This document shows positions 1 through 64,000 of a stretch of 64,000 nt of DNA, in pieces (the stretch's first letter is position 1; the number at the start of each line of letters is the position of its first letter). Under the pieces are notes generated by a model. That model was not told where the DNA came from. It saw only the letters and a list, made by a program, of their open reading frames with translations, and ran no database searches. The position numbers were made by a program, and so were the translations under genes. This stretch comes from an uncultured Mycoplasmatales bacterium (GTDB lineage Bacteria; Bacillota_I; Bacilli_A; Mycoplasmatales; Mycoplasmoidaceae): positions 3,204 through 67,203 of the forward strand of contig CASPLF010000001.1 in NCBI GenBank assembly GCA_949422915.1, given 5' to 3'.

Positions 1-130
1 TGATTGCAATAAATAACCAAAACAAATATGAATTTGTTATTTTTTTAATAAGTGGGTGGAAAGCTATTTGTAAAAACATTACAAACAATACAATGAACAC
101 TAATACTACCCCGACTGCTAGCGATGACAT
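1..130 (-). CDS. membrane protein, N-terminal part (gene runs off the left edge)
   Basis: ATG at 130-128. The reverse translation MSSLAVGVVLVFIVLFVMFLQIAFHPLIKK... is open to position 1, with a hydrophobic helix at the N-terminus. Confidence 0.4.
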   Translation of the reverse strand, partial: MSSLAVGVVLVFIVLFVMFLQIAFHPLIKKITNSYLFWLFIAI

Positions 131-172
131 ATTTTAATATAATTATATTAATTATACAAAATCTTATTTTCT

Positions 173-1018
173 ATGCCTTTTATAAAAAATATTAACAATG
201 ATTTTTCAATTAAAGACGATAGAATAGTTTTATCAAAAAATTACTTTGATAACTATCAAAATCGTTTTGCAAAAATCACTGGAACTAGATTTTCTTGTAT
301 TTTAGGTCAAAATAAATTTTCATCTCCATTTAAAACTTGAGCGATCATGACGAAAATTTATAAAGAAGAGATGGATCCAACTTTATCAAAAGTTGGATGT
401 GCAATAGAACCAAAAGTAAGAGAGTATGTAGAAAAAGAATTAGGATGTAAATATCTTTCATATGATCCAGTTCAAATAAGATTTGATGTCTTTCATGAAA
501 ATAAAATTTTTGGTGGGATTCCAGATGGTGAACCAGTAGTTAATGGACGTATTGATTATTCAAAATTTCCGATGTTAGAAATTAAAACCACTTCAATAGA
601 CAGCTTTGTTTACAAAAAAGAAAACGGAAGTTTGTTTATGAAGAAAGATGAAAATGGTTATCCACTAATCAAACTTCCTGGTGAAAAAAGAAATAGTTGA
701 TATTGTGATAATGACATAGTCATTAGTGAAGAATATAAATATCAACTTGGTCTATACTTATATTTAAGAAATATAGATAAAGGAATCTTTGCCGTTACTT
801 TTTTAACTGGTGAAGATTATGTTCATCCTGAAAATTATGTTGCAAGTGAACATGAAATTGCTCTTGTTAATTTCTCAATTAATGATTTAGATCATTTTAA
901 GCAAAAGGTTGAATATGCAAAACATTGATACATTGATCATATTCAAACTGGTATTTCTCCTAAAATGACAGCCGAAGACAAAAAATGGCTTAAAGAAGAA
1001 TTAGGTCAAATGTTCTAA
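173..1018 (+). CDS. PD-(D/E)XK / YqaJ-like putative nuclease (resembles the mycoplasma MAGa7180-type putative nuclease family)
   Basis: ATG at 173 is in frame with track ORF 347..700, and the frame continues through in-frame TGAs to TAA 1016-1018. It has a D...E-x-K-like core (GGIPDGEP ... MLEIKTTS). The stop overlaps the thiI ATG (TAATG). Confidence 0.55.
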
Positions 1019-2187
1019 TGAAAATAATTTATCTTAAATATGGTGAACTTACTTTAAAAGGTAAAAATAAAAAAGTATTTATCAACCAATTATTTCAAAA
1101 CATTAAGATTGCTCTTAAAAATTTTGATTTAAAAATTATTAAACAATATGATTCTTCTTTAATCAAGGAAATTAAGGAAGAAGATTTTGATGGAGTTATT
1201 TCTATTTTAAAAAATATTCCAGGTATTTCTCAAATAATTATTGCCCAACAATTAGAAAGAAATTACAATGATTTAGTTAAATTTTTAGTTGAGAAATTCT
1301 CAAATTTAAAAGAGTTAACTCTTTTTAAAATTGAAACAAAAAGAAATGATAAATCATATGAATTAAATTCAATGGAATTTTCAAGAAAACTTGGTCATGA
1401 TTTATTGGTTTCTAACAAATTGCTAAAGGTTGACGTTAAAAATCCTCAATATAAAATTATTGTAGAAATTCATAAAAACAACTTTATTTGTTACACAAAT
1501 AAAATTAACGGAAGAGGTGGTTTTCCAATCGGCGTTGGTGGGAAAGTATTAATGCTAATATCTGGTGGTATCGATTCACCAGTAGCTGCTGGACTATTAA
1601 TGAAAAAAGGTTACAAAGTAGATTTCTTAACCTTCATCTCTCCTCCTCATACTAAACCAGAAGCCTTAACAAAAACTGAAGACTTAGTTAAAACCTTAAC
1701 CAAAACTTGTCCTTATGTTCCAAAATTATATGTATGCAATTTCACTAAATTACAACATGAGTTATCTCATATCTCTGATCATTCTTATCAAATAACTTTA
1801 ATGAGAAGATATTTCTTTAGAATTGCTCAAGAATTAAAAAATAAATTTGATTATGATGCAATAGCAACTGGTGAATCGTTAGGACAAGTTGCTAGTCAAA
1901 CTATTCAAAGTATAAATACTATTGAATCAGTATTAAATAATACAGTTGTTTTACGTCCACTACTAACATATGATAAATTAGAAATTATTAATTTAGCAAA
2001 TCAATTTGGTACATATGAAATTTCTATTTTACCATATGCTGACTCATGTTCTTTGTTTGTTCCTGCCAATCCCGTAACTAAACCAACTATTCATAAAGCT
2101 GAAAAATTAGAAAATGAATTAGACTTAATTAATGAACTTTATAATATAACTATTGAGAAGCATATCGAAACTAAATTAATTAAATAA
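1018..2187 (+). CDS. thiI: tRNA 4-thiouridine(8) synthase ThiI
   Basis: Uninterrupted 389-aa ORF with a THUMP-type N-terminal half and the PP-loop motif SGGIDSPVAA. Confidence 0.9.
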   Translation: MKIIYLKYGELTLKGKNKKVFINQLFQNIKIALKNFDLKIIKQYDSSLIKEIKEEDFDGVISILKNIPGISQIIIAQQLERNYNDLVKFLVEKFSNLKELTLFKIETKRNDKSYELNSMEFSRKLGHDLLVSNKLLKVDVKNPQYKIIVEIHKNNFICYTNKINGRGGFPIGVGGKVLMLISGGIDSPVAAGLLMKKGYKVDFLTFISPPHTKPEALTKTEDLVKTLTKTCPYVPKLYVCNFTKLQHELSHISDHSYQITLMRRYFFRIAQELKNKFDYDAIATGESLGQVASQTIQSINTIESVLNNTVVLRPLLTYDKLEIINLANQFGTYEISILPYADSCSLFVPANPVTKPTIHKAEKLENELDLINELYNITIEKHIETKLIK

Positions 2188-2188
2188 T

Positions 2189-3160
2189 ATGGAATTTATT
2201 AAAAAAACTATCATTGAAAAAATCAATAGTTATAACAAAATATCACTATTTTTTCATGAAGTTCCTGACTTTGACGCTCTAGGAGCGTGTTATGGTCTAA
2301 AACGTTTTATCAAGGATATAGCTCCTGAAAAAGAAGTTAAAATTATCGGTTTAGATATCATAGATGATTTCTTTTCAAAAGGATTCTTTGAATTTGATCA
2401 TACACATGTTGGAAATTCATTTATTAGTCAATCATTAGGGATTATCTTAGATACAGCTAATGAACAAAGGGTTTGAACTAACAGACATAGATATTGTAAA
2501 GAGTTAATTAGAATTGATCACCACCCACAAGTAGAATCAATTGCTAATATTGAATGAATTGATCCAACATATCCAGCAACTTGTCAAATGATTGCTGAAC
2601 TATTATTTGATTGAAATTCAAAATATGTATTATCTCCAACAGCAATGTATTTATATGCAGGTATTGTTACAGATACTGGTAGATTCTTACACTCTAATAC
2701 AAACCCATCAACATTAACAATTGCAGGTAAATTGCTAAATACTGGTTTTAATAGACAATCTATTAATGATGCTTTGTATTTAAGAAATTACAAGCAATTA
2801 AAATTTGATTCTTACGTTATTTCAAAAATTGTTTTCTTAAAAAATAAAAAGTTTGCTTATGCTGTTTTAGGAAAAAAATCTTTTGATAGATACGACATTG
2901 ATGTTAGAATGTCAATGGTACAAATTTTAAACAACATTGAAGGTGTTGAAGTTTGGATGAGTTGTTACTATGACAAAACCAAAAAATCTTGAAGAGGTTC
3001 TCTACGTAGTAGAGAATTACCAATTAACCAAATTGCTGAAAAGCATAATGGTGGTGGTCATAAATTAGCAGCCGGTTTCACTTTGAGAAACAAAAGAGAA
3101 ATTAAACAAATTAAAAAAGAAGTAATTCAATATTTACAACAAGTTCAAAAAGTTTATTAA
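2189..3160 (+). CDS. nrnA: DHH/DHHA1 family phosphoesterase (NrnA-like oligoribonuclease/pAp phosphatase)
   Basis: Track ORFs 2189 and 2645 are in the same frame and joined through TGA codons. Motifs seen are DFDALGA, DHHPQ (about 2518) and GGGHKLAAGF near the C-terminus. TAA at 3158-3160. Confidence 0.8.
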
Positions 3161-3184
3161 AAATTTATATATAATTAAATTGCT

Positions 3185-3418
3185 ATGAGTAAGACAAAAA
3201 CACTAAGAGTCTCTGATGTAGATCCAGAAGAATTTGAAAGAATTAAGGTTGAAGAAACTAAAGTAGTTAACCTTAAAGACTTAGGTGATTTATCTTCTTC
3301 AAATATAGATGAGGAATTATCTAAACTTTCAAAAAAACAACTTAAATATCGTTTAAAATACGAAGAAACTGATCCTGTAGTTATTGCTAAGATCAAAGAA
3401 CTACTTAGAAACATGTAG
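3185..3418 (+). CDS. small acidic hypothetical protein (77 aa)
   Basis: Intact ORF filling the gap directly upstream of dnaE. No recognisable motif. Confidence 0.4.
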   Translation: MSKTKTLRVSDVDPEEFERIKVEETKVVNLKDLGDLSSSNIDEELSKLSKKQLKYRLKYEETDPVVIAKIKELLRNM

Positions 3419-3423
3419 TAAAA

Positions 3424-6357
3424 ATGTTTATTAACCTTAATACACATTCATACTATTCATTATTAATGTCATCAATTACTATTGATGACATTATTAATTT
3501 TGCAATTAAAAATAAACAAAAATATGTTTCATTAATTGATATTAATTCAATGTATGGAACAATTGAGTTTTATCATAAAGCTATTAATAATAACTTAATA
3601 CCTGTCATTGGGTTACAAATAGAATATCAAAATGAAAAAGTCATTCTTGTTGCTAAAAATAACAATGGTTGTAAAAATTTATTTAAAATTTCTTCACTTG
3701 TAATGACTGATAGAGAATTAGATTTACCTCAACATTTATCAGATCTATTTGTAATTGTTAATGATACTTCTAAATGCTCATGAATAAAAGATCATGAAAG
3801 TTCTTTTAGTTTGAATCAAAATGCAAATGATTGCATTGCATGTAGAGAAGCATTCTTCGAAAGCAAAGATGATATCGAATATATTAAAGTCTTACACGCT
3901 ATCAAAGATGGTGTTACATATAAAGATGTAGGAGATTTATCAGAGTTTTCTGATAACTACATGTTAAATGAAGAACAAGCATCTAAATTGTATTCAGAAA
4001 AATCATTAGAAAATTTAAGTAAACTTTTAAGTTCATGTAAATGAACTATGGAATTTAATAAAGAACATCACTTTATTAAATACAACAAAAAATATAATTC
4101 TAAAGATTTGCTTCAAGCAATGTGTGTTGAAGGTTTAAAGAAGAGATTAAACTCTACTGATGCACCAATAAGCTACATTAATAGATTAACCCATGAATTA
4201 GATGTTATTGATAAAATGGGCTTTAACGACTATTTTTTAGTTGTTCAAGATTATGTTAGCTTTGCTAAACACAATGGAATTTTAGTAGGACCTGGTAGAG
4301 GTTCTGCAGCTGGTTCTTTAGTTTCGTATACATTAGGGATTACTGAAATAGATCCACTTCAATATGGATTAATCTTTGAAAGATTCTTAAATCCAGATCG
4401 TAATACTATGCCCGATATTGATGTTGATTTTATGGATGATCGACGTGGTGAAGTTATTGAGTATATTCATAATAGATATTCACAAGAACACGTTGCCCAT
4501 ATCTTAACTTTTCAAAAAATGAAAAGTAAAATGGCTATTAGAGATGTTTGTCGTGCTTTTGAATTTGACTTAAAACTTGTGGGATTAATTTCAAAAGAAT
4601 TCCCATCATCTTTTTTTGATTCAAGTATTGAAGAAATTATTAAATCTAATAAAAGAGTTGCTGAATATGCAAATAAATATCCAAAGATATTTAAAATTGC
4701 TAACAAACTTGTAGGATTTCCAAGACAAATAGGTCAACATGCAGCAGGTATTATTATTTCTGATAAACCATTAGATGAAATAATTCCAATCCAATCTTCA
4801 ACAGATAATATTTATTCAACTCAATTCTCGATGGAATATCTTGAATCTTTAGGTTTAATTAAGATGGATATTCTAGGTCTAGTAAATCTGGCAACTATTG
4901 ATCAATGTTTGAAATTAATTGAGCAAACAATTGGTCAAAAAATCAATCTTTCTAAAATTCCTTTAAACGACCAATCTGTATTTAAAGAGTTATCTAACGG
5001 AAATACACAAGGTATATTTCAATTAGAATCTCCTGGAATGACTAATTTAATTAGAAGAATTAAACCTGTAAATATCGAAGATATTTCAATAACTTCGGCT
5101 TTATTTAGACCAGGACCACAAAAAAACATTAATACTTATCTAGAAAACAAAGCTCATCCAGAAAGTATAGAATATTTAAATGATGATTTTAAATCCGTTT
5201 TAAGCTCTACATACAACATCATCATTTATCAAGAACAAGTTATTGAAATGGTTAAGCGTGTTGCTAAATTTAGTCTTGCACAAGCTGATATGTTTAGACG
5301 TGCTATTTCAAAAAAGAATGCAGATAAAATATCAAGTCTAAAAGAAAAGTTCATTGAAGGTGGGTTAAAGAACGGCTATTCACAAAAAGAAGTAACTCAA
5401 ATTTTTGATTATATTTATGAATTTGCTAATTATGGTTTTAACCACTCACACTCATTAGCATATTCATATGTAAGTTACTGAATGGCTTATTTAAAATTTA
5501 AATACCCATTGCAATTCTTTACAACTTTATTGTCATCTAATGACAATAGCGCTGATAAAATTGCTATGTATGTTGCTGATGCTAAAAAATGTGGAATCAA
5601 TATTTGTCCACCTAGCATTCAAGATTCACATTTCAACTTCAGTATTAAAAAATCAAAAATCATTTTTGGTTTCAATGCAATTAAAGGTATCGGTAGAGAA
5701 ACAATTAATAAAATTTTAAGTATTAGAAATCAACAACCTAATCATGAATTCAAGAATATGTTCTATGCTATTGGATTATTAGCAAATAATTCCATTGGAA
5801 TTAAAACTATAGAAATTTTAATCAAAGCAGGATGTTTTGATTGTTTCTTAGAAAAAAATCAAACTAGATTGTTTATTCTTAAAAACTTAGAAGAAATCTT
5901 TAAAGCAAGTAGGTTAATGAAACCTAATGGAGAATTTATTATTTCTCCTAATTTCGTTGAAATTATTCCAACAAATGAAGAAATCTTAGAATTGCAAGAA
6001 GAACAATTTAATTTACTAGGAGTAAATTTTGCAGAACATCCTGTAGTAACCATTAGAAATAACTACAAAGGTAGTGAAACAATTTCAACATTAACAGATG
6101 TTTCAAATAACACTTCTGGATTTATTCACTGTTTTGTTGTTCTAGACAGTTTTAGAGAAATTAAAACCAAAACAGGTTTGCCAATGGCTTTTGCAAAAAT
6201 AGAAGATGATACAAAAGTATCAGATGTTGTTATTTTCCCTGGTGTTTATACTAAAGCAAAAGGTATAATTAAAAAAGGTGAAATCTATTTGGTGTGCGTT
6301 AAAAACGCACCACGTGGGCTTCAACTAATGAGTATTAAAGAAATAGATCATGAGTAA
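3424..6357 (+). CDS. dnaE: DNA polymerase III alpha subunit
   Basis: Track ORFs 3424, 3811, 4048 and 5482 share one frame and are separated only by TGA. It has a PHP N-terminus (NLNTHSYYSLL), GPGRGSAAGSLVSY, the pol III alpha core and an OB-fold tail. Confidence 0.95.
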
Positions 6358-7222
6358 AAAAGCAATTGTAATCGATGGTAACTCTCTTATATATAGAGTG
6401 TTTTATGCTACTTACCAACAATTAGATTACTATAAAAAAAATAATTTACCACCAGCTAATGCTATTAGATTAGTAGCTAGTATTGTTCTTAAATTATTAA
6501 ATGAGAATCAATATGACTATGCATTATTTGCTCTTGATTCTCATAAGAAAACATTTAGAACTGAACAATTCGAAGACTATAAAGCTGGACGCAAACCAAT
6601 GCCAGAAGAGTTACTGGGTCAATTAGAAGATATTAAAAATATAGTTTCTGCTATTGGTTTAAATATTGAAGCAATTCCTGGAATAGAAGCAGACGATATT
6701 ATTGGTAGTTATTGCAAAATAATGAATGATTCTGATGTTGATGTTACCATCTTTACTTCAGATCGCGATATGCTTCAATTAGTTAGTCCCAAAACATCTG
6801 TTTCATTTTTTGTTAAAGGAATATCTGTTAGAGATTTATATACAGAACAAAACTTTTGCCAAAAGTTTATGGGATTAAAACCATGTCAAATTCCTGACTT
6901 TAAAGGAATTTCTGGAGACTCTTCTGATAACTTAACAGGCGTTAAAGGCATTGGACCTAAAACCGCTGTTAGTCTTTTACAAAAATATGGATCATTGGAT
7001 GACATCTACAATCATATAAATGAACTTAATGAAACGCAAGCCAAAAAATTTAACGAATGTAAAGATCATGCTAAACTTTGCAAAAGTTTAGCTACTATTC
7101 GTTTAGACGTTTTAAACAATAGATCAATAAATGAATTTTTAACAAAGAACTTTAATGTAGATGAGTTTGAAAAAATAATAACTTATTACAAACTTGATTC
7201 TTTAAGGAACTTATTAAAATAA
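6350..7222 (+). CDS. 5'-3' exonuclease (Pol I N-terminal domain-only / FEN-like)
   Basis: 290-aa ORF with motifs IDGNSLIYRVFYA, GIEADD and GVKGIGPKTA (H3TH). It overlaps the dnaE stop by 8 nt. Confidence 0.9.
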   Translation: MSKKAIVIDGNSLIYRVFYATYQQLDYYKKNNLPPANAIRLVASIVLKLLNENQYDYALFALDSHKKTFRTEQFEDYKAGRKPMPEELLGQLEDIKNIVSAIGLNIEAIPGIEADDIIGSYCKIMNDSDVDVTIFTSDRDMLQLVSPKTSVSFFVKGISVRDLYTEQNFCQKFMGLKPCQIPDFKGISGDSSDNLTGVKGIGPKTAVSLLQKYGSLDDIYNHINELNETQAKKFNECKDHAKLCKSLATIRLDVLNNRSINEFLTKNFNVDEFEKIITYYKLDSLRNLLK

Positions 7223-7248
7223 TTTGTTCCAATATATAATAAATATAT

Positions 7249-7809
7249 ATGGTAAAAATCGGTATTATTGTAGCAAATGGTACAGAAGACTCAGAGTTAG
7301 TTGTCCCTGTAGACATTTGAAATCGTGCTGGAATAATTACTAAAATTATTTCAATTCACAAGAAGAAAAACGTTCTTCTTGCAAACGGTATTAAAGTTTC
7401 ATGTCATGAAACTTTAGATGTTGAAAACTTAAGTAAATATAATGCAATATATTTACCAGGTGGTACAAAAGGTGTTGAACAATTATCATCAACTAATACC
7501 CCTAAGTTAATTAATTTCTTAAAAGGCAACACAAATAGCAATGTATGATTCTTATCTATTTGCGCTGCTACAAGCATATATGGAAAATTAGGAATGCTAA
7601 AAGGTGTTAAAGCAACTTGTTATCCAGGTTACGAATCTAGTTTTAGATCTTCTTATGTTAAACAACCAGTAGTTGTTTCAAAACACTTTATCACAGCAAA
7701 TGGCCCTGGTAACGTTTTTGATTTTGCATTTAAAGTTGTTGAAAAATTAGTAAGCCCTGCTATGGCTAAAAAAGTAGCGAATGATATGTTATACAAAGGA
7801 AATAAATAA
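7249..7809 (+). CDS. DJ-1/PfpI family protein
   Basis: ATG at 7249 is in frame with track ORF 7594 through TGAs. It starts MVKIGIIVANGTEDSE, has YLPGG and the nucleophile-elbow ICAA. Confidence 0.8.
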
Positions 7810-7811
7810 TT

Positions 7812-8108
7812 ATGAATTTTACAATTAGATGAAAAGACTGCAAAAAAAGTGATGCAATTGCAAACCACTTACAAAATAAAATGGATAATTTCCAAGATTT
7901 CCATTTTGTAGAAGATGATGGTAAGGTAGAAATCGTTTATTATGCAAAGCAAAATAAATATACCTGTAGAATGAACGTTCATGTTAAAACTAAAGGTATT
8001 ATTAGAGCAGAAGCTAATGCTTATGATGTAATTACATCAATTAATGATTGTGCTAATAAAATTACTGATCAGTTGAGACGTGTAAAAACACAATTCAAAG
8101 ATAGATAA
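7812..8108 (+). CDS. hpf: ribosome hibernation/ribosome-associated inhibitor family protein (short HPF/RaiA type)
   Basis: ATG at 7812 is in frame with track ORF 7881 through one TGA. The protein is 98 aa, and its size and pattern (IEITDAL-like DAIANHLQNKM ... ANKITDQLRRVK) fit the family. Confidence 0.65.
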
Positions 8109-8135
8109 AAAATACACCAAGCGGTGTATTTTTTA
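8109..8135. terminator. bidirectional intrinsic terminator between convergent hpf and rpmB
   Basis: Stem ATACACC (8112-8118) pairs with GGTGTAT (8123-8129) around a 4-nt loop. An A-run lies on the left and a T-run on the right. Confidence 0.6.
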
Positions 8136-8138
8136 TTT

Positions 8139-8333
8139 TTATGCTAATTTGTTATTTTTTCTTAATGTTTTTAAAGTTCTAGCAGAAACTCTTACTTTCT
8201 TAGTTTTGCCGTTTTCTTTAATGGTAACCGTTTGAAGATTTAATCCTCATTGTCTACGTGAATGATTTAACGCGTGGCTTCTTGTGTTACCACTCATTGC
8301 TTTTTTACCAGTTATTTGATCTTTTCTACTCAT
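8139..8333 (-). CDS. rpmB: 50S ribosomal protein L28
   Basis: Not in the ORF track because of an in-frame TGA. The reverse translation is [38 protein letters not shown]...RTLKTLRKNNKLA (64 aa). Confidence 0.9.
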
Positions 8334-8364
8334 AATCTTTTTGATTGTTATTTTATTATATTAA

Positions 8365-9648
8365 TTATTTTCTTTTTAATAAAGAAAACATATTAGTCTT
8401 ATATGCTTCTACACCTGGTTGGTCAAATGGATTAATCTTTAATAAATAACCACTCATCATAGCTGCACGACACAACCAAATATATAAATATCCATAGTGG
8501 TAAGAATCACATCTAGTAATGTGAATAATTAAATTATTCGTTTTACCATTTTTAGTATGAGCTAAAACCGTCCCTTTAAACGCTTGTTCATTAATGTAAT
8601 TTAATGTTTTCTTGTCTAAATATTTTAAACCATCAGTATTATCATTAATTGATAATTTGAAATCTTTTCTAGGTTCATCTACTCATAGAGTAGTTTCACA
8701 GAAATTTCTAGTTCCTTGTTGCAAGTATTGACCTAATGCATGCAAATCAGTAGTAAATAAACTAATGGTTGGATACATTGCCTTGTGAGATTTGCCTTCT
8801 GATTCACCAAATAATTGTTTTCATTGTTCTCCGATCATTGTTAATGATGGATCATAAACAATAAAATTTTCAACTTGTAATTTTTTAACAACATGAAAAT
8901 AATGTCTATAACATGCATATAAAAAAGCTGAATTTGATTTTAAAGAGAATGTTTTTGTATCATCCAAAGCTTTCTTAGCACCCTTTAACACTTCTAATGG
9001 ATCTAATCCTGCTAACACCATTGGAAACATACCAACTGGAGTTAATGTTGAATAACGTCCACCGATATCATCAGGAATATAGAACATTGTTCATTTATTG
9101 GCTTTAGCTAATTTATGAAGTGTTCCTGAACAACTATCAGTTATTGCAACAATCATTTTCTGACAATATTCTTTGCCAAAATTTTTACACATTATTTCTT
9201 TAAAGATTCTAAATGTTACAGCAGGCTCTATTGTTGTACCTGATTTAGAAATTACAATAATAGAAAATTTATTTTTTCCAATCTTCTTGATTACATCATA
9301 TATATAAGAAGAAGACATATTGTGAATGTAAATAAATTTATGATGACCAAAACCAATTGATCCTTGAACCATTTCAATTGCTGCTCTTACACCTAGATAA
9401 CTTCCACCAATACCAATAACTAAAACATACTTAAGATTTTGTTTTTTTCATTGTTGAGCTTTTTTCTTCATTGCCAACAATTGTTGATTACTATAGTAAT
9501 CAATAATGTTTACTCATCCTAATTTTTCAAGACCTGGTAATGTACTAGACATCATTTGTCTTTGAATCTTATCAACTTCTTTTTGGTATTTTTTTTGAAT
9601 TGCTGATTCACTAATTTGAATAGCATTAGATGTAACAAACTTTAGCAT
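8365..9648 (-). CDS. pgi: glucose-6-phosphate isomerase
   Basis: Track ORFs 8821 and 9091 plus flanks are in one frame through TGAs. Motifs seen are [25 protein letters not shown] and a C-terminal FDQPGVE. Confidence 0.9.
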
Positions 9649-9676
9649 ACTTCCTAATATTTAAAATTATATACTA

Positions 9677-10879
9677 TTAATAAATTACTTTGATTACTAC
9701 AGTAATGATTATTATTACCAAAGCTAATAATAATATCACAAAAATAAATCATCATTTTTGGTAAAATTTTTCATGTTGACGTTGTTTAGTTGTATCAAAA
9801 ATATTTTTAATTTGAAATGTTCTATCTTTGCTTGGTTTTAACAATTTTTCATTAATGCTTGTGGTATTAGATACATTTTTTAAATCATTAATGATTTCTT
9901 GAACAGAATGGTAACGGTATTTAATATCTTCAGGCTTAGATGCAATACATCTAAAAATGATATTTTCAATTGCTGGAGTGATATTAGGGTTAATATCACT
10001 CATAATTGGCATATCAAATTTAAGAGGTAATTTAATTACTTCTATTGAACTATAGTTGCTTGAAAAAAATGGTTTTTTACCAATTAACATTTCATAAAAA
10101 ATAATTCCTAAAGAGAAAAAGTCAAATTGTTCTGAGATAAAATTATTAGCATTTTTATCATTTGATCTTGCCATTTTAAATACATCAGGAGAAATATATG
10201 GATAAGTTCCATATAAAGTTGCCTCATTTGTTAGAATTTTATTTTCATCATTATTAGTAAATTCAATTACTGATGAAATACCAAAATCAATAATTTTAAC
10301 TTGTCTCAAATCATGAGACAATAAAATGTTTTCAGGTTTTAAATCACGATGGATAATTTTATGTTTGAATGAATGAAGTTCTTTAATAGCTATTAAAACT
10401 TTTTCAAAAATAAACGTAGCTTCTTTAACACTTAAGTAACCGTGTTTGTTTAAATGGTCTCTTAAAGAAATACCATCTACATATTCCATAACAATAATGA
10501 TAGTATTATCATTGTTAATTTTTTCTACTTGGAATGTTCTAACAATGTTATTTAAGTTGTTAACTCTCTTAGTAGTTACGCATTCATCAAGAAACTTAAT
10601 TCATTCACCATCAGAAATAGAAGGATTCCTTGTAACAACCTTAATTGCTACATATTTATTTTGTAAAGCAAAATAATCATTCTTGTCAACAAAAGTGTCT
10701 TCGGCTTTATAAATTATTGAATTCATTCCTCCACGAGCTATTTCATCAATAATTTTGTATTGACCTAAAACAATGTTCCCTTTTGTAAATATAGGAAGTT
10801 CTATTGGTTTTTGTTTTATCTCTGCAGTTTTTTCCTCTTGAGTTTTAATTTTTTCTGACATTGTTTTATAAGATTTCAA
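9677..10879 (-). CDS. Ser/Thr protein kinase (Hanks type) with a C-terminal transmembrane anchor
   Basis: Track ORFs 9752 and 10601 are in the same frame. Motifs are VAIK, HRDLKPENIL and DFGIS. After two TGAs the tail reads WWFIFVILLLALVIIIITVVIKVIY. The alternative start ATG 10861 (MSEKIK) would abut the PP2C stop instead of overlapping it. Confidence 0.85.
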
Positions 10880-11633
10880 TAACTATAGAAGTTAAATTAT
10901 CATTACTATGATTTTCTAAAGCTTTTCTAATTAATGCAGTAGATGTGGCATAAAATGGTTTATCACGATTTTTATTAATGTAATCATCAATATAAGGCAT
11001 ATCAATGTAGTTATAAACTCCATCTGATCCTAAGAAAATTAAATCACCACGATTTAATTTAAAGCTAAATTTGTCATAGTCCAATGGACAATTAGTATTT
11101 GAATCTACATATTTTGTTAATGCTAAGAAACTATCTTTATATTTAACAAACATTTCTTGAGGAGCATTTGATGAAACTAAATAGTTGTATAGATTATGAT
11201 CTTTAGTAATTTGTCTTCATTTAAAGTTAGTAATATCAAATCTGTATAAACGAGAATCACCTAGGTTAAAGCAAATTGCTCTTCCATCTTTTTGAATAAA
11301 GATGCAAACAAAAGTTGTAGTAATTTTCTTGTTATTTAATTTTGCTTTGCAATATGCTGCAAGTTTTTTTCTAGCATTTACAATGTTTCTCGAAATTCAT
11401 ATAGATGGATTAATAATGTGACGTCTTTTTTTAAATTTATTTTTAAAGTAATCAACAATCATGTTAGAAGCTATTTGGCTATCTGACTGTGAACCAATAC
11501 CATCACAAACTATACCAAAACATTGGTCTGTAGCATTAACTCCAACAAAGCCAGCATCTTCATTGTGATCTCTTAAGCCTTTTGCTGTTGCAAAAGAATA
11601 ATTAAACTTGTTTTCTCTATTTTCTTTTTTCAT
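10866..11633 (-). CDS. PP2C-family Ser/Thr protein phosphatase
   Basis: Track ORFs 10866 and 11397 are in the same frame. Motifs are RDHNEDA, DGIG and LGSDGV. The start is taken at MKKENR (11633) because the upstream part belongs to rlmN. Confidence 0.85.
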
Positions 11634-12666
11634 AGTTAGCTCTGAGTTGTCCACAAGCTGCTGCAATTTTAGAACCACGCTCTAAACGAATGGTTGCAAT
11701 TATATTGCTATCATTTAAAACTTTAGAAAATGCATCAATATTTTTGCTAGTTTTAAACTCGTTTTCAACTACATTATTATATCTTATTAGGTTAACATAA
11801 CAATAAATAGGCTTTAACAACTTTATAAGTTGTTTAGCATTTTCTGTTGAATCATTTAAGCCTTTAAGCATGATGTATTCAATCCCAATTCTATTCTGTG
11901 TAATCTTTTGATATTTAACTAATGAATCAATTAGTTTTTCTAAGGGATATGCTTGATTCACTGGCATTATTTTATTTCTTATTTCATTTGTTGGTGCATG
12001 CAATGAAATTGCTAAATTCATTTGAGGAAAGTCCTGACCAAATTTTACAATTTTATCAACTAATCCACAAGTAGACACAGTAATGTGTCTAGAACCTAAT
12101 CCAATTCCAAAAGGAGAATTTAGAATTTGTAAAAACGATTTTAGGTTATCATAATTATCAAACGGTTCACCAATGCCCATAACTACTAAGTTAGAAATTC
12201 TTGAATTTTTATTTTCTTTTAAATATCTGTTAACAGTAATAACTTGTAGTACAAGTTCATCTACATTTAATCCCCTAACTTTTTTTAATAAACCAGATGC
12301 ACAAAATTTGCATCCCATGTTACAACCAATTTGACTTGATACACAAATTGAGTAACCATAGTCAAATTTCATTAATACAGTTTCAATAGTTCTGTCATCT
12401 TCTAGTTTAAATAAAAATTTAGTTGTTTCATCTATAGGATCAATTTGCTTTGTAACTTCAGTTAATTTATTAAATCTAAAGTTCTTTTTTAAAACTTCAA
12501 TTGATGATTTTGCAATATTTGACATTGCATCGAAATTATCAACATTTTGTTGATAAATTCATTGAAAGATCTGTTTTGCATTAAATTTTTTTAAGCCTAA
12601 TGAAATAACTTTTTCCTCTAATTGTTCAAGAGAATATGAATATATTGATGTTCTATTTTCTTGCAT
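11617..12666 (-). CDS. rlmN: 23S rRNA (adenine2503-C2)-methyltransferase, radical SAM
   Basis: Track ORF 11617..12525 extends through a TGA to ATG 12666. It has the radical-SAM cluster motif CNMGCKFC and a C-terminal AACGQL. Confidence 0.9.
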
Positions 12667-13246
12667 TGTTGAATGATCTTACAAAAATTTCTTTAATTTT
12701 TTTAGTAGCATCTTTTGGATCAGAACCATTGACTACACAATAATCATATTTATCTTTAAGAGATAGTTCTCATTCAGCTTGTTTAATTCTTTTTTCAATT
12801 TTAGCTTTTGATTCAGTTGCTCTTCCTAATAATCTAGATTTTAATATCTCAATAGATTGAGGAGCAATAAAAATAGATAAGAATTTATGATCATTTTGTT
12901 TTTTAATGTAATCCATAATAAGTAATGCACCTTGTGGTTCAATTTCTAATAATACATTCTTACCTTGGTTTCTTAGATCGTTAACATATTTTTTAGGAGT
13001 GCCATAGTAATTATCAACATAAGTTGCATATTCCAACAAGTTATCATTTTTGATTTCTTGTTCAAATTGTTGTTTAGTTAGAAAGAAGTAATCTTTCCCA
13101 TTGATTTCTCCTTCACGTTTTTCTCGTGTTGTCATAGAAATTGAATAGGTAAGGTTAAGTTCAGGGTCATTTAATAGAGGTGTAAGAACCGTTCTCTTCC
13201 CAACTCCACTAGGTCCGCTAATTACAATTAAAAAACCCTTTTTCAT
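12653..13246 (-). CDS. gmk: guanylate kinase
   Basis: P-loop GPSGVGK and TTR motif. The C-terminus extends through TGA to TAG 12653-12655 and overlaps the rlmN start. Confidence 0.9.
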
Positions 13247-13258
13247 AATATTATTATA

Positions 13259-14905
13259 TTACCCTATACGAATGTCTTCTACTGGATAAGATGAAGCATT
13301 GCCCTTTGGGTTTCTTCTTGTTCATGACAATAATGTAGAAGAAACACCTAATTGTCCAACAAACATTAGAATGATCAAAAGTATTTGACCAAGAGGAGAA
13401 ATTTGAGAAGTAATACCAACAGATAAACCTACGGTACCAAATGCACTAGTTGCTTCATAAAATACACTTAATAATTGGAATTGTGGTAAATCATCTTGAC
13501 CGTATTGAGTGTATGTAATTAACAAAGTAACTAAAGTTACTAAGATGATTGATGCACAGAAAACAATTAAAGAATCTTTAACTTTTGTTGTTGGAATAGT
13601 TCGTTTATACATTGAGACCCTATTTTTACCAATTATTTTATTGAAAATTGCTACAGCAACAATTACTAAAGTAGTAGTACGAATTCCTCCGGCTGTAGAA
13701 GATGGTGAACCACCAATGAACATTAATAAACAATTAGTCCATTTAGCACCTGCACATAATAAGTTATGATCAAGTGTTGAAAAACCTGCAGATCGCGTAG
13801 TCATTACATTAAAGAAAATACAGAAAGTTTTATTTCATCCTTCTGCTTTTCCAAATTCATGATAAATATTTGGATCAGTAAATATTGAGTATTCATCTGT
13901 ATTAAGTTTTGCATCTATACCTTCAAAACCAAATGCAAGAATTAAGCCAATGATGGCGATTATAAAATAAGATGAAAGTGCAACTTTAGTGAATAAAGAA
14001 GTCCTTGTTTTTATTCCTTTTTTAGCATTTTTTCTTTTTTCCATTACATCAAAGATAACAGGATAGCCAATACCACCAATAACAATTTCAATAACAATAA
14101 ATAATTGAAATATTGTATTTCAATCGTTTCTGTATGAAGCCAATGAGGAAGTACCTTGGAAAATATCAAATCCTGCATTATTAATTGCAGAGATAGAAGT
14201 AAAAATACCAATTCATAAACATTGGCCATAATTATGATAACAATGTAACAATGTAGTTGTATCGTGTGTTGGTCTTAAATCATCACTACCACTAATGAAA
14301 CTTGCTTGTTCGTACGCTGGAACAGCATACATTCAAACTGAATAAATTAAACCAAAAATTAATTCACTAATAAGAATGAAGCCAACAGCTTTCTTGACCA
14401 TTTTAAATGAATTACCAAGTTTCTCATTTCCACGCTCAGATTGGACCATTACCATCTGTTTCAAACTTACATCATTAGTTTTCTTGAAGAAATTTCATAT
14501 CAAAAAGAAAATCGAAATAACACCAATACCACCAAGCTGTATTAAAAATAATAAAATTACTTGTCCTGCAACTGTAAATGTTTTAGATATTACAGCAGGA
14601 GTCAATCCGGTATCACTAAATCCACTGCATGCAATGAATAAAGCATCTCAAAATGTATATGCTCTTGAAAATTTTTCATTCATCGGATCTAAATAAACAA
14701 TGTATTTTCCATCGGTCAAACTAAATGGACAATACAAAAGAGAGGCACCAAGCAAGATTAGAATTAGATAAATTCTAAACATTCTTTGCGCAATAGTTTT
14801 ACCAAAAATTATTCTAAAAATTCTAGAATGAATTGTATGATGTTTGTTTTTAGCAAAGTCTTTTATATTGGGTTCATTTGACTTTGGTTCTTTTTTGGTT
14901 GGCAT
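13259..14905 (-). CDS. ktrB: TrkH/KtrB-family potassium uptake membrane subunit
   Basis: Track ORFs 13322, 13835 and 14648 are in one frame through many TGAs. The protein is polytopic with repeated selectivity-filter-like GFS/GGI motifs (CSGFSDTG, NNAGFD, STAGGIRT, GTVGLSVG). Confidence 0.85.
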
Positions 14906-14978
14906 TATTTCAATAATATATTTATTATATATTTCAAGCCAACATTAAAATATAATAAATTAGTATTAATTAAAATTT

Positions 14979-15662
14979 ATGAGTCAGAAAAAAAATTATT
15001 GTGTAATTGGTCTTGGTCGTTTTGGTTATCAAGTTGCTACTAAACTAAATGAAGGTGGAAAAGACGTTATTGTTATAGATAAGAATGAAGAAAAGATTGA
15101 AAAAGCATCAAAGATTTTTGATATCGCTTTTAAGGCAGATGCTACAGATATCAACTCATTAGTTGAAATCGGTATTCAAAACGTAAGAACAGTTATTGTA
15201 GGTGTTACAAGCATTGAAGAATCAATCATGGTATGTGCAAACTTACGTGAAATTGGTGTTAAGGATATTATTGCTAAAGCAAATAATGATATTCATAAAC
15301 GTGTTTTAAAAACTATGGGTATTGCAAGAATTGTTGTCCCAGATATTGAAATTGCAAATAGAATCGCAGTTCAAGCTTTATATAACATTGGTATTGACAT
15401 TTTCTCAATAGGTGATGGATTCTCATGAGTTAAAGGTGTTGTAAACAATGAAGCTGTTGTTAACAAAACTTTAGAAAAACTTGATCTTAGAGTTAAGTAT
15501 GATGCAACTGTTATTATGGTACAACGTTCTGGAAAAACTATTTTCCCACCAGCTAAAGATACATCTTTAATGATTGGTGATGTAGTTACTATTATGTGTC
15601 GTAACGAAAAGATTAAATCTGTAGTTAAATTACTTAACGTTGAAGACATTGATAATGACTAA
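14979..15662 (+). CDS. ktrA: TrkA/KtrA-family potassium uptake NAD-binding subunit
   Basis: Rossmann motif IGLGRFG (RCK_N). It extends through one TGA into an RCK_C-like tail and is divergent from ktrB. Confidence 0.85.
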
Positions 15663-16314
15663 AATTTTAGAACCATCTCTACTTTCATTTGATTTAAAAA
15701 ATATGCAATCTAACCTCTCTGAGGTTAAACAACTGGGTATTACACAAATTCATTATGATGTAATGGATAATAAATTTGTCCCAAACACAGCTTTTGATAC
15801 TGAATGATTAGATTTATTACATCAAAATGGATTTAATATCTCAATTCATTTTATGGTTGAACAACCAAGAGAATGAATAAAAAGATTTATCTCTTTTAAA
15901 GGAATTAAAGCTATTACATTTCATCCTGAACCAATTGATGAAAAAGAAACTCTTGATCTTTTAAAATTTATTAAAGATAATAAAATCTTAGCAGGCGTTG
16001 CTCTTAAACCTGATACCAACATTTCTAAATATCAAGACATTTTAAGCCAATGTGATTTAGTTACAGTTATGGGAGTTCAACCTGGTTTTGGTGGACAAAA
16101 ATTTATGCCAATAACTATTGACAATTTAAAAAAGTTTAATGAAATTAAGAATAAATTAAATCCAAAATTAATTATTCAATTAGATGGCGGTGTAAATTTT
16201 GATGTATTAAAACAAACTTACCATTATGTTGATTGGTTTGTTTCTGGTTCATTCTTAATGAAATATAACGGAAATAAAAAAGATATTATCGATTATTTTA
16301 AAAATTTAAAATAA
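15655..16314 (+). CDS. rpe: ribulose-phosphate 3-epimerase
   Basis: ATG at 15655 overlaps the ktrA end and is in frame with track ORF 16069 through TGAs. Motifs are HYDVMDNKFVPN, MGVQPGFGGQKF and DGGV. Confidence 0.9.
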
Positions 16315-16315
16315 T

Positions 16316-18004
16316 TTATGCTGGTGTTGTTCAAGTCGACGGCAAACCAGCGGCTTTTAAATGTGCAAGCAATTGTGCACTAGTGATTGAAGAATTACCA
16401 GTAACTTGAACAGTTCCTGATTCTGCTACTCTGTTAAATCAAGCGTTAGTGATAGTAGGCAAAGATGTTAAATCATTTCAAATAATTTGATTTAACGACT
16501 CATCAGTACCAATAGTCGTAATAAAATTTGCAGATATTGTTTTCAATGTTCCTGGAAAAATAAGAGTTTGTAAAGATTGCATTTTATGCAACATATTTTC
16601 ACTTGATTTACCTGTTTCATTGTTTAATTCTATTAATCCCGTTTGACTTAAATCAAGACGGGTAATTTTGGTTTCTTCAAAAAGAAAAGCATATAAATGT
16701 AGTAAATTACTACATCCAGAAAAATTAACATTTTCAATAGAATTAAATCACCTAAAACAATGTGAACCTATATATGTTAAGTTCCTGCAGTCAGATAAAT
16801 CTATATTTTTTATATATGTTGTCTTTTTTTCAGATGGTAAAGCTCCAAAATCAAAAGCTTTTGCAGCAATACCTGTTACATTAGTTGGAATCTTTATTGT
16901 ATCATACCCTTTGTTTTCATAATCATCTTTATTAAAATCAGAAACAAACCCTTTTAGGACACCATTTTCATCTATATCAAGAAGTTTGGTTGGTAAGGCA
17001 TTATCTACAGTAAATGTAAAGTGTTTTGTTGCACTACTACCATACTTTGTGCTAGTTGCTTTGACATCAAATGAATAATTGCCAATTGTAGTTAATTGGT
17101 TTCAACTAAATTTTAAAGTGTTGGCGTCAAGAGAAACCATTCCATTAGATGTATCATTAATAATCTCTCATTGAACTGATTGATCAGGAGCATATGTGCC
17201 AACAACTAAAGCTGATAAAGTAGCAGTTGTTTCACTTGCAATATTGTAATATGTAGGTAAATCTGTTGAATCGCCTCATTCAATCTCAACTGTTGGTACT
17301 GATACATTTAAAGTAAATGTATAACTATCACTTTTGGAAGGGTCTTGAACAGAAGTTGCTTTTAATGTTAAAGTGTGGCTGCCTTTTTGATTAGAATCCA
17401 TTGCTTGTCAAGAGATTTGACGAGTGTTTTGATTAAAAGTAATTTTATTACCAGCAGTATCACCATCTAGTGTTCAAGTAACATCTTGATTGGTTTCGTC
17501 AGCAGGTTTTACTATTGATTCAAAAATAAATGGGTTACCATCTTCACTTGTAATGTAACCAACAGTATTATTGTATGTAGAATATGTAGTTTCAGATGGA
17601 TGAATAATTTTAACACCTTCTACTAACGCATATGTGAAGTTAAATTTTAATTCAACTATATTTGAACTTTTTGTTTCATCTTTTAAATAAAAAGCTTGAA
17701 CTTGTAAAGAAACTTCTTTAGGCTGATTAACAGCTTTAATAGTTAATGAGCCATCAGTATTTACATCAATATCTTGTGTATCAGAGACGTTTTTAAAAAT
17801 AACACTAGAACTTTTTAAACCAGAAATCTTTCAAGAAGAATCAATTGTTTTTTGTTGATTAACTAGTAAGTTAATTGTTGTTTCACTAGTTCATTCTATT
17901 GAAAAACCTTGTGAAAATGAACATGATGAAATTAAAGGAATGGTTGCAGATGTTAAACAAGTTGCAGTTAATATTGTAAATATTTTTAATGCTTTTTTCA
18001 ACAT
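16316..18004 (-). CDS. surface lipoprotein with three Ig-like repeat modules and a C-terminal BspA-type leucine-rich-repeat domain
   Basis: Reverse frame is open from ATG 18004 through about 15 TGAs to TAA 16316-16318 and is absent from the ORF track. It has a signal peptide with lipobox (ATIPLISSC), three roughly 90-aa modules ending in patterns like YTFTLNV / FTFTV, then LRR-like units (IPTNVTGIAAKAFD ... NIDLSDCRNLTYIGSHCF ... VNFSGCSNL). Confidence 0.75.
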
Positions 18005-18028
18005 AATAGATTATCCTATTACGTGAAT

Positions 18029-18040
18029 TATATATATATA
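18029..18040. repeat. (TA)6 dinucleotide repeat in the promoter/5' region of the LRR lipoprotein gene
   Basis: TATATATATATA lies 25-36 nt upstream of the ATG at 18004 (minus strand), between a TTGTAA -35-like hexamer and a TATAAT hexamer. Confidence 0.6.
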
Positions 18041-18071
18041 TTGCAAAATTTTTACAAAATTAGCTTAAAAT

Positions 18072-18386
18072 TTACCCTTTATTTTCTTCAATAAACTTGA
18101 TAAGTTGTTCTTTGGGCATGTAGCCATGAGCCACAGCTTTATCTTGTCCGTCTTTAAATAAAATTAGAGTCGGAATAGAAGAAATTGAATAACGCATAGC
18201 TATAGATCTGTTCTTATCTACATCGCATTTGCATACTTTAATGATGTTATCATTAGCAAGATTTTCAATAACTGGGTGCATCATTTTACATGGACCACAT
18301 CATATAGCATAAAAGTCTACCAATACTAAATCTTTAGTATTTAATACTTCTTGTTCAAAATTTTGTTCATTTAATTCAATTACCAT
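18072..18386 (-). CDS. trxA: thioredoxin
   Basis: Track ORF 18072..18284 extends through TGA to ATG 18386. The active site is W-C-G-P-C, with the W encoded by TGA. Confidence 0.9.
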
Positions 18387-18388
18387 AA

Positions 18389-20473
18389 TTAATTCTTTAC
18401 TTGTTTTGTTTGTTCTGTTTGTTGCTCTTCAGGTTTTGGTTCCTTAGGAATGTTTCTAACATAATGACATTTTGGATAACCTGTACAGCCAATAAATTTT
18501 TGACCTCTTCTGTTATATCTTTCAATCAATGGTTTACCACATTGAGGACATTTTTCATCTAATATTTTTTGAGGTGAATTAGGGAATTCAGCATACTTAC
18601 ATTTTGGATAGTTAGAACATCCTATAAATTTAGCTCCTGATTTTTTAGCATATCTATATATAAGATCATGTCCGCACTTAGGACATTTACGACCAACTTT
18701 TTCTGCTTCTGATGTTTTCATTTTTGATGTTGCTTGTTTTAAGTCTTTTTTAAATTTTGGTTGGAATTCTTTAATTCATTCCTTTCAGTTTTCTTCTTTA
18801 GATGCAATATCATCTAAGTGACCTTCCATTTCCTTTGTAAAATCTTTATCTACAATGTAAGGAAAGAATTCAGATAATTCTTTAATTACCAAATCACCGA
18901 TTGGTTGCATTACGTAAGCACGATTTTCTAATCTTGCATATCCACGTTCAAGAGCCATATTAGCCATTGATTTATAAGTTGATGGTCTTCCTACACCTGC
19001 TTCATCAAGAGCTTTGATCAAGCTAGCTTGGTTATAACGAGGAGGCGGAGTAGATTCATGTTCTTTAACTTCTGCTTTATCAAGTTTTAATGATTCATTA
19101 ATCTTTAATTTTTTTAGACCAATATCGTGTGGTGTATTTGCATCTTCGAATGGGTTATAAATAATTCTGAATCCATCAAATACCATTCTTCTATTAAATG
19201 TATAGAACTTATTCTTATTTGATTCAAGACGAACAATAACGTTTTCAAATTTACTTGGAGCCATGAATGCAGCTAAAGTTCTAACCCAAATCATTTTATA
19301 AAGTTTATATTCATCTCTAGTAATTAATTTACGTAGAGATTCAGGTGTAACTGTTGGATCAATTACTCTAATAGCTTCGTGTGCATCTTGTGTATTTTGT
19401 GAATTGCCCTTATTTATAAAAGTTCTTTCAAAGTAATACTTCTCACCAAACCTTTTAATGATATATGGTTTTAATTTCTTAACAAAGTTTTCAGAAATTC
19501 TAATACTGTCTGTACGTGGATAAGAAATTAATGCAGTGTGTTCTCCGTTGATTTTAATACCTTCATATAAATGTTGAGCAACTGATGTTGCTTTACTTAC
19601 TTGTCATCCAAGTTTATTAATAGCATCTTGTTGCATTGTAGATGTCTTATAAGGATCTCTTGGATTAGATGTATACATTTTTGGATCATCAATTGCATAA
19701 ATCTTAAATTCATTTTTGATGTTCTTTTTTACTATTTCTGCACTTTCAGCATCTTTAAAATCAATACCAGTACCATGAACATCATCGTTGATCTTTTTAT
19801 AGTTAAGGCCTTTAATGTTAGGGTTAACATTACGAAGAACTAATTTTACATCACCTTTTAAAGTAACATCAAGTGTTCATCATTTAGTTGATTTAAATTT
19901 CTTAATTTCTTTTTCTCTATCATATAAAAATTTTAAGGCAACAGTTTGAACACGACCAGCTGATTTAGCACGTAACTTTTTACGTACTAAAGAAGATAAA
20001 CTAAAACCAACAAGTCTATCTAGAATTCTTCTAGCAAATTGTGATTGTACTCACAACATATCAATTTTTCTAGGATGCTCTAGAGCTTCTAGAACTGCAT
20101 CTTTAGTAATTTCGTTAAATGTTATTCTATAACATTTTTCTTGTTGTGCTTTTGGTAATATTTCGTAAACATGTCAAGCAATCGCTTCTCCTTCACGATC
20201 AGGGTCGGATGCCAAATAAATTTTTTCTGCTTTTTTTGCTTCTTCTTTTATTTCAGCGATAATTTCTTGTTTGTTCTTTTGACCTTTAGGAGGTTTCTTA
20301 GATGGAATAATTCATCTAGGTTCAAGAGTTTTTTCATCAAACCCCATTCCTCTTGAAGACAGATCACGAATGTGACCTATAGTAGCAATGATTTTAAAGT
20401 CTTCATTCTTTAAATATCTCTTAATGGTTTCAATTTTGTTAGGAGACTCAATAATTAACAAATTTCTTGACAT
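18389..20473 (-). CDS. topA: DNA topoisomerase I
   Basis: Track ORFs 18389 and 18785 plus the N-terminal part are in one frame. It has a TOPRIM N-terminus ([16 protein letters not shown]), the active-site region YPRTDS, and two C-terminal C4 zinc ribbons (CPKCGH...C..YPKC twice). Confidence 0.95.
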
Positions 20474-20615
20474 AACTATATAAATTATATATTCAATAAA
20501 TATGCTAATTAATTTCTATCTTTCTACATATATATTTATATATATGTAATTTTTTTATAACTAGAGAAAATACGTCTAGTTTTATTGATAATATATAATA
20601 TTATCATCAACTTAT

Positions 20616-20692
20616 AGCCCGTTGGTGAAGTGATTAACACATACGCCTCTCAAGCGTAGATTCGCTGGGTTTGAATCCCGCACGGGTTACCA
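20616..20692 (+). tRNA. tRNA-Glu (anticodon CUC), atypical D/T loops
   Basis: The cloverleaf was folded by hand. The acceptor is AGCCCGT/ACGGGTT followed by A-CCA, and the D stem has 3 bp (GTG/CAC). The anticodon stem TACGC/GCGTA closes the loop CTCTCAA. It closely resembles Bacillus tRNA-Glu (GGCCCGUUGGUCAAGCGGUUAAGACA...ACGGGUCACCA). The T loop is TTTGAAT and the variable region is 1-2 nt longer than usual. Confidence 0.75.
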
Positions 20693-20693
20693 T

Positions 20694-20768
20694 TGGGTTG
20701 TCGCCAAGCGGTAAGGCCTCCGGCTCTGAACCGGTAATCCGTTGGTTCGAATCCAACCAACCCAGCCA
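20694..20768 (+). tRNA. tRNA-Gln (anticodon CUG)
   Basis: Acceptor TGGGTTG/CAACCCA followed by G-CCA, D arm GCCAAGCGGTAAGGC (as in E. coli/B. subtilis tRNA-Gln), anticodon stem TCCGG/CCGGT with loop CTCTGAA, and T arm GTTGG-TTCGAAT-CCAAC. Confidence 0.85.
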
Positions 20769-20781
20769 AACAATAAAAAAT

Positions 20782-20806
20782 AAAACTCCATTAAGGAGTT
20801 TTTTTA
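20782..20806. terminator. bidirectional intrinsic terminator (tRNA pair / pyrG)
   Basis: Stem AACTCC (20784-20789) pairs with GGAGTT (20795-20800). A T-run follows on the plus strand and an A-run precedes it. It abuts the pyrG stop. Confidence 0.6.
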
Positions 20807-22408
20807 TTTCTTAGTTTTCTTTTGTTGTGAATGTTTAATTGAAGCACCAATGAAACCAATGAACATTGGATCAACATTTCCTGGCATAGAACCTAATTCA
20901 GGATGGAATTGTCCGCCTAAGAAGAATGGATGATCTTTTAATTCAATCATTTCAACTGTTTTTTCTGAATCATTACTAAATGCAGAGAATACAAATCCTT
21001 TATCTTCAAACGCTTTTATGTATTTGTTGTTAAATTCATAACGGTGACGGTGACGTTCTGCTACAAATTCATTCTTATACAATTTGTAACACTTAGTAGA
21101 TTTATTAACTAGTTGACATACTTGTTCACCTAAACGCATTCTACCATCAATATAGTGAAACACGTGACGTTTAGATTTAGGATTAAACTCTTGACTTGTT
21201 GCATCTTTTCATCCAAGAACGTTTCTAGCAAATTCAATAGTTGCAATTTGCATACCTAAACAAATACCCATGTAAGGTGTTTTGCTTGTACGAGCATATT
21301 GAGCAGCTAAAATTTTACCTTCAATACCTCTTGTTCCAAAACCACCTGGGATAAGGATACCATGGTATCCTTTAAATTTAGTTTTTAAATTTTTTGGAGT
21401 TAATGTGTCTGAGTTAACTCATCCTATTTTAACATTACGAGAATATTCATAACCTGCCAATTTTAAAGATTCAACTAAAGATGCATAAGAATCATGTAAT
21501 TCAATGTATTTTCCAACAATTGCAATTTTAATTTCATCTTTAATCGACTTAATCTTATCAGTATATTTAACTCAATTGTCAATATTTGCATTTGGATCAA
21601 TCTTCATTCCAAAATATTTCATGATTGAGTTATAGATACCTTGGTTGTATAACTCTACAGGTAAAAAATAAGTTGATTTTAAGTTAGGTGAAACAAAAAT
21701 GTTTTTACTTGATAAATGGCAGTTAAGAGCAATCTTATCAATAATTGATTGATCTACCATTTGTGTATATCTTAATATTAAAATAGATGGGGTTATACCT
21801 AAACTACATAACTCTTTAAATGAATGTTGAGTAGGCTTTGTTTTAATTTCTTCACTTGTTGGAATGTAAATTAATGGAGCACATAAAATAGACATTACAT
21901 TGTCTTTTCCATATTCACTTGTGAATTGACTCATAGCTTCTACAAATGGAATTGATTCAATGTCACCAACTGTACCACCAATTTCAATTAACAAGAAATC
22001 AGGATTTTCAGCTTCTATTAATTTATAAATTTTATTTTTAATGTGATCAGTTACATGAGGAATAACTTGAACAGTTTTTCCTTCATATCCACCTGCACGT
22101 TCTTTACTGATAATTTCACTGTATACACGTCCAGAAGTTAATGTAGACATACGGCTCATTTTTTTACCAGTAAATCTTTCATAATTACCTAAATCAAGAT
22201 CTGTTTCAGCTCCATCATATGTAACAAACACTTCACCATGTTGATAAGGAGAAAGAGTTCCTGGGTCAACATTTAAGTATGGATCACACTTTAACATTGA
22301 TACTTTATATTTCATTTCAGTAAGAATTCTACCGATACTTGATGAAGTAATACCCTTTCCTAAAGAGCTATAAACACCACCGAATATTACAATAACTTTT
22401 GTACTCAT
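20804..22408 (-). CDS. pyrG: CTP synthase
   Basis: Track ORFs 20804 and 21572 are in one frame through TGAs. It has an N-terminal synthase domain ([10 protein letters not shown]) and a C-terminal GATase with HRHRYE. Confidence 0.95.
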
Positions 22409-22464
22409 AATTTTTTCTAAACTTCAAATAACTATTTAAGTATAATCATTAATATAATTAATGG

Positions 22465-23076
22465 TAAAGAAATATGAAAAAGACTAAAAAACATCAAAAA
22501 AAGAATCATTATTTTGGTGGTTATTGATCTCAAACCTTTGGTTTAAAAGCAATTATTACCAAACTTATAATGTTTTCAATTGCAATTGTATTGTTGATTC
22601 CAGCTGCTGTTGCTTTAAACTTATGAGCACAAAAATCTGCAATAAAAGAATTTGATAATCCATTCATTTCAATAGAAATTAATGTAAATCAAGGTATTGC
22701 TTTCTCTTGATTAGAAAACAACACAATGTACGTTTACTTAATTCAAGCAATTGTTGTATTCTGCGTATTAATAATCTTGATATTCTTTTGTAAGAAATGA
22801 TACTATGTTTTATTTTGATCATTAGTATTTTTAGGTGGATTATTTAATATCATTGACCGTGTATGTGTTAAGAAAGTTGTATGTTTAGGAGATGAATTAG
22901 TAAAAAACGCTGCTATTGACTACTTCAAATTTAACATTAAAGGTATTAACTTCCCAGCAATATTTAACATTCCAGATGTTGGTGTATGCTTAGGTGCTGC
23001 ATTATCAGTTGTTACAGGTTTAGTTGAATTAATCATTTACCCTTTCAAAAAAAATAAGAAAAGTAATAAAAAATAA
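22465..23076 (+). CDS. lspA: signal peptidase II (lipoprotein signal peptidase)
   Basis: Absent from the ORF track because of many TGAs. ATG is at 22465. Motifs are NQGIAFSW and IDY...FPAIFNIPDV in a 4-TM protein. Confidence 0.8.
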
Positions 23077-23092
23077 AATTTATTCTTAAAAG

Positions 23093-23125
23093 AAAACCAA
23101 GGCTTATAAAGGTCTTGGTTTTTTA
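23093..23125 (+). terminator. putative intrinsic terminator after lspA
   Basis: AACCAAG (23095-23101) pairs with CTTGGTT (23114-23120), followed by a T-run. The loop is rather large. Confidence 0.45.
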
Positions 23126-23164
23126 TTCATAGATAAAAAGAACAATTAAAACTATAATTTTTAT

Positions 23165-23866
23165 GTGAATAAAATTTGTATCAACTCTGATGTTCATAAA
23201 TTAATAATCGTCTATGAAGATGATTCAGTTGTTGTTGTAAACAAACCAAAAAACATGTTAACTCATCATACAAAATATGATACAGACAACACAGTTGTAG
23301 ACTATTTAATTCATAAAGTTAATGCAGATGAATTTGAAGATAAATCTCGCCCAGGAATAGTTCAAAGATTAGACAGAAACACCACTGGACTAATGGTTGT
23401 GGCGAAGAACATTGAAGCATATAATTCATTGATTAATCAAATATCTAATAATACATTAACCAAAAAATATTTGGCTATTGTTCATGGTAAATTTAAAAAA
23501 GACTCACTAATTATTAAATGTCCAATTATTAGAAGTAAAAAAAATACAACTAAAATGGTTGTCAGTGATGATCCAAAAGCAAAAGATGCTACAACAATTA
23601 TTAAAGTACTAAAAGAATCTAATGAATTATCTTTGATAGAATGCACTCTTGTAACCGGTAGAACCCACCAAATTAGAGTTCATATGAATTTTATTCATCA
23701 TAATGTTTTAAATGATCCTTTATATGGGCATGAAGATGGATATAAAGATTATGATCAATTCCTTCATTCATACCATTTATCTTTTTATCACCCTATTACA
23801 AAAGAACTATTAGAATTTAAATCTATCCCTGATAATACATTTAACTCAGTTATTAAATATGAATAA
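23165..23866 (+). CDS. RluA/RluD-family pseudouridine synthase lacking an S4 domain
   Basis: 233-aa ORF with a GTG start. It has the catalytic motif HRLDRNTTGLMVVAK-like (QRLDRNTTGLMVVAK) and TGRTHQIRVH. Confidence 0.85.
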   Translation: MNKICINSDVHKLIIVYEDDSVVVVNKPKNMLTHHTKYDTDNTVVDYLIHKVNADEFEDKSRPGIVQRLDRNTTGLMVVAKNIEAYNSLINQISNNTLTKKYLAIVHGKFKKDSLIIKCPIIRSKKNTTKMVVSDDPKAKDATTIIKVLKESNELSLIECTLVTGRTHQIRVHMNFIHHNVLNDPLYGHEDGYKDYDQFLHSYHLSFYHPITKELLEFKSIPDNTFNSVIKYE

Positions 23867-24440
23867 TAAAAAAGTCAATCTATTCATTGATACATCACAA
23901 GCTTCGTGTAACTTAGCTATTTTTAATAATGGTAAAATTATTAAAAAGTCTTCTTGTTTAACTCATAACAACCTAACAGATATCGTAGTAGAAAAAATAG
24001 CAAAATTATCTTCAGGTTATGAAATTAGTAATATTTATATTACTAATGGTCCAGGTAGTTTTACCGGACAAAGAGTGTCATGTCTAATCGCAAAAAGTTG
24101 AATGATTATTAAAAAAGTAAATGTTTATACAATTGACACATTAACTTTTCAGTTAAAAGATTTAAATGGAATTTCTATTATTGATGCTAAATCAAATCGT
24201 AGTTATGTTAGCATTTATAAAAACACAAAATGTTTATTGCAACCAAGAATTGTGCTTAATACACAATTAGAACAAATTAAAAATAAATATAAAAATTTAA
24301 AGGTTTATGAAAATTACAAAGACATTAACGTCTTTGATAACTTACTATCTTTAACTAATATTTTTAAAAAAGCAAATACAATAAATGAAATTACTCCTAA
24401 ATATTTAAAAGAAGCAATTTATGATCAAAAAAATAGATAA
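23859..24440 (+). CDS. tsaB: tRNA threonylcarbamoyladenosine biosynthesis protein TsaB
   Basis: Track ORFs 23859 and 24102 are joined by one TGA. It has the GPGSFTG motif and is followed by rimI as in many bacteria. Confidence 0.75.
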
Positions 24441-24837
24441 AAATAATATTGCTCAAATTTATGAAATTGAAAAAGAAAATTTCAAAGATTCTGAACAATA
24501 TAAAAATATTGAATCTCTTCTAGACAACAAAAATTATTTAATTGTTGGTAATTTCATAAAAGATAAATTAATCTCCTATATTATTGGAATAGACTTGAAT
24601 GAAGAATATGAATTATTAAAGATTGCTACAAGAGAAGAATATAAAAATAAAAAATTTGCTACAAATCTATTCAACCATATTGCAAAGCAATATAAAAAAA
24701 TATTCTTAGAGGTTAACAAGAATAATTCAATAGCTATTAAATTCTATAAGGGTTTAGGTTTTTCAAAGATTGGTGAGAGAAAAAGTTATTATGGTAATAA
24801 TGAAGATGCGATCAATTTGGTATTTGAGCATCATTAA
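24421..24837 (+). CDS. rimI: GNAT N-acetyltransferase (RimI-like)
   Basis: 138-aa ORF with an acetyl-CoA-binding-like segment (NKKFATNLFNHI ... KFYKGLGF). Its position after tsaB fits. Confidence 0.7.
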   Translation: MIKKIDKNNIAQIYEIEKENFKDSEQYKNIESLLDNKNYLIVGNFIKDKLISYIIGIDLNEEYELLKIATREEYKNKKFATNLFNHIAKQYKKIFLEVNKNNSIAIKFYKGLGFSKIGERKSYYGNNEDAINLVFEHH

Positions 24838-25969
24838 ATAATGATAATACTGAACTATCATTTGTAGTCATTGAATAAAATCCGATTATTAAATAAATTG
24901 CATAAATTACAACATTTATTGAAGAAACAACTGCAATTGCTGTTCTTTTATGCTTCTTAATTTTGCAAAATCATAAATAAAGAACAAACATCACAGACAT
25001 TAATAATGATCAAAAAATAAGGCTTGATTCATCTTTTTCTCAGAAATGAGCGGTTTGAATAGGATCAGCATTATATGTGTAAATAGTTCAACCAGTAATT
25101 TTAGTTGTGATAGCATCACAAAGACACAATGTAAAAATAGAAAATAAAGAACTTCCAATGATTGTTTGAAATGATGCATTATAGTTTTTAATCTTACACA
25201 ATGAAATAATAGAAATTAATTCAGGAATAGAAGTCGGAATTCCTAATAGTAACGATGCTCCAAATCCATTGTTTTCTTCGCCGAATCAAATCGCAACTAA
25301 TTGTTCATCGATAAATGATAATCCAACACTAATACCTACTAAAGCAGCTGATAAGCTGCAAAAGATTGTTACAGCAAACTTAAGATTAATTTTACTTAAT
25401 CAACGTGGTAATGTTGCAACACCATCATCTTCTTTGTCTTTCTTTTCAATAAAAGTTGAATAAACAAACATCAAAACATAAATGATAATAATAAACAACG
25501 ACATCAAATTAAACCCATCATGTTTATCATTACTTCCTTTGTAAAACCCTTGAGCTGAAATATAAAATTGAACATCATATGGAAAGAATAATGCATAAGC
25601 TATTAATAAATAACAAATAATTAATGCACCAATCGCAAGAACGTTTGATAATAAAACTTTCTTTTTATTGAAGTTTTTAATAAATATTAAAGTAACTATT
25701 GCTAATGAAAATAAAATAAATAAATTTCCACCAATTAAGTTACTAAAAATGGAATCATGATTAGACCCTACATCTGAACATGATAACATACTTGTTATAA
25801 ATTCAGGGAATGAATTAACCATTGAAAAAACTATTCCAGATAAAAATGCAGCTGATAATTTAGTTTTCTTTTCTAAATAATCAACCAAATACGCCAAAGT
25901 AATTGAGGAAAATATAATCGCCCCAACAATTAAAACAAAACCTATTATTAACCCTACCTGCTGAGTCAT
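24737..25969 (-). CDS. CaCA (sodium/calcium exchanger-like) family membrane protein, paralog 1
   Basis: Track ORF 25400..25969 continues through TGAs. It has two alpha-repeat-like motifs (VNSFPEFITS and GIPTSIPELIS). The first real stop (TAA 24737-24739) lies 101 nt inside the convergent rimI. Confidence 0.65.
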
Positions 25970-26019
25970 GCTAGTTATATTAGTCTATCTTATTATATTA
26001 ATAATATTATTAATAGAGA

Positions 26020-26047
26020 TAAAAAAAGCCAAGCTTTGCCTGGCTTT
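26020..26047 (-). terminator. intrinsic terminator downstream of dnaK
   Basis: The minus strand reads AAAGCCAGG-CAAAG-CTTGGCTTTTTTT, a stem with one mismatch followed by a T-run. Confidence 0.5.
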
Positions 26048-26067
26048 ATAAATAAATTAATAAATTA

Positions 26068-27831
<1,764 letters not shown>

Positions 27832-27849
27832 TTATCTAACAATACTATT

Positions 27850-27876
27850 TTAGCACAAAATAGGTAAGAGTGCTAA
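27850..27876 (-). promoter_or_regulatory. CIRCE operator (HrcA binding site) upstream of dnaK
   Basis: TTAGCACAA-N9-GAGTGCTAA compared with the consensus TTAGCACTC-N9-GAGTGCTAA. It lies 37 nt upstream of the dnaK ATG. Confidence 0.85.
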
Positions 27877-27979
27877 TTTTTTTTATAAAGAAGAAAATAT
27901 GGTGTTTTTCAATATTTTTATATATTTAAATATTATTTGATATACTAATCATATATACAAAAAAGAAAGGATTTACAAA

Positions 27980-28186
27980 ATGGCTGCAAAGAAAACTGCT
28001 AAGAAATCTTCTAAGAAGACTACTAAGAAAGCAAAATCTGCCCCTAAAAAATGTGGTAAGAAATCTTGCAAATGCGGATGCAAATCTGGAAAGAAATGCA
28101 CTTGTGCTAAGAAAAGCACAAAAAAAGCAACTAAGAAAGTAGCTAAGAAACCTGCTAAGAAGTCTTCAAAAAAATCTAGAAGATAA
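27980..28186 (+). CDS. 68-aa highly basic Lys-rich protein with a central Cys6 cluster
   Basis: ORF MAAKKTAKKSSKK...CGKKSCKCGCKSGKKCTC...KKSRR. AAAGGA lies 9-10 nt upstream of the ATG and a strong hairpin terminator follows directly downstream. Confidence 0.6.
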   Translation: MAAKKTAKKSSKKTTKKAKSAPKKCGKKSCKCGCKSGKKCTCAKKSTKKATKKVAKKPAKKSSKKSRR

Positions 28187-28199
28187 TTAACAAGTATTT

Positions 28200-28230
28200 A
28201 AAAAAGTTAGCTTATGGCTAACTTTTTTTA
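28200..28230. terminator. bidirectional intrinsic terminator
   Basis: AGTTAGC (28205-28211) pairs with GCTAACT (28217-28223), with an A-run before and a T-run after. It is shared by the convergent basic-protein and lipoprotein genes. Confidence 0.65.
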
Positions 28231-29046
28231 TTCTAATCCTAACATTGCATTGAATTTGTAATTAGTGTAAGTGTCTTCCATCATATAATCTAATGTAATT
28301 GGAAGAACTGAAATGTGTTGTTCTAAAATTGTAATAACTCCAAAAGTCTTTTCTGTTTTTCCAAAATTAGGATTAAACGAAGGATATAAAGGGCATCACT
28401 TATATTTGTTTGCTTCATTTGTTTGATAAGGCTCAAGATTTTTATAATAGCCATCAGGGCAATCTTCTGCGGTTTTATAACAAACAGCCATTTCTGGTTC
28501 ATAAAATTCAGGAATACAATTAATAATTGTTCCAGCAGCAACCGTTTTTGAATCATTTACTTTGTAATCTTTCATATATTCGATAAACAAAGCAGCTTGA
28601 AAAGAAGCAGATATTGAATCTTTTTTTAATTCTGGAAAAGAATGAACAGTAATTGAATTATTAGGTGAAACACTAGCAGATAATGTAACGATGTTATTTT
28701 TGTATAAATCAATTAAACTTTCACCTTCTTTTGTATAGTTAACATTATTAAGTTTAAGTCCCTTCTTTTTAATTAGATGAAAACAATCATAAACAATTTC
28801 ATTCTTTAAAATTGAACGATCATTAAAAAAATAATTCTCATATACATATTTATTAATAGAGTTAGATAAACACTTTTCCTGACTAACATTATTTGTTTCT
28901 GATTCTGATTGTGGATTTTCAACAATATCAATTATTTTTTTTACAACATCTTCTTGACTTGCACAAGATGTTGTTGTGAACATAGGAATGACAGTTGCAA
29001 CACTTGAACAAACTAATAGAGTTTTAAATATAAGTTTTTTCATCAT
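28228..29046 (-). CDS. lipoprotein (hypothetical)
   Basis: Signal peptide with lipobox MMKKLIFKTLLVCSSVATVIPMFTTTSC. Track ORF 28396..29046 extends through TGA to TAA 28228-28230. Confidence 0.7.
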
Positions 29047-29052
29047 TTTTAA

Positions 29053-30099
29053 TTATATTAAATCAATCAATATGTTATCAATAGTATTTAAATTCTTTGC
29101 TACTATATGATTATTTTTAATTGATATTTGTTTTTTGTCTAATTTGTTTTTGTAATATTGATAAGCTTTATTGTGCAATTCATTGTTAAGATCAAGGCCA
29201 TAAATTGTCCTAAGCCCCATAATAAAAACTTGTTGATAAAGTTCTTCTTCTGTTAATTTGTGATGTTCAACATTTCAATTCAAACTACTGCCAGAAACAT
29301 TGTAATAGTCTAAATTTTCAAAACCAAAGGCACCATAACCCATCCCTATTCAATCAGCTGAATTTCAATAAGCAAGGTTGTGTTTTGATGTAAGTGATAG
29401 ATCTCTACATCAATTACTTACTTCATATCTTATATATCCTAATTCTGAAAACTTTCTTTCGATAAACTTAAGTTTATCTTCAATATCAACTTCATTAATA
29501 TGATAATTCATTTTACCATATATAGAATTGTCTTTAATTTCTAAAGAATAGAATGAAACATGAGGTATTTTGTATTTATTTATAAATTCAAAATCTTTTT
29601 GAATGTCTTCTATAGTTTGCTCATTGAACCCATAGATTAAATCAATACTAAAATTAGTAATATTATTTTTAATAATATTAATAGCATTTTCTACATCTTT
29701 TATAGTGTGTTTTCTACCAATTTGTTTCAATATATTGTCATTTGTAGATTGCACACCCAATGAAATTCTATTAACTTTGCAATTGACAAATTCTTTTATT
29801 TGTTTATCTGTAATAAACTCTGGATTGCATTCGATAGTAAATTCATAATCATCTTGTAAATGATTACTTAATTTATTAAGTAATCTATACAAATCATGAT
29901 TAAGACAATTTGGGGTTCCTCCACCAACATATATAGTCTTAAATTTATGATTTTTATATTTATCATTTAATTCTTTAATTAGTAAATCAATATATTGTGA
30001 TTTTGTTTTATCATCAGATAAACTTCTTTTAAAATCACAATATCAACAAATGTGCTTGCAAAACGGAATATGAATATATAAATGATTTACTTGATTCAT
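29053..30099 (-). CDS. hemW: radical SAM family heme chaperone HemW (HemN-like)
   Basis: ATG at 30099 with the N-terminus HLYIHIPFCKHICWYCDF (CxxxCxxC, the W encoded by TGA). Track ORF 29410..29892 is in the same frame. Confidence 0.85.
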
Positions 30100-30962
30100 T
30101 TTTTAACCTTATCTACAACATCGTTGTAGTTATTTTGATTAAATGAAATATAGTCTGAATAATGATTTTTATTTCAAGTAATTTGTCTTTTAGCGTATCT
30201 TCTAGATTTTTGTTTGATTAAATCTAAATCCAATTTAGATTTATCAAGAATAGAATTGTATATTTGAAGATATCCGATAGCTTTAAATGCATTTAAAGAA
30301 TATAAATCATTAATCTTCATTAATGATTTTACTTCATCAACTCACCCTTCTTTAATCATTTGATCTACTTTAGAATTAATCTTATCATATAAATTTTTTC
30401 TATCTTCAATAGAAGTTAGTATGATTTTAAAATCATATATTGCTGGTTTTGCTAAATGAGATTCATATTCATTGTTAGCAGCTATTTCTAAGGCGCGTGC
30501 AAGCCGTTTATGATTACCAACGTTTTTATCCGCCAACTCTTTGTCATATTTAGATAGCATTGTATATAACTGTTTAGCATCTAGATGATCATAAACATTT
30601 GTTCTTTGGGGAGACTTAGATAAATCGTAATTTTTAATCAATGTATCTACATACATTGATGATCCGCCACAAATAATTGGTAAACGATTATTAGCAATAA
30701 TCGTTTCAATACATTTATAAGCTTTATCTTGAAACTCTTTAATGTCTCATTTATCTTTTATAGATACTTCATTTAGTAAATGAAACTTAACTTGTTTTTG
30801 TTCATTTAATGTAGGTTTATTAACTCCAATATTTAATTCTTTGTAAACTTGAAATGCATCAGCATTAATAATTTCACCATTAAATTCTTTAGCTAATTTA
30901 ATAGCTAAAGTCGTTTTTCCGGTTGAGGTTGGTCCTAAAATTACTAATACCTTTTGTTTCAT
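30087..30962 (-). CDS. miaA: tRNA dimethylallyltransferase
   Basis: P-loop GPTSTGKT. Track ORFs 30342 and 30747 are in the same frame. The C-terminus reads through TGA and overlaps the hemW start by 13 nt. Confidence 0.9.
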
Positions 30963-31507
30963 TATTTCTTTTGATTCACAATACTACGTATTGCAACTGA
31001 TGCTTCTCCAATAGCTGTTGACATGCTACTTGGTTTGTCTTGATAATAACAAACATTACCAATAGCATAAATATGACTTAAATTTGTTTCTTGATTAATT
31101 TTAACATTAATTCTATTATTAGAATTAATCTCTAAGTTTTTAAATATATCTGTCATATTGCCAGAGGCAATAATGATGTTGTTAGCGGTGATTATTTCAT
31201 TGTTAGAAAGAGTGATTTCAAACACATTGTTCTTATAAGAATAAGAAACAATAGTTGTGTTAGTTAATATTTTTGTTTTAGTGTTAAATGTAATTTGATC
31301 AACTAATCTATTGATTAAATCTTTTGCTTTAATTTCGCTGAAGCAAGGAAAATCATAAACTGGTTTGTCTGGATATGTTAAAGGGGTCCCGCCTAAAAAT
31401 CCTTGTTTTTCGATTAATAATAAATTTAGTTTCTTTTGATATCCATAAATACCAGCGAACATTCCAGATGGCCCTCCACCAATGATAATTGCATCAAAAT
31501 TTTCCAT
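30962..31507 (-). CDS. short FAD-binding oxidoreductase (thioredoxin-reductase/ferredoxin-NADP-reductase-like, lacking the NAD(P)H domain)
   Basis: 181 aa with an N-terminal [12 protein letters not shown] dinucleotide fold and a C-terminal IYAIGNV FAD motif. No second GxGxxG and no CxxC. TAATG overlaps occur at both ends. Confidence 0.6.
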
Positions 31508-32016
31508 TATAAAATTCCTTTCTTAAAAGGCTCAGCTTTTTCTAAACCTTTAAAATCATTAGACTTTACATATTCATAGCTTAACATTGCAGCACAATTT
31601 GATAAATTAAGGCTTCTTGTGTTGATACTTATAGGAATCCTATAAGTATGATTTGAATATTTCTTTAAAATATCTTTATTAATTCCTGTAGATTCTTTGC
31701 CAAATACAATATATGTGTCTTTGTTAAAATTAAATTTTATTTGACTAGTAAGTTTTTTACCATATCTAGTAATAAAAAATAAATCAGAATCTTTATTAAT
31801 TGAATTAATAAAATCATCAAAACAATCATGTTCAATCAATTCTAAGTGATCTCAATAATCTACACCGCTTCTCTTAAATTTTTTGTTGTCTAGAAAAAAA
31901 CCATAAGGTCTAATTAAATGTAAAACTGCATCAAATCCAACGCATGTTCTAGCAATGTTGCCTGTGTTTTCTGGAATCTCAGGTTCAAATAAAACAATAT
32001 GTAATTTATGTTTCAT
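31507..32016 (-). CDS. trmL: SpoU-family tRNA 2'-O-methyltransferase (TrmL-like)
   Basis: ATG at 32016. The N-terminus is [20 protein letters not shown] and the knot-region motifs are FGKESTG and IPI....SLNLSN. Confidence 0.8.
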
Positions 32017-32027
32017 ACATAAATTAT

Positions 32028-32054
32028 AAAAAGAAAAAGACCTATTGAAGGTCT
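32028..32054 (-). terminator. putative intrinsic terminator overlapping the stop of the HAD-like gene
   Basis: The minus strand has AGACCT-TCAAT-AGGTCT followed by TTTTTCTTTTT. Confidence 0.45.
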
Positions 32055-32992
32055 AGAGATATTTCTTCTGTATTAAATATTTTTTCATCGACATTGTCAA
32101 TAAGTGTGTCAGGAGTTTTAAATGAATTTTTTCTCTTTAATTTATTTAAATTGCTTTTCTTAAAAGTTAATAACAAGCTATCTAAGATAGAATTGTATGG
32201 AACTGTGTATATATTTTTAGATACCATCTTCGCTTCATAGTATGCATATATTGAGATTAAATGGTTTTTAAAAGTGTTATAACATTCAAAGTCAATACTA
32301 TTTAGTCCATAGTAATAAACGTTTTTGAAGTCAGTAATATTTTTTAGCTTCATAATTTTAATAAGAGATTTGTATTTACAAACATCTTTATGAAATGCTT
32401 GGAAAGAAGATTCTGAAATTTTAATTAATTTAATATTTAAATCCTCTTGTAAAGTTAAAAGATCGGAATAAATGTTTTCAAAATCATAAGTGTTGTGTTG
32501 AAAACACAAAAAACTATAATTTTTATTATTAATAATTTGATCTTTATAATTTAGAAAATTGCTTGTTGTCATTAAATTGATGTAATGCATTTTTGCAAAT
32601 GCATGAGTACTTAATTGATCAAAGGAATAGATTAATTCATTATTTTTATAAGAAGCTAATTGTAAAAGATCATTAGTAGCAGCAATACGAGAAATGCTTA
32701 ATGCAGCGGTTTCATCAATTGCTTTTTCTCATAGAATTTTACCTGAACCAGCGTTATAAATTCTGGCTCCATTATCAGAGATAATATAACAATGTTTTAA
32801 CTTAGCATCTTTAACAATTTTTTTAAGTACTCTTAAACTACTATGAGAAATTAAAACAACAAATTGGTTTTGTTCAATAACTTTAATTATTTTAGATAAT
32901 CTACCCATTATGACATCTTTTGTGACGTCATCATTTCCTGGATTTATATCAAATACATATATTTTTGTAAAAAAGTTATTAATTTTACTCAT
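32042..32992 (-). CDS. divergent Cof/HAD-IIB-like hydrolase family protein
   Basis: Track ORFs 32042 and 32729 are in the same frame, joined by TGA. The N-terminus [13 protein letters not shown] resembles a degenerate DxDGT motif and SDNGARIYN matches the Cof SGNGA pattern. Confidence 0.45.
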
Positions 32993-34722
32993 TATTTTTT
33001 AGATTTAATTCTTTTCTTAAGAAGTGTAACGAATTGGCTTGGTTTAATAGTTGTAGATTCAGTTTTACCATATTCTCTAAAAGAGATTGTTTTGTTTGCA
33101 ACTTCGTTATCACCAATAACAATTTGGTATGGAGTTTTATGAGTTTGAGCATTAAAGATTTTCTTTGATAATCTTTCATCTGAGTTATCAATATGAACTC
33201 TAATACCATTTTTTCTCAATAAATTAGCAACTCTTTCAGCGTATTTTGCATGCTTTTCATTATCTACTAAGATTTCCTCAACTTGAATTGGGGACAATCA
33301 TAAAGGTAATATACCTTTAGTTTGCTCAAGTAATACTGAAACAAATCTTTCAAGAGTACCAAGACTTCCTAAGTGAATCATTATTGGAGTTTTAACTTGT
33401 CCATCAGAATCTTTGTATTCAAGTTTAAATCTTTCTGGTAATAAGAAGTCTAATTGAATTGTTGAAACTGTAATAATTTTTCCTAATACAGTTTTGAACT
33501 GGAAGTCAATTTTTGGTCCATAAAATGCTGCTTCACCAACCATTTCCTTATAAGGAATCTTCATTGATTTTAACACGCCTCTTAATTGTTTTTCGGCATG
33601 TGCTCACATTTTTGGATTATCAAAAAACTTTTCAGTATTTTTTGGATCATGCAATGATAAATCAACACTGTGAACAGTCAAACCAAAAGTTTTGTAAACT
33701 TCTTTAATAATCTTGTAACAGTTCTTAATTTCTGACTTCATTTGTGATGGAGTACATAATATATGAGTGTCTACTAGTTGAAGTTGTCTTACTCTTTCAA
33801 GACCAATCAAACCACCTGAAGCTTCATATCTATGAAGAAATGCAAATTCACCAATTCTAAAAGGTAATTCACGATATGAACGTGGTCTATATTTGTAACA
33901 TGTTAAATGATGAGGACATGTCATAGGACGTAATACTAAAGTTTCATTGTCTACTTCTACTGGAGTAAACATATTTTCACGATAGTGAAATCAATGTCCT
34001 GAAGTCTCATACAATTTCTTTGAACCTAATACTGGTGTAGAAACAATTTGAAACCCATATTGTCTTAATAAATTAAGAATATAATTTTCAACTTCAGATT
34101 TAATTGATTGACCATTTGGTAACCAAATTGGTAGACCTTGTCCTACAATTTCATCAAATGTGAATAATTCAAGATCCTTACCAATCTTTCTATGATCTCT
34201 TTCAGAACGATCTTGTAATTCTTTTTTAAATTGTTCTAATGATGATTGAGAATCAAAAGCCATTCCATGAACCATAATTAATTGGTCGTTATTTGAAGAA
34301 CCTTTTCAGTAATAACCTGAAACATTATTTAGTTCAATTGCTTTAATTGTTGATAACTTATCAATAGATAAATTTTCGCAAATATCAACAAAATCATTAC
34401 CGAATTTGCAAATGTTGATATTACCATTTGCATCATCAATTAATTCAAGTTTATATTTGTTTCCAGCAAACATTTGTTTTGCTACTTCTTTACTAATTGA
34501 TTCATACTCAATCTTATAAGCACGATCAATATTTTTTTGCATTTGTTTTTTAACTTTATTGAATTGACTAGCACCAAATGCTTCTCCATTAAAGTTTATT
34601 CCATATGCAAAACCATCTTCATTGATTTTGAAATCTCCTAATATTGCATTAGGATATAGATCTTTAATAGATTTAGCTAATAGTAAGCTTGCTAGTTTAT
34701 TTAAATTTTTATTAATTTCCAT
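32992..34722 (-). CDS. thrS: threonine--tRNA ligase
   Basis: Five track ORFs (32992, 33298, 33604, 33991, 34306) are in one frame, separated by TGA. It has class II core motifs ([22 protein letters not shown]-like [10 protein letters not shown]) and an anticodon-binding tail. Confidence 0.95.
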
Positions 34723-34742
34723 TGTTGTACCTTTCTTTAATT

Positions 34743-35027
34743 TTATTTAATTATTTCAATTTTAGAAGCATTGATAACTTGTTTATAAATACCATATTTT
34801 CGAAGTTTAAACACCGTTATGGTACCTTCGAAAATAACCGTGGCATTCATTTGTAATTTATCAATTATTTCTTGGTGTTCAGGAAAAATAGCAACCTCAA
34901 ATGTAATTGGGTGTAATTCATTGTTATATAACACTTGTTGTTTTAAAGAAACAAAGTATGTGTTGTTTTGACTATGCCTAATATCAGAAATGACTCCCGA
35001 TATCTTGGCGCTATTAATATTTTCCAT
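34743..35027 (-). CDS. small OB-fold-like protein (94 aa), possible SSB paralog
   Basis: Intact ORF directly downstream of the SSB-like gene. Its pattern SGVISDIR...TYFVSLKQ...VIFEGTI resembles an SSB N-terminal OB fold. No acidic tail. Confidence 0.4.
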   Translation of the reverse strand: MENINSAKISGVISDIRHSQNNTYFVSLKQQVLYNNELHPITFEVAIFPEHQEIIDKLQMNATVIFEGTITVFKLRKYGIYKQVINASKIEIIK

Positions 35028-35035
35028 AAGTAAAA

Positions 35036-35353
35036 TTATTTTGTTTCAGATGGTTTATCTGAAGAGTTGTCAAGAATCTTTTCAATTAAGATGGTAGTTT
35101 TTCATTCGTTAGTTTTTTTTGAATGGTACGTACGAAGTCTACCTTCAACCGTAATATGAAGGTCTTTATTTTCTTCAACTAATTTAGCTAATTGAGTAGC
35201 TAAAGGATTGTTGCAATAGCATGAAAAATAACTGCTTCATGAAAATTGACCAAATTTTCTTTCTTGTTTCAATGTAATAAAGAAACTGTTTTTAGCAGTT
35301 TTGTCTCATGTGCTTCTTACAACATCACCTTCAATAATTACTTTATTAATCAT
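35036..35353 (-). CDS. single-stranded DNA-binding-like protein (105 aa) lacking the acidic C-terminal tip
   Basis: Absent from the track because of TGAs. The translation is MINKVIIEGDVVRSTWDKTAKNSFFITLKQ...ITVEGRLRTYHSKKTNEWKTTILIEKI, matching the SSB OB-fold pattern (NKV.L.G.L ... V.G.L). Confidence 0.6.
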
Positions 35354-35403
35354 AATAATGTTATCTTTACTATTATATATAATTAGAACATAGGTTAATA
35401 AAA

Positions 35404-36303
35404 ATGAATAAAAAAGTTAAAATTTTCATAGATTCGTCATCTACATTTGATAAAGAATTTTTAAAAAAGAATAATGTGAGCGTTATTCCTTTATCTTTAT
35501 CTGATATGAATAACCAAGTTTATTCAGATGATGGAACAAACATGAATCCAAATATTTTATTTAAAGAAATTGCAAACGGTAACAAATTCAAAACAAGCGC
35601 AACTCCATTAGGAGTTTTAATGACTACTATTGAAGATGCTCTAGATGAATATGATGTTGTTTATTTCATTCCTATTTCTCACGGTTTGTCTAGCCAATGA
35701 AACCAAGCTAGAATGATCGAAGAAGATCATCCAGGAAAATTCTTTGTTATCAAATCAACAAGTGCTGCTTTAGCAAATGAGTTTGTTTTATACAAACTTA
35801 TTGATTTAATTAAAACCAAAAAAGAACCAAAAGAAATAGTTAAAGAATGTGAAGACTATTATTTAAATACCGATACATACTTCTCATGTGAAGATATCAG
35901 TGATTTACTAAGAGGCGGTAGAGTAACATCTGGTATTGTTAAGATTATTAAAATGCTTAAATTAAAACCAATTATTTTACTTGATACTAAAAATCAAAGA
36001 GCAGGTATGTCTAAGAACTATCAAGACGCTATTGGCAAAATAATTGATAACATCGATAAAGATTATGACAAAAAATTATCTAGCGATGATATTGAACACT
36101 TAGGTATTTATTATTCAGGTTATGAAGATACTAAAAAAGATTTCATTCTAGATTCTGTTTCTAAAGCATTTAATTATTCTAAAGAAAAAATTCTTATTAG
36201 ATGAGTGCCAACTATTGTATTAGCTCACACCAGAAAAGGCGCATATGGTATTACAGTTGCAACTAAAACTCCTCCCAAAAAAAGAGAAATAAAAGTTGAT
36301 TAA
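35404..36303 (+). CDS. DegV family fatty-acid-binding protein
   Basis: Track ORFs 35404 and 35713 are in the same frame through TGAs. It has a typical DegV start (KIFIDSSSTF), a SATP.G motif (TSATPLG) and S.GLSSQ. Confidence 0.85.
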
Positions 36304-36308
36304 TTTTT

Positions 36309-36926
36309 ATGCGAAAAGAAATTGCAATTTTTACTAGTAAAGAAATGCAAAACAACTCTTATCTCATTATCAATGATAATGAATGTGTAGTTGTTGATCC
36401 GTCATTTGCAGCAGATGAAATTGATGAATATATTACTAAAAATAACTTAAAGTTATTAGGTGTTCTTTTAACTCATGGTCATTATGACCATTTTGCTACG
36501 GCTAATTTTTTATTAGAAAAATACAATACTTCTTTGTATGTTTATGAAAAAGAAAGAGATGTGATTCTTCAACATAATCTAAATGATTTATTTAATGTTG
36601 AAAATTTCGTTCTTCCTTCTAATATTAAATTTTTTAGTGGAAAAACTCTTGAATTAGGAAAAATAAAGCTTGATATAGTTTATACACCAGGACATACAAT
36701 TGGTGGGATTTGTATTTTTTGAGAAAAATATGTTTTTACTGGAGACACAATTTTTATAGATAGTGTTGGAAGAATGGATTTACCTACAGGAAACCCAAGA
36801 CAATTACTGCAAAGTATTCAACAAATAAAAAAATTTGATAAATCTCTAAGAGTGTTAACTGGACATAACGAAACAAATGTTACTCTTGAAGAATTATTAA
36901 AAAGAAACAAATATGTTAATTTTTAG
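36309..36926 (+). CDS. MBL-fold metallo-hydrolase
   Basis: Motifs are THGHYDH and TPGHT. It extends through TGA at 36720 to TAG 36924-36926. Confidence 0.85.
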
Positions 36927-37470
36927 TAATTAACGCAATACCATCGTCCAAATCTATGATTTGGACATTAAATTTTTTTTGTTGCAATAACCAGTTATGA
37001 AATTGATGTACCTTTTGGATCAATCTAGTTTTTTGACGATCAAGATTTTGTTGATTAGCAAATTTTTTTAGAAAAATATTATCAATAACCATTAATCCTT
37101 TCTCGTTTAAATTATTTAAATATTTATTAACTAATATTTCTTGATTAGATTTACATGCATCTAAAAAAATTAAATCAAACTTTTCTTTACATTCAAATGT
37201 AAATGCATCAGCTAATAAAAAAGTAATTTTATCATCTTCAATTTGCTTTGCAATTGCATAATTAGATTCATTTTTTTCTATTGTTATTATTTTTTTAACA
37301 CAATCTATTTTTGAAAATAGTAATGAAGAATAACCATATGCAGTGCCGATTTCTAAAATAGATGAATAATTATTTTCAAGTATTTTATTTTCAATAAATT
37401 TAAAAGTTTCATCCCTAATAATAGGAATGTTATTCTTCATACACAAAGTTTTTAATTCATTAAAATCCAT
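36916..37470 (-). CDS. SAM-dependent O-methyltransferase (YrrM/TrmR-like)
   Basis: 184 aa with SAM motif I (ILEIGTAYGYS) and FLDACK (the FIDADK motif). Its position next to ruvX matches Firmicutes. Confidence 0.75.
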   Translation of the reverse strand: MDFNELKTLCMKNNIPIIRDETFKFIENKILENNYSSILEIGTAYGYSSLLFSKIDCVKKIITIEKNESNYAIAKQIEDDKITFLLADAFTFECKEKFDLIFLDACKSNQEILVNKYLNNLNEKGLMVIDNIFLKKFANQQNLDRQKTRLIQKVHQFHNWLLQQKKFNVQIIDLDDGIALITKN

Positions 37471-37888
37471 TATCTAAATAATCTTGCAAGATGTATACGG
37501 CTGACATTTTATCTTTAATTTTTTTTATCTTGCTAGCTTTTAACCCTGCTTGATACTTTAACATTTCAGTTGTATTAATAGTAGAATAAGCTTCGTTCCA
37601 TTGAACAATTTTAACATTCTTAAAATTTTGTTCTAAGATTTTTTTAAACTCATCACTTAACAAAGTCATTTCAGACGGTTTATCATTAGAACGCTTAGGT
37701 TTACCTAAAACTATAGTGTCAATATCGTTAGAATATTTTTCAAATATTTGTTTAACCTTATTAACACAAATATTGAGATCACGATTTGGATACTCAAAAT
37801 TTTCTAATCCTGTAGCAATTATTTTTAAAGAATCTGTAATTGCTATACCTAATGTTTTAGTTCCTAAATCTAAACCAATTACTCTCAT
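37460..37888 (-). CDS. ruvX: Holliday junction resolvase-like RuvX (YqgF)
   Basis: 142 aa with the N-terminus MRVIGLDLGTKTLGIA and an E..ST motif (NEAYST). Confidence 0.85.
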   Translation of the reverse strand: MRVIGLDLGTKTLGIAITDSLKIIATGLENFEYPNRDLNICVNKVKQIFEKYSNDIDTIVLGKPKRSNDKPSEMTLLSDEFKKILEQNFKNVKIVQWNEAYSTINTTEMLKYQAGLKASKIKKIKDKMSAVYILQDYLDNGF

Positions 37889-37960
37889 TACTAAATAATT
37901 ATATATTCTATATGTGATAAGAATAACACCCTTTATAATATAATAAACTTATTCTAATGT

Positions 37961-38037
37961 GCGCTCGTAGCTCAGTTGGATAGAGCACATGCCTTCTAAG
38001 CCTGTTGTCGGGAGTTCGAATCTCTTCGAGCGCGCCA
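37961..38037 (+). tRNA. tRNA-Arg (anticodon UCU)
   Basis: Acceptor GCGCTCG/CGAGCGC followed by G-CCA, D arm TAGCTCAGTTGGATAGAGCA, anticodon loop CTTCTAA, and T arm GGGAG-TTCGAAT-CTCTT. Confidence 0.9.
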
Positions 38038-38052
38038 TTTAAATTAATAAAG

Positions 38053-38076
38053 TACTAGGGAAACCTAGTATTTTTT
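38053..38076. terminator. intrinsic terminator shared by tRNA-Arg and convergent valS
   Basis: TACTAGG (38053-38059) pairs with CCTAGTA (38064-38070), followed by TTTTTT. Confidence 0.6.
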
Positions 38077-40663
38077 ATTTAAGCTTAGCAATCTCTTCTT
38101 TAACTTGTTCGAATTGAGTTTTATAAGACTCATATTTTTCTTGTTCAATTTGAATCTTTTCTTTAGGAGCTTTAGCTAAAAAGTTTTTATTAGAAAGAAT
38201 TTTTTTTGATCTATCAAGTTCTGATTCTAACGATTCTAATTTATGCTTTAAATCTGTTAATAATTTGTCTTTATTTACAAAAACATTTTTGAATTCGACT
38301 GCAATATCACCAACAGTAATTAAATCTCAATCAAGATTTTTTCTTGCCTTTGATATCGAATTAATCTTAATATTAAATTTATTTAAGAATTCAGAAATTA
38401 AATTTAAGTTTAATCTTTTAGTAGTTAAAATATTTAATTCGATAATATTTGATTTAGAAATTGAGTGTTTGATTCTTAATTCTTTAACTAAATTAAAGAC
38501 TTGAATAAAAATATTAATTTCATTCTTTTTTAATGTAGTTTTAAACTTAGTTGGTCAACTCTCACAAAGAATAGATTCTTTGTCTTTATAAATATTTTGA
38601 TAAATATTCTCAGTTAAGAATGGAGCGTGTGGGTGTAAAATTATCAAAATATTTTTGAAAATATAATTAATTATTCAAATGGTTTCATCTTTGTATTTAT
38701 CATCATTGAACAATGGTTTTGAGAATTCAATATATTGATTGCAGAATATATCTCAAATAAATTCAACTAAATATTTGTTAGCCACAACAAAATTGTATTT
38801 ATCCATGTTCTTAGAAATCTTTTCTAAATAATTGTTAAATTGTGAAAGAATTCAAGAATTAATTAAATTAAATTTAACAGGTTTTTCAATTTTGTTAGTT
38901 TTGTTAAAACTAATAAAGTTTTTTGCATTTCAAATTTTGTTGAAAAAATTATCATAATAATTAATTTTCTCTTCATCATATCTTAAATCTTCACCAAGAC
39001 TTACAGTAGATGTTAAGAACATCCTTAATGCATCTGGACCATACTTTTCTATTACATCCATTGGATCAATACCGTTGTTTAGTGATTTAGACATTTTTCT
39101 ATTTTGTGAATCTCTAATTAATCCATGTAATAAAACTTTATTAATAGGAATAGAGTCAGTTAGATATGAACATTGAAATAACATTCTGGCAACTCAGAAA
39201 AATAAAATATCATATCCAGTTACCAAAATAGAAATAGGATAGAACTTTTTAAGCTCTATATTATTCTCAAATGTACAAGCAATTGGTCATAATGCAGAAG
39301 AAAATCATGTATCTAATACACCTTTTTCTTGAACATAATTTTCCATATCTTTTGGTTGTTGCTCACCAACATAAATCTTATTTGAATTCTTTTTATACCA
39401 AACAGGCAATTGGTGTCCCCAAACCAATTGACGACTAATACATCAATCATTAATGTTTGTCAACCATCGATTTAATGTTGCCTTATATCTTGGTGGAATA
39501 AAAGAATATTTAATTTTAGATTTCTTTTGAATGGCAGCCAATTGTTTAACAATTGGTTTCATCTTAACAAATCATTGTTTAGATAATAATTGTTCAACAA
39601 CTTCTCCTGTTCTTTCGGAATATCCTACTTCATTATCGTATTCTTCTACTTTAATTAGCATGCCTCGATCAGCCATTTCTTTAACAATGCTTTCACGAGC
39701 TTCTAATCTATCTAATGATTTAAATGATTTTGTAACAGATTGCGCATATGCGTTTAATTTACCATCATTATCAATTACTGAATGATAATCCTTAATATTG
39801 TGTTTCTTAGCTAGTTCATAATCATTTAAATCATGTGCTGGTGTGCACTTCATTGCACCTGTACCAAATTTAATATCAATATATGAATCAGTTAATACTT
39901 TAAGTTTTTGATTATTAATAGGATTTATTACTTCTTTTCCAATAAAAGATAAATATCTTTTGTCTTTTGGATTAACAAAAACATGAGTATCAACAAACAT
40001 TGTTTCTGGTCTTGTTGTAGCAATTGGTAGATATTTTGATTGATCCGTTGCTAAACAATACTTGAAATAATATAACTTAGAATGAGTTGGTTTATAAATT
40101 GTTTCTATATCAGAAATAGCTGTTTGTAGTTTAACATCTCAATTAACTAATTTGTAATCTTGATAAATTAAACCGTTTTTATATAAATTAACAAATGTCT
40201 TTCTAACAAGTTTTTTAATGAAATCATCTAAAGTAAAAATTTCATTTTGATAAGAAAGAGCAAAACCCATTGTTGCTCATTGATTTCTAATGTATTGAGC
40301 TTGTTCTTTTGATCATTTAAAAATTTGGTTTACAAAATCTTGTTCACTTAAATTTTCTTTTTTAATTCCTTTAGAATTAAGTAACTTTTCATATTTAGTT
40401 TGAGTAGCAATACCTGCATGATCAGTTCCAGGAATTCAAATAGTATCAAACCCTTTAAGTTTTTTATATCTAATAATAGTATCCTGTAAATAACCATCTC
40501 ATGCGTGCCCTAAATGTAAGTGCCCAGTAACGTTTGGTGGTGGTAAAATAATTGAAAAAGGTTTTTTTGAAGAATTATGGTCTTCAAAAAAATTATTTTT
40601 CTTTCAAAAATCGTAAATACCTTCAATTACTTTTTTATGATCAAACTTATTAGGATTTTGCAT
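38075..40663 (-). CDS. valS: valine--tRNA ligase
   Basis: One frame runs from ATG 40663 through many TGAs and includes track ORFs 38930 and 39572. Motifs are [14 protein letters not shown] (HIGH) and KMSKS, with a coiled-coil C-terminus. Confidence 0.95.
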
Positions 40664-40687
40664 TTGTATTAAATATTATAAATATAT

Positions 40688-42514
40688 TTAATCATTTATA
40701 TAGAAGACGAAATTTTCTTTTGACACTTTTTCTTTAATTAATTTATCAATATATTCTTTTTGTTCTTCAGTTAAATATCTAAAACAATCATTAAAACAAA
40801 TAATCTTTGATGATTGAATATAAGCAAACATAAAGTTAATAATCTGTTGTTCATGAATTGTAAATGACGTTTTCATTAGATTTATATTAAAATAAGATAA
40901 TAAATCTTTTAAGACCATTATGTTTGCCTTAAGCAAATATTCAGCCGGAATCTTACTATCAGGATTAATCTTGATAAAATTATCTTTAAAATAAAACGAA
41001 TTTTGTTTATTAGGTTCATTTATTCCTAAAAAAGTATCTAAACCTATTTTAAAGCATGATTTAATGTTTTTATTTCTTTCAATACAATATGTTGTATTCT
41101 CATTAAAAAAATAAAGTGCATTTACATCTTCAATTTTGTTAATTGATGAATCTTTTATTCCGTTGGCGATATTAATAATATTTCAATAAATTGCTGCCAT
41201 TTTTTTATACTCCTTTTGTTTAGACGGAAATAGGCAAACATCTTGAACAGATGTAGAAAACATTCCTAATAAACTAATAATAAAAGTTAATAAACCAATA
41301 TTAAATTTATCGTTAATTAAATAATAGGCACCAAAGCCTATTGTTAATATGTAAGTGATGTTTGTAAAAAATGATTCAAAGTTAAATGTAAAATTTTCAA
41401 AGGAAGTTTTCTTTGTATAGATTTTTTCAAACTCTGTAATATTAGATCTTAATTTATTTAAATTAAAATTCAATAATTCTTGGTTTTCCTCTTTACTTAT
41501 CGAATTAATAATTTCAGCTGAAATATTGTTTGATATATTACTATTCTTGATTGATACATTAATATTGTGTTCTTTAAAATTGTATGTTACTACACCAAAC
41601 ACGGATTTTATTAACAAAACAACAATACAAAAAACTATAAACATTGGTTTGATAAACGAAAGAATTATTATTGTAATAACACACATTATTAAATCGGTAA
41701 TTAATGTAGGTATTTCATAAGTTAAATACCCGCATATTGAAACTATTGATGAATCAACTATATAAATAGAACTTAACTCGATCTTGTTGATAAAATGACT
41801 TCTTTTGTGTTTTAATTTGTTCAATAATTGATAATTTAAATGTCTAAAATTTTGTTTAAATCTAATAAGTGAATATTGTTTAAGAAAATAGCTTGACAAC
41901 AAATTTAATCCTCCAATTAATAAGAAAATAAAACATAGACTAACCAAATTTGATGTTGATTTTCCATAAACAGACATATTTAATGTTCAATTAAATACAT
42001 TTGCAAATAATGTTGATAATCCAATTATTAAAATGTGAATCCCTAATGTAACAGCAAAATATTTTAAATCAATATTTTGCAAATCTATTTTTTGGCTTTT
42101 ATATTTAATATTTACTTTTGATTTAGATACATCAAAAATAATGCCTGCAAACTTTTCTTTAAATTGGTTGTATTGTAGTTCGAATATACCAGAATCTGAA
42201 TCATAGATTTTTAAACAATCTTTCTTTTTGTAAACAATAATGTAGTGCATTCCTTGATTCTTATTGATCAACATTCCATAGTATTTATTGTTTTTAAGTT
42301 CAACAAACTCACTTCACTCACATTCATAGCTTTCAATAAATAATCCAAATTTTTGTCCTAAGTTCTCAAAATCAAAAATGCTTAAACCATTTTCACTAAT
42401 ATTTGCAGCATTAAGAATTTCAAATTTATTTGAATTATTGTAAAAGTGTTTCACAAAACTATTTATTACACAAATACCACACTCATTTGGAGAATTTTGT
42501 CTTGTTATTTCCAT
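40688..42514 (-). CDS. C39 peptidase domain + ABC-exporter transmembrane domain protein with a degenerate (motif-less) nucleotide-binding domain
   Basis: Track ORFs 42314, 41987, 41183 and 40688 are all in one frame. I translated the 40937-41182 gap by hand and found no TAA or TAG. The C39 triad context is present (RQNSPNECG ... GMHYIIVY ... YDSDSG). There is a 6-TM-like ABC membrane region. The C-terminal 170 aa aligns in outline to an NBD, but Walker A reads GINEPNKQN, the signature reads FTIHEQQ and Walker B reads IICFND. The start is taken at ATG 42514; a TTG at 42535 is possible. Confidence 0.8.
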
Positions 42515-42555
42515 ATTAAAAATAATATAGAACAAAACAAAGAAAAACCTGTCTC

Positions 42556-42577
42556 AAATTTGTTTAAAATTTGTTTA
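42556..42577. repeat. perfect 11-nt tandem direct repeat (AAATTTGTTTA x2) upstream of the C39/ABC gene
   Basis: Read directly from the sequence. It lies in the 92-nt truB to C39 gene spacer, 42-63 nt upstream of ATG 42514. Confidence 0.7.
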
Positions 42578-42606
42578 ATTTTTTTTCAAAAATTTTACAA
42601 ATAGTT

Positions 42607-43251
42607 TTAATTAAATTCAATTGGCAAACAATCTTTTAATTCAAATGTTCCTGATTTTATTCTTTTTAATGCGCTAATATATCCATGATTATTAAGTGCC
42701 AACCCTAAATCGTGTGCAAAACTACGAATGTAAAAACCTTTGCTAACCTTTAACTCGATAGTTAAAGTGTTGTTTATATATTTAATAGTTTTGTATGAAA
42801 ACAATTTAGCATCTCTTGGTTTAATTTCAACTTGTTTATTGTTTCTAGCATAATCATATAACTTCTTACCATTTACTTTAATAGCAGAATATATTGGTGG
42901 AAATTGTTTATAGTCGTTTAAGAATTTATTCTTAATCATCTCTTCAATTTGTTCAATATGAATCTTGGATGCATCAATTTCTTTTATTATTTGTCCCTCT
43001 GCATCATATGTTGTTGTCTCAATTCCAAACGTAATGTCAGCAACATATGTTTTGTCATCTTGAATTAATGTAGATAATTGTTTAGTTCCTTCATTGACAC
43101 CAAGAACCAATACACCAGTGGCTAACGGATCTAATGTTCCTGCGTGTCCTACTTTTTTAAATTTATATTTGTATTTAATAAATTGAACAACATCATTACT
43201 TGTTCAATTAATAGGTTTATCAACACAAAATACTTTTTGTTTAATTTCCAT
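42607..43251 (-). CDS. truB: tRNA pseudouridine(55) synthase
   Basis: ATG at 43251. It has the GHAGTLDPLATG catalytic motif. Track ORF 42607..43110 is in the same frame. Confidence 0.9.
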
Positions 43252-43284
43252 GCAAATAATATAAATATTATAATTTTAAATAAT

Positions 43285-44070
43285 ATGAGAGAGTTGGTAG
43301 GTGAAATCATAAAATCAAACAAAGTCTTTAATCTTATTGAAGATGGAGACAAAATTTGTGTTGGTGTTTCGTGTGGTAAAGATTCATCTTTATTACTATT
43401 AGCTCTTAATTTATACAAACAATATGTAAAGAATAAGTATGGATGAAATATTAAGATTTATGGAGTTCATATAAAAATGAATCTTTACAAAAATATTGAT
43501 TATTCTAAATATAAAAAATTCATGAAAGATAAAAAGATAAACTTTAAAACTGTTGAATCTAACATGAATGAAATTTTACTTGCTAAAAAGAAAAAAGGAG
43601 TAATTCAATGTTCTTTATGTGCTAAATTAAAAAAAGCAATATTAGTTAAAGAAGCTAAAAAACTTAAATGTAATAAAATTGCTATGGCACATCATGCAGA
43701 TGATGCAATAGAAACTTTATTCATGAATATGATTCATGAAGGAAGGATTGGAACGTTTAATCCAAAAAATTACTTTGATCGTACTGATATGACTTTAATT
43801 AGACCTTTTTGCTTGTTAAGAGAAAAAAGTTTAATTAGAGAAGCTAAAAAACAAAATATTCCAATTATTAAAAGAGATTGTCCAATTGATGGCAAAACAG
43901 AAAGAACTTATATGAAATCATTCTTAGAACAAAATTTTTATAAAAATAAAAAGTTCTCAATGAGTTATGAGAACTTTCTTGTAGCTTTATTAAACGGTAA
44001 GCAATCTAGCTTATGATTTGATGAATCTGCTAAAAAAGATTTATTAATAAAATACAATTCTAAGCTATAA
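43285..44070 (+). CDS. PP-loop ATPase, TtcA-family tRNA thiolation protein
   Basis: ATG at 43285 is in frame with track ORFs 43144 and 43477. Motifs are the PP-loop SCGKDS, CSLCAKLKK, HHADDAIET and a C-terminal CP..G. Confidence 0.75.
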
Positions 44071-44739
44071 AGTCTTTGGAACGTATTTGTGGAAGCTTCA
44101 GAACTCACCAAACGGAATTCAACAACAAATTGAATTAATTACAAATAACACTAAGCAAAATAAAATAACGCTTCAGAAGACATAATGGTATAGTCTTGAG
44201 TAATAAACACCATTAATACCAACAAATCATGAAATGATTAAATAAACAATTGGTAATGCTAATAAAATAACAACAATATAAGACATAGCAATACCAGCTT
44301 GTAACATTTGGTTAAATGAAATACCAGGGTATCCAGGAGCAAGAGGTGAACTATCACTTTTGCTTAAAACGTTATTTCCATAAGCAATAAAGAAAATTGA
44401 GAATGTATATAAAACAATAAACAATACAGCAATAATTGCTCATATTAATCCAAGTTTCTTTTTATTTGCTAATCAAGTTTCAACCTTAACACCAAATGAA
44501 GATTTAGCACTTTTTTCTTTAAAGAAACGTCTTTTCTTTGTTTTAGTGAATTTTTCAAAATTAATTTCTGGTTGTTCTTTAACTTGTTCTGTTTTAATTT
44601 TCTTTGTAGCTTCAGGTTTCTTTTCTGGTTCAGTAATAGCAGGTACTACATCACTAGAAAAACTACCAACATTTTGGTTGATATCTTTAGCTTCATTTTC
44701 ATTTCCTATAGTAAGGATCGTTTTCTTATCATCAGCCAT
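44065..44739 (-). CDS. membrane protein with a Lys/Glu-rich disordered N-terminus (hypothetical)
   Basis: Track ORFs 44227 and 44473 are in the same frame and extend through TGAs to TAG 44065-44067. About 4 hydrophobic helices follow an 85-aa charged region. Confidence 0.5.
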
Positions 44740-44756
44740 AATTATCTTTTATTATA

Positions 44757-45113
44757 CTATTTACTGTCTTTATTATTTATACCATTTAAAATTTCATCAA
44801 TTTTAATTGAATTTTGAATTGTCAAATCCTTTTCAAATAAAATTTCTGGAACTTTTCTGATTGTCATGTTGTGAGCTATTTGATCTCTAAAAATTCCTTT
44901 AGCTACATTTAATTGATCAACTACTTCATCAACTTTCTTAGAATCATAATAATCAACACTAACAATAATTTTTGAAAAGTCATCAAGTAACTTTACGTGG
45001 GTAAAGCAAGCCATTCTCAACAATTTGTCATTAACCGTGTTTTTAAGAGCATGATTTAAATTATTAAGAATTTCTGATTCAATCTTTTCGTGTTTATGAT
45101 TTGCATATGACAT
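44757..45113 (-). CDS. rbfA: ribosome-binding factor A
   Basis: 118 aa, located directly downstream of infB. The pattern HEKIESEILNNLNHALK....VKLLDDFS.I.V fits the RbfA KH-like fold. Confidence 0.8.
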   Translation of the reverse strand: MSYANHKHEKIESEILNNLNHALKNTVNDKLLRMACFTHVKLLDDFSKIIVSVDYYDSKKVDEVVDQLNVAKGIFRDQIAHNMTIRKVPEILFEKDLTIQNSIKIDEILNGINNKDSK

Positions 45114-45115
45114 AA

Positions 45116-46939
45116 TTATTCTCCTAATGTTTTTTGAACTATTTTATATGTTTGAATAACATCGCCTACTTTAAGATCGTTGTATTTGCTTAATACAATA
45201 CCACATTCCATGCCTGATGTAACCTTGTTAACAACATCTTTTACGTGTTTCATTGATGAAATATCTGTTTTACATACAACTACTCCATCTCTTAATACAC
45301 GAGCTTTATCATTACGGTTAATTTCACCAGATTGTACTAAACATCCAATAATAGTACCAACTTCTGAGTGTCTTCAGATTTGTTTTACTTCAGCTTCTCC
45401 AGTTTCTTGTTCTACATAAATTGGATCTAATGTACCAGTAAGTAATTTTTCTAATACTTCTTTTAATTTATAAATAATATCAAAGAAATAAATTTGTACT
45501 TTTTGAGCATCAGCTATATCTTTAATGCTTCTTGATGGTTTTACATTAAAACCAATAATTAATGCATTTGAAGCTTTTGCAAGTTGAATATCTGATTCTG
45601 ATATCCCTCCAACTGCAGATCTAATTAAACTTAATTTAGTTCCTGGAACATCAATTTTAGAGCACATTCCTTTAATTGCTTCTAATGAACCATGAACATC
45701 AGTTTTAAGAATAATATTTAAAACTTTTTTTCCTTCAGAATCTTTTAAAATTGATTGTTCATATTGGAAATTTTGAAGTTTCTTATGTTGTTGAATTTTT
45801 GCTGCAATTTCTTTAATGTCTCTTTCGTTTGTACTTACAACGAAATGGTCACCAGCATTCGGTACATCATTAATACCTACAACCTTAACAGGTTGTGATG
45901 GAAGAGCGATTTTAACTTCTTTGTTATTTTCATCTAACATGATTCTAACTCTTCCATATACTCCACCAATGATAATAAAATCGCCTTTAGCCAATGTACC
46001 ATTTTGAATTAACACTGTAGCCACTGGGCCTAATCCTTTATCTAATTTAGATTCAACAACAACACCTGTTGCTAATCTGTCTAGATTAGCTTTATAATCA
46101 TTCATTTCTGCTAATAGTAAAATGTTTTCTAACAATTCAGAAACATTTGTTCCCTTGAGAGCTGAACCTTTAATAGTAATTGTTTTACCACCTCATTCTT
46201 CTGCTGTTAAGTCTTTTTCAGCTAATTGACTCATGGCTAAATCTGGGTTAGCCTGTGGTTTATCAATCTTATTGATAAACACAATAATTGGAACACCCGC
46301 TGCTTTAGCATGATCAATTGCTTCTTCAGTTTGTGGCTTAATTCCATCATCTGCAGCAACAATTAAAATTACAATGTCTGTAACATTAGCCCCACGAGCT
46401 CTCATTTCAGTAAATGCTTCGTGTCCCGGAGTATCAATAAATGTAATTTTTTGTTTGTTGTATTCTACTTGATAAGCACCAATATGTTGTGTAATACCAC
46501 CAGCCTCTCCAGAAACCACATGTGTTTTACGAATGTAATCTAATAAAGTTGTTTTACCATGATCAACGTGACCCATAATAGTAACAACAGGTGGACGTGG
46601 TTTTAACTTAGATGGATCATCTTTAATATGAATGTTAGTTAAAACATTAGTTTCATCAACTGCAACTTGTTTTTGAAAATCAAAGTTAAATTCTAAACAT
46701 AATTCACCAATTTGCTCTTCTGTTAATAAAGCATTTAAATTTAACATTTTTCCTTGTAAGAAAAAGTGCTTTAAAATTTCAGAAGCTGGTTTATTAATTT
46801 TTTTTGAAAATTCATCAACAGTAAGAGGAGATGAAAAAACAAAGACACCATTTTTAATTCCAGTATCTACTTTTTTAAATTGTGACTTAAGATCAATATT
46901 TTGTCTTGTATCTTGTTTTTTAAAATTATTCTTTTTCAT
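45116..46939 (-). CDS. infB: translation initiation factor IF-2
   Basis: Track ORFs 45374 and 46193 are in the same frame. G-domain motifs are [16 protein letters not shown] and NKID. The C-terminus reads through TGA to TAA 45116-45118. Confidence 0.95.
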
Positions 46940-46981
46940 ACTTCCTCCTTTGTTTCAGAATAAAAGGACTGAAAAAGATAA

Positions 46982-48265
46982 TTACTTATCTTCTTCAGTG
47001 TTTTCTTTAGATTGTTCAGTTATTTGACTTTTAGCTATTTTATTAGGGTTATTAAATTTATTCAATTCAGATAAATCAAGTGATGAAGTATCAAACGAAG
47101 ATAAAACATCATTGTTTGTTCTATATTTCTTGAACGTATCATCGAATGTACGTTGTTTAAATGATTTCATATCAACACGAGTGTAATCTAACCCTTCCTC
47201 ACCCATATCTCTAATAGTCTTAACTTCAATATCTGCATTTAACATTTTTGAAATTAATTTAACATTGTTACCAAATTTACCAATTAATAATGCAAGTTTT
47301 TCTGGTTTGCATACCAAAATTACATTACGTCTACCTGTTGGATCTTTTGGTTCAGTTAATTTGAATCCAGCTATTTCAGCTGGTGAACATACATTGATAA
47401 TATATTTAGAGAAATCACCTGAATATTCAATAACTTCAATTTTTTCATTATTGATTTGTTCAGAAATAGTTTTAATTCTACTTCCTCTAACACCGATTAC
47501 TGTACCAGCCGCTTCAATACCAGGTCTATGACTAATTACAGAAATCTTAGTTTTAAATCCTGCAATTCTAGCAATGTCCTTAATTTCAATTAAATTTTCT
47601 TGAATTTCAGGAATTTGTAAATTCAAATAGTATTTTACTAATCCTACATCTCCACGAGATAAAATAATTGGTCATCCTTTTGATTGTTCTTTTACATCTT
47701 TGATGTAGAAACTATAAGTTTGACCTGGATTTAATAATTCACCAGGAATCTTTTCGTTATTTGATAAGAAACCAAAAGTAGTTCCTAAATCAACAATGAC
47801 AAATCCACTACGTGAATCGATTTTTTCAACTTCAGCTTGAATAACAGTACCAAGTTTATCTTTTCATTCTTTATAAACTTGTGAATTTGTTCTAATAGTG
47901 ATATTACTCTTAAAAATTTGTAAAATGTGTGCTACTACTGCTCTATTTAATTTAGATAGATCAATAGGTTTTTTAATTTCATCACCTACTTTAGCATCTG
48001 GACTAATAGTTTTTGCATCATCTAATAAGATTTCACAATAATCATTAAAGTCATCATAAGGTTCAACAACCTTAAGAATTTGGTTTACATCAAGAGTTTT
48101 GTTGTCAATATCAACTAAAACTTCTACTATAGTTTCAGGAAATTCTTTTACATATGCTTTTGTAATTGCATCTTTTAATGCGTCTGCAACAGAATCTCTT
48201 GGAATTCTTTTTTCATCAGAAATCATCTTGATGTTATTTATTAATTCAATATTAAAATTGCTCAT
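46982..48265 (-). CDS. nusA: transcription termination/antitermination factor NusA
   Basis: Track ORFs 46982 and 47864 are in the same frame through TGAs. It has an N-terminal domain, S1, and two KH domains (GVRGSRIKTI, IGKFGNNVKLI). Confidence 0.95.
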
Positions 48266-48286
48266 TTTTTCTCTCCTTTGATTAAA

Positions 48287-48315
48287 AGAAGGAGTTGGTT
48301 TCCCAACATCCTTCT
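48287..48315 (-). promoter_or_regulatory. terminator-like stem-loop in the nusA leader
   Basis: A 12-bp stem AGAAGGA+GTTGG / CCAAC(A)TCCTTCT. On the minus strand it is followed by TTTTAAT and then the SD AAAGGAGAG and the nusA ATG. Confidence 0.45.
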
Positions 48316-48407
48316 GGATATTTTATTTGTATACCATAATAATAACCTAAAAATTATTATTTTTATAATTTATTTTAAATAATCTATAATTTGTTTTATC
48401 TGAGAAA

Positions 48408-49547
48408 ATGGCATTTTTTGATTGAATTAACTCTGATTGATTCAATGGTTGATGAATAATCTTCTGATTTTTATTATTTTCTTTTTGTGTATTTATAACA
48501 GCAAAGTTGCTATCAATGGTCCTTGAATGTATTGGATCAAAAAGTAAAATTTCTAAAGTATTTTTAGGAGGAATAGTAATGTCATTAGTTACTTCTATTC
48601 CTGAATTAATCTCTAGTATATATGGAGCATGTAGTAATGAGCCATTGTTTGCTATATACAACGAAACTGGCTCTAATACCATTCAGATATTTTTATTATC
48701 TGTAGTTATGGTTTCTTTTTTTGTTTATCAGTCTCATAAAAATAAACAGAAAAAAAATAACACTATAAATGATATTTATAAACAATGTTTATATAAAATT
48801 AGCATCCATAACAAAGTTTTAATTGATTGTTTGGTAGGATTTTACGCTTTATTTTGTTTGTTTGTATTGATCCCTGATGTAGGAAAATATTGTTATATTC
48901 CAGGTTGAAATATTTCTCTTATTTCAATTGTTCCTTTTGTTCTTTGATTAGGTTTCTTAGTTTGAACATTATTGGATAAGAATCAAGTTACTGAGCCTAT
49001 GCAAGGAGACAATTGTTTCTCTAAGTTCAATATTTTTACTTTATGAATTTTATTCATAATACTTTCTTTAGGACTATGCTGATTTGCTTATGCAAATTCA
49101 GCTTCAGTAGACAAAATGTCTGAAGTATTTAATATTCCTACGCAATCTGCAGCAAGTGTAATTTTAAGCATTCCTACAGCTTTACCAGAAACATTAACAA
49201 TGATTTTTATGTTCAAAAGAAAGCAATACACTCTAGGGTTTTCAACATTAATTGGTAGTGGTCTAACTAACTCATCATTTATGTTTTATGTAGATTCAAT
49301 CTATAGAGAACCATTGTTTAAAGATTTTTTTAATAACTATTTACAATCTGAACATCAAAATGATATTTATATTAATGCAATAAGATTGCAATATTGAATA
49401 CCAATGGTATTAGGTATATATTTCTTAATGATGTTGGCTAGTAGAAAAAAAATAGCAACACACAATGGTGTTGTTACTGGATTACTATCTACAATTGTTA
49501 TTGTTTTTGTCCTAGGATTTAGTCTGATTTCTTCGCTAGTTTTTTAA
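48408..49547 (+). CDS. CaCA (sodium/calcium exchanger-like) family membrane protein, paralog 2
   Basis: ATG at 48408 (MAFFDWINSDWFNGWWIIFW, five TGA-Trp) is in frame with track ORFs 48507 and 49116. The alpha-repeat motifs are VTSIPELISS and SIPTALPETL. Confidence 0.7.
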
Positions 49548-50279
49548 CTTCTTGAAAGTTAATAAATTGTTTACTCAGTCAACAAATTCTTTATCTGGTT
49601 GTTCTCTATCTTCAAAAAAACAATTTATGTAATCTGTTGTTTTATCAATTAATTCTTTTTCTGAATAATTTATTTCACTACCAAAGTAATATTCGTAACA
49701 CATTTGCATAATGTGTTTTGCTAGTGGATATAAAGATGGGGTCTTTAAAAAGTTATCTTCTAATTTATTCAATATTCTTTTATATTTTGGATCCTCTTCG
49801 AATTCAAAATTAGATGTTGTACTAATAATGAATTTCTCATTTGTTAAATTATTAAAGAAAGAGAAGTCATGATCTATTTCTGCTGCTTTTACTTGAGTCA
49901 ATGCAAAAATTTTAACATCATTACTAATATTAGGATTCATAAAAATTTCTTCAATGATAAAGAAATGAACTTGCTCTAATTCTTTACCGTATTTTGCTAA
50001 AAAGAAACTTAAAACATTTACATTGAGATTTCTCCCATCGTAAGCTTGAGTTAATAACTCAATCTTAGACATTTTGTTATATTTGTTTTGAATATTTTCA
50101 ATGTTGACTTTTTGGTATAAAGAACTATATAAAGTTTCAAAGTGTTCCAAATATTCAGATGGAATATATGGTGAAGAAATGTCTTCAGAGACCATTTCTA
50201 AAGCCTCTTTATATTTCTTTTGATCTATACACAGATTTATTTTGTTTATTCTTTCCTTGTAATAATCTTTTTTTTGCAT
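49536..50279 (-). CDS. hypothetical protein (247 aa)
   Basis: Track ORF 49575..50279 extends through TGA to TAG 49536-49538. No motif recognised. Its start lies 71 nt inside the upstream DUF402 gene. Confidence 0.45.
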
Positions 50280-50820
50280 TGTATTTTTCTCCTGATTTAT
50301 TTAATAAGTTATTGTTAAAATATTTATCTAATTCTCCATTAATGAACTTTTGTTCAATGTTATGCGCTGTTATGATTATCTTATTTTTTAAAGCATTTGG
50401 ATAATTTAATAATTTTGAATGATATTCAAATTCATTAATGTCTATTTTTCTTAGTGCATGCTTTTTTTCAAAAGCATTATTTGTAAAATCTATATCAAAG
50501 TCAATATATTTAATTGTGTCTTGTTCATATATATAAGGACTAGCTATATTAATATAAACTCTCATATGATTTGATCTTTGTTGGTAAATAAGATTAAATC
50601 ATTCATTCTTAAAAAAATACCAAAGTGAAGGTTCAACTACTTTTGATTTGTAGTGTCTATCACTACCAATTCTATTTGTGATTATTCTAGCTCCTTGATT
50701 ACTTACACAAACATATTCATCAGTTTCCTCAACTACTTGAGGAAATTCTCATGTTCTATACAGCCATCCGTTAAACTTGTATGCATGTATCGCTATCTTC
50801 TTGTCTTTTTTCAATTCCAT
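50209..50820 (-). CDS. DUF402 (FomD/Ntdp-like) nucleoside di/triphosphate phosphohydrolase family protein
   Basis: ATG at 50820 is in frame with track ORF 50209..50565 through TGAs. The pattern AYKFNGWLYRTWE ... VYINIASPY ... YIDFDIDF is typical of DUF402. Confidence 0.7.
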
Positions 50821-51403
50821 AAAAATTATTAATTAATTTTTTTAAAGAAGGATAACACAATAGGACTATAGGTGTGCAAACTGCAAAATCAATATATATT
50901 ATTTCTATGTTAATTACCAATGATGCATATCAATTGCCATTTGTGTACCATATGGCACCAGCAGCTATGTGTATTACAAGTTTAATAGTAAATAAAATTA
51001 AAATTAAAATTGTAAGGGAAACTAATTCAATAATTAGTTTGTTTTTATTACCATTGACCTTCTTTGTCAATAATGTTATTATATTCGGAAAATAAATAAT
51101 AGGGAAAAATACATAAAGAGGTGAGACGTATTCCATTAATAAATCTCAAAAGTTAACTGCTCCGCCTGGTATCAACAATAATACTCATGGAGTTAATAAA
51201 ACAAATGTCCATTTATACTTATGTGTTTGAATGCACATTATCCCTAAAATATATATTGAAATATAAACTGATAATCCATATCCATTAACTATTGGAAGAA
51301 AATGAAAAATTCCTTTAAATATTAAACACAAAGCCATCAATATGCCCATAAGAGCAATATTGAAAATATCAGATCGATATTTATTATTTTTGTAATTCAT
51401 CAT
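50771..51403 (-). CDS. thiT: ECF-transporter S component, ThiT-like thiamine transporter
   Basis: Track ORFs 50930 and 51185 are in the same frame. It is a 6-TM protein. LLMEYVSPL and KLVIHIAAGAIWY match L. lactis ThiT (FLEYLVAP, KYFFHFIAGIIFW). It is preceded by a TPP riboswitch. Confidence 0.7.
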
Positions 51404-51419
51404 ATAAAAAGTCTCCTTT

Positions 51420-51530
51420 CATTAGTACAAAAGAAGACTTGTGTTTTAAAACAAAGCTCCCTTCGCAAGTATTAACTTTATCAGGTGCAATGGTATTTCT
51501 CAACCACACAAATGTGTAGTACCCATGCTT
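51420..51530 (-). promoter_or_regulatory. TPP (THI-box) riboswitch
   Basis: The minus strand reads GUGUGGUUGAGAAAUACCAUUGCACCUGAUAAAGUUAAUACUUGCGAAGGGAGC, against the consensus CUGAGA...ACC..UU.GAACCUGAU..GGUUAAUACC.GCG.AGGGA. Downstream, AGUCUUCUUU can pair with the SD region AAAGGAGACU (10 bp, one G-U), which suggests SD sequestration. Confidence 0.8.
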
Positions 51531-51551
51531 GTTTTCTTGTAAATTTATAAT

Positions 51552-51629
51552 TGGGGCGGCTAATGGGACTTGAACCCATGTATGCCTGAGTCACAGTCAG
51601 GTGCGTTAGCCAGCTTCGCCATAACCGCC
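51552..51629 (-). tRNA. tRNA-His (anticodon GUG)
   Basis: The reverse complement is G(-1)-GCGGTTA...CCTGA-CTGTGAC-TCAGG...ATGGG-TTCAAGT-CCCAT-TAGCCGC-C-CCA. It has the extra 5' G pairing with C73 that is typical of tRNA-His. Confidence 0.9.
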
Positions 51630-51656
51630 ATATGAAAATTATACTAATAGATTGAA

Positions 51657-52466
51657 TTATTTATTAGTTAGTTTCTTTATCTTAATAAAATTATTTTTAA
51701 TAATTTTTTTTAAATCATCCAAAGATTTGGCTTTTTGAATTTTATTAATATATTTTGTAGGAGTAAATGAAATATGACTACCATAAAATTCAGGTAATAA
51801 ATGATTTATGATATGAATTTCTATTAACTGCTTGTTGTTTATATCATTTCTAATTGTTCCTGAAGCCTTATAGTGTTTAGTTTTGTTGTTAATTGTTAAA
51901 CAACAATCTCCATAATAAACCCCTTCTGGTAAATGCATTAATTCTTTATCTCTATATATATTAGCTGTATGATAACCTAATTTTCTACCTAATTGTTTGC
52001 ATTTAACAACCGTTCCTTCCAGATTAAATTTTATAAATAAATCATTTTGAGCACAAGTAACTTTAGTCTTAAGAAGTTTTTGTTTAATTTGTGTTGTTGA
52101 ATATTTTTTATTTTTATTAACTGATACAACATTAAAATGTTTTTTAAGATATTTAATATCTTTAAAATCAGATCCAAATTTAAAATCTGATCCAACAATA
52201 ATTTTGTTTGGTTTAATAATTTTCTTTAAATATTTTATAAATTCATCAGCTGTTTTATTTTGTTTTTTAAGATCTAAAATATATATTTTATTATTTGTAA
52301 GTTTTTTAATGTTATTTATTTTTTGTTCAAAAGAAAACAACATAGAACCAGTCTTTCTAGGAATATTTTTAAAAGTTAAAACCATAGGATTAGTTGTTTT
52401 ATCAAATAACATTTTATGGCCTTTATGAATAACTTCAAAATTTCCAATGATTAAGTCTTTGCTCAT
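51657..52466 (-). CDS. ribF: bifunctional riboflavin kinase / FMN adenylyltransferase
   Basis: 269-aa ORF with N-terminal GNFEVIHKGH (the G.FDG.H.GH motif) and a C-terminal riboflavin kinase part (GRKLGYHTANI). Confidence 0.9.
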   Translation of the reverse strand: MSKDLIIGNFEVIHKGHKMLFDKTTNPMVLTFKNIPRKTGSMLFSFEQKINNIKKLTNNKIYILDLKKQNKTADEFIKYLKKIIKPNKIIVGSDFKFGSDFKDIKYLKKHFNVVSVNKNKKYSTTQIKQKLLKTKVTCAQNDLFIKFNLEGTVVKCKQLGRKLGYHTANIYRDKELMHLPEGVYYGDCCLTINNKTKHYKASGTIRNDINNKQLIEIHIINHLLPEFYGSHISFTPTKYINKIQKAKSLDDLKKIIKNNFIKIKKLTNK

Positions 52467-52551
52467 TAGTGTAATTATAAAAACATTATTATCTTGCTAA
52501 TCACACAAAATAATAATGTTTAAAAGTTTAATAGTGACTATTATTCAATAA

Positions 52552-52740
52552 TTAGAACTTTAATTTACCAGTTGTAGCTACACAGTAGATGTCGTAAATT
52601 CATCCAATTAGGAAAACACCACCTGTAAGTAGGTATAGTAAACCAGTTCAAATTTTACCAGCAAAGAATCTGTGGATACCGAATACCCCTAGAAAAATTG
52701 TTAATAAAATCATTACTACTTTATTGTCTATTTTTGCCAT
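52552..52740 (-). CDS. TM2 domain-containing small membrane protein
   Basis: 62 aa: MAKIDNKVVMILLTIFLGVFGIHRFFAGKIWTGLLYLLTGGVFLIGWIYDIY. This is the GxHRFY-type TM2 motif; two Trp are TGA-encoded. Confidence 0.65.
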
Positions 52741-52760
52741 TTTTTATCCTTTCTATTAAA

Positions 52761-53354
52761 TTATATAGAATGTTTTTTTGAACTTTTCACTTTGTTTAAT
52801 ATTTTTCTGTATCAAGTTTTAATTTGAATTCCTCAGAAATGGTTAACTTGATCTCATCCAATAAATAAACAAAATACTACTAATCAAATACAAATATTAA
52901 CACCACCAAACCCTACAGCATTGCTTCCTGTTTTTCATAATCATTGGTCAGTAATGTTTGCAGTTCCTGCAATGATTAATAAATAAATTAACACAAGACA
53001 AATAAATAATGATTCTTTAATTAAGTAATTTGTTTTAGCATCACGTACTTTAAAAAATCATGCAGCTGTAACAGCAATTACCAATGCTAATGCAACGCAA
53101 GTTAAAATGATAATGAAAACTGCTCATCCAGCCATGTGATTTGTGTTAATGTTAAAGAATCCAATATATTTATCATTTTTAACAAACATTGTTCCTCAAA
53201 CAATAAAAAACATTAATACGGTGTAAGCAAATACACCAATTGTTAGTCATCTAATTGTAAAGATGCCTCTTTTACTTCCTAAATCTGGAATAGGACGTGT
53301 AACATCAATATGAGATGTTTTAACTTTATTTGTTTCTACTTTTTTTGTATTCAT
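52761..53354 (-). CDS. membrane protein (hypothetical, 197 aa)
   Basis: ATG at 53354, with the frame open through about 11 TGAs to TAA 52761-52763. About 4 hydrophobic helices. Absent from the ORF track. Confidence 0.5.
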
Positions 53355-53458
53355 AACTCTTAAATAATAAATTTATTATATGTTTACAAAAAACTTAAAA
53401 AACAAAAACTTTTATTTAGTTAATAACTAAAAAATATGTATTTTAACAAAAATTGTAT

Positions 53459-53487
53459 TAAAAAAGCAAACCGAAATTGGTTTGCTT
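53459..53487 (-). terminator. intrinsic terminator downstream of adhE
   Basis: AGCAAACC (53465-53472) pairs with GGTTTGCT (53479-53486). The minus strand follows with TTTTTT. Confidence 0.65.
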
Positions 53488-53508
53488 TGTATGATTTTTA
53501 AATGCTAA

Positions 53509-56127
53509 TTATTTTAATGGTTTACGTTCAGGAACTTTTTTAACTGGTTTTCCGTAGTGAGCTTCAATGAATAATTCTTTCATGTCTTCGATTGAAGGGA
53601 ATCTTGGGTTAGCATTTGTACATTGGTCATCGAATGCTTCAGTAGACATTTGATCAAGAATTGCTTCAAATTCTTTATCTTTAACACCATATTCTTTTGT
53701 TGAAGCTCATAAGTTAACCGCCTTGAATAACTTTTGTACTTCTTTAATTAAGTTGTTAATCTTTTCAGCTTCAGTTTTTCCTTTAACACCAATTGCATCA
53801 GCAATTTCACAATAACGTTGTCTTACTAATGGTCTGTCATATTGAGATCAGTACATTTGTTTTTCTCTCTTGCCTAATTGTGAGTTGTAAGAAATTACAT
53901 ATGGTAAGTAAATAGCATTTGCAGCACCGTGCATTACGCCAAAGTGTCCACCAATCTTGTGAGATAATGAGTGAACTACACCTAAGAATGCATTACCGAA
54001 TGCAATACCAGCTAATGTTGCAGCATGTGCAATTGCTTCACGAGCTTCTTTATCAGTAGCACCATTTTTGTATGCACGTACTAAGTATTTGTGAATTAAC
54101 TTAATACCTTCTAATGAGTAAGGTTTTGTAAATTCAGTAGCTAAGATTGATACATAAGATTCAAAACAGTGACTGAATGCGTCAGCTGCAGTAACAGCTG
54201 TCATTCTAGGAGGTAATCCCATCATGAATTGAGCATCAATGATTGCCATGTTAGGAGTGAAAGCATAATCAGCTAATGAATATTTAACATGAGTTTTGTC
54301 ATCTGTAATAATTGCAAATGGAGTAACTTCCGAACCTGTACCTGCAGTTGTAGGTATACAAATCATTTGAGCTTTCTTACCAGGTTTAGGGAATTTACAA
54401 ATACGTTTACGAATATCCATAAATCTTAAAGCTAAATCTTGGAATTTAGCATCTGGGTATTCATTGTACAATCACATTAATTTACCAGCATCTAATGCTG
54501 AACCACCACCGATAGCAATTACAGCTTCTGGGTTGTATGTTTGAATTTCTTTAGCACCTTTAATAGTTGTAGATAAAGAAGGGTTTGGTTCAACAGAAGT
54601 GAAAGCTTGTGATTTGATTCCGTATTTTTCTAAGATAGTAATTAACTTAGTACCAAAAGTTTGTCAAATGAATGAGTCGGTAACAATAAATACTTTCTTT
54701 ACACCATCTTCGTGTAAGTCTCTTAACGCTTCTTCTAAGCATCCATATTTAAAGTAAATTTTACTTGGTAAACGTAATCAAAGCATGTTTTCTCTCCTTT
54801 TTGCTACAGTTTTCTTATTTAATAAATGTTTAGGTCCAATGTTTTCACTGAACATATTACCACCTCATGTACCACATCCTAATGTTAATGATGGGTCTAA
54901 GTGGAAGTTGTATAAGTCACCAATACCACCTAATGCTGATGGAGTGTTAACTACTAAACGTGCAGTTTTTGCACTTAATTTGAATGCATCAATCTTTTCA
55001 GGGTGTTTTCATTCATCAACAAATAAAGAAGCAGTGTGTCCAGGACCAAGTTTTAATAATTCTTGTTGGATCTTTAATGCATCTTTAAAGTCTTTTGCTT
55101 TATATAAAGAAACAAAGCATGATAATTTTTCATGAGCTAATGGTTCTTCATAAGCAGTTGACTTAGCTTCAACAACTAATAATTTTGCATCTTCTGGAAC
55201 TTGAATTCCAAATACTTTGGCTAAATTTTGAGGATTTTGTCCTACCATGTCTGGATTAAGTAATCCATACTTACCATCTTTAAACATTTTAGAACCAATC
55301 TTCTTACATGTTTTTGCATCACTTACTACGTATGCATATTGTCTCTTTAATTCTTTAACAAATGCATCGTATACACTTGCACAACATACAATTGAGTTTT
55401 CTGTAGCACAAACTACACCATTATCAAATGTATTAGATTGAATAATTGCAGCAGCTGCCATTTCTAAATCAGCCGATTCATCAATAATTGCAGGACAATT
55501 ACCAGCACCTACACCAATAGCAGGAGTTCCAGATGAATAAGCAGCATGTACTAATCCAGCACCACCTGTTGCTAAGATAATGTCAGCTTCTTTCATTAAA
55601 GTAGCAGTATCTTCCATAGATGATCCTTGAGGTAATCATGAAATAATTCCCTTTGGAGCACCAGCTTCTTCAGCAGCTTTTAAAATGATTTTAGCAGCTT
55701 CAATAGTAGAAGTAAATGCTCTTGGGTGAGCAGAAATTACAACACCATTACGAGTCTTTAATGAAATTAAACATTTAAAAATAGCAGTAGATGTTGGGTT
55801 TGTTGTTGGAATAATTGCAGCAACAATTCCCATTGGTTCATATAAATATTCATAACCATCTGCTTGGTCTGCTTGGTAAGTACCAACAGTTTTGAATTGT
55901 TTATATTTGTTGTAGATATATTCACTAGCATAGTGATTCTTAATGATTTTATCTTCAACAATTCCCATTTTAGTGTCTTCAACAGCTAATTTTGCTAATG
56001 GGACTCTAGCATTATTTGCAGCTCATGAAGCTCTATAAAAGATTTCATCAACTTGTTCTTGAGTAAAAGTTGCGAACTCTTTTTGTGCTTTACGAACTGA
56101 TTCGATTATTTTTTTAACATCAGACAT
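53509..56127 (-). CDS. adhE: bifunctional acetaldehyde-CoA / alcohol dehydrogenase
   Basis: One frame runs from ATG 56127 through TGAs and includes track ORFs 53848, 55009 and 55636. It has an N-terminal ALDH domain and a C-terminal iron-ADH domain (GGGS, HSLSHKIGG). Confidence 0.95.
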
Positions 56128-56130
56128 AAG

Positions 56131-56156
56131 TATTAATATAAAATATTATATTAATA
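56131..56156. repeat. perfect 10-bp inverted repeat immediately upstream of the adhE start codon
   Basis: TATTAATATA-AAATAT-TATATTAATA, starting 4 nt upstream of ATG 56127. Confidence 0.6.
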
Positions 56157-56174
56157 ATTGACTGTTTATAAAAT

Positions 56175-56203
56175 AAAAAGCACACCAGTTAGTGTGCTTT
56201 TTA
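56175..56203 (-). terminator. intrinsic terminator downstream of rpsB
   Basis: AGCACAC (56179-56185) pairs with GTGTGCT (56193-56199), flanked by A- and T-runs. Confidence 0.6.
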
Positions 56204-56219
56204 TATTGCCTTCTAAAAA

Positions 56220-57248
56220 CTACTTAGTTTCAGTTGTTGGAGTAGCTGGTTTTACTTCTCTTGTAAATTTCTTGTGAGAAATAAAAGATTGGTCTTGTTT
56301 TCTCTTAGCTACTTCTGGAAGAACAATTTCTTCATCACTCTTACCTACTATTAATTGAGGTTCATTTAAAGCTTCACAAATAGCATCATTTAAAATTGTT
56401 AATATTAAATATACGGTTCTAATTGATGTTGTGTTAGCTGGAATAATGAAGTCAACTAATTCGGGATTAGCATTTGTGTTTGCAATAGCAACTACTGGAA
56501 TTCTTAATTTACGTGCTTCTTCAACAGCATTGTGTTCCACAACTGGATCACATACAACAATTGCTTGTGGTAAACCACGCATTGTTCTGATACCGTTTAA
56601 GAATTTAGACATTTTTTCTACTTCTTTTGACATCATTAATTGTTCTTTTTTAGAGTAACGTTTAATTTCTCCTGACATTTGAAGAGAAATTAAATTATTT
56701 AATTTGTCAATTGACTTAGAAATAGTCTTAAAGTTTGTTAAAGTACCACCTAATCATCTTTGATTGATATAGAATGATTTACTACGAGTAGCTTCATTTT
56801 TTACTAAGTTCTTAGTAAATTCACCTTTAGTACCAACGAATAGAATTCTTCCACCATCTCTAGTAATATCTCTTAAGAAATTGTATGCACGGTCTAAGAA
56901 AATAGTTGTTTTTAATAAATCAATTACTTGGTTTAATCCAGATTTACTTGGGTAAATAAATGGTCTCATTTTAGGATTTCATCATTTAGCAGACATACCA
57001 ATGTGACAACCTGATTCCATTAATTTAGATGCAGAAATTAATTTTCTAATTCCTGCTTCTTTGTTTGATTCAAAGAATGAATTAATCTTAGATTCAATTG
57101 ATTTTTGTGTAACAAAAAAATCTTTTGACGAATTTGCATTTGGTTTCTTGTTTTCAGAAGCAGCCTTTATAGGCTTCTTTGTTTTTTTAACTTCTGTTTT
57201 AGCTTTTGCAGTTTTTGTTAAAACTGATTCATCTTTTGTATTTGTCAT
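56220..57248 (-). CDS. rpsB: 30S ribosomal protein S2 with N- and C-terminal extensions
   Basis: Track ORFs 56220, 56754 and 56982 are in the same frame through TGAs. The S2 core begins at LMESGCHIGMSAKWWNPKM. A roughly 70-aa Lys-rich N-terminal extension precedes it. Confidence 0.9.
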
Positions 57249-57279
57249 CGTTAACCTTTCAATGTAAATTTATGTGTTA

Positions 57280-57969
57280 TTAATCTTTTTTTAATTCACT
57301 AAATGGAGTTTCAATTTGTTGAGATCTACCAAAGAATTCAACTTCAACAGAAGCTGTTCCTTTTTCAAGATCAATGTTTCTAATAGTACCAACAGTTCCT
57401 GCAAATGCCCCAACAGTAATTTGAACATTTTCGCCAATTTTTAAATCAGTTGTGTAAACTGGTTTTTCAACAACTGGTTCAACTGCTGCAACGTTTTCCA
57501 CTTCTGCTTTTGGTGCTTCTTCAGAAGCCACTTGTGCATTTGTGTTAACATTGTTAAATTCACTAATAGTAATTGGAATAGGCATTGCACCTTTACCGCT
57601 ACTACCTACGAATCCCATTACACCATTAGTGTTACGGATTGTATATCAAATATTTTTATCCATAATCATATTAATGAAAATATAACCTGGAAATTTATTT
57701 GCAATTTTAGTACGAATTTTTTTGTATTTACCATCTGGAGTAGTTTCTCATTTAGTAGTCTTAGTATTCTTCATTGATTTAGGCAATGAAGGATCATTTT
57801 TTGAAAAAATTTCTTCTTTTACAATGCTACGTTTAAAGATTTTAATTTCTTTAACGTGGTCTTCATATCCGAAGTTACGAATTTTTTCAATAAGAGTGTC
57901 CTTAATTGAGTCTTCTTTACCAGCAATAGCTGTGATGATAAATCATTGATACATTGAATTTTGATCCAT
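57280..57969 (-). CDS. nusG: transcription termination/antitermination factor NusG
   Basis: ATG at 57969 is in frame with track ORF 57280..57618. It has an NGN domain (WFIITAIAGKE, FPGYIF) and a KOW motif (GENVQITVGAFAG.VG). There is an insertion between the domains. Confidence 0.9.
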
Positions 57970-57978
57970 ATTTTACTC

Positions 57979-58245
57979 CTATACTAGTGCACTTATTTGA
58001 TCAAATGCTAAGAAAACTACTACAAACAATGCAGCGATAATAATTGTTATTAAAAAATCTTTAACAAGTTTAGATTTTGTAGGTCAAGTAATTCTTTTAA
58101 ATTCTTTACCTAAACCAAAGAATCATTTTTTCATAACATATGAAAATTTCTTCTTTGGATCTTTAGGCTTGTTTCTTTTTTCTGCTTTTTTTTGAGCTTT
58201 TTCAGCTTTTCTTTGTGCTATTAGCGTTTTCTTAGATTGATCCAT
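57979..58245 (-). CDS. secE: preprotein translocase subunit SecE
   Basis: 88 aa with a basic N-terminus, then KEFKRITWPTK and one TM helix. It sits between rpmG and nusG in the canonical order. Confidence 0.8.
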
Positions 58246-58266
58246 AATGACACATAAAACTAAGAA

Positions 58267-58425
58267 TTATCTAGATTCCTTGTGTAAAGTTGTTTTTTTA
58301 CACTTAGGACAATACTTTCTTAGCTCAAGTCTCTTTGCAGAGTCTTTGTTGACTAAGATGTGGTAATTACGAGAATTACATTCTTCACATACCAATATTG
58401 CTTTAACTTTCATATTCTTAGACAT
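58267..58425 (-). CDS. rpmG: 50S ribosomal protein L33
   Basis: MSKNMKVKAILVCEECNSRNYHILVNKDSAKRLELRKYCPKCKKTTLHKESR, with a CxxC...CxxC zinc ribbon. Confidence 0.9.
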   Translation of the reverse strand: MSKNMKVKAILVCEECNSRNYHILVNKDSAKRLELRKYCPKCKKTTLHKESR

Positions 58426-58427
58426 TT

Positions 58428-58450
58428 AAAAAAGGAGCTTTTGCTCCTCC
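58428..58450 (-). terminator. intrinsic terminator ending the four-gene cassette
   Basis: The minus strand reads GGAGGAGC-AAAA-GCTCC followed by TTTTTT, ending at the rpmG ATG. Confidence 0.55.
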
Positions 58451-58499
58451 CGTTAAATGTATTAGTATTATATACATTTATTTATATATGACACATTTT

Positions 58500-59090
58500 T
58501 TATAATTCTGAAATCAAACGATCTTTAGCCTTCTTAATAAATGTTCTAACATCATTGTAATATGTGTGTTTAGGGATATTTAATTTTTTAGTTATATGTT
58601 TGCTAGTTTTACCTTGTAATAACATATTAATAATTTTCACCGTTCTTTTCTTTTTATATTTCCTAAGAAATAAATAGAAGTCTTCATTTTCATTAATATC
58701 GTTGAAAAATGTTTCAGGTGTGTTGTAATCAATATAGTGATTTTCACAATCGCTTTTAATCTTTCCTATTGCTCTGCAATATCCATTATGTTTTTTCTGG
58801 ATTTTAACAAGTTCTGTTAATAACTGAAATTTGCAATTATTAAATAATAACCTTCTAAAAGAAATTTTGTGTTTTAACTTAGCGTATGTTTTTACTGTTT
58901 TATTTAATTGTGAATAAATTAAAGCATTAAGATCAATTAAATCTTTTATATTTTTATCACCCAATATTGCTTTGCAATATTTATGTAATTCAAGTTTGTA
59001 TTTTGCAAAAATAATATTTTTATAATTCATATCACTTTTGAACCTACTAACATTAATTGGGCGTTTAACATCTAGTTCATTCTTTAACAT
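58500..59090 (-). CDS. sigma-70 family (ECF-like) RNA polymerase sigma factor candidate
   Basis: 196 aa. The sigma-2-like segment is LHKYCKAILGDKNIKDLIDLNALIY...SFRRLLFNNCKFQLLTELVK. The C-terminal sigma-4 HTH is MLLQGKTSKHITKKLNIPKHTYYNDVRTFIKKAKDRL. Confidence 0.55.
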   Translation of the reverse strand: MLKNELDVKRPINVSRFKSDMNYKNIIFAKYKLELHKYCKAILGDKNIKDLIDLNALIYSQLNKTVKTYAKLKHKISFRRLLFNNCKFQLLTELVKIQKKHNGYCRAIGKIKSDCENHYIDYNTPETFFNDINENEDFYLFLRKYKKKRTVKIINMLLQGKTSKHITKKLNIPKHTYYNDVRTFIKKAKDRLISEL

Positions 59091-59091
59091 A

Positions 59092-59562
59092 TTATGTGTT
59101 GCTTAACGTAATTTTAAATTGATCATAATAATACTTTTGATATCCAGCACTTGGTATATACCAAACCAAATCAATTAAAACAGTGTCTTTGTTCGAATTA
59201 ATCCTATAAGATAATTCAAATTTATATTTATTAATTGAATATTTAAATTTTTCAATGTTTCCTACGATATTTTTAATAATTGTTTTTATTTCTTCTACAA
59301 ATTTTGTTTCATTAATTTCTTTTGAATATTTTTCTTGTTTTACATATATTGAAATGATTTTTTTAAGATCTTCATTTTTTGACAAATAATATGAAATCTT
59401 ATAGTGTTCATAATTATCTCCTCTGTTCATTGGTTTTCTTTGTTCTGGTTCGTCTGAATTATTTTTATTAGCTAGACTTAATCCGATCATTGCTGTGCTA
59501 CCAATTAATATTGTTGATAGTCCACCAGAAATTAAACCAATAGTCTTTTTTGATATTTTCAT
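59092..59562 (-). CDS. single-pass membrane-anchored hypothetical protein (156 aa)
   Basis: N-terminal anchor MKISKKTIGLISGGLSTILIGSTAMIGLSLA with no lipobox Cys. AGGAGG lies 10 nt upstream. The start overlaps the upstream stop (TAATG). Confidence 0.5.
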   Translation of the reverse strand: MKISKKTIGLISGGLSTILIGSTAMIGLSLANKNNSDEPEQRKPMNRGDNYEHYKISYYLSKNEDLKKIISIYVKQEKYSKEINETKFVEEIKTIIKNIVGNIEKFKYSINKYKFELSYRINSNKDTVLIDLVWYIPSAGYQKYYYDQFKITLSNT

Positions 59563-60605
59563 TAAAATACTACCTCCTTAAAATAATTGATATTGTCAAT
59601 AAAAACTTCCATTACTTGTAATTTTTTGTTTTTATAATCATCGTTGCCTTTAAAACTAAAATTGTTTATAAACTTTAGAGTTTTTATCACGTTTTTATAA
59701 AGAACTTTAATGGATATTTGATAATATCCGGTTGTTGCTAATGGACAATAAAACCCATTGACTCCATCGTTTTGATTTTCTACTTTTCCACTTGGTTCAC
59801 TAAAGTATGTACAAAAATCATACGTAAATTCTTTTGTTGAATCGCCATATTCTGGTGTTGTAACTTCATATGTTAATTCATTTTGTTCATGTCCATATAC
59901 TTGATATATAAAATGTACTTTTTTTGAAAGTATTGTGTAATTATCCTCAAATTGAATTATTAATAATTTTTTAATAGGTTCATCAATTTGATCAGTTTCA
60001 TTATTCATTGAATAATAAATAATTTGATCCTCGCTATAACTACCTAATATAGAATTCAAATAATATGAGTTTGATATGTTGAAGGTTGAGTCTTTGTTAT
60101 CTTTTTCTTCATAGTTTGAATATAAGAATTTTGTCTGTATTTTTTGTTGGTATATCTCGCTAATAAATTCGTTATATTCATATTGATCTAAACCAACATC
60201 AGCTCTGTCCAATATCGCATTATCTATATTTAAACTAAAGTTTAACAAGATTGAATAGTTAGTTAATGGATCTTGAAACAATTTAGAATCATTTGTATCG
60301 ATTTCAAAGGTACATGTATATTTGGTACAATAGTCTTTTTGGGTTACTCAATCAGGAGCTTTTTGCTCAGCTTCTGCATTTATTGAGATATCACTGATTT
60401 GAGTGAACTGTGTTGATAAATTTACATTAAATGTGTTTGTTGGTAAAAATAAGTTATTAATTAAATAAAAATTAATGTCAAAATATCATTTGTTTTCTAT
60501 GATCTTTAAGTTCCCATCAGAACCATCAATATATAACCACTTAAATTGATTAACGGGGTTTTCAACTAACCTTTTAACATAATATGTTGATGCAGCGGTA
60601 ATCAT
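59562..60605 (-). CDS. hypothetical protein (347 aa), no recognisable domain
   Basis: Track ORF 59562..60281 extends through TGAs to ATG 60605. That ATG is 1 nt after the upstream stop (TAGTATG). No signal peptide seen. Confidence 0.5.
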
Positions 60606-60606
60606 A

Positions 60607-60930
60607 CTATCTGTAATATTTAAAGAATTCAGATAATGCTATCTTTAACTTTGAATAAAAAGTTCCTCTTGAGCAATGATATTGATCATTACTTTTTTTA
60701 TCAAAAAAGCATTGAGTAATTATTTTTCTACTTTCATTTGATAATTCTGTTGAGATTGAATCAATCAAGTTGATATAAGACTGGTATTCTTTCATTCTTT
60801 GTTTTTCTCGCTTATTTAATTTGTCTGGAACAATTAGACTAAGCTTGAATTTGTAAATCTTATATAACAACGCAATTTCACTAATTTGCTTTTTGTCTTT
60901 TTTGAATTGAATTTTTGAATAATTTTCCAT
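60607..60930 (-). CDS. small sigma-region-4 / ArpU-like HTH protein (107 aa)
   Basis: ATG at 60930 has AGGAGG 7 nt upstream; the track's TTG at 60957 would include this SD. The C-terminus CSRGTFYSKLKIALSEFFKYY resembles the (S/T)xxTYYRxxKxAxxxL HTH found in sigma-4 and ArpU-type regulators. Confidence 0.45.
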   Translation of the reverse strand: MENYSKIQFKKDKKQISEIALLYKIYKFKLSLIVPDKLNKREKQRMKEYQSYINLIDSISTELSNESRKIITQCFFDKKSNDQYHCSRGTFYSKLKIALSEFFKYYR

Positions 60931-61020
60931 ATTTTCCTCCTTTAAGAAAATATACAAAAAATTTCAAAAAAATTTTATTACCAAAATTAAAATTTTTATA
61001 TAAAATTTTCCAAATTTAAT

Positions 61021-61058
61021 AAATCCAGATTTTTGTTATTTTAACAAAATCTGGATTT
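61021..61058. repeat. 13-bp perfect inverted repeat in the metK/cassette intergenic region
   Basis: AAATCCAGATTTT (61021-61033), a 12-nt spacer, then AAAATCTGGATTT (61046-61058). It lies about 90-130 nt upstream of the cassette's first ATG. Confidence 0.7.
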
Positions 61059-61082
61059 ATATGTGTATGTGTGTAAATAAAT

Positions 61083-61107
61083 AAAAAAATCCTCTATAAG
61101 AGGATTT
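61083..61107 (-). terminator. intrinsic terminator downstream of metK
   Basis: AATCCTC (61088-61094) pairs with GAGGATT (61100-61106). The minus strand follows with TTTTTTT. Confidence 0.65.
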
Positions 61108-61109
61108 AA

Positions 61110-62246
61110 TTACTCAATATTTTTCTTTAAAAGAATAACTTTGTCTAGTTTTTCTCAAGGCAAATTTAATTCATCTCTACCAAAATGTCCATAAACTGAT
61201 AGGTTAGAGTAAACGTTCTTCTTCATGTTAAGTTTTTGAATGATAGATTTTAAATCAAAATCAAAAGATTTTTTTATTGCATTTAAAATCTTTTCATCTG
61301 AATATTTTGCAGTTCCAAATGTTTCAATATAAATATCTGATGGATGTGGTAAACCAATATTAAAGCCTAATTGAACTTCACAACGTTCAGCTAATCCTGC
61401 GGCCACTACATTCTTTGCAATGTATCTAGCGAAATATGCGCCAGTTCTATCTACTTTTGTATAGTCTTTACCACTAAAAGCTCCACCACCATGTCTAGAT
61501 GCACCACCATATGTGTCCACAATAATTTTTCTACCAGTTAATCCTGTGTCTCCAAATGGACCACCAATGATAAAATCGCCTGCAGCATTTACTAGTTTTT
61601 TGAATCCTGTGCTAAAACCATATTTCTTTGCAACAGGAATCATTACTTTAGATTCAACAATCTTTCTAATGCTAGGAATATCTTTAGAAGTAGTGTGTTG
61701 AATTGACATTAACATACTGTCGATTGATTTTGGCTTGTTATTAACATAGTTAATACAAACTTGAGATTTCATATCATATTTAGCACCAGGAAGTTTTTTT
61801 GCATTAATTAACTTTTCGGTTTCCTTACATAAATCGTGAGCAATAGAAATCGGTAAAGGCATATAGTTTTTTGTTTCATTAGTTGCATAACCAAAAACAA
61901 TACCTTGATCTCCTGCACCAATTATTTGGTTTTGTAAGCTAACCAAATTATTAATATCTGTAGACTGTTTATTAATGTTAGATAAAATTGTAAAATCACA
62001 TTCATCATAACCTAAAGGTTTTAAAACACTTCAAGCAATTTGAACAACATCTGCATAACCTTTAGTAGTTATTTCACCACCGATAACAATTAAATGGTTG
62101 CTTGCAAAAACTTCACAAGCAACATGACTATTAGGATCTAATTTTAAACAACAATCTAAAATTGAATCAGCAATTTTATCACATATTTTATCTGGATGAC
62201 CAACACCTACTGATTCACTAGTAATTTTTCTAACAAAGCTTGACAT
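61110..62246 (-). CDS. metK: S-adenosylmethionine synthase
   Basis: Track ORFs 61155 and 62031 are in the same frame. Motifs are [14 protein letters not shown] and GGGAFSGKD. The C-terminus reads through TGA to TAA 61110-61112. Confidence 0.95.
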
Positions 62247-62256
62247 ATTTATTAAA

Positions 62257-63222
62257 TTATATACAGTCTACTGAAAGATTCGCATCGTTGATTAATAACA
62301 ATGCATATGCAGCGATCATTGTGGCATTATCACCACAATATTTAATATCAGGAATAATTAAGTTTTTAAATCTTTTAGATAGTAAATATCTAAGTCTTTT
62401 GTTTGCAGAGACCCCTCCACCTATTACAATGTTATTTACTTTGTATTTATCAGAGTAATACTCTAATTTTCTAATTAACTCTTCACAAATTCATTCTAAA
62501 GATGAAGAAGCAACCATTACTTTATCAATCTTTTGGTTCTTCATCTTTGTTGAATTAACATAATTTAACACATGAGTTTTTAATCCTGAAAAACTAAATT
62601 GTTGTTTTAGAGGTAAATGATTTATCATTTTTAAATTACATTTTGATTGGTCAAAACACTTATCAATACTAATACCTCCTGGGTATGATAGACCAATAGC
62701 GCGTCCTATTTTGTCTAATGTTTCACCAACTGCATCATCTGTAGTTCTGTTTAATATTTTAATTTCATTAACAGATTTAACTAGATAAATCGATGTGTGA
62801 CCACCAGAAACTACTAAAGATAAAAATGGGTATTTAATCTTTTGTTTTTTACCAATGCAAAATGAAAAAATATGCCCACACATGTGATCGACAGGAACTA
62901 ATTTTGCATTTGTTAAATAAGCAACAGATTTTGCAAAAGTTTTACCAACATGCAATGAACCTGGTAAACCAGGTTTAGCAGTGTATGCAACATGTGTAAT
63001 GTCTTTATAGTTTAGTTTAGTTCCTTTAAATACATCTACTAAACATTTAGCAATTGAGTCTTCATGACTTCGAGAAGCAATTTCAGGAACAATTCCTCCA
63101 AATTTAACATGCTCACCTAAAGAAGTCTTGGTTGATTCTTTAACCAATTTATTATTTTTTACTAAGGCAAGCGATGTATCATCGCATGAAGTTTCTATTG
63201 CAAGTAAACAAATGGGTTTCAT
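62257..63222 (-). CDS. tsaD: tRNA N6-adenosine threonylcarbamoyltransferase TsaD
   Basis: The N-terminus is [11 protein letters not shown], with HMCGH (HxxxH) and GGGVSAN. Track ORF 62491..63222 extends through TGA to TAA 62257-62259. Confidence 0.9.
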
Positions 63223-64000
63223 TATAGTTTACCTTTCATAATATTAAATGCTCAATGCATATTAGATTTAACTAACTCACTTGAAATATTTTCTTCAATA
63301 TAGTTAATATCAGAAACTTCTGATGAATCAATGTTATAGATATCTTGTAACAATTTTATTGTTTGAGGATCTTCTGTAACATCATCTTCAAAAAAACTGT
63401 TGTTTTTATCCATAACATAGTCACAGACTTTTCTTAATGGTGATGTATAGGCTACAAAAGAAAAATTATTCATTGAATCATATTTATATTCATCGCCATC
63501 TTTTTCTCTAATGTTTTCGCCATAACTTGTACCTGATAAACATATTTGATTAACAATGTCGTGCATTTTTTGAAATTTAATTGAATTAGATTGATCTTTT
63601 TTGTTTAAGACAACCATATCTAATGCAATTAATGTTTTGTCAAACTTACAAAAATGAAATTCATTTGGATCAGTAACGCCTTCTGTTCCACCACCTTCTG
63701 CGGCATACAAAAGATCTCCATTGTATGCAATAGCAGAACTCGCTCCTTGTGGGTAATGTTTAGCTAACGTAGAAATAATTTGACCAGAATCAGTATTAAA
63801 GTATGTGTAACCTTCTTTAAAGTGTTTGCCAAGATTTGAATAAATGTCCGTAAAATCTTCTACTGTTTCAACGCCTTCTGGTGGATTTACACCATCATAA
63901 CTTATAGAATTACAAATTCCATAAACACTACGTGCATCACTAACTACTGCAATTCTACGTTCGTCGCTTGGTGTAAATCTCTTATCTATTGGGTCATGAG
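63222..64000 (-). CDS. hypothetical protein, C-terminal part (gene continues past the right edge)
   Basis: The reverse frame is open from 64000 through TGAs and includes track ORF 63252..63710. TAA at 63222-63224 shares a base with the tsaD ATG. No motif recognised with confidence. Confidence 0.45.

Follow-up and report, generated by a model that had tools for sequence, protein, structure and literature searches.

The cassette described here joins a long-standing trio of conserved but poorly understood genes (A, B and C) to a very divergent sigma-like gene, D, that was probably added recently, and it represents a modest, genuine addition to the few regulators known in genome-reduced mycoplasmas, which possess very few transcription regulators. 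The genes were found in a 64-kb stretch of DNA (hereafter the window) from an uncultured gut mycoplasma and, from the arrangement of genes and signals, A-B-C-D appears to constitute a chromosomal four-gene operon, the genes of which would be co-transcribed. A preliminary description of this DNA had pointed to Mycoplasmopsis genomes for comparison; the host label in NCBI is Mycoplasmoidaceae and the relatives carry the labels uncultured Mycoplasmatales or Mycoplasmoidaceae.

Re-calling of the open reading frames with genetic code 4 placed all four genes, tightly packed on the minus strand, at coordinates identical to those given in the preliminary description (Table 1); under table 11, gene B is broken at TGA codons. 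By direct reading of the sequence, the junctions are TAG-T-ATG for A/B, a TAATG overlap for B/C and TAA-T-ATG for C/D, in agreement with the operon-like coupling that had been proposed. A Shine-Dalgarno sequence (GGAGG) is present ahead of A and C and absent ahead of B and D, which fits coupling of B and D by termination-reinitiation. The ORFs are intact in the relatives and the dN/dS values of 0.03-0.19 across A-D (A, 0.09-0.12; B, 0.07-0.09; C, 0.03-0.12; D, 0.16-0.19) indicate purifying selection on all four; together, these observations identify A-D as real protein-coding genes.

For the flanking genes tsaD, metK, rpmG, secE, nusG and rpsB, Pfam labels at the orthologous loci and tblastn both bear out the identities. 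As the preliminary description had it, the cassette is bounded by terminators, one behind metK (61087-61107) and one just before rpmG (58430-58451, within the helix 58422-58460), the former recovered by a terminator scan that found 7 sites in the region compared to 1.1 expected, and both by folding. The upstream hairpin (-10.8 kcal/mol, z = -3.7) lies 3 nt after the metK stop codon and is, therefore, metK's own terminator; as such, it is the upstream limit of the operon's regulatory region. In the downstream terminator, the extended helix takes in the start codon of rpmG (58423-58425) by pairing with it. Both terminators are kept in the related lineages L001, L005, L012 and L014.

Table 1. Features of the cassette and its flanks, in window coordinates.
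Feature	Coordinates	Strand	Description and basis
metK intrinsic terminator	61087..61107	-	9-bp stem, 3-nt loop, T-run; terminator scan
Palindrome/hairpin	61021..61058	.	13-bp perfect core, ~19 pairs with one bulge
Operon promoter region, predicted	60941..60990	-	Six-lineage alignment; consensus and conservation
Shine-Dalgarno of A, GGAGG	60936..60940	-	Sequence reading; conserved in six-lineage alignment
Gene A	60607..60930	-	107 aa, basic; MG284/MPN403 family, NF045770
Promoter-like TTGATA-N17-TATCAT	60676..60704	-	Within 3' end of A, ~70 nt upstream of B
Gene B	59562..60605	-	347 aa; 2 TGA=Trp codons; start 1 nt after A stop
Gene C	59092..59562	-	156 aa; own Shine-Dalgarno AAGGAGG; DUF5452 domain
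Gene D	58500..59090	-	196 aa, basic; sigma-2-like ~14-100, sigma-4-like ~125-194
Operon-ending terminator hairpin and T-run	58422..58460	-	Fold -23.7 kcal/mol, z = -7.3

The synteny data separate the history of the trio from that of D. In all relatives that were recovered, which represent five species-level lineages, A-B-C comes after tsaD-metK, down to a most distant setting in which metK is 58% identical, and we read A-B-C as an ancestral, lineage-restricted trio that is always directly downstream of tsaD-metK. This arrangement contradicts the earlier proposal of a four-gene insertion between rpmG-secE-nusG and metK. The synteny of rpmG and metK had been suggested as the check on that proposal; what is specific to the window's clade is D, which is limited to the window, L012, L014, L005 and L001, and the adjacency of rpmG. 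On a tree built from metK identities, ((window group, L001), (L006, L009), L016), the distribution of D requires either one gain or two losses; a gain explains the pattern and, with five lineages and an identity-based tree as the basis, we suggest that D probably joined the trio at its 3' end in the window's clade.

Consensus and conservation in the six-lineage alignment point to a promoter ahead of A, with TATATT (60949-60954), behind a TTG, as the -10 box; a further conserved block, TTGGTAATAAA, is found at 60974-60984. The motifs TTGTA[TAG]nAT and TTGsnwAATAAA are conserved alike in species with and without D, suggesting that D is not needed for expression of the operon. As a possible promoter for B-C-D we considered the TTGATA and TATCAT hexamers inside A, which are invariant in the lineages containing D and missing from those lacking it, a pattern confounded by coding constraint. 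This candidate was set aside given that it sits in conserved coding sequence and that promoter-like matches are not enriched above shuffles (33 found, 38 expected).

Between the metK terminator and this promoter lies a palindrome, for which a 13-bp perfect inverted repeat had been noted and in which the pairing extends further (Table 1). It folds with -18.2 kcal/mol (z = -8.1), precedes the -10 box by ~70 nt, occurs only once within the 64-kb window and is confined to the lineages that contain D. In L001, two bases are changed in each arm (GA to AT and TC to AT) with pairing retained. The palindrome might bind a protein or, on metK read-through transcripts, form an RNA hairpin; a search of the palindrome and leader regions against Rfam returned no family. 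A role as a second terminator was rejected, because the palindrome has no T-run and is positioned after a complete terminator.

By sequence, D is an orphan. Its profile HMM, searched exhaustively with HMMER against 1.84e9 cluster representatives (E <= 1e-3), recovered its own cluster only, and the proteins of the relatives are annotated as hypothetical protein or are unnamed. Nevertheless, TIGR02937 (sigma70-ECF) is the top NCBIfam match in all four D orthologs tested (E-values of 2.1e-6, 1.4e-4, 6.7e-4 and 3.2e-3; about 7e-4 for D of the window), and residues 27-192 of the orthologs align in one register to positions 6-165 of the 165 positions of the model, with scores of 17-27.5 bits that lie under the curated cutoff of 42.9. 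In an AlphaFold2 model (pLDDT 73, from a shallow alignment of 3 sequences only), three helices make up the N-domain and four the C-domain. In Foldseek searches, nearly all of the top 30 matches of this model in the PDB are sigma factors (probability up to 0.98), including SigH, WhiG, AlgU, RpoE, SigK, SigW and sigma-28, and BFVD is headed by ECF/sigma-70 factors of phages (E 2.7e-3 and probability 1.00 for the best). In both libraries the alignments to sigma factors span about 190 columns and include the N-domain, and the N-domain matches that of SigE with a TMt of 0.70 and an rmsd of 2.7; E-values are weak (0.003-1) and whole-chain TM values low (0.3-0.4). The preliminary description had recognized sigma-2-like and sigma-4-like segments in D, in line with these matches. 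Given that the predicted fold and the weak full-length sigma70-ECF match together place D in the sigma-70 family despite its orphan sequence, we propose that D may be a highly divergent, two-domain member of this family with a group 4 (ECF-like) architecture.

Alternatively, D could be a one-component regulator of the LuxR/GerE type, in which a helical N-terminal domain precedes the helix-turn-helix (HTH), and would then repress or activate transcription by binding DNA alone, with the palindrome as a possible site. Among Pfam families, GerE matches D best (residues 148-176, E 1.5e-4 to 2e-3), PedR and NarL-type HTH matches are found too, and the D profile returns from the PDB sequences only HTH fragments, of GerE and resolvase (E 0.37). 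In addition, the palindrome is limited to lineages with D, its symmetry survives the double change in L001, and palindromes suit dimeric regulators rather than sigma factors. However, the HTH of GerE and region 4 of sigma factors are the same fold, and the GerE-type matches of D, therefore, do not discriminate between the two assignments. The full-length register on TIGR02937 and the full-length alignments to sigma factors in two independent structure libraries include the N-domain, and on its own this domain matches the sigma-2 domain of SigE. We consider the one-component regulator rather unlikely and favor an ECF-like sigma factor.

Compared to group 4 ECF factors such as RpoE of Escherichia coli and SigW of Bacillus subtilis, D has the same combination of sigma-2 and sigma-4 in about 190 aa, its weak profile match is full-length and its top structural matches are ECF factors. 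It differs from them in that it scores well under the curated cutoff, has no recognizable autoregulated ECF-type promoter, comes last in an operon with a predicted housekeeping-type promoter and has no adjacent anti-sigma factor. A D-dependent promoter motif was not identified. A co-encoded cognate anti-sigma factor is common with group 4 sigma factors and is not universal.

No anti-sigma partner for D is evident among the genes of the cassette. The single N-terminal membrane anchor ascribed to C was borne out: ~7 cytoplasmic residues precede one hydrophobic helix (~8-30), followed by a DUF5452 domain that is predicted to be extracellular. Two C orthologs that are 58-60% identical to C of the window reach 39.8 and 34.1 bits against PF17533 and thereby pass the gathering score (model positions 56-168 of 169), whereas C of the window itself falls below the cutoff (24.1 bits compared to 27) and the homolog in L016 does not match PF17533. 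C is thus predicted to be a membrane-anchored or exported DUF5452 protein; given that this family is uncharacterized, membership does not assign a function to C. The preliminary description had likened C to an anti-sigma factor in topology, and in a classical ECF sigma/anti-sigma pair C (or B) would act on D as its anti-sigma factor. In favor of such a pair are the adjacency and translational coupling of genes C and D and, in C, the single membrane helix with a domain outside the cell. In class I membrane anti-sigma factors, however, an N-terminal cytoplasmic domain of about 80 aa precedes the one membrane helix and the outside part, and with a helix that begins at ~residue 8 there is no room in C for the cytoplasmic anti-sigma domain. 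Moreover, B and C are conserved with equal spacing in three lineages that lack D, and their function is, therefore, older than D and does not depend on it. A classical pair is on these grounds very improbable.

B is acidic (pI 4.5), has no signal peptide and is present in 4 GTDB species only. As had been noted, it lacks a recognizable domain at the level of sequence: searches against Pfam, NCBIfam and further family libraries returned no family match. Its AlphaFold2 model (pLDDT 61, above 80 in the C-terminal domain, residues 205-320) predicts a beta-sandwich protein, which would be cytoplasmic, and Foldseek returned only generic tandem Ig/FnIII-like matches (TM about 0.22). We do not take an Ig/FnIII-like fold as a clue to the function of B, because these matches are generic and the model is of low confidence. 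Word-indexed homolog searches gave close relatives only (2 matches for D, 6 for B and 3 for A), and profiles of A, B, C and D returned nothing significant from the PDB sequences.

A scores 44.2 bits against NCBIfam NF045770, compared to a curated cutoff of 37.3 bits, its orthologs score 51.4, 51.9 and 44.4 bits, and the matches extend across the whole 57-residue C-terminal domain; by this sequence criterion A is a bona fide member of the MG284/MPN403 family, the N-terminal half of which is variable. This assignment gives a more precise identity to the sigma-4/ArpU-like HTH tail seen earlier in A. The C-terminal half resembles the HTH of sigma region 4 and of ArpU and RinA in sub-threshold matches, and weak matches of A and its orthologs to ArpU, RinA, DUF1492 and phrog_248 (transcriptional activator) are consistent over three libraries. 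Like the phage late-gene activators of the ArpU/RinA/DUF1492 type, A is small (about 100-140 aa in these activators) and carries its sigma-4-like HTH at the C-terminus, and A and its orthologs align to them weakly and near full length (E 2e-4 to 2e-2). All these matches are, however, below the cutoffs (best scores of A or an ortholog: ArpU, 21.7 compared to 43.1 bits; DUF1492, 19.7 compared to 21.5 bits), and A differs from these activators in lacking a phage context and downstream packaging or lysis genes. We suggest that A is a putative transcription regulator, which would bind DNA by this HTH. Paralogy between A and the C-terminal domain of D was not detected (hhalign probability 0.5%), and a search within the window revealed no paralog of A or D.

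The weak likeness of the A tail to ArpU, RinA and DUF1492, together with phage-encoded ECF-like sigma factors being the best BFVD matches of D, could reflect descent of the cassette from a mobile element, i.e. a remnant of a prophage, an integrative and conjugative element (ICE) or a defence island that brought in an ArpU-like activator and a sigma factor. Synonymous divergence from L012 is also higher in the cassette (dS of 0.30-0.56) than in the flanking genes (0.03-0.20). We consider this origin most improbable. The position after metK is stable across the five lineages, down to the most divergent metK; GC and GC3 of the cassette resemble those of the neighbouring genes, and all four genes are under purifying selection. 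Integrase or relaxase genes, direct repeats and att-like duplications were not found at the cassette, tblastn against 50,697 phage genomes gave no match, IMG/VR scans revealed no relatives of A, B or D, and PHROGs and PADLOC likewise gave no phage or defence affinity. Membership in a phage or ICE module, which the preliminary description had named as an outcome that would overturn its reading of the cassette, is not what these searches found.

To our knowledge, sigma-20 (MG428/MPN626) is the only alternative sigma factor characterized in genome-reduced mycoplasmas. In the preliminary description the cassette was set beside the sigma-20 regulon of Mycoplasma genitalium and alternative sigma factors were said to be very rare in Mollicutes. 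The latter is overstated, as the sigma-20 study itself lists orthologues of MG428 for M. gallisepticum, M. capricolum, M. suis and an Acholeplasma, with the comment that they may be widespread (PMC4446450). The sigma-20 analogy itself gained an unexpected point: A belongs to the MG284 family, and MG_285 and MG_286, which adjoin MG_284, are sigma-20 targets (PMC6105099). Sigma-20 induces both genes 16-18-fold via a promoter upstream of MG_285, and MPN404 carries the same promoter (PMC6105099). By analogy, a link of the cassette to the sigma-20 regulon is plausible.

D and sigma-20 are both small alternative sigma-like proteins of a Mycoplasmoidaceae genome with distant ECF-like similarity, and both are associated, physically or regulatorily, with an MG284-family locus (PMC4446450, PMC6105099). 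They differ in that D has no detectable sequence similarity to sigma-20 in a profile search expected to cover the MG428 family, has its gene within the operon and not at a separate locus of the MG_427-MG_428 type, has no identified RrlA/RrlB-like partners and occurs in a single small clade of uncultured gut mycoplasmas only.

A more specific model is that A-B-C is the counterpart of MG_284-MG_285-MG_286 and D a functional analogue or an orthologue, diverged past recognition, of sigma-20 fused into its target operon; D within its own target operon would create a self-reinforcing switch. Consistent with this model, A is a true member of the MG284/MPN403 family, the host shares its family label with M. 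genitalium, MPN626/MG428 is itself only distantly ECF-like (PMC4446450), and MG_285 and MG_286, in a recombination and gene-transfer regulon, respond to sigma-20 (PMC6105099). The distant relative L016 carries an acyl carrier protein gene just past the trio. In M. genitalium, the gene adjoining MG_286 is MG_287, which we take to be an acyl carrier protein homologue. On the other hand, B matches no NCBIfam or Pfam model; the D profile found no homolog at E <= 1e-3 among 1.84e9 proteins, which should include the MG428 family; the exact sigma-20 consensus TTGTCA-N18/19-ATTWAT has 0 matches in the 64-kb window; and conservation of the promoter region in species lacking D argues against D-dependent expression. 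We, therefore, regard the counterpart model as unlikely, and it is likewise quite doubtful that D would be a sigma-20-like factor that diverged past sequence recognition and was captured into the 3' end of an MG284-MG285-MG286-type operon.

Returning to an ECF-like D appended to an older trio, we suggest that the operon would be transcribed from a -10-type housekeeping promoter, that the probable target of regulation by A is this promoter or one for B-C, and that B and C may be the effectors; to this reading as a whole, with D as an ECF-like factor, we give even odds. With a start codon 1 nt after the stop codon of C and no ribosome-binding site of its own, D is expected to be a low-level reinitiation product, made in small amounts whenever C is translated. 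D might then direct RNA polymerase to another set of promoters, i.e. to a regulon of its own.

The practical impact of the cassette is limited, as the organism is uncultured, D is found in few closely related gut lineages and the functional steps are inferred. As a second, sequence-orphan sigma-like protein, D indicates that such factors can escape annotation entirely. Its position beside an MG284-family gene provides a testable hypothesis on the function of the uncharacterized MG_284-286 locus and raises the question whether MG284/MPN403 proteins are DNA-binding regulators; a list of 10 putative transcription factors of M. pneumoniae does not include this family (PMC6721554). If the proposed connection to sigma-20 is true, the cassette would be a small switch, complete in itself, that controls recombination or gene transfer in one clade of gut mycoplasmas, and MG284/MPN403 would be an overlooked sigma-4-like transcription factor family of the Mycoplasmoidaceae.

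The four minus-strand genes A, B, C and D form a genuine operon that was correctly delimited in the preliminary description. The host is a Mollicute in which TGA encodes Trp, and the window has a G+C content of 27.5%; ORF calling with table 11 splits B, and table 4 restores exactly the four genes originally proposed (see table). The junctions, read from the sequence, likewise agree with those described and are TAG-T-ATG (A/B), TAATG (B/C) and TAA-T-ATG (C/D). GGAGG Shine-Dalgarno sequences, which had not been noted before, precede A and C; B and D have none, and therefore their translation most likely depends on termination-reinitiation by ribosomes that have read A and C. The dN/dS ratios against two relatives (loci L012 and L001) are 0.09-0.12 for A, 0.07-0.09 for B, 0.03-0.12 for C and 0.16-0.19 for D, indicating that all four are real, constrained proteins. 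One strain, represented by a 596-kb contig (cluster members P0041 and P0052), has another codon in place of the C stop, so that C runs to 165 aa, and its D is annotated as starting at Met21 (176 aa); L001 has Val at this position, and the ATG further upstream is therefore the conserved D start. TGG Trp codons occur once each in B and C (59092-60605) and the flanking genes examined use TGA only, these numbers being small.

Features of the operon, of its surroundings and of related loci (positions in the window unless a locus is named)
Feature	Positions	Strand	Description
Gene A	60607-60930	minus	107 aa, table-4 ORF
Gene B	59562-60605	minus	347 aa, two TGA codons, table-4 ORF
Gene C	59092-59562	minus	156 aa, table-4 ORF
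Gene D	58500-59090	minus	196 aa, table-4 ORF
Upstream terminator	61087-61107		hairpin + T-run
Palindrome	61021-61058		inverted repeat
Conserved block	60974-60984		TTGsnwAATAAA, promoter region
Putative -10 box	60949-60954		TATATT, TTG before it
Candidate internal promoter	60676-60704	minus	TTGATA-N17-TATCAT
TATAAT box	58467-58472		directly before post-D helix
Operon-end hairpin	58430-58451		inner stem; -23.7 kcal/mol, z = -7.3
Extended helix	58422-58460	minus	of operon-end hairpin
rpmG start codon	58423-58425	minus	paired in extended helix
Peptidase_C39 protein	40688-42535	minus	615 aa
YqaJ-like protein	173-1018	plus	281 aa
L006 post-C ORF	9514-9798		94 aa, coiled coil
L009 post-C ORF	9531-9788		85 aa, coiled coil
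L016 A'-B'-C' region	3110-5172		trio and following genes

The operon is bounded by terminators on both sides, as had been proposed. The upstream hairpin lies 3 nt past the metK stop and is therefore the metK terminator. Downstream of D, the extended helix of the operon-end hairpin pairs the rpmG start codon with an upstream ACAUUU, and this arrangement of helix and TATAAT box (58422-58472) is kept in the related loci L001, L005, L012 and L014; the element could be an attenuator or a translational control of rpmG-secE-nusG. The palindrome upstream of A was also borne out: it has a perfect 13-bp core and ~19 pairs with one bulge, folds at z = -8.1, occurs once within the window and matched no family in Rfam. 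It is confined to the lineages that carry D (the window, L005, L012, L014 and L001), and its pairing survives a double change in L001 (GA>AT in one arm, TC>AT in the other). The promoter region, with the putative -10 box and the conserved block, is kept in species with and without D alike, which argues against a D-dependent operon. The 3' end of A contains, ~70 nt ahead of B, the motif TTGATA-N17-TATCAT, the hexamers of which are invariant in all lineages with D, with a variable spacer, and which is absent from lineages lacking D; it could be an internal promoter, a reading confounded by coding constraint.

By profile matches, A is a member, and C a probable member, of named but uncharacterised mycoplasma families. 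Residues 52-106 of A match the 'MG284/MPN403 family protein' model of NCBIfam (NF045770) at 44.2 bits, over the curated cutoff of 37.3, and A orthologs from three lineages farther away reach 44-52 bits. The helix-turn-helix (HTH) tail previously ascribed to A agrees with below-threshold matches in three libraries, to ArpU (best E 1.9e-4), RinA, DUF1492 (Pfam; near full-length alignment, E 1e-3) and phrog_248 'transcriptional activator', all small HTH proteins that are kin to sigma region 4. Thus, A belongs to a family that is named but functionally uncharacterised, and probably binds DNA. B, described as lacking a recognisable domain, matched no family in any profile library searched, PADLOC included. 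It is acidic (pI 4.5) and no signal peptide was found. AlphaFold2 modelled B with low confidence as a whole (pLDDT 61), the exception being a well-predicted beta-sandwich at the C-terminus (residues 205-320, pLDDT > 80). As every Foldseek match was to a generic protein of the tandem Ig/FnIII-like type (TM ~0.22), we assign no function on this basis. C has the expected single N-terminal anchor, one hydrophobic helix after ~7 residues, followed by a domain matching Pfam DUF5452 (24.1 bits, just under the gathering score of 27; orthologs 39.8 and 34.1 bits). A cytoplasmic part of ~7 residues is too short for a classical anti-sigma factor, so the anti-sigma-like topology suggested for C does not hold and a sigma/anti-sigma pair is highly improbable.

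D had been described as an ECF-like sigma factor. TIGR02937 (sigma70-ECF) is the top NCBIfam match in 4/4 D orthologs tested, and in each the alignment spans the whole model (27-192 against 6-165 of 165); E values range from 2.1e-6 to 3.2e-3, and the scores stay below the 42.9-bit cutoff. In the AlphaFold2 model (pLDDT 73), three helices make up the N-domain and four the C-terminal HTH domain. Of the 30 best Foldseek matches in the PDB, nearly all are sigma factors, with alignments of ~190 columns; they include SigH, WhiG, AlgU, RpoE, SigK, SigW and sigma-28; the N-domain alone superimposes on the SigE sigma-2 domain (TMt 0.70, rmsd 2.7), and in the independent BFVD library phage ECF/sigma-70 factors rank on top (E 2.7e-3, probability 1.00). 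Compared by eye with the consensus, the N-domain keeps an ECF-like pattern (...LGD...DL... F78..L81..N84....E93..K96) and KRTVKIINMLLQGKTSKHITKKLNIPKHTYYNDVRTFIKKAKDRL looks region-4.2-like, a comparison that serves only as a lead. An exhaustive HMMER search of 1.84 billion cluster representatives with a profile of three orthologs returned only D's own cluster. The TIGR02937 register, the fold and the Foldseek matches together place D in the sigma-70 family, and it is a credible but unproven proposal that D is a new, very divergent two-domain member. That D would be a plain GerE-type HTH regulator and not a sigma factor is unlikely given the sigma-2-like N-domain, if by no means far-fetched.

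Exact or near-exact copies of the A-D proteins come from uncultured mycoplasma assemblies only, including the mouse-gut MAG MGBC110633 and entries labelled 'Mycoplasmoidaceae bacterium', and these labels speak against the Mycoplasmopsis host assumed earlier; B is present in only four GTDB species. The order tsaD-metK-A-B-C-D-rpmG-secE-nusG is found in the window, L005, L012 and L014 (metK identity to the window 98%) and in L001 (92%). In L006 and L009 (76-77%), tsaD-metK-A-B-C is followed by an unrelated ORF of 85-94 aa and yebC/ppa, and in L016 (58%), the most distant relative, the genes that come after metK-A'-B'-C' encode a 598-aa multi-pass membrane protein and an acyl carrier protein. The trio A-B-C has therefore long been next to metK, with its coupled junctions preserved, and only D and the adjacency to rpmG are specific to one clade, which contradicts the idea of an inserted cassette. 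D was probably gained in the window's clade, given that one gain is simpler than two losses and that the HMMER search returned no D homolog beyond its own cluster. The post-C ORFs of L006 and L009 end in HGWIK/HKWIK, and the different genes beyond them (yebC, ppa, rnhB) indicate a rearrangement breakpoint precisely where the trio ends. Against L012, dS is 0.30-0.56 for the cassette genes, several-fold above the 0.03-0.20 of the flanking metK, nusG, rpsB and tsaD, which suggests that alleles have been exchanged here or that codons are much less constrained. A mobile-element remnant is a very improbable origin of the cassette: the locus has no repeats or integrase, no phage, IMG/VR, PHROG or PADLOC affinity, and native composition. 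Elsewhere in the window, a 281-aa protein has a YqaJ-like viral recombinase domain.

Starting from what is shown (the gene models and their coupling signals, the selection on them, the assignments to families and folds, and the synteny), we suggest a model, to which we give an even chance, in which a housekeeping-type promoter would produce a single A-B-C-D mRNA that stops at the terminator ahead of rpmG. A would regulate either the operon promoter or an internal promoter, the effectors would be B, inside the cell, and C, outside it or bound to the membrane, and D would be made at a low level via reinitiation after C and act as an alternative sigma factor for a further regulon, relaying trio expression to other genes.

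The closest precedent is sigma-20 (MG428/MPN626), which is itself only distantly ECF-like (PMC4446450), as is D. MG428 orthologues have been noted in several other Mollicutes (PMC4446450), and therefore alternative sigma factors are uncommon there, the preliminary 'very rare' being an overstatement. MG_285 and MG_286, directly downstream of MG_284, the founder of A's family, belong to the sigma-20 regulon (PMC6105099), which makes it attractive to regard A-B-C as corresponding to MG_284-286, and to see in D an analogue of sigma-20 that has been joined to its own target. This scenario partly overlaps the model above and is rather unlikely: the HMMER search with D matched nothing beyond its own cluster among the 1.84 billion representatives, a set that should take in the MG428 family, and the exact sigma-20 promoter consensus has no match within the window. 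As in L016, where an acyl carrier protein comes after the trio, an acyl carrier protein homologue (MG_287) follows MG_286 in M. genitalium. The 615-aa protein with Peptidase_C39 and ABC_membrane domains and no ATPase domain match resembles SunT/MG_390-type peptide exporters, and MG_390 is sigma-20-regulated in M. genitalium (PMC4446450 Table 1). A link of the operon to sigma-20 and MG284-286 is doubtful; if true, it would raise the interest of the operon.
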